A stretch of DNA of 63,676 nt, counting the filler, from Patellaria atrata CBS 101060 (lineage: Eukaryota), in assembly GCA_010093705.1 (NCBI GenBank). It is 17 parts of 17 records of this genome, joined end to end, with 100 filler letters (N's around TTAATTAATTAA, not from the genome) between each part and the next. Parts side by side here need not be neighbours in the genome. Positions count along the whole stretch, not along the records: positions 60,559 to 63,676 come from MU006171.1; 16 more parts are not named here. One strand, written 5' to 3'. Position 1 is the first letter of the stretch. Every line of letters starts with the position of its first letter. The notes under the pieces were generated by a model. The model made no database searches. It saw only the letters and a program-made list of their open reading frames with translations, and was not told the DNA's origin. The position numbers and the translations under genes are program-made. Positions 1 to 63,676 of this stretch are shown piece by piece.

Positions 1-133
1 TTTTTTGTATTTTTTCTGTTTTTTTTTTTCTGTTTTTTTTTTTCGTTTTCCTGGGTCTGCAGGCTTTGAGGGGGAAGAGGGAGGAGGAAGAGGAGGGAAG
101 GGAAGAGGGAACAGAGGGCTAATGGTGATACAG

Positions 134-506
134 GTATTTTGGCCGCGCTCGTGATCTCCCCGGCGTCAAAGAACTTTTTGAAGCTGCGGCTCGTCCGGCG
201 CAACATGAGGAGACACCTACGACGCGTGCGCAGCTGAATCGGAATGTTGATGCTGGATACTATGGCTATAATCTCGATGAGGAAGATGGGACGTTATTGG
301 AGTATGAGATCCAGAAGGAGGCGGAGGCGTATGAGGCGCTTATGGGACAGCCGGATGTGTTGGATGGGAAGGAGGCGAAAGGGGAGTGGGAGGAGTTGCC
401 GGGGGATCAGGGAGATGGGGTTCGGTGGAGTCTGCCGGGTGCGGAGGAGGTGCAGGAGGAGTTGTTGGAGAGGAGGAGAAGACGGTTGTTGGATAAATTG
501 GGCTAG
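134..506 (+). CDS. ISY1: Pre-mRNA splicing factor Isy1, last exon (5' part outside the window)
   Basis: After branch site GCTAAT and acceptor CAG (131-133) the exon reads YFGRARDLPGVKELFE...DAGYYGY...DEEDGTLLEYE...LLERRRRRLLDKLG*, the Isy1 C-terminal signature. Confidence 0.9.
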
Positions 507-948
507 TGGAGTGGTGACGAGATGTTCATCCCAACGTCTATATTGGCATACTAATAAATGACATGGCCTTCATAATACGTTAGAGTTGGTGGCATTTGCT
601 TCCTCCCCTTCCTCTCCCTACTCATTATACTCATTCTCACATTCCCTTAAGGTCCAGCCTGGCGCGCTACAACACTGCCCCTCCAACTCCACCAGCTTAT
701 GATGGCCATTCCTACCCTATTCTCCCTCCTTCCTTTTTTTTTCCGCCGTGCGAGCCCTGTAATGTCCCAAGCGCAGTGACGAGTCCACCGACCGCGTCAG
801 CGATATTCCAGCGTAGCACCAAGATATAGAAACTCGATATCTCACGACCTATTATGAATCCCATCATACCAAGTGTGAAATAAAAACTCATACAGCACAG
901 TACTGTACGAGTCGAGTCGAATCAAGTCGGATCAAGGGGGTGAATATG

Positions 949-1320
949 CTCGTACTTAGGAGCGTGGTTGCCATTCGGCGAATCGACTCTGAGTGATGAT
1001 TCGGGCCTTACGGTTCGGGTCTTGCATTCGGCTTCTTATTGCTATTCGGCTTCCAGTTACGATCCCGCCCTTACGATTCCGCGATCCGACTCTTAGTTGC
1101 GATTCGGCAGTTGCTCTCTTGGGATTCGGCGAGTCGAAATGAGTCGGGTCGATGGGAGTGAAGATGGTCGTACTCAGGAGGGTAGTTGCGATTCGGCTAG
1201 AGGGGGAAAACGGATGTATTTTATCTATACTCGTACTTATCTAGCGTTAGGAATCGCAGGAATGGTTAAGATTCGGCAGTTCGCGATTCTGCGATTCTGC
1301 TCCCAGTTACGATTCGGCTT
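949..1320. repeat. Degenerate array of (AGTTRCG)ATTCGGC motifs
   Basis: ATTCGGC at about 973, 1026, 1044, 1102, 1124, 1191, 1271 and 1312. The longer unit TCGTACTYAGGAGSGTRGTTGCSATTCGGC occurs at about 950 and 1168. Confidence 0.6.
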
Positions 1321-1646
1321 CTCTTGAAGATAAGAGAAATTAGCCACTAAAATCCTGATATCATCAAGAGAAGAGATCAAATCTTTCATAGGTCGAACGA
1401 AAAAGTAATTCTACCAAACACCTAAACTAACGAAGCCGTTATTGAAAACCCAAACTCAAAACCCGGGTATACGTAACCACCTCTTATAAGACCGATAACT
1501 CCTCACGTTTTCGCTTTTCCCAAATCCGTCCAACCGAGAACGAAACCCATGTACAGCTGGTACTTTTCAACATGTCCTTCCTCAGTATTACCACTCTACA
1601 TCCTGATAGATCGATACTCGTCCTCTTCAGACTCCCTCTTTCACGC

Positions 1647-2678
1647 TCATACCATTGCAACATGCGCCCTGTTAACCTGTTCCGGGCTCTCCGGGTTCTC
1701 GGGAGGTTGAAACCGCTGAGACTCGATATCATTGAAGTCCTGGCCCGGGTTGACGGTCTCATAATCCAACCACTTCATCAGACGGTAAAAGGTAAAGGCG
1801 AGGAGAACGCCGAGGGTAGGGCCGATCCAGTAGATCCAGTGATAGCCGGGGAAAGAGCCGAGGATGACGGCGGGACCGAAGGAGCGGGCGGGATTAAGGG
1901 AGCCACCGGTGAAGTAGACGCCTGAGTTGTGTTATTAGACGATATGGTATGATGAGAGGAGGAGAGGAGGAAGGAGTTTACCAGCGAGTTCGGCAACGAA
2001 GAGAGCGAGACCGATACCGACCGGGGCGAGAAAAGTCCCCTTGTGCTTCTCGACTGCGAGCATATAGATCATGATCATCAGTTCTGCTGTGAGGAACATC
2101 TCGAGGAAACAGCCTCGGGAGATTGATGTGCCGGGTGATAGGGTTGTGGCTACGGCGAGGGGCCCGGGGAGAATGGCTTGGACGATTCCTGCGGCACAGA
2201 TGCCTGCGACTATTTGGGCGATCATGCAACCTACCATACGGATGGCGTTGACAGCACCCACGAGGTAAAGTCCCAATGTTACCTGTGTAGCTGTCAGAAA
2301 AGGGTAGGTAGAATATGTTGTATACTTGATGCTTACCGCGGGGTTGAATAATCCACCACTAACTCTGTAGAAGATCCAGACATTGCAAGCTAAAGAGAAG
2401 CCAAATGCTAGGCTAATGTATAACAGGGCGGCAGCATTTGGTCCTAGAGCTACTGTATCCGCACTTGAAGGTCCTGATGAGGCTGATGCCGAAGCATTTG
2501 CAACTTGTGTGGCAGTAAATGCAAAGAATAGAAACATGAACGTTCCGCAGAACTCAGCAAGTATAGCAGTCCCCTCATTCCGGATCTTGTTTGGAACTCG
2601 TCTCTTCGGTTGGCTACGACTCGCATGAGCACGCCTTGTATGACCATTTGGGACTTCTCCTCTTTCCTTCGAAGGCAT
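1647..2678 (-). CDS. Aquaporin (MIP family)
   Basis: [13 protein letters not shown], first NPA (SGGLFNPA) and second NPA ([15 protein letters not shown]), HWIYWIGP. Introns 2283-2336 and 1922-1981. The 3' end could extend if GTATGA at the stop codon is a donor. Confidence 0.93.
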
Positions 2679-3996
2679 CTTTCCATATGATTTTCAAAGT
2701 GTTTAAAGCTGTGATTAGGTACCAATTGGAACCGACGAACTTGACGAAAAGGGAGAGATGGAAGAGAAAAAGGGCTTAAGAGGAATTAAGTCTCAACGAG
2801 AGAAGATGGCAGAAAGAAAGATAAAGTAAACCATGACCACATTTGACACATGTAGATGGCTGGACCATAGCTACGGTTGTGGCGCATTGAAGGAACGAAG
2901 AGTAGTGGAGGGATCGACGAGGCTGGCAGTAACCAATTCCCACACCTGTCATTCTGCATGACGGTGGTCGTCTCATCTGAGAAGCATAATTGGTCTTTCA
3001 GGTGTTGAAAACCTTTTAACCACTTCTCGTGCTTTACGCGTCGAAGAATCCCCACAATCATAACTCTGATATCATCATCTTGAGCACGGACGGGGGCTCG
3101 AAGATGAGGCATATGACTCGAAGCTCCATAGTCCAATTCTAATGGTATACCGGGCGTCTACCCTAGTATAACAACAAAGGACGCATTGAGAATGCCCATT
3201 TCCGAATTGGATTAGAGGGTACATTTTAGGAAAACGATATCAAATGCTAAATCTTGGGAAAAGCTGAGATTGACGTTAAGATCTGTTTCGCTTGGCCCCC
3301 TAGTTGCAGATCGTTGATATTCAAGAAAAAAGAGTTTCTCATATCAAAGAGTAGTGGAGGATAGTAAACTGTAATATTATATTTTCTTCCATCATTACCC
3401 TAAGAATCAGCTCTCCAAGTTACTCCCCATATTTACTTCCAATTGGATAAAATCGTCAAGATTATTTTCCACCCTCGAGGCTGGTGTGTCCGTTTCCTGT
3501 CATCGATCGCCAAGCGCCCACCAGGGAAAACGGTATGCAGGTATTATCGTTCTATCACGGGCCTAAAGCGAGGAGAGAAAGGAGTACCAAATTCAGGGTG
3601 AGCTGGTGAATGGGGATTATTGACCTGGATACTGCTTAACTTTTGTCCTTCCTTCCTATAGAGCACTTTAAACCATATTATTGGGAGGTCCCCAAAACCC
3701 CGGTTCTTTGTACAATCCTATCCAGTACAGTTGCTAAGAAAGGTATTGAATTATGGCTCCACTTTTCCCATGAATAGTAGTAATATACAGTACCCGACGA
3801 CCACCAACATCCCAGCCATGGAACCCTAACTTTTGAATCTAGTAATATCTCAGATCCTGTACAAAAGTGGAAGTAGTTTCCCGTCGCGAGTGTTCCGTGT
3901 GCAGGGGGACCAATAATCGAATCTTCCGCTTGCCATGCTACCCACTCAACATCCCTAACCCTCTTGCCGACAGCTTTGAGTACCTCAGTGATCAAC

Positions 3997-4174
3997 TCAA
4001 GAGAACCGTCTCATGACCTTGGCAATGACTGTGTGGGATATTAGTCAAGATCTCTTCTCTAGAATGTAGATAACTTACCGTGTAGCGCAACAACACTGAT
4101 GATGAAACCAATCGACAAAACCATGACAACGACAGGATCAACCTTCAACCCAGGAGACTCATCGGTATAAAGTC
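3997..4174 (-). CDS. SBH1: Sec61 translocon beta subunit, last two exons (5' exons lost at contig end); not in the ORF track
   Basis: Exon 4174-4079 reads [32 protein letters not shown], then intron 4029-4078 (GTAAGT...CTAAT...CAG), then [10 protein letters not shown]. Confidence 0.93.
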
Positions 4175-4254
4175 CTACATTCCCGATTAGCCTCATCCAA
4201 AACAGCCATTAGACCCCCTAAATCATCCCATCGCATCTCAGCCAAATTTTTTTT

Positions 4255-4354
4255 NNNNNNNNNNNNNNNNNNNNNNNNNNNNNNNNNNNNNNNNNNNNTT
4301 AATTAATTAANNNNNNNNNNNNNNNNNNNNNNNNNNNNNNNNNNNNNNNNNNNN
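4255..4354. other. Artificial contig spacer N44-TTAATTAATTAA-N44; 16 copies, starting at 4255, 8518, 12700, 16798, 20838, 24759, 28583, 32359, 36027, 39688, 43246, 46790, 50327, 53726, 57117 and 60459
   Basis: Identical 100-nt structure each time. The palindromic 12-mer gives stops in all six frames. Confidence 0.98.
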
Positions 4355-4772
4355 AGGGGGGGAAGTTTGGAGGGATTGAGAATAGAAAGTGGTGGGGCCT
4401 TAAGGAGAGAGATTAAGCAGGGATGCTGGTCCTATTGATGTATGTTCATGGTATTATTTTACAGTTGATAAAGAATAATAGGAGTGCTTCGTGCCTTTAC
4501 AGCCCCTAACTCCAAAACCCATGAAGAGGGACAGTCATTAGCGACTGGAAGGTCTAATGGCATTTGTAGGTAGAAATGTCAACCATTAACCTTTCCACCT
4601 ACTGATACCCCTAACCCTCTAGACAACTAATAAATAATAGTCTCAATCCATTACGCAAAAGTGTGATGTCGTCAGTAAACAGAGCGTCAGCCTACCAAAA
4701 TGACAATGACAATGATTCATTCTCACTCCTAAACACCACCCAATGCACTAGGTATAAGACAAAGCTGTACAA

Positions 4773-6943
4773 TTACGCAATATTACCAGCAAGACCCAGG
4801 AACAGCGCTTGAGCCGCCAGCTGTAAAGTCCAGATGCCCACTTTTTTTATTCGTCTCTTACGCCCTTCATGATCATCCAGCACATCTCGGGCGAAGGCTT
4901 CATACATCTACAAAACAATTAGTGTTATATACTTCACTAATACTAGGGTAATAAGCTTACCTCTCGAGACAGGTCATCCATCAGCATGCTATCATATATA
5001 GTCCAACTACCATCAAAGTCACTGAGACGTTTCACTACTCTACAATTCACAGGTATAAACGCCTTTTTAGAATTAATGTACGCAACGATGGGTCTGATGA
5101 GCGCATTATTGACATAGGAAAGGTCGTTGGTGAAGAGCGGAACAGCGGCTCGGACGTTATTAAGAGAGACTCTCAAGTCCATAACAAGGAATCTATTGTC
5201 ATTATCATCCAGAGTAGTCTTCGTTTCAGTATTCAAATCTTCATTTTGCCCGGAAGGTTTATCAGGTTTTCCATTCGAAGTTACCGTGGCCTCCACGCGA
5301 TCATAGAAATCGGACATAACTTTAGCAAGTGTGTTATCATCCGCTGGGAACATGATATCAGCGACAATATCAACATTGCCTTCATGAATCCAGGAGAAGG
5401 GACCCTCATAGCCTCGGTTGAGGTGATCAATGTTCAAACCGTCAATTCTGATACGACTATGCTTTTTCCACTGGGTAGGTTCACCGTCCTCTTTCCCCTC
5501 CGTGAGTTTAATTCCAGTATAATTGTGAGTTTGTCGAGGATGAATGGTGAAAAGTGAATTATCGAAGGAACCTGAGACGTTGTTGGCCGACATAAAATCG
5601 TAGAATAACCACTGTTGTCGGAGTTTCGGTAAATCGCAGGAGTATATACTGACAGAAAATGGACGAAAATCATGTGGTTGATAAACTGTCACTAACAAGT
5701 CCTCCATCTTGAAAGAATCCAATTCGAAATCTCCAGTATGGTGCTCATGCTTGTATGTTCTCGGGTCAACAGGTTCGGCGGGGGTCTGTAAGTGAGTCCT
5801 ATCGACAACCCCTCGGATTCCTTTCACTTCAACATCCTGGAGAACACCTTTCCCGTTGAACCACTTTGCAAAAGATAAAGTTACGTTTACAGTATCTATC
5901 GAGAGGTCGAACTGAGTATAGTTGCCATCCTCGGGATCCTCGTCATGTTCCGTGTGTCGCTCGGCCAGTGCAGCCGTCGCAGCAGCTGCTGCTGAAGTTT
6001 GAGATCCTTTGCTCACGCTTGATTTTCCTCTAGTAAGTCCCGGTCGCCTAGAGACGAACACATTCTTGAAAGAAATGACTCCGTCGCCCCATTTCGGTAC
6101 TATGGCAGATTCGAACACGACTTTCATGCCAGATGATTTGGTGAGAGAATTTCCGACCCAGCGAGCCAAAGTCTCCTGGGCAAAGACGGTATTGATCAAG
6201 AAAATTGTAAGAGAGACAAAAGTCGTGGTTCCGACGAGGATCCACACGACATGTCCAACTATGATCCATGAGAAAAATGCGCTAATATCGTCCATATTAA
6301 AAGGACGAGCGCTTTTGATCGAGAACCATTTAAAATGTACCTTGAACCTGGACCATGCTCCTGTCGCGGCAGCTAAAAGTTCCTCCTTTGTAGGTCGGTG
6401 TAGATGTGGAAGGTGGTTTAGGATCGGATAATCACTGGTATTCTGGTCCTTCGACACCTTTTCAGTTGTGATATCAGGCTTCTTGCCTACCTTTTGCTGA
6501 GCGTGCCCATTATTTGATTTACTGGCCGCTGGAGGCCGTGAACCATTCGTCGTAGAGCTTTTGTCACGCCGGTAGTCCACGGAATGACGCCGTCGAGGAC
6601 GATGATGTATGTGTCGTCTCCACTGAGGAGAAATCCTTATTCTCAAACTCTCTCTTAAAGCAAGCTGCCCAGGGATTGAACATGGTGCAGCGAATGCGGT
6701 GAATGTTCGTAAACCTAGAAAATTCGAACGGATAGGTTCCTGGGTAAGTGGAGTAGTGCTGAAGTTTTGAGAACTATTCCAGCAAGCCGAACCAGGAGAC
6801 AACGGCCGAGAGCGTAAGGATATACCAGTCCTTGAGATACTGTGAGATAGGATTGAATCGGTATGGCACGATCGAGGCAGAGGTATGCCGACAATCGAAC
6901 GCCATAGGTGTCCGGCGGCCGGTGAGGCTACATAGCGACTCAT
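4773..6943 (-). CDS. MDM31: Mitochondrial distribution and morphology protein Mdm31/Mdm32
   Basis: RFKVHFKWFSIKSARPFNMDDISAFFSW, VFESAIVPKW, DGNYTQFDL, LRQQWLFYDF. Intron 4908-4960, last exon MYEAFARDV...KKVGIWTLQL...AGNIA*. R/S-rich presequence-like N-terminus. Confidence 0.93.
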
Positions 6944-7205
6944 TATACTGAATAGTAAAGCATATTGACCGACAGCCTAGAAATTGAATGGCTGTGGTAA
7001 AGGATACAGTATGGTAGTGGATAAGGAAGAACAAAAGCTTGGATATGACGGGAAAGCATCATCGTCGGCTTGAAATCTTGGCACAAAGGGACCCTGCCGA
7101 AATTTTGTGAACTTCACAAATGATACGGAATATAGTAGTTCTACACTTCTAGAGTATCAACCACACAATTTTCCCCTACCGCTGAAATTCGAAACATCAG
7201 TCACA

Positions 7206-8154
7206 ATGCCAGCACCAACAGCGCTTCAGCGCGCCCCCGAGCAACTCGCAGATGAAGTAGCTATGGAAGATGCTCCCCAAGGTGCCCACACTCCCCACTC
7301 TTCCTTGTCCCATATACTCATCCTCTCCCTCCAGACGAATTCACCTTATCCCTACCCGCCGCTATCTCATCAGCACCTCCCCAGACTTCTGCTCTCTCCG
7401 CTCCAGGAACAGACATGGAAATCGACACCGAAGGGCGGCCCAAATTCGCCCCCCTCGCCGAAACCGCCACCGTCCACCGCACCGAAACGCGCAAAGTACT
7501 GATTCCACCACACCGCATGACGCCCCTCAAAGCTTCCTGGAGTAAAATCTACCCACCTTTGGTAGAGCACTTGAAGCTGCAAGTAAGGATGAATGTGAAG
7601 GCGCGGGCGGTGGAATTGAGGACGTCGAAGGCGACGGAGTCGGCGGGGGCGTTGCAGCAGGGTGAAGATGTGAGTATACGCTTCTTCTGGGAGGGATAGA
7701 GAAAGATTTGGATTTGGATCATGTGACTAATTGGATTTTATAGTTCGTTAAAGCATTTAGTCTAGGCTTCGATGTCGATGATGCCATCGCCTTGTTGAGG
7801 TTGGATGAGTATGTGTCCCTTCCCATCTCATCCTTCTCGAACCCCCTCCGCTAACATACCCATAGCCTCTATATCGAGACCTTCGAAGTCAAAGACGTGA
7901 AGACCCTACAAGGCGACCACTTGGCCCGGGCAATCGGTCGAATAGCAGGTAAAGACGGGAAGACGAAATATGCGATCGAGAACGCTTCGAGAACGAGGAT
8001 AGTACTCGCTGATTCGAAGATCCATATACTAGGTGGGTTCAAACAAATCAGAATAGCGAGGGAGGCTGTAGTGTCCCTAATTCTTGGGGCACCACCAGGT
8101 AAGGTGTACGGCAACTTGCGAACGGTTGCCTCGAGGATGAAGGAAAGATTTTAG
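7206..8154 (+). CDS. PNO1: Pre-rRNA-processing KH-domain protein Pno1/Dim2
   Basis: [72 protein letters not shown]. Three introns (7282-7334, about 7670-7743, about 7808-7865). Divergent from MDM31. Confidence 0.96.
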
Positions 8155-8779
8155 GGAGCAAGGAAGGAGTCAGAGTCGCAGCATTTTCACGGCATTTTCC
8201 ATAGGCGATATGGAGTTCAGGTAGGCATTTCTAAAAGAGAAACGGCATGACTTCACGACAAATAGCGCTAGCAGATAACGAGGGATTTTTTGCTACTAAA
8301 TTGTCTCCTATTTCACAGTCGTCCAAGCTATAATATTGCCGCCACGACAACTTCTCCTCCAATCTTGTACCCACCTAGAACTCACCACCGCCTGTTCGGC
8401 CCTTTCTCATCCTCACACCACTCACTTCACCACCCCCTCAAACCTCAAAACCTAACCCCCTCATTTCCCCTCTTCCGCACCCCTTCCTCCCCCTCAACCC
8501 ACACCCTCACAATAAGCNNNNNNNNNNNNNNNNNNNNNNNNNNNNNNNNNNNNNNNNNNNNTTAATTAATTAANNNNNNNNNNNNNNNNNNNNNNNNNNN
8601 NNNNNNNNNNNNNNNNNGGTGGGGGTTAGGAGTCTTTTATGAAGCATGATTTACACGGGCATGGCGCTGGCGTCTTAAATTTGTGATGATTCGAAAAGGG
8701 AGCATCTGGCGACAATGGCATTCATGGAGAGAATTTGTTTTTGGTCATATGTATCATTTTAAGACGATATCTCAAAAAT

Positions 8780-9767
8780 TCATCCCCCTAATCCACCTCT
8801 CTTCTTTGCCATCAGTTCTCGATAGCTATCAACGATGCTTTTCCTCGCCTCTCCAAGTTCCTCTCTTCTCCGCAAGCTTCCAGCTGATTTTGGCACATTG
8901 CTCACCTCTACTCTTGCGCCTCCTGTAATTTTGAATTTCTCTTTCGGTAATTTTGTGAACTGGGGAGGCGCTTGAGCAACGTCATGGAGACCTTTCGGTT
9001 CCTCACGCTTAGATTTCAGGAATTTCCAAGGATCATCATCATTATCGCCTTGTTCACCAACGACCTTTTTCCTCTTTCCCTTCTTCCCTCTTCCAGGAAG
9101 CTCTTGGGTTTTGTCTTCCCACATCGCCGCTTCCGCGTCCTCTTCCTCTTCGGCAAGCTCGCGAGCCTCCTGTTCTCTCTCTTTGATCCGAACGTCCTCC
9201 TCCTTCCAAGTCGCGACCATCTTTTGTAGTCTCCTCTCATGCTTCGTCTGGCGGTCCTTTACTCCTCTCACTTTCTTTCCCTTAGTCGAGAGACCAGCGA
9301 CGGGTAGCGCTTGGTCTACCCGAGCAGAGAAGTCTGATATCCGTTCGCCCGGCATGATCTTGAGTTTGGGTATGATCTCTTGTTCAGGCACACTGAGAAC
9401 ATCTTCCTGAAGCACCTTCCGCTTCTTACGTTTGTAATATTCGCCATCATCGAGTCCATCCGGTACCTTGCCCGTCCTACGAAACTGCATCAGGCGCAAA
9501 AATGCCTTGGGGGTATCATTTTCGCCAGCGCCGTTCTGGAGGCTCTTCCGCTTCTTTTTCGCACGCGCCGCTTCACCGCCTTTGTCTGTCCCCGGTTTGG
9601 AAGCTTTGGTTCTGACCACGGGCAGCGGCTTTGCGACGACCGAGGGTGGGAGATTGTAGCTGCGAAGGCAATATCAGCGATAAAGTCCCGCATGACCTTG
9701 TTCGGGCAACACCGTGGACGTACTTGGATTGAGCGTCATCCTTTGCTCTGGTGTGCTTGTGAGGCAT
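8780..9767 (-). CDS. Conserved basic coiled-coil protein, CCDC137-like (probably nucleolar)
   Basis: Exon 1 MPHKHTRAKDDAQS, intron 9660-9723, then NYNLPPSVVAKPLP...DTPKAFLRLM...KIMPGERISDFSARVDQAL...DVAQAPPQF...SLRRREELGEARKSIVDSYRELM. Motif order resembles CCDC137, recalled from memory. Confidence 0.7.
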
Positions 9768-9885
9768 GTTGACGTTGGAGAGTAAAATGGACCAGTCGTA
9801 TCGCGAAGTTGGAGCTGGTGTTCAAAATTTCGACTGACTTTCGAGACTGGGGCGGCCAGGGCGAACGACAGCCAAGGTATTCCCC

Positions 9886-9919
9886 CACCACCACCACCAC
9901 CACCACCACCACCACCACC
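9886..9919. repeat. (CCA)n microsatellite
   Basis: About 11 perfect CCA units. Confidence 0.95.
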
Positions 9920-10907
9920 TGCAATGGTCCAAACGGACCAAACCACCCATTCAGTTCGTCAACGTGGGCGATAAACCTCCAGATTGCATCCCACCAGCTC
10001 TAGATCACTATACACATACAGTATGGTAGATTCTAGCGTCAAAATCGGAGTGTGGTCGTTTTTATGAAGTCAATCCGCCAACGAGAAGCTTGGGATTCAG
10101 TGCGTGGATGCTTTTCTTTTCCTTTTCGTGATGGCTTCCAGGTCTCATATTTCAAGTGACTCCGCTGTCAGTTGACAGTAGTCGTTATCTATAATTACAG
10201 CTGTTCAAAGCGACGTACTTCAAGCTGCGAAACCTGTCCCGCATCTATACGTTTTCTCGCTGCTTTGTACGGTATCATGGCATTATCACTTTCGACTTTT
10301 AGAGCGTCCTTCCTCAGGAGCGAGCGATAAACAGACACATCAAGAACGTCATGGACCTCCAAAACTTGGTTTTAACTTTCAAGTTGAGTTGAGATACAAC
10401 GATCAGGACGAATAGGAATACTGTTCTTCCTCCCCTGGGTCCCAAGTTCAATAATCATTGTCCAGGAGCATCCACTACTTCAGGGCCAGACGGCCTCGAG
10501 TTCGACATCCATTTGTACAATAAAGTGCAAGATCGAATCTAGATTATCCTTGTACCGAGAACTCTACCCGGAGAGTCATTATCGCTGGGCATATCCATAT
10601 CGGCAAGCAAACAGTCTAATACGAACTACCTCTTCTGAGTTCTCCAAAGAGGCTATATAAGTAACAGTTGAAATCGGACTCTGTCCCCTTTACTGAAGTG
10701 AAGCACAGCCAGTACCTTCGCCACTTATTTCTGGTCAATTGAGGGGGTAAAGAGCTAAAGAGTGGAAAAAGAAAGGCATATCTTGTCACGGATTTGGAGA
10801 CTACTGCAGCTATATAAGGTCTATATCGCACCTAGATTCTGGTGAATGCTCATTATTGGCGCGTTGATCACGCTTACATATCCCGTTCCTGGATATCGGG
10901 ATCTGAA

Positions 10908-12429
10908 ATGGCGGCATCTAACATTGAACACTTGCTGCACCCGAATTCGGATTTGCCGGAACATCACTCATCAACTTCATCCACGAGACTTAACGAATTT
11001 CGTGAGGTGACGGATCTCCCTCTTAAAAAAGCTTCTATTCTCTCAGTGAGGGCTTTGGAAGATGGTCCTGCGACTGGTCCGATTAAGAAACATTCGCTTT
11101 GGGCAAGACTTCTCATGTCCTTACGGCGTAGGCAGACGGGGTCACAGTACTCTTATCATGAGTGTGCACAAGACGATATCACAACTATAAAATCCGAAAA
11201 ATCTTCGGCTAATTTGAAGTTTTGGAGGTCTTTTGTTATTCAATCTCTGATCTCAATCCTTGCCGCATTGTGAGTATCTAGAGACATTCTAAAGCTTTTA
11301 GGTTGCTAAGTTTGCTTCCAGTGGACTCATACATCTTATAAACGTTTTCTTCAGCTTAGGACCTGTTCTATTGGATACAACGGTCGATACATCCATTCGG
11401 ACTTGGAACTCTTTCGTCAGAGCCGGTGCTCCGCTTTCTGATTATCCAACTAATATCACTCGGGATGTTCTTCCAATTCCGTGTCATTCGCACAATGACT
11501 ACTGGCGTCGGGTCCCTCTCCTTGAAGCTCTCCACTATGGTTGTACTGGAGTAGAGGCTGATGTTTGGTTCTTTGATGGGGAGCTCTACGTTGGTCATAG
11601 TACATCCGACTTACGTCCTGAAAAGACTCTTGAAACACTTTATATCAATCCCTTACTCCACATCCTAGGGGAAAAGAACGCTCCCACGCTGTTTGCCAAT
11701 AATACCTCAAATGGCGTCTTCGACCGTGATCCTACTCAAACCTTGGTCTTCCTGGTCGATTTCAAAAACTCCGGCCGAGCCATCTGGCCCGTTGTACAGC
11801 AACAGCTCGAATCCCTGAGAAGTAGAGGCTACCTAACCCATTTCAACGGTCAAGCTGTCATACACCGTCCCATTACCGTAGTCGCTACTGGCAACGCGCC
11901 TTTTGATCTCCTAGTCTCTAATCCCTCCTACCGAGACATCTTCTTCGACGCCCCGCTAGCAAGTTTATGGGAGGAACCCAGCTCTCACGTCCTCATCGAA
12001 TCCGCCCCACACATCGGTTCCCACAATCCCGCACTCGAAATCTCCACCCCCATCCTACCGCCCTCTACCGATGGCGAAGGGGAAGACCAAGGCCCCACCG
12101 GCCTTCCCACAACCATCACCCCGGACATCTTCACCGCAGCGAACTCGTACTACGCCAGCGCATCCTTCAAAAAAGCGATCGGCCGTCTTTGTCCCTTCGC
12201 GCGACAGCTTTCCGAGAAGCACCTCCGTCTCATCAGGGGCCAGATCCAAGGTGCCAAACGCAAAGGTCTCAAGGCTAGGTACTGGGGCACCCCTGGCTGG
12301 CCTATCGCGCTGAGGAATCACGTCTGGGAAGCGCTGGTTAGGGAGGGCGCGGATTATTTGAACGTGGACGATTTGAGCGCTGCAGCTACGAGGGATTGGA
12401 CCGGGAGGGCGCATAGGGTGTGGTTTTAG
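10908..12429 (+). CDS. AIM6: Aim6-like PLC-like phosphodiesterase with N-terminal transmembrane segment
   Basis: PIPCHSHNDYWRRVPLLEALHYGCTGVEADVW, LYVGHS, DPTQTLVFLVDFK, ARYWGTPGWP, LNVDDL. Intron 11270-11321 joins the two ORFs in frame. Confidence 0.85.
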
Positions 12430-12799
12430 TTTGAGGGTTTGGGGTATACCCGGTGGTGTTCGTTTGATGTAGGGTTGGGTCTGGGTCGGTATAGGTGTTG
12501 TATATCTTAGATGGACGAATAGATCTTGTTACTATTACCATGGGTTCAGTTTTCAACGTGTCTTCGACCTTCTCCATAGAAGCTCACTTTTGCACATAGG
12601 CGTCAGTGTGTATTGCACTGGTATCACGGTCACGTAAAATTAAATATCACCAAGAAAATTAAAACAAATCCATTTGTTGTTTATTTATTTTTTTGAGGGN
12701 NNNNNNNNNNNNNNNNNNNNNNNNNNNNNNNNNNNNNNNNNNNTTAATTAATTAANNNNNNNNNNNNNNNNNNNNNNNNNNNNNNNNNNNNNNNNNNNN

Positions 12800-13025
12800 A
12801 AGTGCAAGTGAAGCGCAAGTGCAAGTGAAGCGCAAGTGCAAGTGAAGCGCAAGTGCAAGTGCAAGTGCTGTACAGTACAGTCGAGTGTCGCAAGATGTGA
12901 TAATACCTTAACATTATTCCAACAGTGTCCCCTCACGCTTGTTGCGAAGGGGGCAAATGTTGGTGAGTACCGTACTGTCGAGTTCCGTACTGTCGAGTTC
13001 CGTACTGTCGAGTTCCGTACTGTCT
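12800..13025. repeat. Two short tandem arrays: AAGTGCAAGTGAAGCGC x3+ (12800-12868) and CCGTACTGTCGAGTT x~4 (12970-13025)
   Basis: Read directly from the sequence. Confidence 0.9.
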
Positions 13026-13723
13026 GAATGAGGAAGTCATCGCGAGCCTACCTTAGTGTTTCGATTACCTTAGCGACTTGACCCGTCATAGAGAAAGATC
13101 CACCATCGGTGAACGTTCGAAGAAGGATCATAGTCATGTTGAACTGTATGGCAACAAAGGCCATAATAATACAGCAGGTCGGATTTACCATTCTGTATAG
13201 TAGATGTCAGAATGCATATTGACCAACCGTGTCCCGAGGGGTCCTTTCTTTGAACGTTCTCTGCGCACGTTTATGCTCACCGATGTTGTTCGAGGTGTTG
13301 CTTTCGGCGAGTCGGGATGATAGTAACCCCGACCTTTCCAACGAACGGGATATGGCCTAGACCTCTAGCGGTAAAGATTTAGAATTGTTAGAGAGTACCT
13401 CACTAACAAGGACTCTATCCCGTCCTACGGGTCCGGCTCTTCGCGCTACCCGTCGCTGTTAACAAGCGGCGTGGACGATACCATAACCTCCTTATGATTC
13501 GTAATTTGACGCCTGAATCTGCAACTTTTTTTTATTTGTACCTGTACATCTCACTCTCTTTGATATATAGTTGTTTACCTTCCCTCATTCCTTCTTTTCG
13601 TTAGGGCCAAACCTCAAAAACCTTCATCCCTTCCTTTACGTATTCGTTTTTTTTTTAAATTTATTCTTATCCAAGGCTTAGTTATATAAAAGAACTTCCC
13701 CCCCTTACATATTTCACATCAAC

Positions 13724-15595
13724 ATGTCTGCCACGGATGAGAAGCCTGGTGACTTGAAACTTCCACGTGAATCTTTAGACGGCTCCACAGACTTTGGATC
13801 TACCTTTGACCGCAGTGTAGAACCATCTGTTATGGAGAAGAGAGAGCCTCAAGAGTCCACCGTCGCCGCATCCGACTCTCTGTCAACCAATGACAAAGCC
13901 GCCGAAGTCAAAGTCGAAGATGCAGCTGGGGTTCCAGAAGAACCAGAGGTTGAATACCCATCTGGAATGAAACTGGCCCTCATCACAGTTGCGCTATGTC
14001 TCTCCGTTTTCTGTATGGCCTTGGATAATACCATTATTGCCACCGCCATTCCTCGAATCACGGATCAGTTCAAGGCCCTAGACGATGTAGGCTGGTATGG
14101 AAGTGCGTATTTGCTTACTACTTGCGCTTTCCAGCTTATGTTCGGAAAGCTGTACACCTTCTACTCCATCAAATGGGTCTATCTGATTGCACTTTTCATT
14201 TTCGAGCTTGGATCCCTGATCTGCGGTGTTGCCCCCAATTCAACCGCTCTGATCATTGGAAGAGCTATCGCTGGTGTTGGATCCGCTGGTATATTTGCTG
14301 GTGCGATCCTAATTATCGCTCATACCGTCCCGCTTGTTCAAAGACCAACATACACCGGTCTTATTGGAGCTATGTACGGAATTGCTTCAGTAGCAGGTCC
14401 TCTGTAAGTTGTTCATAACTGCAATATACGGTGCACTGTTGACTAACGTACGTATTAGCATGGGTGGTGCTTTCACCGACCGTTTAACCTGGCGTTGGTG
14501 TTTCTACATCAATCTTCCGTTCGGTGCTGTTACGGCTTTCTTCATCGTCTTCTTTTTCAAGAACCCACGGAAGACCACCCTCACCAACCTGACTTGGTTA
14601 CAACAACTTCAGAAGTTCGATTTGCTTGGAACATCATTCTTCCTTCCCGGTATCATTTGCCTTCTCCTTGCTCTTCAATGGGGAGGGTCCAAATACGAGT
14701 GGGGCAACTGGCGTATCATTTTGCTCTTCGTTCTCTTCGGTGTTCTCATTGCAGCTTTCGTCTTCGTACAACACTGGAAACAAGAGGAAGCCACTGTCCC
14801 ACCCCGTGTGTTCAAAAATCGAAACGTTTGGGGTTCAGCTATCTTCGGTGCCAGTCTTGGTGGAGCTTTCTTCATCTTGGTCTTCTACGTAAGTACCTTG
14901 CGTCTTGCAATCCATGTCTCCCTTATTCTGACATACTCCAGCTCCCAATTTGGTTCCAAGCCATCAAGGATGCGTCGGCTGTTAAATCTGGTATCATGAA
15001 CCTACCTATGATCCTCGGTCTTGTTATTCTCTCCGTTATGGCTGGTGGCCTCGTCACTGTCCTCGGATACTACACGCCATTCATGCTCGCGTCTTCCGTG
15101 TTCATGGCAATCGGTGCCGGCCTCCTCACAACCTTCGAAGTCGAAACTGGCTCCCCTGCTTGGATCGGCTACCAATTCATCTTCGGCATGGGCGTCGGTC
15201 TCGGCATGCAACAGACGCTCATCTGCGTGCAAGCATCACTACCACTCACCGACGTCCCCATCGCAACCGCCACCATGATGTTTGCCCAAACTCTCGGCGG
15301 CGCCCTCTTCATCTCCGTCGGACAAAACGTGTTCCAAAACCAGTTAGCCAAGAACCTCCTCAAGGAAGCGATTCCGGGCTTCGATCCTGCGCTCGTGTTG
15401 CAGACTGGCGCAACCGAACTCAAGGATGCTATCGCGTCGGAATTTTTGCCCTTCGCGCTGAAAGCTTACAACGACGCGCTGACGCAGACTTGGTACGTCT
15501 CCGTAGCCATGTCTGCGATCTCCATCATCGGAGCCTCCGTCGTGGAGTGGAAGAGCGTGAAGGGAAAGAAGATCGAGATGGGCGGCGGCGCTTAA
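13724..15595 (+). CDS. MFS drug/toxin efflux transporter (DHA2, 14-TM type)
   Basis: [59 protein letters not shown]. Introns 14404-14458 and 14889-14941. Confidence 0.95.
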
Positions 15596-16406
15596 ACGGT
15601 CGCGTCGCTGAACACGATGGTCTTTATTGCTTTTGGTATCGATAAAAATTCTTTGGCTATACCCTCGCATTCGCATTGCATCGGCGTTTTTTTTGTTGGA
15701 ATGAGGTGGATCGTATACATTCCAGACGTAACAGCGAGGACTTGATAGAATGGGTAGAGACACTCACCTCATGGATCTAGATGGAGGGGAAATTTACATA
15801 TATTGAAGGGAACGGGAGGAGAGGATGTTGGTAGATATGTAATTGTAATAGAATATGAGTCTTTTTTTTTTTTTTTGGGACTGGATGATGTTTCCCTCAC
15901 GATGAGCTTGTAGGTGATAGTTGCGTGTCGTAAAAGCTGAACTTGGACGTTGATGTTTGCTAGGTGAACCGCTTCTAAGGTAGTGAGTACTGTCCCGTTG
16001 CGGGAGGCACGTTCTTGTGGATCAAACAGGGTATTTCCTAATCGGTCATCTGTACCGCGTTGAATAAGGTAAGGTAGTCAGCACACACTGGCGTTCGTTA
16101 CGTTCCCGTCTGAGGTGAATCCTAGTGGATGGGCAATTTCTTCAAGAATGAACTTGAGGCACGTGAGTGTTAACCTAATAGAGCGTGATTGAAGATCTAA
16201 AGTGACTTTCGGTTACGGTGGTCGTGACATTGCTTCACGTCCTACTGCTTCAACAGAGCATCGACGAGGTTAGAATTTCTATTATTTTTTTTACTTCAAA
16301 TATTCTCATCGAATTACTCAAAGTCCAAGATATGAACATTCGACGTTTCGACTCTGGAAACCCCTTTTCTTCCCGCTCTCGGAACTCTCACATCTCACAA
16401 TCTTCA

Positions 16407-16735
16407 CTATCCCCCCTTCACCCTCCCGACCCTCTCCCCCCCAACCCCCCGTCCGTTAACAACCCCATAAAGCCACCGCAGGGTCAAAGTACTTAGCGTC
16501 ATAGTGACCGCACTCCCGCCGAACAACACAGCGCGCCAAGGCGGACTGAGGACCTCAAAAATGGGATAGGGATAGAAGCCATTATGTGCATAGCAGACAT
16601 CGATCCAGACCCAATAACCCAGCGCGATGACCAGCGAGAGCAGCATAGCCGGGAGTGCGGAAATAGTGTACGGCGGGGAGAAAAATAGGAGGTCGAGGGC
16701 GAGGAAGAGGGAGGGCAGGGCGTGGAATCCGAGAT
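16407..16735 (-). CDS. FAR-17a/AIG1-like membrane protein, last exon (5' part missing)
   Basis: After CTAACAG acceptor: DLGFHALPSLFLALDLLFFSPP...YWVWIDVCYAHNGFYPYPIF. Confidence 0.8.
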
Positions 16736-17829
16736 CTGTTAGAGGGGAATTAAGCACTTTTTTTTTTATTTTTATTTTTATTATTTCTTTTTTTTTTNNN
16801 NNNNNNNNNNNNNNNNNNNNNNNNNNNNNNNNNNNNNNNNNTTAATTAATTAANNNNNNNNNNNNNNNNNNNNNNNNNNNNNNNNNNNNNNNNNNNNTAT
16901 CCGCTCGTCCCACCAAGATCCAATCAGACACCCCCCGTGGCACCTACCAAACACCAAACACCAAAACAGACACTAACCTCCACTCCAACATCCGACAAAA
17001 CCTCAGCCCGTTCAATCTGACAGAGTGGTAGTCGCCGATTCCGGTTCCTCGTGGGGTTCTAGTACCGTGGTATTGGGTTATGTGAAGGGGAACTGACGAG
17101 GAAAAGGGTGGGAAGGGAAGGATAAACCCAGAGGGGACAGGCGATAAGAGTAGGTGCAGAACGGTATATAGCCCGAGTCATAAGGTAGCGAATACATAAG
17201 TTTGAAGGTGTTGAGATTGAGATTGAGATTAAGAGTGAAAGTGGGAGTGGGGTTAAGGGTGAAAGTGAGATTGAGAGTCAGATTGAGAGTCAGATTTTGA
17301 GGATATCGGACATGTTGAGATATCCAAGCAAGTATGTAATCCAGAGAGAAATAAAGAGTACCTACCCTCCGCGACCACAACCTCCACCCCTCTATTCCAA
17401 AAACCATACCTTAGCCACAGCCATACCATCTTTCACGGGGAGTACACGGCCCAATTTAGAACGAAAAGTATCTATCGTGCGTTATAAGTCATACACCAAG
17501 TGAATAATTTTGTATGGATATCCAGCTATTTTATCAAATGCTTAATCCACCCATCCCAACCACCGATTCCAAACCATCCCATCCCATCATCTCTGGCAAG
17601 TGAAGCGTGAAGCGTAATCCACATATCCCCGACTCGCAATACCATACGATACTAAACTGTAATCCCGATCCATGCCATGTCATACCATAGACTCCCGCTA
17701 CCGATACCATACTCCCCTGCTTCAATCCCTTACACCCTCCCAGAAAACCAACACAATCCACAAACATCATCCAGTACCACGTCGAGCATTATCATAACCC
17801 CCCTCCCGGCTTTTCAGAACAAACTCCCG

Positions 17830-19929
17830 CTACGCCGGTAAAGCGCCCGGAATCCTCATCTCAGTCCGATCCTCCGGCGACGGGGGGATGGAATGAAAGC
17901 CATCGTCTCCATTGCCGTTGGCATCCTTCGTTTCAAGTCTCCCTTCGACGCGGTCGTTGCTCTCGTCAGCCGCATCCAACTTCATGGCCGCAGCCATGCC
18001 GATGATACTGACTCTCTTCCCCTCTTCCCCCTTGCTCTCGTCTTTGGAATTGAGGTCGACGTCCAAGAATCCATCATCGCTCTTCCTCCCCTCCTTCAAC
18101 GTCGTCTCATCCACCTGCTCCCTCTTCTCCACTTTCTCGGACTTATCACTCCCATCGCTAGATCTTCTCAACTCCCAGCTCGCGCGTCCGTACGGATTTA
18201 CCCCGCTCGGGGATAGGGGACTGTTCCCCGCATCGATGCTGTTGCTCTCCCTGCTCCCGCTGGCATGGTGTCTACGATCTCTGATTGGATTCCTCGGCGG
18301 AAGTTTCGGCGGGAGCGGTTTATTCACCGTTACTAACCTGGCTCTAGTGATGAACTGCGGCGCCGCAGCCTGCTGAACCTCATGGACTTCGACAGCGTCG
18401 TCCTCTGCGCCGTCGTCTCTGTCGAGGTTGCTGCCGTTGAGGTTGATCTCGGGAGAATGGGTGGGTGATGTGTTTGCGCGGGAAGGGAGACGGGGAGGTG
18501 TGCGCGGGGGTGTGGAGGGGGAGATGACCGTTGTAGGTGCTTGATGTGGTTTCGTTGGAGTGGCGGATTCGAACGTGTTCTCGGGTATTCCGTCCATTTT
18601 GCTGCCGTGGTGACCGTTAGGTAGGTCGTGCGAGTACCGTGGTGGGGCATCGGGTAGAGGATCATCTGTCTGCGTGCTCATTTCTGAGTAATTCTTCTCC
18701 GCGTTACTCAGGGTGCTGGTGCGCCAACTGCTCCTCCGACTCACACTCCGACTGTCGAAGCTGCGGCGGTTGAAGTTGGTGAAGATCGGGGATGAGGGGG
18801 ATGGGTTGAATGCGAAGGCATCGAGAGAGGCTCGCTCTTTGGTGCCTGCTTCACGGATCTCGAGACCTTCGCGCTGAAGGGCGAGAACGCCATAGGGATC
18901 TGGGTCTTCCTTATCTGGGACGCCGAAGACGTGGTCAGAGGGCTCGACTTCGTAGTCGCCTGGCGGAGGCTCCGAGGTGAGTAGAGATTCGTCGACATCA
19001 GTGTCACCTTGAGCAGCCTTGATGGTTTCAAGTAGTGGGCGCACCTCGTAGGGTGGATGTCTGACCTTCCCTGCTAGGATATCCGCGACTGGTATCCTTT
19101 GGTTGTAGAATCGCTCGTTTTCGTCTGTGCGCTCAATGAATATGGTGCCGTCGACCTGCACGCCCGCGTAGAGACCTCGCGATTTGAGGTATGTGAATAC
19201 AGGCGCTTGTCGCTTGTGGAGTTCTGTTTCTACAACACCACCTACTCCTACCGGGCCCGCAACGGCAGATACTTCCCCTCCGATGGTGCAGCGGACGGAG
19301 GAGAATGCTTGGAGCGCTTTCTCGGTGTTGATAACAAGTACACAATCATATATATCGACACCGGCTAGGAAGCCTAGACCAACGGTATGGGACATGAGCC
19401 CTGAGGGTGGGGACCAGGAACCATCGGGTAGTTTGGCTACTAGGACGCCTGCACCACCTGCTCCGGAGAACCAAAGACCGGTGCGCATGGTGGTGAAGAT
19501 AGCCAGGCCTTTTGCGTTCCTAATTACCTATAAGACTGTTGGTACAATGTATACTCAAAAGACCCGGGTGTGCCGGGCAGACATTCGACCGTAAGACATA
19601 CTTCAGGTGGTATCTTTTTCAAAACCTTCTCCTTATGTTTTCGCGGGCCATCCGACTTGATTTCCTCCTGATAGAAACCATCCTCTGTCTTAGTTAGCAT
19701 ATTCCCGATTCATATGTATAGGAATGGTAGTCTCACTGCAGAAGCTCCGTAAGATCCGCGCCGCTTTATCACTCTCTATATCCAACGTCGTGGGCCAAAA
19801 CGCTTCAGAACCCAACTTATTCGACAGCCTATTCACAGGCGGACCAAGTTTATCGACCCATCCATACACTTTATCGAAACCGGCCTTGCTGTTCGTCTTC
19901 GTCTTCTCCCAAAACGTTTGCGTAGGCAT
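17830..19929 (-). CDS. SYLF/Ysc84 actin-binding (DUF500) domain protein with low-complexity C-terminus
   Basis: NKLGSEAFWPTTLDIESDKAARILRSFC, VIRNAKGLAIFTTMRTGLWFSGAGGAGVLVA...WSPPSG, YLKSRGLYAGVQVDG, ERTDENERFY. Two introns near 19688-19734 and 19528-19600. Confidence 0.9.
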
Positions 19930-20937
19930 GATGGGGTGCCGGAGCCCCGCGCGAGGTGTTGGAACGGTCAAGTCAAGGACAAGAACTCTATCAGAGGTTT
20001 AGGAGGATATTAGACATTAAAACAACGGAGGTGAGGGAGATGAATATAGGAAGACGGGAGGGTCTAATAGAAGCAAGGAAAAGGTGTGAACTGGGGCGCA
20101 GAAGCTTATAAAGCGTTCGGTGGTATGAGGTACCTGAATCGTACCCTTAAAGCCCTTGGAGCTTTCCCATCGCATCCGCGCGGCGGGCAAGAGGCGGGCA
20201 ACGAGTCATCATCCGCATCCGCATCCGCATCCGCATCCGTATCCGAATCCGAGTCAATTCTACGTACATCATGTCATCATTCTCTGACTTTCTTCTTATT
20301 CTATCAATTCCATCACATACCTGTCGGCATTTCAGTACACACCGATGTTTACAATTGAGGAATTCCAGCTTCGACAAGTGTACCCTTTTACTCCACTCAA
20401 CTAGAGTATAGTTACCTTAGTTTTACCTTTGTATTCCCAGCTTGTCGGAGACTAAATTGATACCTGCGTGACGTAGTACTGTACAAGGCCCAAGGCGCCG
20501 TTTTTATATTAAACGGCGAACCTACATTTCCACTTTCAAGTCTCTCATATTTCTTGTTTCAAACACCCCACAACACCAAAGTCTTATAGAGGTAAAGTAA
20601 GATAGTTATATACGATATATAGCTCATTCGTCCGTTCAACATCGTATTTCTCTTTACGTCTTTCTCCTCCAGGGATGTCGAATATGAGTCATCAACTGAA
20701 AGAGTAGCGAATGTGTGCTTCGCTGTTTAGATAAGGCAAATATTGCCCCTCAAAAAAAGCACATATCCATTTAGCTAGAAATACAGCATTTCAGCATTTC
20801 ATATCTCAATACAATCATCATTTCCAAGCTCCCCTCCNNNNNNNNNNNNNNNNNNNNNNNNNNNNNNNNNNNNNNNNNNNNTTAATTAATTAANNNNNNN
20901 NNNNNNNNNNNNNNNNNNNNNNNNNNNNNNNNNNNNN

Positions 20938-20990
20938 AGTTCTCTCATACCCGTACAGTTCTCTCATACCCGTACAGTTCTCTCATTCCA
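20938..20990. repeat. 19-bp tandem repeat AGTTCTCTCATACCCGTAC (about 2.6 copies) at contig start
   Basis: Read directly from the sequence. Confidence 0.85.
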
Positions 20991-21438
20991 CACAATTCTC
21001 CCATACCATACAAATCCTCTCATACCACACACTGGTAGGGTGGAACGATGGTGTTTTTGTTACCTGTTCGATTCGAGTTCGGGCTCGGGTTCGGATCTAA
21101 GCCACATTGTCTGGTTAGGAATGTGTTTAGGACGGGTATAGGGGTGTTGTATAGGGTGTACGGATCGTGGTAGAGATGGCGGTGGAGAGACGGAGAGACA
21201 AGCCACGACCTCATATTACCTCATGGTGTCGTAGAGTAAAGCCCCGAGCACATTTGGAAAGAAAACAAGGATCGCCACCTTTCTTTCATAAGCATTCCTC
21301 TTAAGGGTTCGACTCAGTATGATACACGACATGACCTCCTATCAACAAAAAACGGGGTATCAACTCTCTCTCTCTCTCTTCTCTCTTCCATTCCCACTCT
21401 CTCTCTTCCATTCCCACTCTACCTCTCCATCCTCCCCC

Positions 21439-22355
21439 TTACAAAGCCAACAACGCAGCAAAGCCAACAACAGCGCCGACAACACCCGCACCCGCGCCGC
21501 TCACCCTCAAATCGGCCGCAGCGCCCGTGGACGTCTCCTCCGCGGCGGACTCGGTGGGCGTCGGCTCATCGTGGTCCATGTGCGTGGCGTCCGCGTTCAT
21601 GAGCGGCACGCCCGCGACGCCGGTCGTGTTGGCGCACATGTCTGTGCTCAGCAGCTCAGCGTCGGCGGTGAAGGTGATGTCTGCGCACTGTTTTATCAAC
21701 TCGTTAGCTTAATACGCTCATCATGGGATAAGAGGTTCTGGAACGGGACAGGAATCGATGAAATGAAAGCGGATGGGTTTCCTTTTTTTTTTTTTCTAAA
21801 AAAAAAAAAGAAAAAAAAGAAAGAGAAATTAAAATCGAGATAAGGGCGGTGGATGGATAGATGGTACGTACATTATAAAGCGCGCTCCCGCTCCCGCTGG
21901 CCTGGATGAACTGCAACGTCGCATTCGTGCCCTCCTCGATGCCCAAATCCGCCAAACTCATCCCGCCCAACTCTCTCAAGCAGAACGTGCCGTTGCCCGT
22001 CTGGTTGAACCCGGTGAGCAGACTCGTCTCAAAGCTCGTGACCTCGTTGCCGATTCCCAGGTTGACATAGGTCAATGCCCAGGGATGATGGACCTCGAGG
22101 GAGATGCTGCCGCCGGTGAGAGGCCAGGCGGTGCGGTTGTTGGCGGACTCGGTTTGGTTTACGTTTGCGCCTGTTGGGAAGAATGAGAGAGATGGTTAGA
22201 GGAACGGGTGTGTTAGGGGATTGCTTACAGGGCCAGATCCATTGAGAGGCGGGCTCTTCGAAGGAGTCGCCGCGCCAGTATGGGTAGTCGACCCTGAAGT
22301 GGGCGGAGGTGAGGGTGAGGAGGGAGAGGAGAGGGAGAGAGGTGGTGGAGAGCAT
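21439..22355 (-). CDS. Secreted GPI-anchored copper-binding protein, BIM1/X325 (LPMO-like) family
   Basis: Signal peptide MLSTTSLPLLSLLTLTSA then HFRVDYPYWRG, PCA, NRTAWPLTGGSI, HHPW, GNGTFCL, GTNATLQ, LYNCADITF, S/T/E-rich stalk and hydrophobic C-terminal tail. Introns 22171-22228 and 21688-21871. Confidence 0.85.
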
Positions 22356-24858
22356 TTTGAGGGATTGAGGATGGAATTGACTGGAAATTGTACTGAATTG
22401 AGTTTGAGAATACCAGGAGATGAAAGCTAGGTAGATGAGGAAGTAGAGGGAGATGCAAGATCTGGGATTCCCGTAGCTTCTTAAAGAAATCTCACAAGCT
22501 GATGAAAGAGACAAATACCCCACGTTTAACCCCGGATCGATAGCTCCTTCTTAGTTTGTATTACCCATTACATGTGAGCAAAAGCTAGCCTAGTAACCTT
22601 ACTAACTTACTACTTTATCTGTACCCCTCGTGAGTGCCCGCCATAGCGGCATACAGGGCCTCAATCTGGCTAGAACATTGCACCTATCAGTAAGAAAAAC
22701 CAGCAAACGAAAAAGCCGGCAGACAGGATGAGCAGATTGTGGCGTTCCGGTCTGTTGGTTACTTGGATGAGATGTAGCGGCTCTGCTGGATGGCGGTAAT
22801 GGTGTGGAGAGAACTCACGCAAACTTGCTCATTTCCATCTTGGCGCCAAGATATCTGCATGCTTGACCATTGGGAAGCCATTCAGTACGACGGTAAGGTA
22901 GCAAGCGAGCTTAACCAGGTCGCCGGGACACTGAAGGAGGAAAGAATATCTTCTAAGGACGGGTGGAAAGGCCGGTTCCCCAAAAGAGGGAATAGCAATT
23001 AATACCGAATGAAGAAAGAAAGAGAGATATTGAACATGAGAAACTTGAAAACTGTAAATTATCCTTTGCTTGATTATCCCTCTAAATGAAAGGATGAACA
23101 CTTCTGAGAAGCTGTTATGTTGATGATAAGGTACTGTTATACCAGATATACGTACATACCATCCCCTGCCAAATCCCACGTTCAGAGGCGTCAGTTACTG
23201 CAGGTACAGTAGAACGATCATCTCAACTGCACGACTTGCCCAAGAATGGGCGATATCCACGGGGAGTTTGCTCCTCGGAAGATTCCCGGTACGTAGCAAT
23301 CGCAACCCTCTCAATACCCGGAGAGCAAATGAGATCGATGAGCTTCCCATGCATCTCCTCTTCCATGCGTGTCGTGAGTCTTGAAACCGGGTTGACAGTC
23401 CAGTGCATCTTCCCCGTGGCGCTATAGATCCACTTCTCAAGGTTGAACCAGTATTCCCGTTTTCATATTCCTCCGATACTGTGCATATTCCATACCCTCC
23501 TCCTAGGGCCGCAGAGCATGTTCCTATAGGGCTGGAAGATGGTCCCTACATTCATAATATGCAGGTTTGTTTGTTAGGCCACCGGCCGTTGTAGGCCTGA
23601 CGGATGATATCGATAACGGTGCGAGATCGCTGCTCCCGTTTCTTCCATCAAGTGACTCAGGTAAGCATCTAAAGAAAATGCTTAACTTTTCTTTGGACGG
23701 GATTAGAAGGAAGATGACCAGATTCTCAGATGCTTAATAAAGAGGAAGGAAAATGCAATACTCTTCAGACGGCTAACCTGATATTGACTGTAACCCACAA
23801 CATCGATCAACGGTTTATTCGATCAGGTGATTCAGTTGAATCTCAGATACACACCTAAAGAAAATTCCTAAACACATCAACAAGTCAAGCAGAACGACGA
23901 ATACAGAACTACTGAAGATTCAATGACGAGGCGTTTTTAATGATCTTGGATACCATGATGGAGACTGATACTTCTAATTCTAAAGCGAGAGTAAGATACC
24001 TACCTTACTGAAAGCGAACGATTGGACATAAAAAAAAGGAACAGCTGTTATAGATTGTCTTATTTACGACATTGTCGTCTCGAACTGCGTAGAGAGTTGC
24101 TGAAAGTTTAGGTGGAGACTTTGATAAAGGAGGCTGGAAAACGGTAAAACTACGGAGAACGTGTCATGCATCGCCTCGGGTAGACTTAACAACAACGGAC
24201 GGGAGCTCCCATGCTCCACCACCGGTTTTGAGGTGGAGATCCTGTACCACAGATATTGCCAGATCCTAAGCCAGGCGTGCCAGGGTAGCTCTAAAGCTCA
24301 ACTCAGCATTGAATTTCCTCACAGCATCACGAAAGCACATGATGATCAGAATTCATATAAACTCTCTTCATTGCCAAAAGCTATCTAACTACGCTATCCA
24401 TGCCATTCATCGCAGACATCCAATAATCCTCCTCAATTGTATCTTCAAACAATAACCACGCAAAATCAGAAAAAAAAAAAGAGGGACTCGGCTGCCATGA
24501 ATCGAAATGGAAAGAAAAAGGGGGTATATCCACAAACCCTCGTCGGCAAATCCCCAGGACGAGTTCTTAATTTCCCTAAACGCATATTCATTCATCGCAT
24601 ATTGACATTCGCAAAAGGCTTTGCTCTGCCATCACCCACTCCAACATGAAAGTAAGAACGGAGGGCAGAGCGAAGCCCCCCACACCGCGTTCCCAGCGTC
24701 GGTTATGAAAAATTTTCCCCCCGCCCTTGAGGGGGGGGGGGGGGGGGGGGGGGGGGGGNNNNNNNNNNNNNNNNNNNNNNNNNNNNNNNNNNNNNNNNNN
24801 NNTTAATTAATTAANNNNNNNNNNNNNNNNNNNNNNNNNNNNNNNNNNNNNNNNNNNN

Positions 24859-25297
24859 GTGCTTCCTCGGCGCGCACGCCATGATGTCGAACGGCCGCTT
24901 ATACTCCCGCGTCGGCACCGCTATCGTCGCCATGCTCGCGCACGAGAGAGATGTCCCTGTCATCGTTTGCTGCGAGGCGCTCAAGATGACGGACCGCGTC
25001 GCGCTCGACTCTATCGTCGTCAACGAAGTCGCGCCCGCGGACGAGCTGTTGGATTTTACGAGCCAGTTCGGCGGAAGGGAGATAGGGGTTGTTGAGAAGG
25101 AGGAAGAGGGTGAGGAGGGCATGACGCAGAGGGAGAAGCTGGTTAAGCGATGGGTAAACACGCCGAGACTACAGATGCTGAATCTGCTCTATGATGTTAC
25201 GCCCGCTGAGTACATCCGCATGATCGTGAGCGAGTACGGGAGTTTGCCACCGAGTTCGGTACCGGTTGTTTATCGTATCAGTACGGGTGTGCAGTGA
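24859..25297 (+). CDS. GCD2: Translation initiation factor eIF2B delta subunit, C-terminal fragment
   Basis: FLGAHAMMSNGRLYSRVGTA, VPVIVCCE, DSIVVNE, LNLLYDVTPAEYI, GSLPPSSVPVV. Confidence 0.92.
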
Positions 25298-25798
25298 GGG
25301 GTGGGATGGGGGGAGCTGAATTCATTTTCTCTTGAGTTTGAGAGGTTGGGAAAGCTGTGGTGGGTATCTGGTTGATTTACCGACCGATTTTTGCATAGCG
25401 AATCTGCATTATATTTTACTGCTGGTATTGTGTGCTCTGGTGCCGTGACTAGACAGTGTAGTGTGCCCCGTATTTTATATCCGACTCATTCTCCGGTGAA
25501 AACTGACGCTGCTTTGACCTATAGAAGGCTAACGGGGTTTCTATGAAGTTTGCGATGGCGAGATCTCTCACTGTACCTACTCACGATAGCGGACTTTCTT
25601 TTTCAGGCGTGGGTTGAGAGCTGCGCCTTGCTTCTCTCTTTGCCGTCACGACAGCAACGTCTGTCCGCCGGCGCATCCACCACGAGGGCCTCCAATTTCC
25701 CAAGCGTAAGCGGATAGCGTAACCCGTATGTCGAGAGATACTCCGCGTTCCTCAGTCTGATAACCATCTCACTCAGCACTGAACTTTTTTCCGCGGTC

Positions 25799-26684
25799 TC
25801 AGCTCTGTCCCGCAACAAGGCCCCTAACCCACTCCTTCAACCCCCTCTCCGCACCCTCCTTCCCCTCCCCTTCCCCTTCTTCCTCTTCCTTCATCGCCGT
25901 CCCGCCCTTCTCTCCCAAACACAATCTCTTCGCCGCCGCGCAGGCGAGCTCCCACTCCCCGATCTCGAATCCCCCCTCGCTCTCCGCTAGTATCAGCTTC
26001 CCCGCCCCCTCAAACGCGAAGACGTGCAGCGAGCGCGCTGTCCTGAGATCGTTGAACGAGGGAGACGCGGTGGTGCCGGAGAGGGTCACGCAGATGAGGG
26101 CGGAGGTGTAGATTGTCCGCAACTGTATCGAGGCGTTGAGGAGGGCGAGGATAGAGGCGTTGAGGAGGGAGGGGAGGAGGAGGAGGAGGGGCTGGTATGT
26201 GTGTTAGTGTCAGCGCACGAGGATGGGGGTTGAAGGCTGTGGGAAGGGAGATGGGGAGATGCTAGGAATGGAGCTTACAGAGACGGGGAGCCCAGAGGCG
26301 GAGACCTCGTCCGGCATCCCGACGACCTGGAGCGTGAGCTGGATCAGCGAGCGTGGGTACGCGTGCGTCAGGATCGTGTGTCGGAGTGTGCTGTGCAGCA
26401 GGGCTTCGAGATGTCGTTCTTTGGTCGCTGGGGCGGGGGTTGTTGGTTAGTAAGGTAGAACGCTGAGGGCTTTAAGGAGAAGAATAAGGGGAGAGTGACG
26501 TACTTCCCACACCGGCTGCTGGCCGGATGTGTACCTCTAGGGTGGCTTCTTGGGGGAGTTCGTCGCGGCGGCCGACTTCGAGGGGCCCGTTGACGGCGCC
26601 GATGACGGTGTAGCCGTCGCGAGAGTAGGTTGTAGAGCCGTCCGCGCCGTGTAGGTCGGCGAGAGTGGCGGTTGGGACGATCAT
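25799..26684 (-). CDS. RRP46: Exosome complex RNase PH-like subunit Rrp46
   Basis: LHGADGSTTY...VIGAVNGPLEVGRRDELPQEATLEVHIRPAAGVG, then KERHLEALLHSTLRHTI...YPRSLIQLTLQVV, then ARSLHVFAF...LILAESEGGF. Two introns. Confidence 0.88.
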
Positions 26685-26984
26685 GGTGATATGCGTATGG
26701 GAAGGTGAAGCTGAATTGTTGCTGTATGTATGTACTTCTGTAGTTCTATCCCAAAAATTTCGCAGCTGTAGCTCCAAGCTCCCAGCCCGCCGGATCAACC
26801 CCGGCCCGTGCACTCCTCGGTCTGAGCTGCCAGAGCTGGAAAGCTTGACGATACCTTACCAACAACCCAAGCTCCCGTCACCATACCCAGAAACACTATC
26901 CTGTACAACTCCAGCTTCACTCCAGCTCCGTGTATCTCCCCCTCACACACACTCAAGCTCGAGACCGTCCACGACAAATACCAG

Positions 26985-27682
26985 ATGTCCGGACCCAGCC
27001 GCGCGCAAACACCAACGAAGCGCTTGCTGAACGAGCTCCAGACGTACCAGCACGAGCCTAATGGCGCGCTCCTGCAGCTCGGGCCCGCGAGCGACGATGA
27101 GCTGACGCACTGGACGGCGGTGATGAAGGGGGTACTCGGGACGGCTTATGAAGGTATTCTATTTCCCATGTCTACCCTCCTCTCCCACAGTTTCCCACAC
27201 TCCCTCCCTCCTCTCAAACTCAAGAACGACAAGCAAAAATGAATACAGGGTTGAAGAAGTGTATTGTATTATATTGTCCAAAGCTGATACGGAGAATACA
27301 GGCGGACTATGGAAACTCGACATCCGAATCCCGCCTTCCTACCCCCACACGCCGCCTGAGATACGCTTCGTGACGCCCATATGTCATCCGAACGTGCATT
27401 TTAAGGTATCTTCCTCCTTTGACTACCTTCTCATTCCTTAAAAAATTAAACTAACCTTCTAAACAGACCGGCGAAATCTGCCTCGACACGCTCAAATCCG
27501 CCTGGACGCCGGCCTACACCATCTCCTCAACTCTAACGGCCGTGCAGCAGCTGCTTACGTCCGCGGAGCCGGACTCGCCGCTCAATGTCGACGTGGCGCA
27601 GTTGCTGCGGCAGGGCGACACGGTGGGCGCGGAGGCACTTATCAGGTTTTATACTGTTGTTGAACGGTGGGGGGGACGGTGA
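26985..27682 (+). CDS. PEX4: Ubiquitin-conjugating enzyme E2, peroxin-4 type
   Basis: KRLLNEL, WTAVMKG...YEGGLWKLDIRIP, HPNVHFKTGEICLDTL, PDSPLNVDVAQLLRQGD. Introns about 27154-27301 and 27406-27466. Divergent from RRP46. Confidence 0.85.
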
Positions 27683-29076
27683 TGGGGGATGGGGGCTAAG
27701 GGGGTGGATATGGAGAGGGAAGGGGAGAAGGTGGTAAGGTTGGGGTTGGAGCATTTTGACTGGGACACTTTGATTGGGATGGATGGATGGGGGTATATAC
27801 TGTTGGACATATGGGTGGGACATGCGGGTGTATTAATATTCACATTCGCCGATTGGGTGGCGTGGGTGTTGCTAAAGCGTACCGTAAAACGAAACAAGGA
27901 ATCACGAGCTGTAATATAAAATCAGCGAGAAGCTGAACGTACTGATTGATTTAATTTGTTTTGACGTATTAGATTAGAGACGTTGAGAATGCTGGATAAG
28001 GTACGTGCAACCAGCCCGTAATTGTCCTGAGGTAAGAGTGTTCCCTCAGCACATCAGCACGAGGTCTCCTTTCTAAACTAGTCTTCTCCTATCCCGAGTG
28101 TCGCTCCTGGCCCGCCGTGCGTGTACCGTACGGTGTCCTTGGTTGGTACAGAGTACTGGAGGATTGCTGCAGCCGTATATTCCACGCGCCTGTACGGTTA
28201 CTTGTGTCTTGTACAGCCCCGTGCTTCCGTGTGGGACGAGACTACGTCCATATCTCGATTCGTCGTACAGTAGACCAAGAAGGACATGACGGTGCAAGAG
28301 ATAGCTGATAAGCGTCATCAGCCAAAGATCTAAGGAGCTCGGAGTGTACTGTCCGCGTCAGATGATAATAAGGCTATGCAGCCACATCAACATTAGGGTC
28401 GAGAATTGAATAAAGCCACAATGCTGTCCAGCCTCAGAAAAATGAAAGGCCAGCTCCAATGGTGTCCAGATAAACGCCGATATGCAAGATGTGCCAGATC
28501 CGACCGGCCAGTGGGTACCCCCATCCGTATGCGGTCATGATCGGCGCAGAGCTTGTCCCGACGCCATGTCCCCGACGTACTANNNNNNNNNNNNNNNNNN
28601 NNNNNNNNNNNNNNNNNNNNNNNNNNTTAATTAATTAANNNNNNNNNNNNNNNNNNNNNNNNNNNNNNNNNNNNNNNNNNNNGTCGAGGCTCTGCGTTGA
28701 AGTACATTGTTTACGTACTTGACATTTCTCGCAGCTCTCTTCGAGCAAAATGGGGACTTAGTGGGCGACTACCTGGGGGGATTTATTGTCAAAGAGATGA
28801 AAAGAAATCAGCCTAAACAAATCAAATATTGGAGTTTATGCTGTGTTGAAAATATGGAGTAAATGGGTATATAACGCCGATAGATGCTCGGGTACAGTAG
28901 AAATCCACCTCTATAACGCGAAGAAAAGAAACCGTCGGAAAGTAGAACATGGGTCTATGGCGAGGCTTTTTGATACCCTCAAGCCGTGAGCATCATACCC
29001 ATTAGCGTGAATCGAAACCCACAATAATGCCCATTCCACACCATGGAAGTCAGGCTCAGAGCACCCCGCTCATTCC

Positions 29077-30453
29077 CTACTTCCTCTTCCCCTTCGGCGT
29101 CCCCTCCATCAACAACCCCGTCCCAGCGCCTTTCATCCTCATCACCGCGCCCTCAATCTCCTCCCTCTTCCCCTTAACTGCCAAATCCCTCTGGGTAAGC
29201 TCCTCCTCAAAGGCCCTCTCTAACTCGCGCTTTTCCCTCCTTGCCGCCGTCATCTTCTTCACCGTCTCCGCGAACTGCTCGACGAACCAGTCACCAGCGT
29301 CCTCCCACTCGGCGAGGGAGAGGGAAGAGAGGAAGCGGGATTGGTCTTCCGGGGTGCTGGTGCGGAGGTGGGAGAGGCGGGCGGGAAGGGGGAGGGTAGA
29401 TTTCGCGGGGGGTAGAGGGTTAGGGGGGGGATTTGGGTTGATGTCGAAGGGCTCGGTTGCGAGGGTTGGGTAGGGTTTGCGTTTTAGGGCGCTTGGGGGG
29501 TAGTCGAGGTCGGGCTCGTTGGGGTCAGGTTGGGGTTTCGGTTCTTGCTTGATTTTGGGGAGGGGTTGATGCTGAGGTTGGGGCAGAGGTTGGTTTTGAG
29601 GCTGGAATGTAGTTGCGGATCGAGATATATTTCGACTTTGAATATTCAGTGGTAGTTTCTGGAACGCTCTAGATGGTTGGGGTGGTGCGGGTTGTGATCG
29701 ATGGAATTGACGATTTTGGAATGTCACTTGTTGTTGACGAGGGTCTTGTTGACGGAATGTCTGCTGTATTGGTTCCTCGTACACGGTTTCTGGGCCGAGT
29801 TCGGGATGACCAGATGTAGTAGACGGGTAGGAATTGTTCTCAGCGAAAGCATCGACAGGTTGTTCGTCGTCCTCGTAAGTCTCGTTATGGTATCCGTGCT
29901 GAGCATTTTGTTCGATTCGCATCATATCATGAAATTGATCCAAGGTCCTGAGTTGCTCTTGGCTAATAGGTCGTTCATCCTCCATATCTACTTCTTCCTC
30001 ATCGTCCTCTTCATCACCAACCTCTTTCTCACTGCTGGTTTCATTAACCGGATCTGGTTGCCCTTGATACTGTCGACGGTTCTCAAAATCATTCTGACGA
30101 AAGCGGCCCTGTTCTTCCAAATGAAAGTTACCAGTAGTAGTCGTATCTCCAATACTTTCAGCATCTGTATCAAAGGTATCACGTTGTCCTTGCTCGGCAT
30201 TGTAAGTAACCGGACGGCCTTGATTGCTAGATTGGTGATTCCGCGAAGTGATTCCCCTTTGAAGATCTCCTTGGTTTCGAGGTTGAACCTGAGAACTCAT
30301 CGGGGGCGATGCTAAGTGCGTCTTCGGCACAACAACCCTAGCATTCTGAGCGCGTTGCTGGCGAGATGAGAGTTGCTGCTGCTGTTGAGGTTGGCCATGA
30401 GAAGGACTACCAGCACGACCTCCACGGTTTATGAAGCTCGATAAACCAGCCAT
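29077..30453 (-). CDS. Ecm11-like protein (C-terminal ECM11 domain, Q/P-rich disordered N-terminus)
   Basis: LDYPPSALKRKPYPTLATEPFD...FLSSLSLAEWEDAGDWFVEQF...RREKR...FEEE matches the ECM11 C-terminal pattern. ATG at 30453. Confidence 0.8.
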   Translation of the reverse strand: MAGLSSFINRGGRAGSPSHGQPQQQQQLSSRQQRAQNARVVVPKTHLASPPMSSQVQPRNQGDLQRGITSRNHQSSNQGRPVTYNAEQGQRDTFDTDAESIGDTTTTGNFHLEEQGRFRQNDFENRRQYQGQPDPVNETSSEKEVGDEEDDEEEVDMEDERPISQEQLRTLDQFHDMMRIEQNAQHGYHNETYEDDEQPVDAFAENNSYPSTTSGHPELGPETVYEEPIQQTFRQQDPRQQQVTFQNRQFHRSQPAPPQPSRAFQKLPLNIQSRNISRSATTFQPQNQPLPQPQHQPLPKIKQEPKPQPDPNEPDLDYPPSALKRKPYPTLATEPFDINPNPPPNPLPPAKSTLPLPARLSHLRTSTPEDQSRFLSSLSLAEWEDAGDWFVEQFAETVKKMTAARREKRELERAFEEELTQRDLAVKGKREEIEGAVMRMKGAGTGLLMEGTPKGKRK

Positions 30454-30760
30454 GACTGTTGACTTCACAGGAGTAGAAGGAAATAGAGAAAGAGAGGAAT
30501 CTACCTACGGAGGGGAGAGTTTATAGTGCGAGACGCGTGCTCACGTGTAGTGCTGAAGTTTAGAAATGGGCAGGGGGAGGTGACGAGCGCCGAGCATCCC
30601 CCCTGGTACTGGTATCCCTACCTTATCCTTATCCGCATCCTCATATAGAACTATCGTGGGGCAGCTTTATGGTCACGTAGAATAAACAAAAACTCACCTA
30701 GAGTCAATCCAACCTAACCTCCATGATATCGACATCTCATTCTTAGACAATCTTTTCACC

Positions 30761-31862
30761 ATGGCCCCCGAGATAATGGGTCAACCCCCTATACCAATGC
30801 CTCGCGCTGCTCTAGTGGCACTACCCAACGAAGTTCTCCTTGAGATCTTCTCCCTTATACCTACGCTCAACCTGCTCTCCCTCACACCAATTCACAGCCG
30901 CATTTACGCCATTATCCTAAGAGTCCTGCACGATCGCCTCGTCCGCGCCGCTCACGTAACATTCAAGACGCACGCCCTTCACTTCTCTTGTCATCCCTCT
31001 TTCGCCCATTTCCGCCCTCTATGGTGCGAATACCTAGGTACCCCGGGCCTCGACTGCGACCAAACAGGTCAATTGAGCGCGAGCGCCCGCCGAAATGAAG
31101 AGGCAAGCTGGAAAGGGAGATGGAACCCCGACAGTTCACCAGCCAGACTCGGCGAGCTCAAGAATCTCTACTGCCGCTTCAAGCCTCTAACCAAAGGAAA
31201 CCGATGGATCAAGCGGAAGAAGCTGTTTAGAATCACGCTGAAAGATTTCGACTACCAAACGCAGGGGGTCCATCGACAGTTCTGGTGGCAAGAAGACGCC
31301 AATCATCATATCACCCGTCGTCAGGTCTATCTCGAAGACGGTGAACTCTTTACCCAGTTGGTGGCCACCGCTAGTCTTTTGAGGCTCGACCCACATCGCA
31401 TCGCGGAGTATCCTTCCTGGGTAGGGCACCGGACGGAAGAAGATGTCAAACTCGGTAGAGGTGTGGTGAGGCTTTGGAGAGATTGGCTTGGTTCGGCTGT
31501 AAAAGACGTCAAAGATCAAGTCTGTGCGGTAATAGGGACCTCCAAGGAGAAAGACGCAGCCGACAAGATCATGTGGATCAACCCAACGGAAAACATAGGC
31601 ATTAAGTTTGGTGTCAACTACGGCGAAGTTGCCAGGAACATTCTAGTGTATAACCCTAGGGAAGATGTAAAATTTCCTTTTCGTTATACACTTCAGTACG
31701 ATGGTGAGTTGCTTCGTATTCCGTTTCACCACATTCCATCTTTCGCAAGCTCTTGCTTATTCCATAGCAGAACTCTATGTGCGAACATCACACCTTCTAC
31801 TCATGTTGGAGGACGAAGAAGAACGTGTCGAGAAGACGGTGTTCTTACTTCGTCATCTCTAG
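30761..31862 (+). CDS. F-box domain protein
   Basis: LVALPNEVLLEIFSLIPTLNLLSL F-box; CEYLGTPGL and LEDGELFTQL motifs. Intron 31704-31770 gives final exon ELYVRTSHLLLMLE...*. The ORF-track tail to 32218 is probably intron read-through. Confidence 0.78.
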
Positions 31863-32458
31863 TTCTAAGCCTTTCACGTCTACATATTGATACCCCCTTT
31901 CGCTACCCTTCTTATGATCCCCTCATTTCCTTTCATATACGCTGTACGATATTGCCTCGTTTTTCCCCTATCTCATATATCTCGGTGGAGTCAAATTCTC
32001 TCATTTACGGTGGAAATGTGCAATATACCCCGAACCCAGTGTTTGATTCTAGAAGACAAAGCTACGGTAACCGAAGTGTACTAGACGGTAGATTTAGTTG
32101 TCCCTTGGGGTTTTCTTTACTTTCACCCCACAAATTCATACCCAGAACTTCTCATTCCTATCTTATACACTTTGGCGGAGCCGGTGAACATGTATGCACA
32201 ATATATACCATAATGTGAGGGCTTAGTTCAAAAAATAAAACAAAAATATCTATATATATTACACTACAAGATCCAGTATCTCTCCCCCCACCCCTCCCCC
32301 CCCCTCTTCCCCCCCTCTCTCACTGATTCACATTCCCCCTAACCATCCCCTCGACTCTNNNNNNNNNNNNNNNNNNNNNNNNNNNNNNNNNNNNNNNNNN
32401 NNTTAATTAATTAANNNNNNNNNNNNNNNNNNNNNNNNNNNNNNNNNNNNNNNNNNNN

Positions 32459-33690
32459 TCCCGCCTCCGACACACAACCACACTACCCCCACGTCCATCG
32501 CCACCCCGCAGACTCAAAACAAAATCAAGCCGCTCATCCCGCGCCAGTTTATCATGATACTCCCGCCAAGCCGTATGCATATCAGCATCCGGCTGATCGC
32601 CAAGCCAGCGGCCCATACGATCCAAAACGCGCCTCTCATCCTCCCTCTCCGCCTCCGGCGCGCGCGGGATCCTGAGCCACTCGATCCCGGGCAGGGCATC
32701 GAGGTCCGCATCCGGGGGTAGCGGCAGCGGCCAGATCAGGCGGAGTTCCGCGAGCCCGCCGCGCGCGAGCAGGAAGACGAAGGCGCGGGCGACGGGCCAG
32801 TTGAAGGCGAGGCCCTGGTGGGTCCAGGCTTGGGCGTCGAGGTGTGCTTCTTCGTCTGGGTTGGCGTGGTTGTAGACGGCGAGGAAGTGGGCGGGGGTGT
32901 AGAGGGTGCGGGTGTAGGGGAGCTCGAGGGCGATGGAGCGGAGGGCGGGCATTGTCGCTATCGTTTCGAGTAGCGGTGTCCATTCTGCTGTCGGCGAGGT
33001 GGTGGTGGTGTCGGAGGCGGCGTCTATGCAGAGGTGCGTTTGGAGGGTCCAGACGTCGAAGTGGAGGTGCTGGATTCGGTTGAGCTGGCTGCGGGGGAGG
33101 GATGTCAGGAGCGCGAGGTAGTCGGCGGGCCGGGTGCAGTATTCGAGGATGCAGAATGTGGTTTCTTTGTAGAGGAGGGAGAGCGCTTCAGCTGCGGTTT
33201 GCTTGTTGCAGAAGATGATGGGGAGTTTTTGACGGAGATCTCTTAGGGCGTCTCCTAGCTTCACCGGCTGCTCGGTCGGGTCGGATTCCTCCTCGTATTC
33301 CGCGGTCCTAGTACTGTTCTCCCTTCGGCGAGCGCGCAATTCGGCAGCAGTTTCGCTATCGATAGAGTGCTGGCCCGCCTTGTCTTGTTCGGATTGAAGA
33401 ATATCCTGTTCATCCGGTCTGGTACTGTAGGGATTTGTGAACTTGAATTCACGGTCAATCAAGTTCACGCGTTCGGGAATAATGTAACTATATATCTGGT
33501 TCCGCATCTCAAGAGGCAACTGGAAAAAGGGTATATTCTGCCGACGCAGCTCGACTGACCCGGACGTGTCCGCAACTGGTTCCTGCCAGGTGAGCTCCAG
33601 TTCTCGCTTTGTCCTGCGGATTTGCCGGTTTGTAGTACGCCTGAACCGCATTATTGAATACTCCTGATGCTTAGAAAATACTGAACCCAT
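32459..33690 (-). CDS. Hypothetical protein with F-box-like motif (3' end at contig edge)
   Basis: Long ORF with PFFQLPLEMRNQIYSYII and IIFCNKQTAAEALSLLYKETTF, a pattern common in fungal F-box-like proteins. Candidate start MGSVFS. Confidence 0.6.
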
Positions 33691-35034
33691 GTTGTATTTC
33701 TTTTGGACCGATAAACGTGATGATACCTGAAGTGGAATGTGATTTCTTAACAAGCGGGCGACAGTACGGTAGTCGTAACTTCACCAAAGTCTCAGAATAC
33801 AGTAGAGCTGAGATGCCTTGGAGTGTATTCACAAAAGGAAATAAATATTGAAGATTTGGATGAGCAAATTGATAATGATAGGAACGAGAATTAATGGAGA
33901 AATAAGCTGAAGGTGTAAAAGTAGGCGTCCGGATGCACCGCCTCAGGGCTTCTTTCAACAGACGTCGGATCCTCTCAAACTCGACTACTTTTGAGACCTG
34001 TATCACCTTGCACTCTCCCTCTGGCATATTTTATTGCTGGTTCAATTCCCCAAAAGTAGAGATTCTTATTTATTTATTTATTTTGGCGTTTCTCGCTGAT
34101 CCTTCAACGTCAGGCTGCTGTGGAACGATAGCACCGTAGTAGTTCTCTTAAGCTATTGGCCAACCCAATATTTTCTTATTTGGAAGTATTTCTAGGCGCA
34201 TGTTATATGACTATGCCGAACAACAGGCTCCCTTATCTATTGACAATCTGGTGAATGGTAAGGCAGAAACGAGATATTGAACGTTATACTTGCATTTAAG
34301 TGATTGATCTCTCCATGTAATTCGACGGAAATTGAGCCAAAACGAACTAGAGCTATGATGATCCTAGGTATCCATGTGGTTGGCATCAAAATGGGACTTT
34401 GACGTTGGCTGTATGTACTGTCATCCTAAATAATCAACAGGACGGAGGCCATCAAGGCGGGATCGTTTGACCGGAGCTTATGCAACCAACCCAAAGAGGT
34501 AACCAACACTTAGTTCTTCGAACGTAGAGCAATCTTTTGGGAATTGAGCACAGCTACTTGGAAAGGCACGCAAAAGTAAGCTTACTTACTTTCACGTAAA
34601 CCCCCTTATCCAACATACATGCCCTCTGAACTTTTCAAGTTTCCCTAAATGTGAACTTTTGATATGACCGAAACTCCACAAGGTGTTCAAATGAATATCA
34701 GCTCCCTTGGTCATATAAGTCTGTGTTGATAGCTTCACCAGTGGTAGATGATATCACTCCTCCTCATTCGCCGCCAATTTGACTTATTTCCCCTCTTACA
34801 CCTAAATCACCTTCCTTATCCTCGCTCTCGCTTTGAATGTCATTATATGAGCACTTGATGTGAATGGAGTTAGAATACGGTGTTCGGTATTCGGTATTCG
34901 ACGTGTCTCCTATTCATTCTTCTTGGTTTAACTGCGAACTAGCCGTATGACGGTTCTTTCATTGTGTTTCTGCTTACTGTTGACGTCCATAGCTTCAAAC
35001 CCTGGAAATCTCTCCTATTTTAGAATTCCTTTGC

Positions 35035-36026
35035 TCAAATGAACCGAATGGTATCCTCCTCAGTCAAAGCAGACGCCCACGCATCCTTATGGATCTGGCA
35101 GACCGCCAATCGTTCCACATATCCCTTCCCAAGCATCCTTACGAGCATGACGTTCCGAAGGCACCGTTTAGTGATTGCATACTCCATATGATCGAATACC
35201 GGAAACCTTTTAGACACCCAGGAGTCCAAGTGCTCATCGCTAAGGAGTACTGAAGACAAAAGCACAAACTTGTATGGTTGATTACTGTCGACTGTCCAAA
35301 GTTCTTCGCTAGTGTAGATAGCTCCACAATGATGACCTTCGCTGTTGTATATCTTATATGAAATCTGTCCTTCCCATTGGATTGATACTGGGTCGTAAAA
35401 ATAGAAGTCTTGTGAAGTACTGGTACGAACGCTCAATTCGCAAGCCATATCATCCGAAGCACTTAGGGAGTTAGCTGGAATTCCTAACGAGCTCTCAGCT
35501 CGCTTCGGTAGCCATCTCACTTCAACGGGAGAACCCGGCACTGGAGCGACTGCTCCACCGCGACTGAGGGTAGCTGGCCAGCGGACGGGACCGCTCCAAC
35601 CTGCCCAGGTCCAGCTCGGAAAGATGGGCATCGCTTTCCCTTCTGTTTCTACGCACCGTCTTTTGATATCTGACTCGGGGATCCAGAGTAGACCCATTTC
35701 AGGTTCACGCGCTGGAATGCCGAAAACGAATTTTCCTGCGCCGCACTTTTGCATAGCGCCAGTAATACCAGAGAAGGCGTTGATGACATCTGACTGAAAC
35801 GACAGTTGACGGCGAGAATAAGATTGTACAAGCTGTTTGTAGACACCGACTTGCCAACTCCATGCCCCATTGTCGTACTGCCAGAACTGGTCGGCAGCAA
35901 GTGGATTAGATGTGGTGCTCGTACTTGCTGTCTTTTCGCCTAAGACACTAGCCCCAACTTCTGCTTTGATATTCGTCAGACACTGGAAGTACAGTCCCTG
36001 GTCCGAGAAGAAAAGGCATCGTTTAG
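35035..36026 (-). CDS. HET-domain (TOL-like) heterokaryon-incompatibility protein, C-terminal part
   Basis: KRCLFFSDQGLYFQC, YSRRQLSFQSDVINAFSGI, GLLW, FPSWTWAGW and VERLAVCQI are the motifs that follow fungal HET domains. The HET core lies beyond the contig end. Confidence 0.8.
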
Positions 36027-36288
36027 NNNNNNNNNNNNNNNNNNNNNNNNNNNNNNNNNNNNNNNNNNNNTTAATTAATTAANNNNNNNNNNNNNNNNNN
36101 NNNNNNNNNNNNNNNNNNNNNNNNNNACTTGAAATCACATAGTTCAATTCCCACTGCATCGCATATCTATAACTAATCCTCTCCCGTCACACACACACAC
36201 ACACACATATATATATGTACGTATGTACGCGTTCTTCATATCCAGCAGCGTATCCAACCTCCTCCTCCACCATAGAAACATCTATAAC

Positions 36289-37674
36289 CTAAGTTACCGC
36301 GTCACAACCTACTCCCCTTCCCGCCCTCCCCCTCCTCTTTTTCCTCCTTCGGATCAGGTTCCAGCGCCGACGGGGGGCTCTGTCCCGCATTCCGAGCATC
36401 ATTAAACGCGTTCGGATCGGTCAGGAACGTTTCGTCGCCTGAGAAATGCCTTGATTCTCACATCAGCCGAGCTATCCGGGGCCACCACCATATACAACCA
36501 CAAGGAAACGGCAGAGCAAGAGTAAAAGAAAAATGAAAAACAAACTCACCACCCCCTCTCCTCGCCCCCCCTTAAAAACCCACACTCCCCATTCCTTGTA
36601 CACACCCACCCACCCCCGACTCCCCTACCCTCCCATCTCGTATCCGGGATCCGCTCCGGGGTCTTCGGATCCCACATCTCCACCCCCTCACCCTCCCCTC
36701 TTATACCTCTATCTACAGCAACACTTCCCCCATCTCGCCGCTCAAACCGACTAAGCGCACAAGTCCCACACCCAAACTCCCTCTCCTCCCACCCCGCCTC
36801 GGGCATCCGTCCCGTAAGCACCCGACCCAGCGCAATCATGCTCGCGGCATGCGTGCACACCAACAGCGCCCTCGGAGCCCTCGGATCGTTATCCAGCGCC
36901 TCGATGACGCGGTGAGCCGTGTACGCGACACGATCATGAAGCGCGCGTATGCTCTCTCCATTCACCGAGGGCGTGAGGACGGGGGTTTCGTAGGTCCGGG
37001 AGAGAAAGGGGAAGTGGGCGTGGAGGATGTGGAGGGGGGCGGGGGAAGGGTGGTCGAAGCGGGCGAGGCCGTAGAATTCGCTGCGAGTGTGAGAGCAGGG
37101 TCAGCCTTTCGTTTCATCCCCTTCGTTCCATACGGCCATGCACGGTCACAGGTATAGGAACGGGAACGGTAAAGGAACACACCCAAACCCATTCTCGACC
37201 CTAACACCCTCGTCCAAAAGCCCCAGTCCCCCTTTCCCCTCCTCTTTCCCCTCCCCCATCCTCAACCCCCCCACCACCCCCGCCAGCGTCTGCAAACACC
37301 GATAGAACGGACTCGAATACACCACATCAACCGCCGGTTCCAGACCCCTCACATACGCGGCCAACTGTTCCGCCTGCTCGACGCCGTAAGCCGCGAGGGC
37401 CGGGTCGGACGGTATACCGGTCGGCGAGGGGACCGAGGCCGTGTATTGGCCCGTTTGCGGGTCGACGATCCAGTTGGAGCGGTACTGTTGGAAGGAGCAG
37501 ACTACGTTAGTGATAATTCATCGGCTGGTTGGGGTATTTTTCTTTTTCTTTTTCGTTTTTTGTTTTGTTTTTTTTTGGGTGGGGGTGCGGGAAAGGGTGA
37601 GGATTTTTGGGGGGAAAGAGGGGGATGGGTTACTGACTCACTCCGTGTCTGGTGATGTAGATTACTTCGAGCAT
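36289..37674 (-). CDS. TFC7: Histidine-phosphatase (phosphoglycerate mutase-like) protein, TFIIIC tau55/Tfc7-like
   Basis: MLEVIYITRHG, SPTGIPSDPALAAYGVEQA, VYSSPFYRCLQT, LLVCTHAASMIALGRVLTG, NGECGFLRGGEERGWHFSGDE. Three introns. C-terminus uncertain. Confidence 0.82.
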
Positions 37675-38068
37675 GGTTGCACAAGGTTGATTGAGACCCT
37701 CTTGACGGTATTTATCTGAGGTTTTTGCGGGGAGACAATTGTAGGAGAAAAGTGCGGAACTTGCGGAAAGTAAAATTATCTTTGATAGGAATACCTTAAG
37801 TACCCTGGTGCCTCGGAGTAGCATTGACCAATAGGAGGACCAGAACGCCGCACATAGTTAGAGACGCGAGTATAAGGTAGTATTCACATTTCATTTCACT
37901 TAAAAGAATTTCATCATAAACTTATTCAGCTGTCATAGTTCCATTCATATTGCATCCATCCTCTAGAATCGATAGATCCTGAGACATTACTGCCCTACAG
38001 AATGTGGGTATAAACTTTTCCAGACCTCATAAATGCGTGACGCCTTCACTAGAAACCCACACGAGTAC

Positions 38069-38721
38069 CTAGTAGAAGAAACCCAAGATCTTGCCAGCGA
38101 CGTGTTTCCGCCTGGCCTCCTCGTGGTCCATGATACCGGCTGAGGTGGTAAGGACGATGTATCCGAACTGACGGGATGGGAGAAGCTTGACGACCCACTT
38201 CTCGAGATCACGGAGCTGAACGTTGTAACGGGGGCTGATGACGCCAGTCTTGTTCAGACTATAAACGTGTTAGCCTATCCATTTATCGGATGTGATAAAT
38301 CGTGTCGACGAGCTTACCGGCCGTTCAACTGAATGACGATCTTGCCGTTGCGGTGGTCATCGACCTCCTCGAATTCACCAATGTATCCTGCACAAAATGT
38401 CAGTTTGTTGCGAGCAAATAAACGTCGAACGTCATGAGGATCCGAGAACGTGTAAGTTCCTCGCTGAAATATGATCTATCGGACACTTAAAGGGCAAAAA
38501 CCGTGGAGTAGTTGAGATATTCGCCTAGTTATCAATCCGAATTTGGGGCAAGGGTATAGTGCAAGGATTCAAGTAAAAGTGAACATACCGTGTCTCTGCA
38601 TGACGGAGAGGAACTTGATGATGACCTTGGAGCTAGGTCTAATCATAACCTGACGCTTGCCGGCCTTCTCGGCGTTGTTGATGGACTTGAGCGCATCGTT
38701 GAGAACACTAGTCTTGACCAT
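38069..38721 (-). CDS. RPS22: 40S ribosomal protein S22 (uS8); not in the ORF track
   Basis: [45 protein letters not shown] / [23 protein letters not shown] / [13 protein letters not shown]...[22 protein letters not shown]. Introns about 38388-38588 and 38259-38317, plus a 5'UTR intron 38770-38971. Confidence 0.98.
38403..38541 (-). ncRNA. snR44: Intronic H/ACA box snoRNA, snR44 orthologue
   Basis: Layout is hairpin (UCGGA...UCCGA), H box AGAUCA, hairpin (GCGAG...CUCGC), ACA + 3 nt. Pockets UGAUAACU/UUUAA and CUUACA/UUUA fit yeast 18S U106 and 25S U1056, each 14 nt from its box. Confidence 0.88.
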
Positions 38722-39592
38722 TCTGACGATGGGATGAGATTCTCAAATGGCGGATGCAAAATGAGGTATCTGTGACACGGATCATGTTAGCCTTCAGAAG
38801 CCCAGAGCAATGAAGAGTGCCCTTCAGTTGAGAGACTGTAGGGTTCTTCAGCTCATGCCGCTGGGAAAGTTGCGTATCGCGTTGCGATTCAATTAAGAAG
38901 CCAGCGGGATTGCACTTTCCGGCTACCTGAAGGGCACTCGGACAGTTATGATAGGCATTGAAATGACCTACCTCGAGGCTGATGAAAGGATAGGGTTGAT
39001 GGAATGTTGTCGTAAAGTTCGTGAACGCAGATTGTGAGATGGAGACGAATATCGGTGCTCTTAGCGTTTGTGCATCTTGGCTCTCGCTAAGAACACGCAC
39101 CCCTTGAACCAACCACTCTTGGCACGAAAACATCTCTTAAATCTACTTAAAAGCTCGCGTTTTTTTTTATTTTTTTTTATTTATTTTTTTTTGGTCATCT
39201 ACTCAACGGTTAGGAATAGAATAAATCCACATCGTTATTTCAATTCCCGGCGAAAAATCTTGTAGATTCGTGTGCGATATGATTTTTTGGACGAGGTGAT
39301 GAAAGTTCAGTTTCTGGAAGTGCTTATCTAAAAGCTTGGCATACTACATTCACCACTTGAGGGCATTAGGGTACAACCGGCAGAAAAAGGGCCTCCACCG
39401 CCCAAAGTCCAAGGCCCAAACCCCCAAGAGACCCTTCTAACTCAGGGACTAAAGTACCTAAATTTCGGTGGTCTGATGGGCCTCTTTGGCGCCTTGTAGT
39501 ACTGTTAGCCTCCGCAGTTACTGTGGTAGGTACTTGCTCCTCAGACCATCCCCCGTCATGGAGGTTCAAAAGCGGTGAGATCATTCACGCAT

Positions 39593-39687
39593 GATGAAGT
39601 GGTGAAGGATGAGATGAAGTGGTGAAGGATGAGATGAAGTGGTGAAGGATGAGATGAAGTGGTGAAGGATGAGATGAAGTGGTGAAG
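39593..39687. repeat. 20-bp minisatellite GATGAAGTGGTGAAGGATGA (about 4.7 copies, runs into the gap)
   Basis: Read directly from the sequence. Confidence 0.93.
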
Positions 39688-39787
39688 NNNNNNNNNNNNN
39701 NNNNNNNNNNNNNNNNNNNNNNNNNNNNNNNTTAATTAATTAANNNNNNNNNNNNNNNNNNNNNNNNNNNNNNNNNNNNNNNNNNNN

Positions 39788-41538
39788 TCCACCACGCAGT
39801 AGTATTTTTTGAAGCTGTAACTTGTAGTCGATTCTATAGAGTCTAATTAATCTCTGCCGCATGTACGAGAGTTGTGTCCTGCGTTGCCGCAGGTTCTGCA
39901 GCGCTGCTGAGTCGCCGCGTCGCCTCTTGCGCGCTGCCTATTCTGACGCGTTTCCTCTCTAATCTGCTCATCAACGTTAATTTGAGCTATTAATTCTGCG
40001 CCTTCTACCTTTGTTAAGCATCCTTGAAGCTGTAAACGCTTCTTCTGGCGCTTCTTACGTCGTGTTGCAGCCTCATTTGCTCTGCGTAGGTTGGCGACTT
40101 CTAACTGTAAAATGACTCCATGGTGTATCATCAATTCTGCACGTTTTAATAGGCGGTCAAGTGACTTAATGATAGATGTAGGAGAACTATTCTAATGCCT
40201 CTTAATCCTATTACGAATAAAGGCAGTTTGAGAGTCTAGTTCCTGCGCGTTGCATGGTGTTTTTGACTCACATTCTTGTAGTTCTGGTGGTGACGGCGTA
40301 CGCAGCTTGATCTCCAGTTTTGAGACTACTATCTCTGAGTCTAGAGGAAGTAGACCTGCTCCTGCGAATCCTGCGCGGATATTCTTCTCCGTAATTGATT
40401 CCTGGTAGGCTTGTTTAAAGATTGGGAGAAACTCGAGCTTAGTGATGTGGTTAATAGAGCTGCGTATCAGATCCTCTACACCACGCCCATACGCCTTCTT
40501 CAATGGTGAGAAACAGGCGACATCTAGAGGTTGTAGGAGGTGAGATGAATGAGCTGGCATACAAAGCGTAGTAATACTGTTCTGCGCACAGAGCTCTCGA
40601 AACTCCATAGACTCATGGCTCTCATGGCCATCAAGAATTAATAGCTGGCGCGAACCAAGACGTCTATCTTTTGTATGCTTAATAAAGTGCTTCAACCACT
40701 CTACGCCAAGCTTATTTGTAGTCCAGCCGTTCTCAGATAGTGCGATTACCCAATCCTCAGGAATATCTGTGCCTTCGTACCAAGTAGATAGATGATAGGT
40801 GCCGCTGAAGATGATGAATGGTGGAATTGCCCAACCTTGCGCGTTGATAGCTTGAATTACTGTAACCCACTCACGGTTGCCTGGCTGGATAGATTTTGGT
40901 CGATTACGTCTCTCTGCGCCAGTTACAACTTTACTAGTCGCTATTACACCCATCTGAAAGCCTGTCTCATCAAAATTGTAGATGTCTGCTTTAGTGATGC
41001 CGTGCTTCTCAATTGTACGCGCTACAAGCTGGAACCAGCTACTAATAGTCTCAGGATCTTCACATTGAGCTCTCTTATAGTCGTACTTACGATTTAGGCG
41101 CGTTTTTAGCTCTGGTGTTCGGCGTATAAAGTTCTCTGGCCACTTGACTCCAACTACTCCAGCGCCACGCGTAGTAAGCAGTTGATCCGCCATATCTCGT
41201 ACAGCGCGAAGCTGAGATGGAAATCCACATGAGTTAAGCTCAAGAATGTAGTTTACAATAGCCTCCTCTTCTAACTTAGTGAGCCTCTTTGAGTTGGGCT
41301 CGCAATCGCGTCGTATAGAGATTCCAGCGCGTCGTGACCTTAGTGTTGATTCAGGGACGTCAAACGCCATAGCAGCTTGGCGCATACTTTTAAATTGATT
41401 GGAATTAAGAGCTGATAGAGCTAGGTTGGTTCTGCCTTCTTTTTGAGCTAATTGAGTACTGCGTTGTTGATTCATGGTGGGTTGATTGTAGGAGAACTAG
41501 TTTTGGTGAGAACTGCGCAGCTCGCTTGTCGTTTACGT
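39788..41538 (-). mobile_element. Fot1/pogo (Tc1-mariner superfamily) DNA transposon
   Basis: Transposase ORF; terminus ...GTTTACGT (41538) followed by TA. The other end is lost in the gap. Confidence 0.92.
39847..41475 (-). pseudogene. Fot1-type DDE transposase with one premature stop
   Basis: HTH (AAMAFDVPESTLRSR), CENP-B-like region, YNFDETGF, LILDGHESH, LQPLDVACF, C-terminal CRTCGNAGHNSRTC knuckle. TAG at 40192-40194 (CAG>TAG) splits the in-frame ORFs. Confidence 0.92.
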
Positions 41539-42594
41539 TACATACATACATATACATACTATATATATATATATATATATATATAAATGTGCTTATTGTG
41601 GCACTTTCCCTCCACCATGCTTGAGACTCCAAAGCTAAGCAGCAGACGTGAGGCTCAGGAAACGTACAGAGCTGGAGAAATACCTGAAGAAGCCGTAATC
41701 GAGCTGATAAGACTTGAAACTAGGACTGCACTACAGTATAATAAAAACAATCAAGAGATGGTAAAAAATCAAGTTTCTGTATACTTTCTGACTGTTGATT
41801 TCCACAAAGCGGTGGTGAAACCCACGACCGTTTGGAGAAAATGTGGTTGTTATCCCGCGCGGCCGGAGCTGGAAAAGTGAGATGTCGATATTTGAATCGT
41901 GAATCACGATGACAATTGTACTGTACTGTAGTTGGATATGATATGAAATATGGTGACTTGCACAAGCGCATAGCCAGGTCTACTATATCAGATCTCCAAT
42001 CTTGAAAGCATCCAGTCGATGTCAATATCATCGTTTAAAAGTTTGAAGGGAGAAGTTGATGTGCAGCCTCTTATTAAGGTTTCCCCTTTCCGTCCTTTTC
42101 CCATAGAACCAAATCTGGGCTGCATTAAGTACGGGCGCCACGCAATTCGTACCTTGCAGCAGTGCGGCGCCGAATATTGGTTCCCGCAACTAATAATCAT
42201 AACAAGGTACTGTAACGAACAAACCATCTGATTTTCAAGGAGTTCAGTTATGTTCAGCTTTGATGGTTTCGACGGGAATGATGTGCATGCAGCTGACAGG
42301 CGAAAGATCGAGTGAGATGTGTGACAAGGACGATGTGGGAGTTGATGGCAAATTTCCGAAGACGGCAAGGGGCCCAAAGTTTGGATCGTATGGCCTCGTT
42401 ATTGGGGCTCACGAGGGAGATTGTGGAAAGTTGTGATCTAAGCTGTATTGAGATCTAGTGTGAGTTCACGGGAACTAGGTGGATGGACACTAGAACTTCT
42501 TCGGCTTTGGTTCATTCGTGAGTTCAATCTGTGGCGCTCAAATGCTGGGGCAGTCATGATTCGATTGGCTCGAATTATATTGGGCTTGGCACCC

Positions 42595-42666
42595 GTTGCT
42601 CTTTCCCTTGTAAAGTTGCTCTTTCCCTTGTAAAGTTGCTCTTTCCCTTGTGAAGTTGCTCTTTCC
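42595..42666. repeat. 20-bp tandem repeat GTTGCTCTTTCCCTTGTAAA (about 3.6 copies)
   Basis: Read directly from the sequence. Confidence 0.9.
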
Positions 42667-43345
42667 TAGGTCGAAATCAACCGGGCCTGACCTTGAAGAC
42701 CTTGACCGACCGGCTCCCCTTCCTCTTTGCTCTCATCTCCAAGCCCGGGAGGTTTGCTTTGCTTTCTTCGCTGCCGCTTCCTTCAACTTCATCTTCATCT
42801 TCAAGAAATCGACTTCCGCTGCGACGTCGACCGACAAGATCACGACTTCGCGAAGGGCCTTTGTGCCGGCTCTTGAAGGGCAAAGACTACATTGACGAGA
42901 GTTCGGCATAAACGTGTAATACATAACATCATCTCAACCAGCAACCAGCAACCAGCAACAATCGTATCATAGGCCACGAAACAACAGGCTTTCCGTACCC
43001 CCATGCCTCCCCCCCAAAGCATCGAACTCTTTACCACAGTACCTTCCAACATCAACTGTCGCATATATCATTGCAATCATTGCTCCCACTTGCCTCCTCC
43101 GGATTTTCATATTTTGCTTCCTTTGAACAGCAAACAGAGTTATCTCCGAATCTCTTCGACTCTCAAGCATAACTGACCTACTCGTCGCACACTGGATGAG
43201 CAAGGGAAGATCGTTCACGCTGATCCAGCGTAAGTTCAATTTACTNNNNNNNNNNNNNNNNNNNNNNNNNNNNNNNNNNNNNNNNNNNNTTAATTAATTA
43301 ANNNNNNNNNNNNNNNNNNNNNNNNNNNNNNNNNNNNNNNNNNNN

Positions 43346-46300
43346 CCCTTGATCTCAGAAATCCAGGATAGGTTATAAGGAGTAAAATGGTTTACGAAAT
43401 TCGATATCCGAGACGGTTACTATCGAATCAGAATGAAAGAAGGCGAAGAATGGAAGATAGCTATGAGAACGAGGTTCGGACTATACGAATATATAGTGAT
43501 GCCGTTCGGCTTAACTAACGCCCTAGTAACGTTCTAAGCAGTGATTAATTATGCACTAAGAGAGTATTTAGACGTATTTATAACTGCTTACCTAGATGAT
43601 ATGCTAGTGTACACGAACGGAACACTCGAAGAGCATAGGGAGCACGTGAAGAAAGTATTGACGAAACTACGAGAAAAGAGACTCCTAGTACACCCCGAAA
43701 AATGTGAATTCCATGTCAAAGAAACGGAATTCCTAGGCTTCATCGTTACCACTGAAGGTATAAGAGTAGACCCGAAGAAAATAGCCGTGGTTAAGGACTG
43801 GCCCACTCTAAAAAGTGTAAAAGACGTATAATCGTTCTTAGGCTTCGCGAACTACTATAGAAAGTTCATCTAGGGGTACTCGAAGGTAATAACGCCGCTA
43901 TTAGAGTTAATAAAGAAGGAAAATGCCTTCGTTTAGACAGAGAAGGTATAGGAAGCATTCGACGAACTTAAGAAGAAGTTCACCACAGCACCTATCTTAG
44001 TCATGTTTGACCTAGAGAAATCGATAGTGCTAGAGACTAACGCATCTAATTATGCACTAGGTGCATATATAAGTCAGCTAGATAAGAAAGGACGATTATA
44101 TCCAGTAGCCTTTCATTCGCGAAAGTTCACGGCCGCAGAGCTGAACTACGATGTGCACGACAAGGAATTGTTAGCGATTGTCGACGCATTCGAACAGTGG
44201 AGGTCATACCTTGAAGGACCCAAGTACACTGTAAAAGTTTGGTCAGATCACCAAAACCTGACAAACTTCCTCACGATAAAGAAGTTGAATCGAAGACAAG
44301 TAAGGTGGGCGGAAACACTCGCGTCCTTTAACTTCAAAATATTTCATAGACTAGGAGTCGAAAACAAACTAGCCGATGCTATAAGTAGAAGATCCGACTA
44401 CCTAGAAGGAACGAAACCGGTACATGACGCGGTACTGAAGAAAGAAAACGACGCGATCACCTACAATCAGCCAAGATTAGCTGCAATGCTAATAATCGAA
44501 TCCACGAGAGAACAACAAATTCGTGATGCCTATTAGAAGGACAGTATGATAGAGGAGTTCCGAAGGGGTAGCGACCCTAGGGCAACATAAACAGCTCAAG
44601 GAATATGGCTATACGACGGGCTCGTATATATGCCAACGACACTGCGAAAGACCCTTACCAAAGAGATCCACGAAGCACCAGCGCATGGTCACCAGGGCAT
44701 TGACAAAACCTTGGAAAGGATCCTAAGGAATTACTATTTCCCGGGGGTAAGAAGTACAGTGAAGCAAGTCATCTCAGAGTGTAATAACTACGCACGGAAT
44801 AAGAGTGCAAAACACGCACCCTACGGACAAATGCAACACATTGAGCCACCAAAGCGGGCATGGGACTTAATAACTATGGACTTCATCACAAGTCTACCAG
44901 GATCCAAAGATCCAGCAATAGGAGTAGAGTATAACGCGATATTGGTTATCGTGGAGCGACTAACAAAGTTCACCTACTTCATACCAGCAAAGACAACGAT
45001 GACAGCACCATAAGTAGCAGCATTAGTGATGAAAACAGTGCTAGCAAATCACTAGATGCCGAGAGAGATTATCTCAGATAGAGATAAACTGTTTAAATTA
45101 GCGTTTTGGCAGACTCTAGTATAGAGTTTAGGGGCGAACTATAAGCTATCAACGAGCTTCCACCCATAAACAGATGGCTAAACTGAGAGAATGAATTAAT
45201 CTCTAGAGCAATACTTACGCAATTATGTGAATTACCAGCAGAACAACTGGGTAGAACTGCTACCAATGGCACAATTCGCACACAACAGCGCGAAATCCGA
45301 TACCACGAAGGTTTCACCCTTCTATGCGAACTACGGTTTCGAACCAGAAGCATATCGTGAGCCGAGAACAATTCAGAGTATTTCACAAGAAGCAGCGTTA
45401 AAAGTCGAGCAAATCAAGGAATTGCACGCATAGCTATCACGAGACATAGCTTTCCAGACGATAAGAGCTACGAAGTACAGTAACCAGCATAGGTCGCTAG
45501 AACCGACCTTTAAAAAGGGGGACAAAGTTTACTTGTTACAGAAAAACCTCAAAACAAAACGACCTAACAAGAAACTAGACCACAAGAAAATCGGCCCTTT
45601 TAAAATCAAACAGGTCAAAGGAAAAGTCAATTACGAGTTGGAATTACCATAAGGAATGAAGATACACCCAGTTTTTCATGTATCACTCCTAGAACCAGCA
45701 CATACTAACGCTAAACTCTAAACACGACCCATAGAACTCGAGGAAGAAGATATCTACGAGGTAGAACGAATCTTGGACCTACAATAAGTAGACGGTCAGT
45801 ACAAGTACTTAGTAAAATGGAAAGGCTACGGACACGTAGATAACACGTGGGAACCACTCAAGCATTTGACGAACTGCGATCAGAAACTTGAGCAGTTTCA
45901 CCGACAAAACCAGGGAATTCCAGACCCTCGAGGACAGAGAAATCCAAATCAGACCAACCAGAAAGAGATACAGCGGAAGGAGAAACGGGGGCGCTTAAAG
46001 AAGCTTGCTGTTTTTCAGCTTCTCGCTCCAAAGCCTCAAGCTCCTCGATGGAACCAAGCTCACGACGAGACATCTCCGCCTCCTTGCGTTCGAGCAAAAG
46101 GAGTTTACGACGGAGTCGTCGGGAATGAGCACGAGCAGCACGAATCGCTTCGTGTTAAGCACGAACTGCTTCCTGTTGAAGACGCATCGCCTCTAGAACC
46201 GCCTCTTCACGCAAACGGGCAGTCTCGTCCTCAGCCCTCTCCGCAGCGTCAAGCTCAGACCGAAGCTTCGCTTTTAAAGCGTCAAGCTTGTCCCAATCCT

Positions 46301-46789
46301 TTTGTGTCACCACGAGATCGCATTTGGTGCCACGAGCAAGACATTCGGAACAGAAACCTGAAGGGATATCGACAATGCAAGAACGGGAGGAACGACGACA
46401 AGAAGAACAAGGAGTCGGCATGGGACGACCGTGTAGAGCAACACGGGCAGCGTAGCGTCGACGACGAACTGGACGAGGTTCAGCTTTTGGCATCTCGGAA
46501 GAAAGGGAAGAGAGGTGCGTACGACTTGACAGATGGGCGACACGTCTATTTTATACCCAAGCAAAAGAAACAAACTCTTGGGACAAGAGTCGTGAAGGGG
46601 GAGGATAGTGTTACGGCCACAAGTTGTAGAAGCATGGAGATCACGAGTGAGGGGAAGAAGGGGCACCACTCGGGGAAACTACGGATGGAACCTGTAGACG
46701 ACGGGTCACGTGACTTGGACGTTTGGACGTTTGGACGTTTCGGTCGTAGGAGGAACGACCAGACGACCGGACGACCAGGACGACCGGGA
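43346..46789 (+). mobile_element. Ty3/Gypsy chromovirus LTR retrotransposon, copy 1 (partial, RIP-mutated): RT-RNaseH-integrase-chromodomain, antisense gene, PPT, 3' LTR
   Basis: YLDD RT, RNase H (YDVHDKELLAIV), HHCC, TMDFIT, GPF, chromodomain YEVERIL...YLVKWKGY...NTWEP. PPT GAAGGGGGAGGATAG 46594-46608, LTR starts TGTTAC at 46609. Many TAA/TAG stops. Confidence 0.97.
45858..46493 (-). pseudogene. Antisense Zn(II)2Cys6/coiled-coil gene of retrotransposon copy 1 (one RIP-type stop)
   Basis: CSSCRRSSRSCIVDIPSGFCSECLARGTKC. TAA at 46155-46157, after which the frame continues to ...VSDRSSSNA*. Confidence 0.82.
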
Positions 46790-47551
46790 NNNNNNNNNNN
46801 NNNNNNNNNNNNNNNNNNNNNNNNNNNNNNNNNTTAATTAATTAANNNNNNNNNNNNNNNNNNNNNNNNNNNNNNNNNNNNNNNNNNNNGGGAGGAGTGG
46901 GGTTGCGCGCCGTTTTGATGGGTATGGTACGGTACTGGTCGGGAAAGGAACAACTAAGATACACTACCAGTATAGGATAGTAGGGTACGATCGATTCATA
47001 TCCCCCGTTCCCCTATCGGATCGGGCACCGTACTGTCATAATCTGAGCCAGACTCCCACCATGCACCTGTACCCGAGAGTGTATATATCCCGTCGACTAC
47101 TGTGTAGGTGCATCAAACTCACAGACTTATATAGATAGTGCCGAGTGTGGAAGTCCAGTCCAGTCCACTCCTACTTAACTCCTAACTCCTAACTCCTCAC
47201 TCCTAACACCTCTACACTTCATACCTCACACTCTTCACACTCTACACACACAATCAGACATTGAATCATGGACTATTAGAACTAGGGACCAGCCCACGGA
47301 GCTGGAAAAAGCTACCAAAAGACCGACCGTGGAAGGGGTAGGAAATATAGACATCGAAGAGGGAAAGAAAGAGACGAGTTTAAAAAAAAAAAGAAAAAAA
47401 AAGAAATGGAAAATAGTCAAAAGAAAGAAAAGGGAATGCCCATCAACGCCATAACCATGACACACCGTCCACCCATCACACCGACAAAACTCCCTCAACA
47501 ACAAGCACAAATAGGCCTACGCTCTTCTCCCAGTTCCATCCCCAGTTCCAA

Positions 47552-49564
47552 TCAGACAAACAGAACAATCTCCCCCCTCTCATTCTTCCTCAACCGCAAC
47601 AACTTCCACAACTCCTTCTCCTCCTCCCCCTTCCCCAACTCATCCTCCCACCTCTCCAGCCTCTCCCGATGATATCTCTTAAGCGCCTTATTAACGCTGA
47701 GACCCCTCTCGCTATCGGGGCCCTTATTAATGAACGACATGAACAAACTCGCGCGAGACGATATACTGCCCGGTTGCGGGTTATCCCCCGCCCTGCCGCT
47801 GGCAGTGGTATTCGTCCTCTTCCGTACGAGCTGGAGTCCATTCCTATCTTCAGAAGGCGAGCGCGAGCGCGCCGGGGAGCGGGATCCCGAGCGTCCGTGT
47901 CTATTATTGTGGTGGTATTCTATAGCCTTAAGCTCACGCCGGGGGGGTAATGTTAGACTGGCCCTCCTATCCCTCTTATCCCTTGCACCATCGTCAGACG
48001 AGCTGACAGGGGAATCAGAGCGTCGTCTTCGTCTCTCCTTCCCCTTTCCGTCTCTCTCGCTGTCATCTCTCCTCGCGCGTCTCCTGACTTTGACTAATTG
48101 CCGTCCGTTGGTGCCGTTCGCTACCATCGTCGTGGTGGTGACGGTGGTATCGCGACTGCCCTTGCGAGCGACGGGTTCGCGGTCGAGTTCGCGGCCGCGG
48201 GTCTTCTCGGGGCGGGCGTGTTTGCTTCGCTTCATGGGACTCAGAGGGGATGCCTCTGCGACGTCACCGCCGCTGTAGTCGGGGGAAGGTGGAAAGTCCG
48301 GACGCGGGGCGAGGAGGCGGTTGAGACCCCCGGTGAGACCGGAATGTAGAATTGGTGGGGCATCGGTCATGATTTCGTCGGCTTGACGTGCTTGGATGAG
48401 ATTCATGTCCAGCTCTTCTACAGGCGCTCTCTTGCGTTTCTTATCTGTTGATTTCTTATCCGCGGTGGGTGCTTTGCGGGACTCACGGTCACGTTTGGGA
48501 GCGGGGGTGCGATAGTTGTCGATTGGTACGGTATCTGGGAGGGAGATCATAGACTCGTAGCGTTGAAAGGAGGGTTCGACGGGGGAATCGCCGTATGAGA
48601 AACCGGTGCGGGCATAGAGTTCCGCTTCGTCGTAAGCTTTGCGATAGCCTTCGTCCGGATGCTCTGCTACCGGATAGCGTTCTTCGACGTTATAACCTCT
48701 CTCTGTACCCTCTGGTTCGCATATTGCGATCCGTTGTCCGTTGGTGGTGTCTTCTTGGTCATCCCTGGCTTCCTCGATCATACGTAATTCGTCCTCTTCG
48801 GCAAATGTGACGCGCGCAGGTTGAGGTGTATCTTCTCCACCGACGAGGAAATCGAAAACATTCACGGCAGGTGGTGGAGAGGGTGCGTGAGGTGGTGCGT
48901 CGACGATTGCGATTGCGCCCGTGTCTGCGTCTGGTGCATCTTCGACGTAGGCGCTTCGCGGGACGAGGGATTGCGAGTTCGCTTCATCTCTAGCTTGATC
49001 TTGCTGCTGCTGTTGCTGTTTGTGCTGTTTTCCCTTCTTCTTGGGCTCTTTGTAGAGAGCACCTTGGTACCTTTGCGCTTCGCTTATGCAGCTCTAGCCA
49101 TTTGGTGCTGGTGTTAGTTGCCGTAGATGCAGCGAATAGAAGAGAATTTTTTATTTTTTTTTATTTTTTTTTTTTGTTTTGTTGATGCGCGAACATGTAA
49201 ACAATGAGAATTCTTCCTCCAGCGGTCAAACTCATGGATAGATGAGGAATAAGGCTAGTGTAGATGCTTCGTATAGGTACTTTTAAAGAAACGGATGGTG
49301 ACATACAGTATGAGTTCTATACTCTGCACCTGGGAAATGGGTATTGCAATCTATGCAAGAAAAGGATGCGCCTCGACATTGATACTTGTGATTGTCGAGT
49401 TTCTTCTTCGCGATGACATCGCCGCAGGCCTAATATCGAGTCAAGAATGTTAGCAAATTCTGCATGATGATTTCCCCCCAAAGCGCGATAGAGTCGCTGA
49501 ACGTGTGTGTGTGTTATTGAGTGCGCGCGGAATTCTTGCATACCTCGCAGGAAAACGAGACCAT
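47552..49564 (-). CDS. LYAR-type C2HC zinc-finger nucleolar protein
   Basis: MVSFSCE / CGDVIAKKKLDNHKYQCRGASFSCIDCNTHF..YRTHT / SCISEAQRYQGALYK, then the long ORF ending KELWKLLRLRKNERGEIVLFV*. Two introns. Confidence 0.9.
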
Positions 49565-50605
49565 GTTGGCCTCTCGTTCTTTAAGAATGGTGGAATCAAA
49601 TCAAAAGGAGCGGTGAGAGAGAGTGTGTTTTGATTGAAGTCAGTGGAGCAAATGAAGGGAGAACACGACTCTTGAAGCCAGGAGCTTTCTGCTTCCTGCG
49701 GTTCAAACCGAGTTGGAAGGGGGGAGGGGGGGATACAAGGGATAGATAGGTAGACGCGGCGGGTAGAGGAGTTGTATCGATTACGGACTTGGAGCTAAGG
49801 GCGGGGAGGGTGTTTTGGCTGGTCAACCTGACTGAAAGACTCCTCAGGTGCCCCATCTTTTCAGCATCTTTCCAAGGTTTGAGGCCCCCAAAGAAGGAGG
49901 GTTGGATATTCTCAAGTGACAAATTAGAAAGGCGAAAGAAAGGCGAAAGAAAGGCTTGGTGACGGTTTGATGAGCATTCTCGCACTTCTGGCTTCGTTTC
50001 ACTTCATCCGCAGAACAGGGGTTCGCGCTACGCTCACAAGTTACAAGTCCATCCAACTCTCAAGATGGACAAATCCCCAAACAACGCGCCAGAACGTTCT
50101 GCATGAATATCCTATCCTGAGAGCAAGGTCAGCCTTTCCAGGCCCTCCGAAGAGAACAACCGCGAACCATCGTCCCAACCGAAACCCACAAACCCCTCTT
50201 TCTTTCCTCTTTCTGTTTTCCTCAGACTGCTCATTTCTTCCTTCCGTATCTCGCGTATCCTGTTTTTTGAGGAAGGAAGCGAAAAAGTGCAAAACCCCTT
50301 CCTCCTCCTCCTCCCCCTCCCCCTCCNNNNNNNNNNNNNNNNNNNNNNNNNNNNNNNNNNNNNNNNNNNNTTAATTAATTAANNNNNNNNNNNNNNNNNN
50401 NNNNNNNNNNNNNNNNNNNNNNNNNNAGCTAAATGCTCAGCTCCGACTTATCGGTTAAGTATCACCAAAACTATAACATTAGCTCACTCTTTTGATGTCA
50501 TCTCTTATTTTATATCTGACGTAGGTAGTATCGTTATGTTCGCCTTGATTTGGAGATTACGTAGCTAGGCTTCGTGACGTCAAAGGGTTAATCAATAAGG
50601 TGGTC

Positions 50606-53527
50606 TGTCATTATATAAACACTAGATAGAATCCGTAGTTGTACGGAGAAGGAAGCGACTACATTCAGTTACCCACAATCTCACAATTCTTATAGTAACT
50701 AGAGATAGTAAGCTAATCGCTTATACTACTATAATTACGATATTATCGTAATCTAGGGTTTCTAAACTAATATAATATTATCTTTTAGTTCTTATATTAG
50801 TGCTATTTTCGTTATTTTCTAAGATATAGATTTTATACTATTCTATCCGTTTTAGTATATATCTATAGTATATAATAGCTAGATAGAACCTCTCTTTTAA
50901 GAATTAAGCGATATATTCTATACATTTATAGATCTAGTTTATTTAATAGTTATAAACTTAGCCTTTATACTATTTTAAAGCTATATAACTTATTTAAATC
51001 TAATCCGTTTATACTCCTCTTTTAATCTATTATACTTATATCTTTTAACGAATAGTTAAACTATCTTCACTATTATTTATTAAACCTAAAATCTCTTATA
51101 CTATTAATTAGTTATATCGACTTTAATAAACTTCTCGTCGTCTACTATATCGTCTATCCTTTAAGAGATATCTTTAATTAGTAAGCCTAGTTCTTAGTTA
51201 TTAAAGGAAGAGCTAAATTCGATTAAATATAAAAGTATTACGATCCGGATCTCCCGTTAAAGCCGGTGTTACTATTAGGTGGAGAAATGCTATAATATAT
51301 CTAAGACTAGGTGACGACTAGGAAGACTCTAGATAGAGAGATAAGCTAGATAATAGCACTATTCTATAACGCCTATAGAGTTATCGTAAAGAAGTAAGAT
51401 TAGAAGAGAGCTAAAATAGCTAATCTATTTATATTAATTATTAATATAATATCTATAGATAATTTACCCTTAAGTGAGGATACTAAGGAATCTTACTTAT
51501 TACTTAAAAAGTTAAAAGATCGCTTTTAGCTTAATAATTAGACGGTAAGAGAAGAGGCTTATAATAAATATAAATATTATCTTTATACGGCTAAAAAGAT
51601 AAATATAGATACTTAGTATATAATCTTTTTAAATCTCTACGATAGATATATATTATATAAAGTAACTAAGTTTAGTGGAGAGTAGTTAACTAGAGATATA
51701 CTAAGCTATATCTCTAAAGCTTATCTATAGTAGATAATATTAAAAATCGTAAGTGTGGATAAAAAGCGATTCGCTAGTCTTTAAGTCGAGATTTCCGATA
51801 TAATCTCCTATTTCCGGAACTTCTATAGAGTATAAATTCTTAAAGAACTAACCGGAAGTGTTTTAACTATCTTTTAAGGCTAGTCTACTATAGAAACTAA
51901 TATTTAAACGTTAATTTCGTCGGATAAGAAATTATCTAAACCGGATACTATAAAAATTTACTTATACGAAAAGAAATACCTTTAGTCTTAATGCTAGTAT
52001 ATTAACACTAAGGTCTCTAAATCGAAAGACTACTCGGAAATAATATAATAGATAGTTAACACGAAGATTCCGGAGCTAATATTATTTGGATAGACGGCTA
52101 TCTAACGTATTAAAGCTAAAGCTAGTAAATCCGATAAAAACGATAAAAGCGATAAAAGCGACTTTAAGTAAGGAGATATTATTACTTTCGTTAGAGGAAT
52201 CGTCTTAAGGCCGGTTAGATCCGTTCTATTAACTCTCGATTTAAAGAGTAATAACTAGCTTTATAACTTTATTCTTTTAGATTTTAGATCTAGTCTTTAT
52301 ATTTATAACGATTTAGCTTAGTTTACTATCGAAAGTTATTATACGGAATAATGGATTTAAGTTGGAAAGGGAATATACTAACTCTTAATAAAGGGTAGGT
52401 GGACTATAGAAGTGGAAGGTTTTATAGAAAAACGGAATCTCTATCTAATAGAAGCTTATCTTTACCCGGATTTTAACGCCTTTATCGTCGGCTTAAAGCT
52501 AATAAAGAAGAAGCGTAGTATCTACTAAAACTATCGAAGCGATTATCTTAAATTTAGTGATAGTATTAAGATATATAAAGTTCTAGAAAAAGGTAATCAC
52601 TATCTATTAAACTATAAAGAAGTTAGTAAATCTACCGAATCTATTTTCGCGGCTTATAAGTTTACGGATTCGAGACCCCTAATTAATGTTATAACGAGAT
52701 ATTAGCACTAAATTATAGATTATACTAGTCTAGAAGCAATTTAGTATTTAATAATTAGAGTAATTAAAGTTAAAATAGATAACTGAGTATTATTTACTAT
52801 TAAGTGTAAAGTCTATATTATCTTAAAAGTAACTAAATTAGTAAGTAAACGACTACGCGGGCTAGAGAATCTAGTAACACGTATCTTTTAAAGAGTATTC
52901 TTTAATATTATCTCTTTCCCTCTTAGCTATAACGGCTATCAATATTTTAGATACTACCGAGATATTTACTCCTTCTAAATTAATCTAGAAACGTTAGTAA
53001 TAAAGCTAGCTACGAATATAAGTAATAGAAAGTACTTTAAATGGACGAAAACTTAATTTAGAGAGAAGGTTTAGATATTTTATAGTGATAACGAAACGTC
53101 CTTTAGAAAAATGCATTAATAGCTATTAGACGAGACCGGAACGATTATAGAGCCTTTAGCTCTAGATATATCGGGCTAAAACGATAATACTAAACGCTCT
53201 AAAAGGGTGATACTAACTAAAGCACGCACGTTAGCGATAGATGCTATAATTCCGTGGGAGTTATAGCTAGAAGTGGTGGTAGTAGTGGCTTATATAAGCA
53301 ATCGGACTCCCTATAAAGCTCTTAACTGGAAGACTCTTTTAAAGTTATAACCGGACGGAAGCTAGATATTAGTCACCTTAAAACGTACGGCTATAGGGCA
53401 TACGTACTCGATAAGCATATTCCATATTTATAGAAGCTCTAGCTAAGAGCTCTAATTGGTTACTTTATTGGATACGACTCTACAAATATTTACAGAATCT
53501 GGGTTCCTAGCAGGAAACGGGTGTTCC
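50606..53527 (+). mobile_element. Ty1/Copia LTR retrotransposon relic, heavily RIP-degenerated, truncated after integrase
   Basis: Very AT/TpA-rich with no ORFs. Residual translation F(H/Y)SDNETS and HLKTYG(C/Y)RAYV...IGYFIGYDSTNIYRIWVP (Copia integrase/SH3-like). Probable 5' LTR from TGTCA at 50606; LTR bounds approximate. Confidence 0.85.
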
Positions 53528-53852
53528 TAACTGCAATGCTTAAATCAGTAAATGTATAACTGATTTAAATGTGGACCGTGCGCACCTAAAGAGCAGGGGT
53601 ATTACTGATTTAAAAAACTTGCTGCAAATTAGTAAAGGGTAAATCTTCAAGTAAATGCAGATATAATTCGATAGAAAGGTAAAATCAACCTTACGCAATC
53701 AGCCGGTCAAATTAGATTTTTTATANNNNNNNNNNNNNNNNNNNNNNNNNNNNNNNNNNNNNNNNNNNNTTAATTAATTAANNNNNNNNNNNNNNNNNNN
53801 NNNNNNNNNNNNNNNNNNNNNNNNNACTAACACCCCACCCCCCTTATTTCAG

Positions 53853-54266
53853 CGCCGTCTCCCCTGGAAATCAACCCTCCAGCTTTCCCTCTCCCTCTCC
53901 CTCGTCAACCCAGCCCTCTGGTACCTCCTCGACCGCAGCACCACGGGCCTCCTCCTCTCCACCGCCATCGGCGTCCTCGGGACCTTCATCCTGCTCATCA
54001 TTAATCCTGCGCTTGTACCTTCGCCCACGGTGCCACGGGGTAATGCTACGGTTGTGTATGCGCATCCCGGGTTGGGTAAAGGGGGGAAGGGGTTGGGAAT
54101 GGGGGTGGGGGTCGGCTATGAGGGCGTCGCGATGGCGGTTTGGTTGGGGAGTGTGCTGTTTTGCAGTTGTGTTTGTTTTGGGAATATTGGGCGGAGGGTT
54201 GCCGTTATTGGGAGGGGTGTGGGGAGGGAGAGTGGGAGGGGGTACGGGGTAGGGGATAGGGGATAG
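53853..54266 (+). CDS. INSIG-family (Nsg1/2-like) membrane protein, last exon
   Basis: After CTAAC...TTTCAG: RRLPWKSTLQLSLSLSLVNPALWYLLDRSTTG...VWLGSVLFCSCVCFGNIGRR. Confidence 0.88.
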   Translation, partial: RRLPWKSTLQLSLSLSLVNPALWYLLDRSTTGLLLSTAIGVLGTFILLIINPALVPSPTVPRGNATVVYAHPGLGKGGKGLGMGVGVGYEGVAMAVWLGSVLFCSCVCFGNIGRRVAVIGRGVGRESGRGYGVGDRG

Positions 54267-54970
54267 GATTAATGTGGAATTAAAAATATTAGCTGGTTTG
54301 GACTACCTTGGACGGAGGAAATCTCTAGATAGGTGCAGAGGTGTTCTTCTCTGTTAATTTACGCTGGCTTGAAGGCCGGAGTTTGAAGTCTGTTCGTGGC
54401 CTTTCTGTGCGTTGGGGTCGCTTCGTAACCCCTTTCGTCGCTTTATCTGCTTGCGTAGGGTATGATCGACTCCGCTCTGTTCACTCGGTAGCTTAAGAAT
54501 GGCAGATCGGAGTGGTACGGTAGGTAAGGTATCGTAAGAGACCAAAGGCCGCCCGCGCCTGCCTGAAGTAAACCCGAAACGACCTGTCCAAAAGGCCGGG
54601 GGGGAGGAGGGGGGTTAGGCTCACGCCTCCCCTTCCCTTCGAGCTTGCCATTTGTAGTGATTCGTAATGAGGTTAGACTATCCCTCCCGTCGCGATATCA
54701 ACCTGAGCGCACATTCCTACGTTTCCTCGTCCGACCAGATAAAACAGACGTGATGTACAATAGTAGTCATAAATAAAAAAGAAAATTCATCTATTCAAAA
54801 CCCTTTCCTTTGTCATGATGATCATGCAACCCAATCGCCCGCCCTATCCGGTACGCCCCCGAAGACTTCACGCGCCGAAGACGCAAACGCGGAGTCATGA
54901 TAAAACCAACCAAACACCAAATAACAAAAATCTCCCCTTTCCTTGACACCTCTACCGCTCCCCTTCCCCC

Positions 54971-56841
54971 TCAACAAAAAAACTTATACACCTTCTTCCA
55001 CCTCGGCCACGCCGCCCTCTCCGCCCTCTCCTCCGCAATCAACTCTGCAAGATTAAGCTCCCGAATCCCCGAATGCAAATCCATATTATGGCTCCTAACA
55101 AACGGGGTCTTGTAAACCAATTTATACGGGACATAAAACGCCAATATGACCGGAAACGCCAAATACGCCTGGAACCAATTCTGGACCAACTCCGAATTGG
55201 ACATAGACGCGTATCCGACGGGGGCGAAGCCGGTCCAGAACTGTGCGATGAGGACGAGGATGTTGAGGGCGAGTCCGATCCAGGACCCTATAATCCCGGG
55301 CTGGGAGCGGAAGGCGAGCTCGTCGAGGGTGTGGCCTTGGACTTTCCAGCCCTTGCGGAAGCGGATGTGGGCGCCGCAGATGGAGCCCCAGGTGAAGATG
55401 GAGGAGAGGCCGGAGATGGCGAGCATCCAGTCGAAGGCTTCGGCCTGTTTATCCGAGCCGGCGATGAAAGCGAGGAAGCCGAGGATGGAGGCGATGGCTA
55501 TGCCGACGATGGGGCGGCCTTTGCGGTCGATGTAGGCGAGGAAGCGGGGTGCTTGGCCTTGTTCGGCGAGGGCGGCGAGGGTGCGGGAGGAGCCGTAGAT
55601 GGAGGAGTTGCCGACGGAGAGGACGGCAATCATGATGACGACGTTCATGACGGAGGGGAGGCCGTCGATGCCGGCGTTCGTGATGGCGATGACGAAGGGG
55701 GAGGCGCTGGCGTCGGCGTTGGAGTTGCCGCGCAGGAGGCGCTCGTCGTTGTGGGGGACCAGGAGTCCGACGAGCGTGAGGGAGACGATGTAGAAGAGCG
55801 TGATGCGCCAGAAGACCTGCTTGACGGCTGTCGGGAGGGATTTGCGGGGGTTGGCGGTTTCGGCGGCGGCGAGGCCGACGAGTTCCGTGCCGGCGAAGGC
55901 GAAGGCTGCCGTGACGAAGACGGAGCACACGCCTTTGAAGCCGTTGTGGACCGCGCCTGGGTCGTTCCAGTATCTGCCGCCGATGTATTCGCCCCTAGGT
56001 CCGCCGCCGCAGTTGAGGATGATGCCGAGGATGATGAAACCGATGACGGCGATGACTTTGATGATTGAGAAGACGAATTCGGCTTCACCGTAGCCCCTGA
56101 CGCCGAACAGGTTAATGGAGATGATCAAGACGAGGAAAATGGAGACCCAGGCGTCGTTGTTGATCGAGCCCTTGTTCCAGTATTCGATTGTTATGGATGC
56201 CGCTACAATTTCGAGGGGTAAGACGATAAGCCATTGCATGGCATAGCTGTGGAATGTTAGGCATCTTTCCACGAATGTGTCTCGGGGGACTTGGACTCAC
56301 TTCCAACCCATGGCGAAGCCCCAGGCTGGATCCAAGAATCTGGTCGAGTAGGCCGAGAAGGAACCGGCGACTGGGAACAGGACGGCCATTTCACCCAGCG
56401 CATGCACCGTACAGTACAACATGATACCAATGATACCATAGCCGATAAGAAGTGAAGCGGGACCACCTCTTGCGAGAGCGGTACCCGAGCCGACGAAGAG
56501 ACCGGTACCTAGTGGTGGGTTAGACGTTTCCGAGAAGGGTGCGATTCCGGTGACGACATACCGATGGATCCTCCGATAGCAATCATCTGCAGATGACGAC
56601 CTTTGAGTTTCCTCGCAAGAGGGGATTCCGCAGTAGCGGCAGCCGCCGTTTCGACGTCGAATACCTTTCCATCAGCACCGACGGCGCCTTTCGGGGTCGT
56701 GTGGGCGTTGGGATCCCTCTTGAAGCTGTCGACGAAGCGCGTAGTCCACGATCTTTTGTGGTCGGCCGCGTCGCCATATGATGGGGAACTGGAGCCGGCA
56801 TGGTAACCGTTATCCGAGGCTGGTTTTTCCAGGTCACTCAT
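54971..56841 (-). CDS. GAP1: General amino acid permease (YAT/APC family)
   Basis: LKGRHLQMIAIGGSIG/TGLFVGSG, GEMAVLFPVAGSF, YGEAEFVFS, FAFAGTELVG, C-terminal FFC palmitoylation-type motif. Introns about 56509-56560 and 56245-56300. Confidence 0.93.
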
Positions 56842-57216
56842 CTTGAAGGGCGTGTTTCAGTGTTCGATATCCAGAGGTTGGGGCGATACCCAAAACCCGC
56901 GATAAGGGGATCTGTGTTGGAAGACAAAACGACAATACTACACTACCAGTGTGTCGCGATCTCCAGGATTAGAGTTCCAGAAAATAAGAATAGAAAAAGG
57001 GAAGTTTGGTAGATGGGTGTGAGTGACAGTCACCCAACAGCCCGTAAGGGGCTCTCTCGGACTATAAAGCTGTTTCGATGATAGAGTATGGAGGATTGCA
57101 GGGTGGCACTTTAACGNNNNNNNNNNNNNNNNNNNNNNNNNNNNNNNNNNNNNNNNNNNNTTAATTAATTAANNNNNNNNNNNNNNNNNNNNNNNNNNNN
57201 NNNNNNNNNNNNNNNN

Positions 57217-57311
<95 letters not shown>

Positions 57312-57332
57312 TATAATACTAATAATAATAAT
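57217..57332. repeat. (AAT)n microsatellite
   Basis: More than 30 ATA units at contig start. Confidence 0.97.
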
Positions 57333-60300
57333 CGAAATCTCCCAAGACATGACTCTCTAAGGAAACACTCAACCCTCGAAGATCTTGCCACAGCAGTAGA
57401 AGATGTAAAGTTTCGCAGGTAAGAGTCACAACTCCGATAACAGCGTTGAGAGGATAAAAGGAAAAGGAAGGCGGTCAGCTGTTGCATCATATGGTGCATA
57501 CGTATACCAATTCTATGCGAACAGCTGCGAGATGAGGTCTCTCCTTACCTGTCCCTCACTCTTCTTTGGTCTGTCTTCCAACCCAACCGAGACCGCCTGA
57601 GCGACTTCTGGCGTTTCATTCGCTACGAGCGATATATTTCCTTTTATCTCCATACGCATTTCTCCGTGCAGCTTCACGGTAGCTGGAGATGTCTGCCTAT
57701 ACCGCCCTCTTCACCGCACTAGGAAGGCAGCATCTACGGCTGGTTGGTGACAGAGTCCTTAGATACATTTCCCCGCATACAGGTCGCCCACCCCCTTTGC
57801 ATACTCTTGCAAGGTGTCTGCTCGGAATGACTTTTCCAGAAGTACTGGTAGTCATAGAGCAATATCAAAAGGTACCGTATGACAGAGAAGAGACAATTTA
57901 GGACAAGACGAGAAACTCACCTCAGACATGACTCACCACTAGAACTACCCCAAGTTAGTTCCTTTCAACTTTCAGTAGGAGAGCCCTACATATACAGTAC
58001 TGCATCTCGTGCATGCACCAAAATGTCAATAGTCCGTGATGCAGGTCTTGCGCAGCTCCCGCATGTACTTGTACTCCACGGAAGGTCTATCGCCGCCCGT
58101 TGACGCTGCGGCAAAGCGATTCATAGAACATGGCTTCTTCCGCTCAGCATCGGCTCGTTGCAGGAAGCCATTCTCCCGAAGATGCTCATCATTGGTCTAC
58201 GATCTCTGACAACCATCCCACTCACCCAGCGTCCTGGGAGCTGTAGGGTGTGGGTCGTACGGAGTTCTGGTAAGAGATGTACGGTGATGTGCTGAATTGT
58301 GGCTTCGAGCATCGGAGCGTGACATTCTTGCGTCTTTGGGGGGGGAAGGGGAGGGAGAGGATTCTCTCAAGGTCTGGGCGGAGATATTGACTTCTTTTCT
58401 GCTGGCGCTTACAGGTTCCGCCATGCATCAATTCGTACTCCTCATTCAAGCGAAGATGGTTTTTTTTTCTCTGTTTTCCCTTCGCGATTTCGGGTACATG
58501 GTAGTATGTAAGACTCAGAACTTACGGATTAGCCACATTTTTGGCATTTTTCAGGGCGCGAAAGAAAGCCGCGGAGGAGATCCGATTCAAACCAAAAAAG
58601 ATGGTGGCTTGAAGCTGGCTTCTGCCGAATCTGCGACTCTTTTTTGACTAGTGTCTCTTCGACTTCTCTGAACTTTTGTCAGCGATCTGGGCGAATAATG
58701 TTGGGGTTGCGTTAGAAATTCTCCGTGTTGGCTTGAGAGCGCGCGTTGTCAAATACAGTCTCGTAGAATTTGCACCAATTGTGTCGCCTAGGGCAAGACT
58801 TGCTCTGTCAAGCAGTCGAGCTGACAATAGCAGCTCTTGCTCCGATGCAGATCCATTCATTCGTCGTTCGAGTGGAATTCTCGGATGCATCCGAGGGCCA
58901 GTACTTTGGTCGTTTGTACCCTCAGACAACGGGAGATAGACATTGAAACTGACAAAAGGAGATGGAAAAGCATGAAGGACATGACTTATTCAAGGAGATG
59001 AGCAGAAGTAGGTCGTGAATGTAAAAGGATATCCATTCCATCTTTGTGAGAGTCATTCGTCTGTCAAACATGTCAGAAATACGTACAAGTATCTTATACT
59101 ATCACTGCTAATACTATACTCACGACAACCTAACATCCCTCTCTCACTCGAGTTCGCATTAGAATTCAGCCCTCCAAATTCTTACGAAACGACCGGTGAT
59201 CACGCTGGCTTCCACAGAACTTCTCGAAGCTCTGCCAACTCCCCCAGAAGAAGAAAAAAAGGTTCCATAGCCCTACCATCTCACCCCTACCCACCAAGGC
59301 CGTCCTCCATCGCATTCATCCTCACGGCTATTCTTCCCCACACAACACCAAGACCTATCATGACAGAAAGAAAAGGGAAAAAAAAAACAGCAGAAGGTCA
59401 CAAGCACGACGCACGACCTCCTTCTCCACACTTTCCCTCAACCCCTGTATTCATGTCCCTTTTCCACCCAGGCCAGCCGTACCTTAATCTATCGGCAGAA
59501 TGCATCCAGAAGAATCCCTCACCCAATCGCAACCTCACCTCCTCCAAAGGCCCACCAATATCACCGTCCTTCTATCATATCGCCTTGCCTCTACAGCCGG
59601 GGAAAAAGAAAGAAGAAGCGCAGACCAACGAACCAGTTTGAACTTCATGCAAGAAAACCTACCTTACCTTACCGCATGCACAAACTCTCCCCCCTGAAAT
59701 AATCCTTTACCTTAAGGTCAACGAACCTTAAGCGCGCTATGCTACCCCACAAAAACACATCACCTCACCTCAACCCACCCCCCTCCCCCGCAAAAAAGAT
59801 GATATCGCATGTTTCAGCCCTTCTCAAACCGGAAGATTTCCCTCCCCTCACCTTCCCTTAATCCCGCATGATCTGCCCGCGAACCCTGTAGAACCTGCAA
59901 ACTCACTCCTAACAAGCTTGCCAAACTAGCAAGGACCTAACCATCTCGCACCATTCCCTCAAGGAACAAGAAGAAGAAAGAAAGAAAGGAGCGGCCCATC
60001 CAGTCACGGAGGCGGACTCCAGAACGCTCTGTTCCTGTCACGGCCTGGGTAAGAAAAGGGCGTTCAAGACCCGGCCCCTGGCGACTTCCTGTACGCTCAA
60101 GAGCCGTACAGCGATCGGGTGACAGCATCCCATCCCATCTCCTCCACTACCGTACCTTACCTTGCACTACTCTCCTACTCTTCCCTCTCACCATCCCCAG
60201 CAACGCTTTCTCTTCGTCCCTGGCAGCAACCATCAAGCCCACATCACACCCCATGATCTCCCATCCCGCACCGACCTCAAACCAAGGAAAAACTCCAAAA

Positions 60301-60558
60301 ATCTCAGCACGGAAAGGAAAAACAAGCACACCAGAACCTCGCATCAAGCTCTGACCCCCCCCCCCTCGGAACCAGGGGCGAGAGAGATCGTGTATATGGC
60401 ACGCGGGCCGGTGGAACTGCTCTCTCGAAAATCCGGGGGAGGGATCGCGCCACTACTCNNNNNNNNNNNNNNNNNNNNNNNNNNNNNNNNNNNNNNNNNN
60501 NNTTAATTAATTAANNNNNNNNNNNNNNNNNNNNNNNNNNNNNNNNNNNNNNNNNNNN

Positions 60559-63500
60559 ATGCCGTTCGGCTTGACCAACGCCCCAGCAACGTTCCAAGCA
60601 GTGATCAATCATGCACTGAGAGAGTATTTGGACGTATTTGTAACTGCTTACCTAGATGATGTGCTAGTGTACACGAACGGAACATTCGAAGAGCACAGGG
60701 AGCACGTGAAGAAAGTATTGACGAAACTACGAGAAAAGAGACTCCTAGTACACCCAGACAAGTGTGAATTCCATGTTAAAGAAACGGAATTCCTAGGCTT
60801 CATCGTTACCACTGAAGGCATACGAGCAGACCCAAAAAAGATAGCCGTAATCCAAGATTGGCCAACACCGAAAAACGTAAAAGATGTACAATCGTTTTTA
60901 GGTTTCGCGAACTACTATAGAAAGTTCATCCAGGGGTACTCGAAGGTAACAACGCCGCTGTCAGAGTTAACAAAGAAGGAAAATGCCTTCGTTTGGACAG
61001 AGAAGGCACAGGAAGCATTCGACGAACTTAAGAAGAAGTTCACCATAGCACCTATCTTAGTCATGTTTGACCCAGAGAAATCGATAGTGCTAGAGACTGA
61101 CGCATCTGATTATGCACTAGGTGCATGTATAAGTCAGCCAGATGAGAAAGGACGACTACACCCAGTAGCCTTTCATTCACGAAAATTCACGGCCGCAGAG
61201 CTAAACTACGACGTACACGACAAAGAATTGTTAGCAATCGTCGACGCATTCGAACAGTGGAGGTCATACCTTGAAGGACCCAAGTACACTGTAAAAGTTT
61301 GGTCAGATCACCAAAACCTGACAAACTTCCTCACAACAAAGAAGTTGAATCGAAGACAAGTAAGATGGGCAGAAACACTCGCATCTTTCAACTTCAAGAT
61401 ATTCCATAGACCAGGAGTCGAAAACAAACTAGCCGATGCTATGAGTAGAAGATCCGACTACCTAGAAGGAACGAAACCGGTACATGACGCGGTACTGAAG
61501 AAAGAAAACGACGCGATCACCTACAATCAGCCAAAATTAGCTGTAATGCTAATAATCGAATCCACGAGAGAACAACAAATTCGTGATGCCTATCAGAAGG
61601 ACAGTATGATAGAGGAGTTCCGAAAGGGTAGCGACCCTAGAGCAACACAAACAGCTCAAGGAACATGGCTATACGACGGGCTCGTATATGTGCCAATGAC
61701 ACTACGAAAGACTCTTACCAAAGAGATCCACGAAGCACCAGCACATGGTCACCAAGGCATTGACAAAACCTTAGAAAGGATCCTAAGGAACTACTACTTC
61801 CCAGGGGTAAGAAGTACAGTGAAGAAAGTCATCTCAGAGTGTAATGACTGCGCACGGAATAAAAGTGCAAAACATGCACCTTATGGACAGATGCAACACA
61901 TTGAGCCACCAAAGCGAGCATGGGACTCAATAACGATGGACTTCATCACAGGTCTACCAGGATCCAAAGATCCAGCAACAGGAGTAGAGTATGACGCGAT
62001 ATTAGTTATCGTAGAACGACTAACAAAGTTCACCTACTTCATACCAGCAAAGACAACAATGACAGCACCACAAGCAGCAGCATTAGTGATGAGGACAGTG
62101 CTAGCAAATCACCAGATGCCGAGAGAGATTATCTCAGATAGAGATAAACTATTCAAATCAGCGTTTTGGCAAACTCTAGTACAGGGTCTAGGGGTAAACC
62201 ATAAGCTATCAACGAGCTTTCACCCACAAACGGATGGCCAAACTGAGAGAATGAATCAATCTCTAGAGCAATACTTACGCAATTATGTGAATTACCAGCA
62301 GAACAACTAGGTAGAGCTACTACCAATGGCACAATTCGCACACAACAGCGCGAAATCCGATACCACGAAGGTTTCACCCTTCTATGCGAACTATGGTTTT
62401 GAACCGGAAGCATATCGTGAGCCGAGAACAGTTCAGAGCATTTCACAAGAAGCAACGTTAAAAGCAGAGCAAATCAAGGAATTGCACGCACAACTATCAC
62501 GAGACATAGCTTTCCAGACGACAAGGGCTGCGAAGTACAGTAATCAGCATAGGTCGCTGGAACCGACCTTTAAAAGGGGGGACAAAGTTTACTTGTTATA
62601 GAAAAACCTCAAAACAAAACGACCTAACAAGAAACTAGACCACAAGAAAATCGGCCCCTTTAGAATCAAACAGGTCAAAGGAAAAGTCAATTATGAGTTG
62701 GAATTACCACAAGGAATGAAGATACACCCAGTTTTCCATGTATCACTCCTAGAACCAGCACATGCTAATGCCAAACTCCAAACACGACCCACAGAACTCG
62801 AGGAAGAAGATATCTACGAGGTAGAACGAATCTTAGACCTGCAACGAGTAAATGGTCAGTACAAGTATTTAGTAAAATGGAAAGGCTACGAACACGTAGA
62901 TAACACGTGGGAACCACTCAAGCACTTGACGAACTGCGATCAGAAACTTGAACAGTTTCATCGCCAAAACCAGGGAATTCCAGACCCTCGAGGGCAGAGA
63001 AATCCAAACCAGACCAACCAGAGGGAGACACGACAGCGGAGGAAGGAGGAGCGACCGAGGAAGCTCGCTGCCCTTCGGCTGCTCGCTCCAAAGCCTCAAG
63101 TTCCTCGATGGAACCAAGCTCACGACGAGACATCTCAAATTCCTTCTCTTCAAGGGAACGAAGTTGGTTGCGGAGGCGACGCACACGAGCCTGAAGGGAT
63201 TCTTGCTCGTCCTCAGCAGCAGCTAGCTCGGAGCGAGTACGAGCCTTTAAAGCATCGAGCTTATCCCAATCCTTTTGTGTCACCACAAGATCGCATTTTG
63301 AACCACGAGCGAGACACTCAGAACAGAAACCAGAAGGAATATCGACAATACAAGAACGAGAGAAACGACGACAAGCGGAACAGGGAGTCGGCATGGGACG
63401 ACCGTGTAGAGCAACACGGGCAGCGTAACGTCGGCGGCGGACTGGACGGGGTTCAGCTTTTGGCATCTCGAAAGAAAGGAAAGAGAGGTGCGTACGACTT

Positions 63501-63676
63501 GACAGATGGGCGACACGTCTATTATATACCCAAGCAAAAGAAACAAACTCTTGGGACAAGAGTTGAGAAGGGGGAGGATAGTGTTACGGCCACAAGTTGT
63601 AGGAACATGCAGACAACGAGTGAGGGGAAGGAAGGAACACCACTCGGGAGAACTGCGGGTGAAACGAGTGATAGAG
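60559..63676 (+). mobile_element. Ty3/Gypsy chromovirus, copy 2 (partial, nearly intact)
   Basis: [13 protein letters not shown]...YLDD, RNase H, HHCC, DDE integrase, chromodomain. Only two stops (62308-62310, 62599-62601). PPT 63565-63581, LTR starts TGTTAC at 63582. Confidence 0.97.
62918..63466 (-). CDS. Retrotransposon-encoded antisense Zn(II)2Cys6 + coiled-coil protein (182 aa), intact
   Basis: MPKAEPRPVRRRRY...CSACRRFSRSCIVDIPSGFCSECLARGSKC (C-x2-C-x6-C-x8-C-x2-C-x6-C), heptad region, acidic/aromatic tail. TATATAA about 56 nt upstream. Conserved in copy 1. Confidence 0.85.
   Translation of the reverse strand: MPKAEPRPVRRRRYAARVALHGRPMPTPCSACRRFSRSCIVDIPSGFCSECLARGSKCDLVVTQKDWDKLDALKARTRSELAAAEDEQESLQARVRRLRNQLRSLEEKEFEMSRRELGSIEELEALERAAEGQRASSVAPPSSAVVSPSGWSGLDFSALEGLEFPGFGDETVQVSDRSSSSA

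Follow-up and report, generated by a model that had tools for sequence, protein, structure and literature searches.

A Ty3/Gypsy chromovirus in the genome of Patellaria atrata CBS 101060 carries a minus-strand open reading frame (ORF) which, judged from its pattern of substitution, is a real coding gene under purifying selection. The gene occupies the same place in both copies of the element analysed here and has the same layout in a metagenomic relative of 47% identity, and for this reason the sequence evidence supports that it belongs to the element and not to the insertion site. Structure models support a Zn2Cys6-like cluster in its predicted product, with a long helix behind it. We lean towards the reading that this is an accessory gene whose product would be a small nuclear dimeric protein of the Zn2Cys6 type, most likely regulating the element's own LTR.

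Organisation of the element and its antisense gene

The analysed stretch of DNA, called the window below, is 63,676 nucleotides long and consists of 17 small scaffolds separated by spacers of the form N44-TTAATTAATTAA-N44, so that the two copies of the element, A and B, lie on two separate short scaffolds. Each of these scaffolds ends inside an LTR. The coordinates of all features are collected in Table 1.

Table 1. Features of the two chromovirus copies and of the antisense gene, in window coordinates
Feature	Position	Strand	Basis or remark
Copy A pol, heavily degraded	43499..45968	+	17 in-frame TAA/TAG stops
Antisense gene, copy A	45858..46493	-	Frame kept throughout; one in-frame TAA (46155-46157); helix segment extended by 29 codons
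Copy A polypurine tract at 46594-46605, then LTR (181 nt) from 46609	46594..46789	+	
Copy B pol fragment	60559..62965	+	Pfam RVT_1, RT_RNaseH, Integrase_H2C2, rve, SH3_Tf2-1, Chromo
Chromodomain of copy B pol	62815..62964	+	Pfam Chromo 61.5-64.7 bits, residues 40-89 of the ORF starting at 62698
Antisense gene, copy B, intact (P0001)	62918..63466	-	182 codons and stop
Overlap zone, last 36 antisense codons (aromatic/acidic tail) on the pol end	62921..63028	both frames	
Long helix, residues 64-137, predicted dimer interface	63056..63277	-	AlphaFold; complex model
Six-cysteine cluster, Cys29 to Cys58	63293..63382	-	Spacing 2-6-8-2-6
N-terminal basic helix, residues 7-21	63404..63448	-	AlphaFold helix, pLDDT >90
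5' flank of antisense gene	63467..63565	-	Minus-strand TATA box 63522-63528, 56 nt upstream of ATG
Copy B polypurine tract, AGAAGGGGGAGGA	63566..63578	+	Sequence reading; abuts LTR edge (contig loose ends 63575/63578)
Copy B 3' LTR start, TGTTAC..., cut by the scaffold end	63582..63676	+	Sequence and genomic contigs

In copy B, pol runs in a single frame through the end of the reverse transcriptase, RNase H, integrase (H2C2, rve), an SH3-like domain and the chromodomain. It contains two in-frame TAG stops (62308-62310 and 62599-62601), at which copy A has TGG and CAG. Genomic contigs from two runs, probably of DNA, read G at position 62309 at full depth in X1 and X2, and C at position 62599 in the full depth of X1 and in 13883 of 15800 in X2. 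The majority of the differences between the two pol copies lie in a RIP context: an A comes directly after 50 of the 83 C<->T differences and a T directly before 32 of the 77 G<->A differences. At the 3' end the genomic contigs part from the window immediately ahead of 63575/63578, which is expected of an LTR edge. The LTR of copy A contains TTGGACGT three times (46715-46740) as well as GACGACC[AG]G repeats.

The antisense ORF, on the opposite strand to pol, is flanked by the chromodomain on one side and the polypurine tract on the other. The order pol with chromodomain, antisense ORF, purine tract and LTR is the same in copy B, in copy A and in the metagenomic relative, L001. The first-pass annotation had reported the ORF from both Gypsy copies; its location is the same in A and B, but the gene of copy A is broken by an in-frame TAA, around which the public model (P0007) splices. 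The segment encoding the helix is 87 nt longer in copy A than in copy B. The RPVRRRR start, the cysteine spacing C-x2-C-x6-C-x8-C-x2-C-x6-C and the tail WSGLDFSALEGLEFPGFGDE described earlier are all present in the 182-aa translation. Upstream of the start codon, the minus-strand TATA box reads TATATAA in B and TATAAAA in A, and the flank at 63467-63578 differs between the copies at just 5 of 112 sites, compared with a pS of 0.42 in the adjoining codons.

The pol frame is also open over the full length of the antisense ORF in both copies. Given the antisense protein, the chance of a stop-free pol frame across the gene is 0.004 in copy B and 0.11 in L001, and 85 of 92 related pols terminate within 30 residues past the chromodomain. 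A possible reason for the open pol frame is that it lets the genomic RNA avoid a long untranslated 3' part.

Selection on the antisense frame

Between copies A and B, codons 1-83 of the antisense gene have a dN/dS of 0.078 (26.5 synonymous and 8.5 non-synonymous differences), against 2.2 for the pol frame. The first-pass annotation had proposed selection on this protein and a comparison of dN/dS per frame, and the antisense value is indeed far from 1. A pol-frame extension as the selected protein is rejected by the value of 2.2 over the cluster part. In the middle part of the antisense gene dN/dS is 0.31, and in the pol gene itself 0.16. The claimed excess of third-position changes across the zinc cluster, outside RIP, is borne out as well: of the 24 differences at 63243-63466, 21 affect the third position of an antisense codon and none has the RIP signature, and the codon pairs cited for it are exact (TCC GAA TGT CTT in A versus TCT GAG TGT CTC in B; CCT TCA GGT versus CCT TCT GGT). 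Over the whole ORF, C<->T differences followed by A number 0 of 16 and G<->A differences preceded by T 3 of 38. Variants from the genomic contigs (40 of 89 rows) follow the frames in the same manner, with 6 of 7 on antisense third positions within the ORF and 23 of 33 on pol third positions within pol. This pattern indicates that the gene was retained as the element family multiplied.

The two genes overlap over the last 36 antisense codons, which on the pol side correspond to the last chromodomain helix and about 20 further codons. Here the relation is reversed, with a dN/dS of 0.025 for pol (7 synonymous, 1 non-synonymous) and of 2.4 for the antisense frame (1 synonymous, 7 non-synonymous), so that 7 of the 8 differences are synonymous in pol and non-synonymous in the antisense ORF. 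The third-position pattern changes frame near 63020-63030. This weakens the earlier suggestion that the acidic tail is an activation domain, as the A-B tail evolves as the reverse of the pol end, although a P-x-x-W motif of the tail does recur in distant members of the family (consensus of 50 members).

Architecture of the predicted protein

Near its N-terminus the protein has a basic helix that is kept in distant relatives (family consensus M-P...RR..LA), and in this region all five differences at 63428-63449 are antisense third positions. Public gene models begin at Met25, 24 codons late, and omit this helix. The general spacing rule of Zn2Cys6 clusters is C-x2-C-x6-C-x5-12-C-x2-C-x6-8-C. 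The cysteines at positions 29/32/39/48/51/58 agree with this rule (Pfam PF00172, Zn_clus). They are also retained: in 50 relatives C32, C39, C51 and C58 never vary, and conservation of C29 and C48 reaches at least 90%.

The profile and structure checks proposed by the first-pass annotation give a borderline score and a close but short fit. The Zn_clus model scores 23.0 bits in copy A and 20.0 bits in copy B around a gathering cut-off of 21, and at E<=0.01 it matches only 9 of 50 family members. The AlphaFold model of the antisense protein has a mean pLDDT of 87. Its cluster (residues 26-60) superposes on Leu3 (2er8_C) with an rmsd of 1.2 Å over 34 residues and on 1cld with 1.5 Å over 32 residues, which is the Leu3/Gal4 class, and on Pho7 with 2.0 Å over 35 residues; these are short fits with Z of 2.5-2.7. 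A Foldseek search with the model returned Zn2Cys6 DNA-binding domains in about 17 of the first 20 rows, every one at E of at least 0.15, and no row at E<=0.001. A profile search of the PDB found Put3 at E 0.24 and 0.95 below an unrelated coiled coil at E 0.0058. The Fungal_trans middle region was absent from the protein in the Pfam search.

The cluster is followed by a helix of 74 residues, whose mid-part differs in length between the copies through the 87-nt indel. In this region the genomic contigs show a joint at 63136>63246 and loose ends at 63128/63258. When the protein was modelled with itself, the complex score was 0.52, versus 0.12 for the best control. Among proteins with solved structures, 21 of 30 pairs of one chain attained that mark and 0 of 23 single chains did; for eukaryotes the numbers were 17 of 29 pairs and 0 of 30 single chains, with only 1 of 7 among pairs that had no older solved relative. 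As Zn2Cys6 dimers are already solved, the pass may reflect structures memorised by the model. At least 91% of the contacts agree between runs of the complex model, with a pLDDT of at least 77. The predicted dimer is antiparallel, all 25 best contact pairs summing to 175-183, and would set the two clusters about 80 Å apart, unlike Gal4, Put3 and Ppr1, with the reservation that the direction of coiled coils in models is unreliable. Of the Gal4 architecture claimed for the protein, the model shows a Zn2Cys6-like cluster and a long, predicted self-pairing helix behind it; the modelled antiparallel arrangement is not Gal4-like.

On an alternative reading the product is not a transcription factor. 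The gene would still be a true element gene, but the zinc cluster and the long helix of its protein would act at a different point of the life cycle, such as binding of the element's RNA or cDNA, bridging of the LTR ends, steering of integration together with the chromodomain, or blocking of host silencing. The distance between the clusters in the antiparallel model would suit such a role, as would the low number of members matched by Zn_clus and the A-B tail without antisense-frame selection. In addition, the residues between the cysteines vary family-wide; in the 50-relative alignment those between Cys2 and Cys3 differ to such an extent that a common DNA-reading surface is not evident. On the other hand, the solved structures that resemble the cluster are all DNA-binding domains, from transcription factors or from Cep3, the succession of basic residues, cluster and dimer helix is the layout of that class of transcription factors, and the direction of a helix pair is unreliable in such models. 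We regard a role of this other kind as a serious but rather unlikely alternative to a transcription factor.

Relatives and distribution

The family comprises at least 511 cluster representatives at E<=1e-3, of which 91 are found at <=1e-10, with clusters defined at 50% identity. Nearly all members are 100-250 aa long; 2 of the 150 listed exceed 260 aa, and ten longer members contain no further Pfam domain. The members are unnamed, and the protein atlas holds only Ascomycota clusters of 'hypothetical protein'. When the 50-member alignment was used for a profile word search, 13 proteins were obtained, none of them from an additional organism. The family occurs in Dothideomycetes, in lichen-associated fungi and in many soil metagenomes. 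Several near-identical members were seen in 8 of the 30 clusters that were looked up, and P. atrata has at least 6 named paralogues. Two paralogues, P0004 and P0008, have almost identical tails but disagree at 9 of the 30 positions of the cluster.

The relative L001 comes from a metagenome contig. Upstream of its ATG there follow a purine tract, TGTTAC, an LTR-like stretch and then, on the other strand, gag with a CCHC knuckle. The 614 nt from the start codon to gag presumably comprise the LTR and the leader; a primer binding site and the far LTR end were sought by eye and not placed. The gene of L001 contains an intron of 49 nt (GT..CTGAC..AG) in the antisense sense, whose removal restores a conserved Trp. 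L001 was the one relative among 594 pattern matches in the metagenome scan. Of the 55 and 513 pattern matches from scanning viral_contigs twice, and of the 64 from scanning genome_contigs, none was a relative.

These data make it extremely improbable that the ORF is an untranslated by-product of strand composition. The sense strand is A-rich and T-poor, with an AT skew of 0.27-0.30, and both strands are open, as such an origin would predict. It is refuted at the sequence level by the contrast in dN/dS between the antisense frame and the opposite one, the 511 homologues with their invariant cysteines, and the intron of L001, which restores the frame; the pLDDT of the model also argues against it. 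A chance ORF is rejected by the same family size and antisense dN/dS.

Another explanation is that we are looking mainly at a host family of small zinc-cluster proteins, of which one chromovirus lineage took up a passenger with no role in the element. LTR elements are known to transduce host sequence (PMC11963269, discussion), and some family members lie on megabase scaffolds, for example on a 1.67-Mb contig of Aureobasidium pullulans. Genomic context covers three members of the family (A, B and L001), two of which are close copies. Purifying selection nevertheless persists across many element copies, which a passenger would hardly account for in copies with an already dead pol. The same layout at 47% identity points to long co-descent of the gene with the element, near-identical paralogues occur within genomes, and the majority of members are found on contigs of about 1 kb, as repeats are. 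We therefore consider the passenger explanation improbable. The opposite extreme would be that the whole family is essentially retrotransposon-borne, and that a broad ascomycete chromovirus lineage encodes an antisense transcription factor, sometimes with an intron, which reads the repeats of its own LTR and whose cluster diversifies with the LTR, with the pol frame kept stop-free. This wider proposal is tentative, and we would put it at somewhat less than an even chance.

Comparison with known systems

The predicted protein shares with Gal4, Put3, Ppr1 and Leu3 the spacing of the six cysteines; in the models it also resembles them in the fold of the cluster and in a helix directly behind it that is predicted to pair two chains. 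It differs from them in its small size, in the missing Fungal_trans, in an extra conserved N-terminal helix, in the length and modelled antiparallel pairing of the long helix, and in being encoded by a retrotransposon. Gal4-type activators have a short parallel coiled coil after the cluster, which places two clusters side by side on DNA.

HBZ of HTLV-1 is an antisense gene; it is transcribed from the 3' LTR, exists in spliced forms and acts on viral transcription as a dimerising bZIP factor. The likeness to the Patellaria gene is in logic only, namely a minus-strand gene by the 3' LTR for a small dimer-forming protein of a DNA-binding transcription factor type. HBZ has an unrelated DNA-binding fold, belongs to an animal retrovirus and has a function shown by experiment; that of the Patellaria gene is a prediction from sequence and models. 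Antisense genes of HTLV are mentioned in PMC11963269.

A close precedent is brtn of the Botrytis element Boty (Zhao et al. 2011, Virology 417:248), an antisense gene at the same position according to the passages that cite it in PMC8365987, PMC7264820 and PMC4227169. By these descriptions, Boty too is a fungal chromodomain element of the Ty3/Gypsy type, and its extra gene, which has no known function, is encoded on the opposite strand in the interval from pol to the 3' LTR. The caveat on novelty in the first-pass annotation thus stands, in so far as an antisense gene at this position is already in print. The citing passages of the three papers make no mention of a zinc cluster in brtn, and the text supplements of PMC8365987 do not mention brtn. 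Neither Botrytis nor Sclerotinia is represented by name in the 30 family clusters looked up or in the named matches.

Plant Ty3/Gypsy elements (Grande1, RIRE2 and Retand) also have antisense ORFs between pol and the 3' LTR, with a TRP28 domain, for which a DNA-binding regulatory role was proposed by comparison with retroviral antisense genes, according to the relevant passages of PMC7264820 and PMC11963269. They are alike in position, in orientation and in a conservation comparable to that of the other genes of the element. By the description of aORF-3R in PMC7264820, the Patellaria gene is of this kind, lying inside the element, between pol and the LTR and on the opposite strand, with a pol-like conservation (0.078 and 0.31 versus 0.16). 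The plant elements, as described in these passages, belong to non-chromovirus lineages with a region of 2.9-6.6 kb between POL and the 3' LTR, and TRP28 (PF04195) is an unrelated domain; in the Patellaria element the corresponding region measures about 0.6 kb, and the antisense gene runs into pol and encodes a domain of the fungal Zn2Cys6 type. The literature searched contains no description of a fungal LTR element with a zinc-cluster gene in it, and the terms zinc, antisense and additional ORF are absent from 'LTR Retrotransposons in Fungi' (PMC3248453).

Proposed role and implications

The favoured reading, a regulator encoded by the element, can be put as follows. The minus-strand ORF is an accessory gene between the chromodomain and the polypurine tract, and its last ~36 codons overlap the pol end. 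Transcription antisense to gag-pol would start from a TATA promoter of the gene itself, immediately internal to the 3' LTR, and because the gene is antisense, relatives would be able to keep an intron in it. The product would be a small nuclear protein with a basic N-terminal helix, a binuclear cluster of the Zn2Cys6 type and a long self-pairing helix. Most likely it would bind repeats in the element's own LTR in a sequence-specific way, with TTGGACGT and the GACGACC[AG]G repeats as candidate targets, and thereby raise or damp transcription of the element. Such a retroelement-encoded regulator would be comparable in logic to HBZ. Expression as a transcript, localisation to the nucleus, binding to DNA, the choice of the LTR as target and the direction of the effect are all steps that we infer.

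The antisense genes described earlier between pol and the 3' LTR, in plants and in Boty, have no known function. The predicted fold of the Patellaria protein is recognisable as that of the main class of fungal gene switches. Together with the clear signal of purifying selection, the intron found in a relative and homologues that number in the hundreds, all unnamed, it makes the idea of a retrotransposon-borne transcription factor directly testable. Public gene models of the family are counted as host regulators of the 'Zn(2)-C6 fungal-type', which would inflate transcription factor counts in the comparative genomics of Dothideomycetes. If the family proves to be essentially retrotransposon-borne, genome annotations would be listing transposon genes by the hundred as Zn2Cys6 regulators of the host. 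Gypsy elements of this type may bring their own regulator with them.

Layout of the element

The Ty3/Gypsy chromovirus studied here carries a gene antisense to pol that is under selection, is linked to the element and encodes a zinc-cluster protein whose long helix is predicted to mediate pairing. The first-pass annotation had proposed an antisense Zn(II)2Cys6 mini-transcription factor; the observation stands with corrections, while the interpretation is only partly supported.

The window (1-63676) consists of 17 small scaffolds, from 4,254 to 3,118 bp long, with spacers of the form N44-TTAATTAATTAA-N44, so features that adjoin across a spacer are not genomic neighbours. Both reported Gypsy copies, A and B, are present, but on two separate scaffolds, whose alignment gives 92.3% over 2,581 bp and 90.1% over 423 bp, separated by a part of variable length. 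Other scaffolds hold ordinary genes (MIP channel, MDM31/32, MFS, Ysc84, ECM11 and amino-acid permease), and a DDE_1 transposase ORF at 40195-41475 on the minus strand (Pfam, 124.6 bits) indicates that the window also contains a DNA transposon. The two scaffolds at 50001-54000 have a G+C content of 30-33%, against 43-57% elsewhere in the window, and may be a RIP-degraded repeat or organelle DNA.

Features of the two Gypsy copies and of the antisense gene
Feature	Position	Strand	Remarks
Scaffold A (Gypsy copy A)	43346-46789		terminates within LTR
Scaffold B (Gypsy copy B)	60559-63676		terminates within LTR
pol, scaffold B		+	single frame: end of RT, RNase H, integrase, SH3-like domain, chromodomain
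Chromodomain, scaffold B	62815-62964	+	
Antisense ORF, copy B	62918-63466	-	uninterrupted, 182 codons
Antisense tail, last 36 codons	62921-63028		over last chromodomain helix and about 20 further pol codons
Purine tract	63566-63578		followed by TGTTAC; 3' side, beyond antisense ORF
TATA box	56 nt before ATG	-	TATATAA in B, TATAAAA in A

The ORF had been placed between the chromodomain and the polypurine tract, and this is right. Contigs from two genomic DNA runs depart from the window just before 63575/63578, which sets the LTR edge there. In copy B all the described features are found, namely the basic stretch, the six cysteines spaced 2-6-8-2-6 and the aromatic and acidic tail, and the codons quoted match the sequence exactly. 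Copy A keeps the same frame throughout, with a helix longer by 29 codons, but it has an in-frame TAA at 46155-46157. P0007, the public model of this copy, excises a very short "intron" that merely skips this stop. The public models of the family (P0002-P0008) begin at Met25 and omit a conserved N-terminal helix; five silent differences at 63428-63449, together with conservation of the helix in distant relatives, place the translation start at 63466. Between the ATG and the LTR (112 nt) A and B differ at only 5 sites, compared with 42% of the synonymous positions of the codons next to it.

Selection in two overlapping frames

Antisense third positions coincide with pol second positions, and the test of selection in the two frames is therefore clean. 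Over codons 1-83 (63218-63466) A and B differ in the antisense frame by 26.5 synonymous and 8.5 non-synonymous changes, a dN/dS of 0.078, whereas the same codons read in the pol frame give 2.2. The ORF is coding, and it is extremely improbable that it is a non-coding artefact. The reported excess of third-position differences was recovered, with 21 of the 24 differences across 63243-63466 falling at antisense third positions. The middle of the helix is looser than codons 1-83 (0.31 antisense, 0.69 pol), and pol itself has a dN/dS of 0.16.

Among the 40 of 89 variant rows covered from the two genomic DNA runs compared with B, third positions account for 23/33 variants in pol and, in the antisense frame, for 6/7 in the ORF. 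This bias points to an element family that multiplied with both pol and the antisense gene retained. Since selection among transposon copies acts mainly through the success of the element, we infer from these sequences that the gene serves the element itself.

The 5' half of the antisense gene has a dS of 0.61, about three times that of pol (0.16-0.22), and in the paralogues P0004 and P0008 9 of 30 cluster positions depart from P0001, the copy B protein, while the tail is almost identical. The high divergence of the cluster half would reflect either mosaic copies or a fast-evolving cluster. As had been claimed for the zinc cluster, the differences there are not of the RIP type, and across the ORF almost none are (0/16 C<->T and 3/38 G<->A transitions in RIP context). 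In pol the counts are 50/83 C<->T followed by A and 32/77 G<->A preceded by T. Copy A pol (43499-45968) shows RIP-type changes throughout and has 17 in-frame TAA/TAG stops; it is an oddity that it was struck by RIP and the adjoining antisense gene (45858-46493) spared.

Copy B pol has TAG stops at 62308-62310 and 62599-62601, where TGG and CAG stand in copy A. In the contigs of both DNA runs all depth supports G at 62309; at 62599, C has all of the depth in run X1 and 13883 of 15800 in X2. Copies with both codons open thus exist, and the two stops look private to copy B.

The acidic and aromatic tail is present as described, but between A and B it evolves as the end of pol. Seven of its eight differences are silent in pol but change the antisense protein (dN/dS 0.025 and 2.4, respectively), so between these copies the tail is a passive reverse reading of pol, and the pattern of selection switches frame near 63020-63030. 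A P-x-x-W motif is retained at the tail position in a 50-member alignment, often with a second aromatic beside acidic residues, and the tail may be functional at greater evolutionary depth.

Beyond the chromodomain the pol frame is free of stops to the end of both scaffolds (62966-63676 and 45866-46789, both plus strand). In B this amounts to at least 237 codons, crossing the whole antisense gene into the LTR. In L001, a metagenome contig with a relative of the gene, the pol frame (1941-2537, minus strand) meets its first stop 64 nt past the antisense ATG. When synonymous codons were permuted with the antisense protein fixed, 0.4% of trials for B, where the mean was 3.8 stops, and 11% of those for L001 left the pol frame without a stop. 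Related pol proteins end within 30 residues of the chromodomain in 85 of 92 cases. A tail of at least 100 residues occurs in one, P0195 (source name Pseudogymnoascus destructans), with 144 residues, which may hide another antisense gene. From these comparisons the open frame looks maintained, but not as a conserved protein; one speculation is that it is kept so that the genomic RNA avoids a long untranslated 3' part.

Linkage to the element and family

L001 provides the sole independent context, with 47% identity to the antisense gene. Its gene has a 49 nt intron (2201-2249, GTCCGT...CTGAC...TAG), removal of which restores the frame and brings the conserved Trp into place. An intron survives in a retroelement only when antisense to the copied RNA, so this one agrees with transcription of the antisense gene on its own. 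Some 90-100 nt upstream of the ATG, a pyrimidine tract precedes GTAACA; read on the other strand, this is a purine tract before TGTTAC, an arrangement also present in the window. After about 500 nt of repeat-rich DNA comes gag (Retrotrans_gag, CCHC knuckle) on the opposite strand. This order would arise if the assembler had joined the 3' inner end of an LTR element via the LTR to its 5' inner end.

An exhaustive HMMER search gave 511 cluster representatives at E<=1e-3, of which 91 reach <=1e-10 and 1 reaches <=1e-30. The 150 of these 511 listed are 71 to 388 aa long, with only 2 above 260 aa. No other Pfam domain was found in ten of the longer members, so there is no sign in them of the usual middle region of host Zn2Cys6 factors. 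Most of the 30 clusters examined derive from metagenome or raw-run assembly contigs about 1 kb long, and 8 of the 30 hold several near-identical members. All named members are "hypothetical" or "Zn(2)-C6 fungal-type domain-containing" (Watsoniomyces obsoletus (3), Aureobasidium pullulans, Acidomyces richmondensis and Zopfia rhizophila (2)), and Patellaria atrata has at least six named paralogues.

Fold and predicted self-pairing of the protein

The zinc cluster is borderline for Pfam Zn_clus (23.0 bits in copy A and 20.0 in copy B, cut-off 21), which matches only 9 of 50 relatives at E<=0.01. The AlphaFold model, built with 50 relatives in the alignment, is confident (mean pLDDT 87), with a helix at 7-21, the cluster region at 26-60 and a single helix at 64-137. 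Foldseek gave no match at E<=0.001, and about 17 of its top 20 rows are Zn2Cys6 DNA-binding domains (Put3, Pho7, Leu3, Gal4, Hap1, Ppr1, Cep3 and AlcR). The modelled cluster superposes on Leu3 (1.2 A, 34 residues) and on 1cld (1.5 A, 32 residues), with a Z of only 2.5-2.7 because the domain is tiny. We read the region as a divergent Zn2Cys6 cluster.

Modelling of two copies supports self-pairing via residues 59-119 (score 0.52; best of 3 controls 0.12), with contact agreement between runs of at least 91% and pLDDT of at least 77. The score mark is reached by 21/30 proteins with a solved structure of two identical chains and 0/23 solved as single chains, and on eukaryotes by 17/29 pairs and 0/30 single chains, but by only 1/7 of those without an older solved relative. 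As dimers of the Zn2Cys6 class are already solved, the score may have been reached from the memory of the model. The coiled coils of Gal4, Put3 and Ppr1 are parallel, whereas here each of the 25 best contact pairs adds up to 175-183 and the pairing is modelled as antiparallel, a direction not to be leaned on.

Possible function and relation to known systems

Antisense transcription would start at the TATA promoter adjoining the 3' LTR, and the protein dimer would bind repeats in the LTR, tuning transcription of the element. On balance we consider this probable. Candidate binding sites are short repeats in the copy A LTR (46715-46789), with TTGGACGT and GACGACC[AG]G three times each, and in L001 (1700-1842), where seven or more GTGATCGCA/TGCGATCAC motifs occur in both orientations. 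That the gene acts elsewhere in the life cycle of the element is, in our view, rather unlikely, and that it is a host gene carried as a passenger seems improbable to us.

An antisense gene between pol and the 3' LTR is a kind of feature already known. In plants, such genes are described in elements that include Grande1, RIRE2 and Retand; the TRP28 domain of Retand has a predicted DNA-binding function, and a regulatory role was proposed by analogy with the antisense genes of HTLV (PMC7264820; PMC11963269). The fungal precedent is brtn of Boty, and the passages citing it make no mention of a zinc cluster (PMC8365987, PMC7264820, PMC4227169). Full-text literature searches and a term search of "LTR Retrotransposons in Fungi" gave no description of a Zn2Cys6 gene within a fungal LTR element. 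The literature searched has no account of the domain, the family size, the intron, the pol overlap or the stop-free pol frame. If brtn proves to be homologous, the antisense gene would be a new member alongside it, with the first fold assignment.
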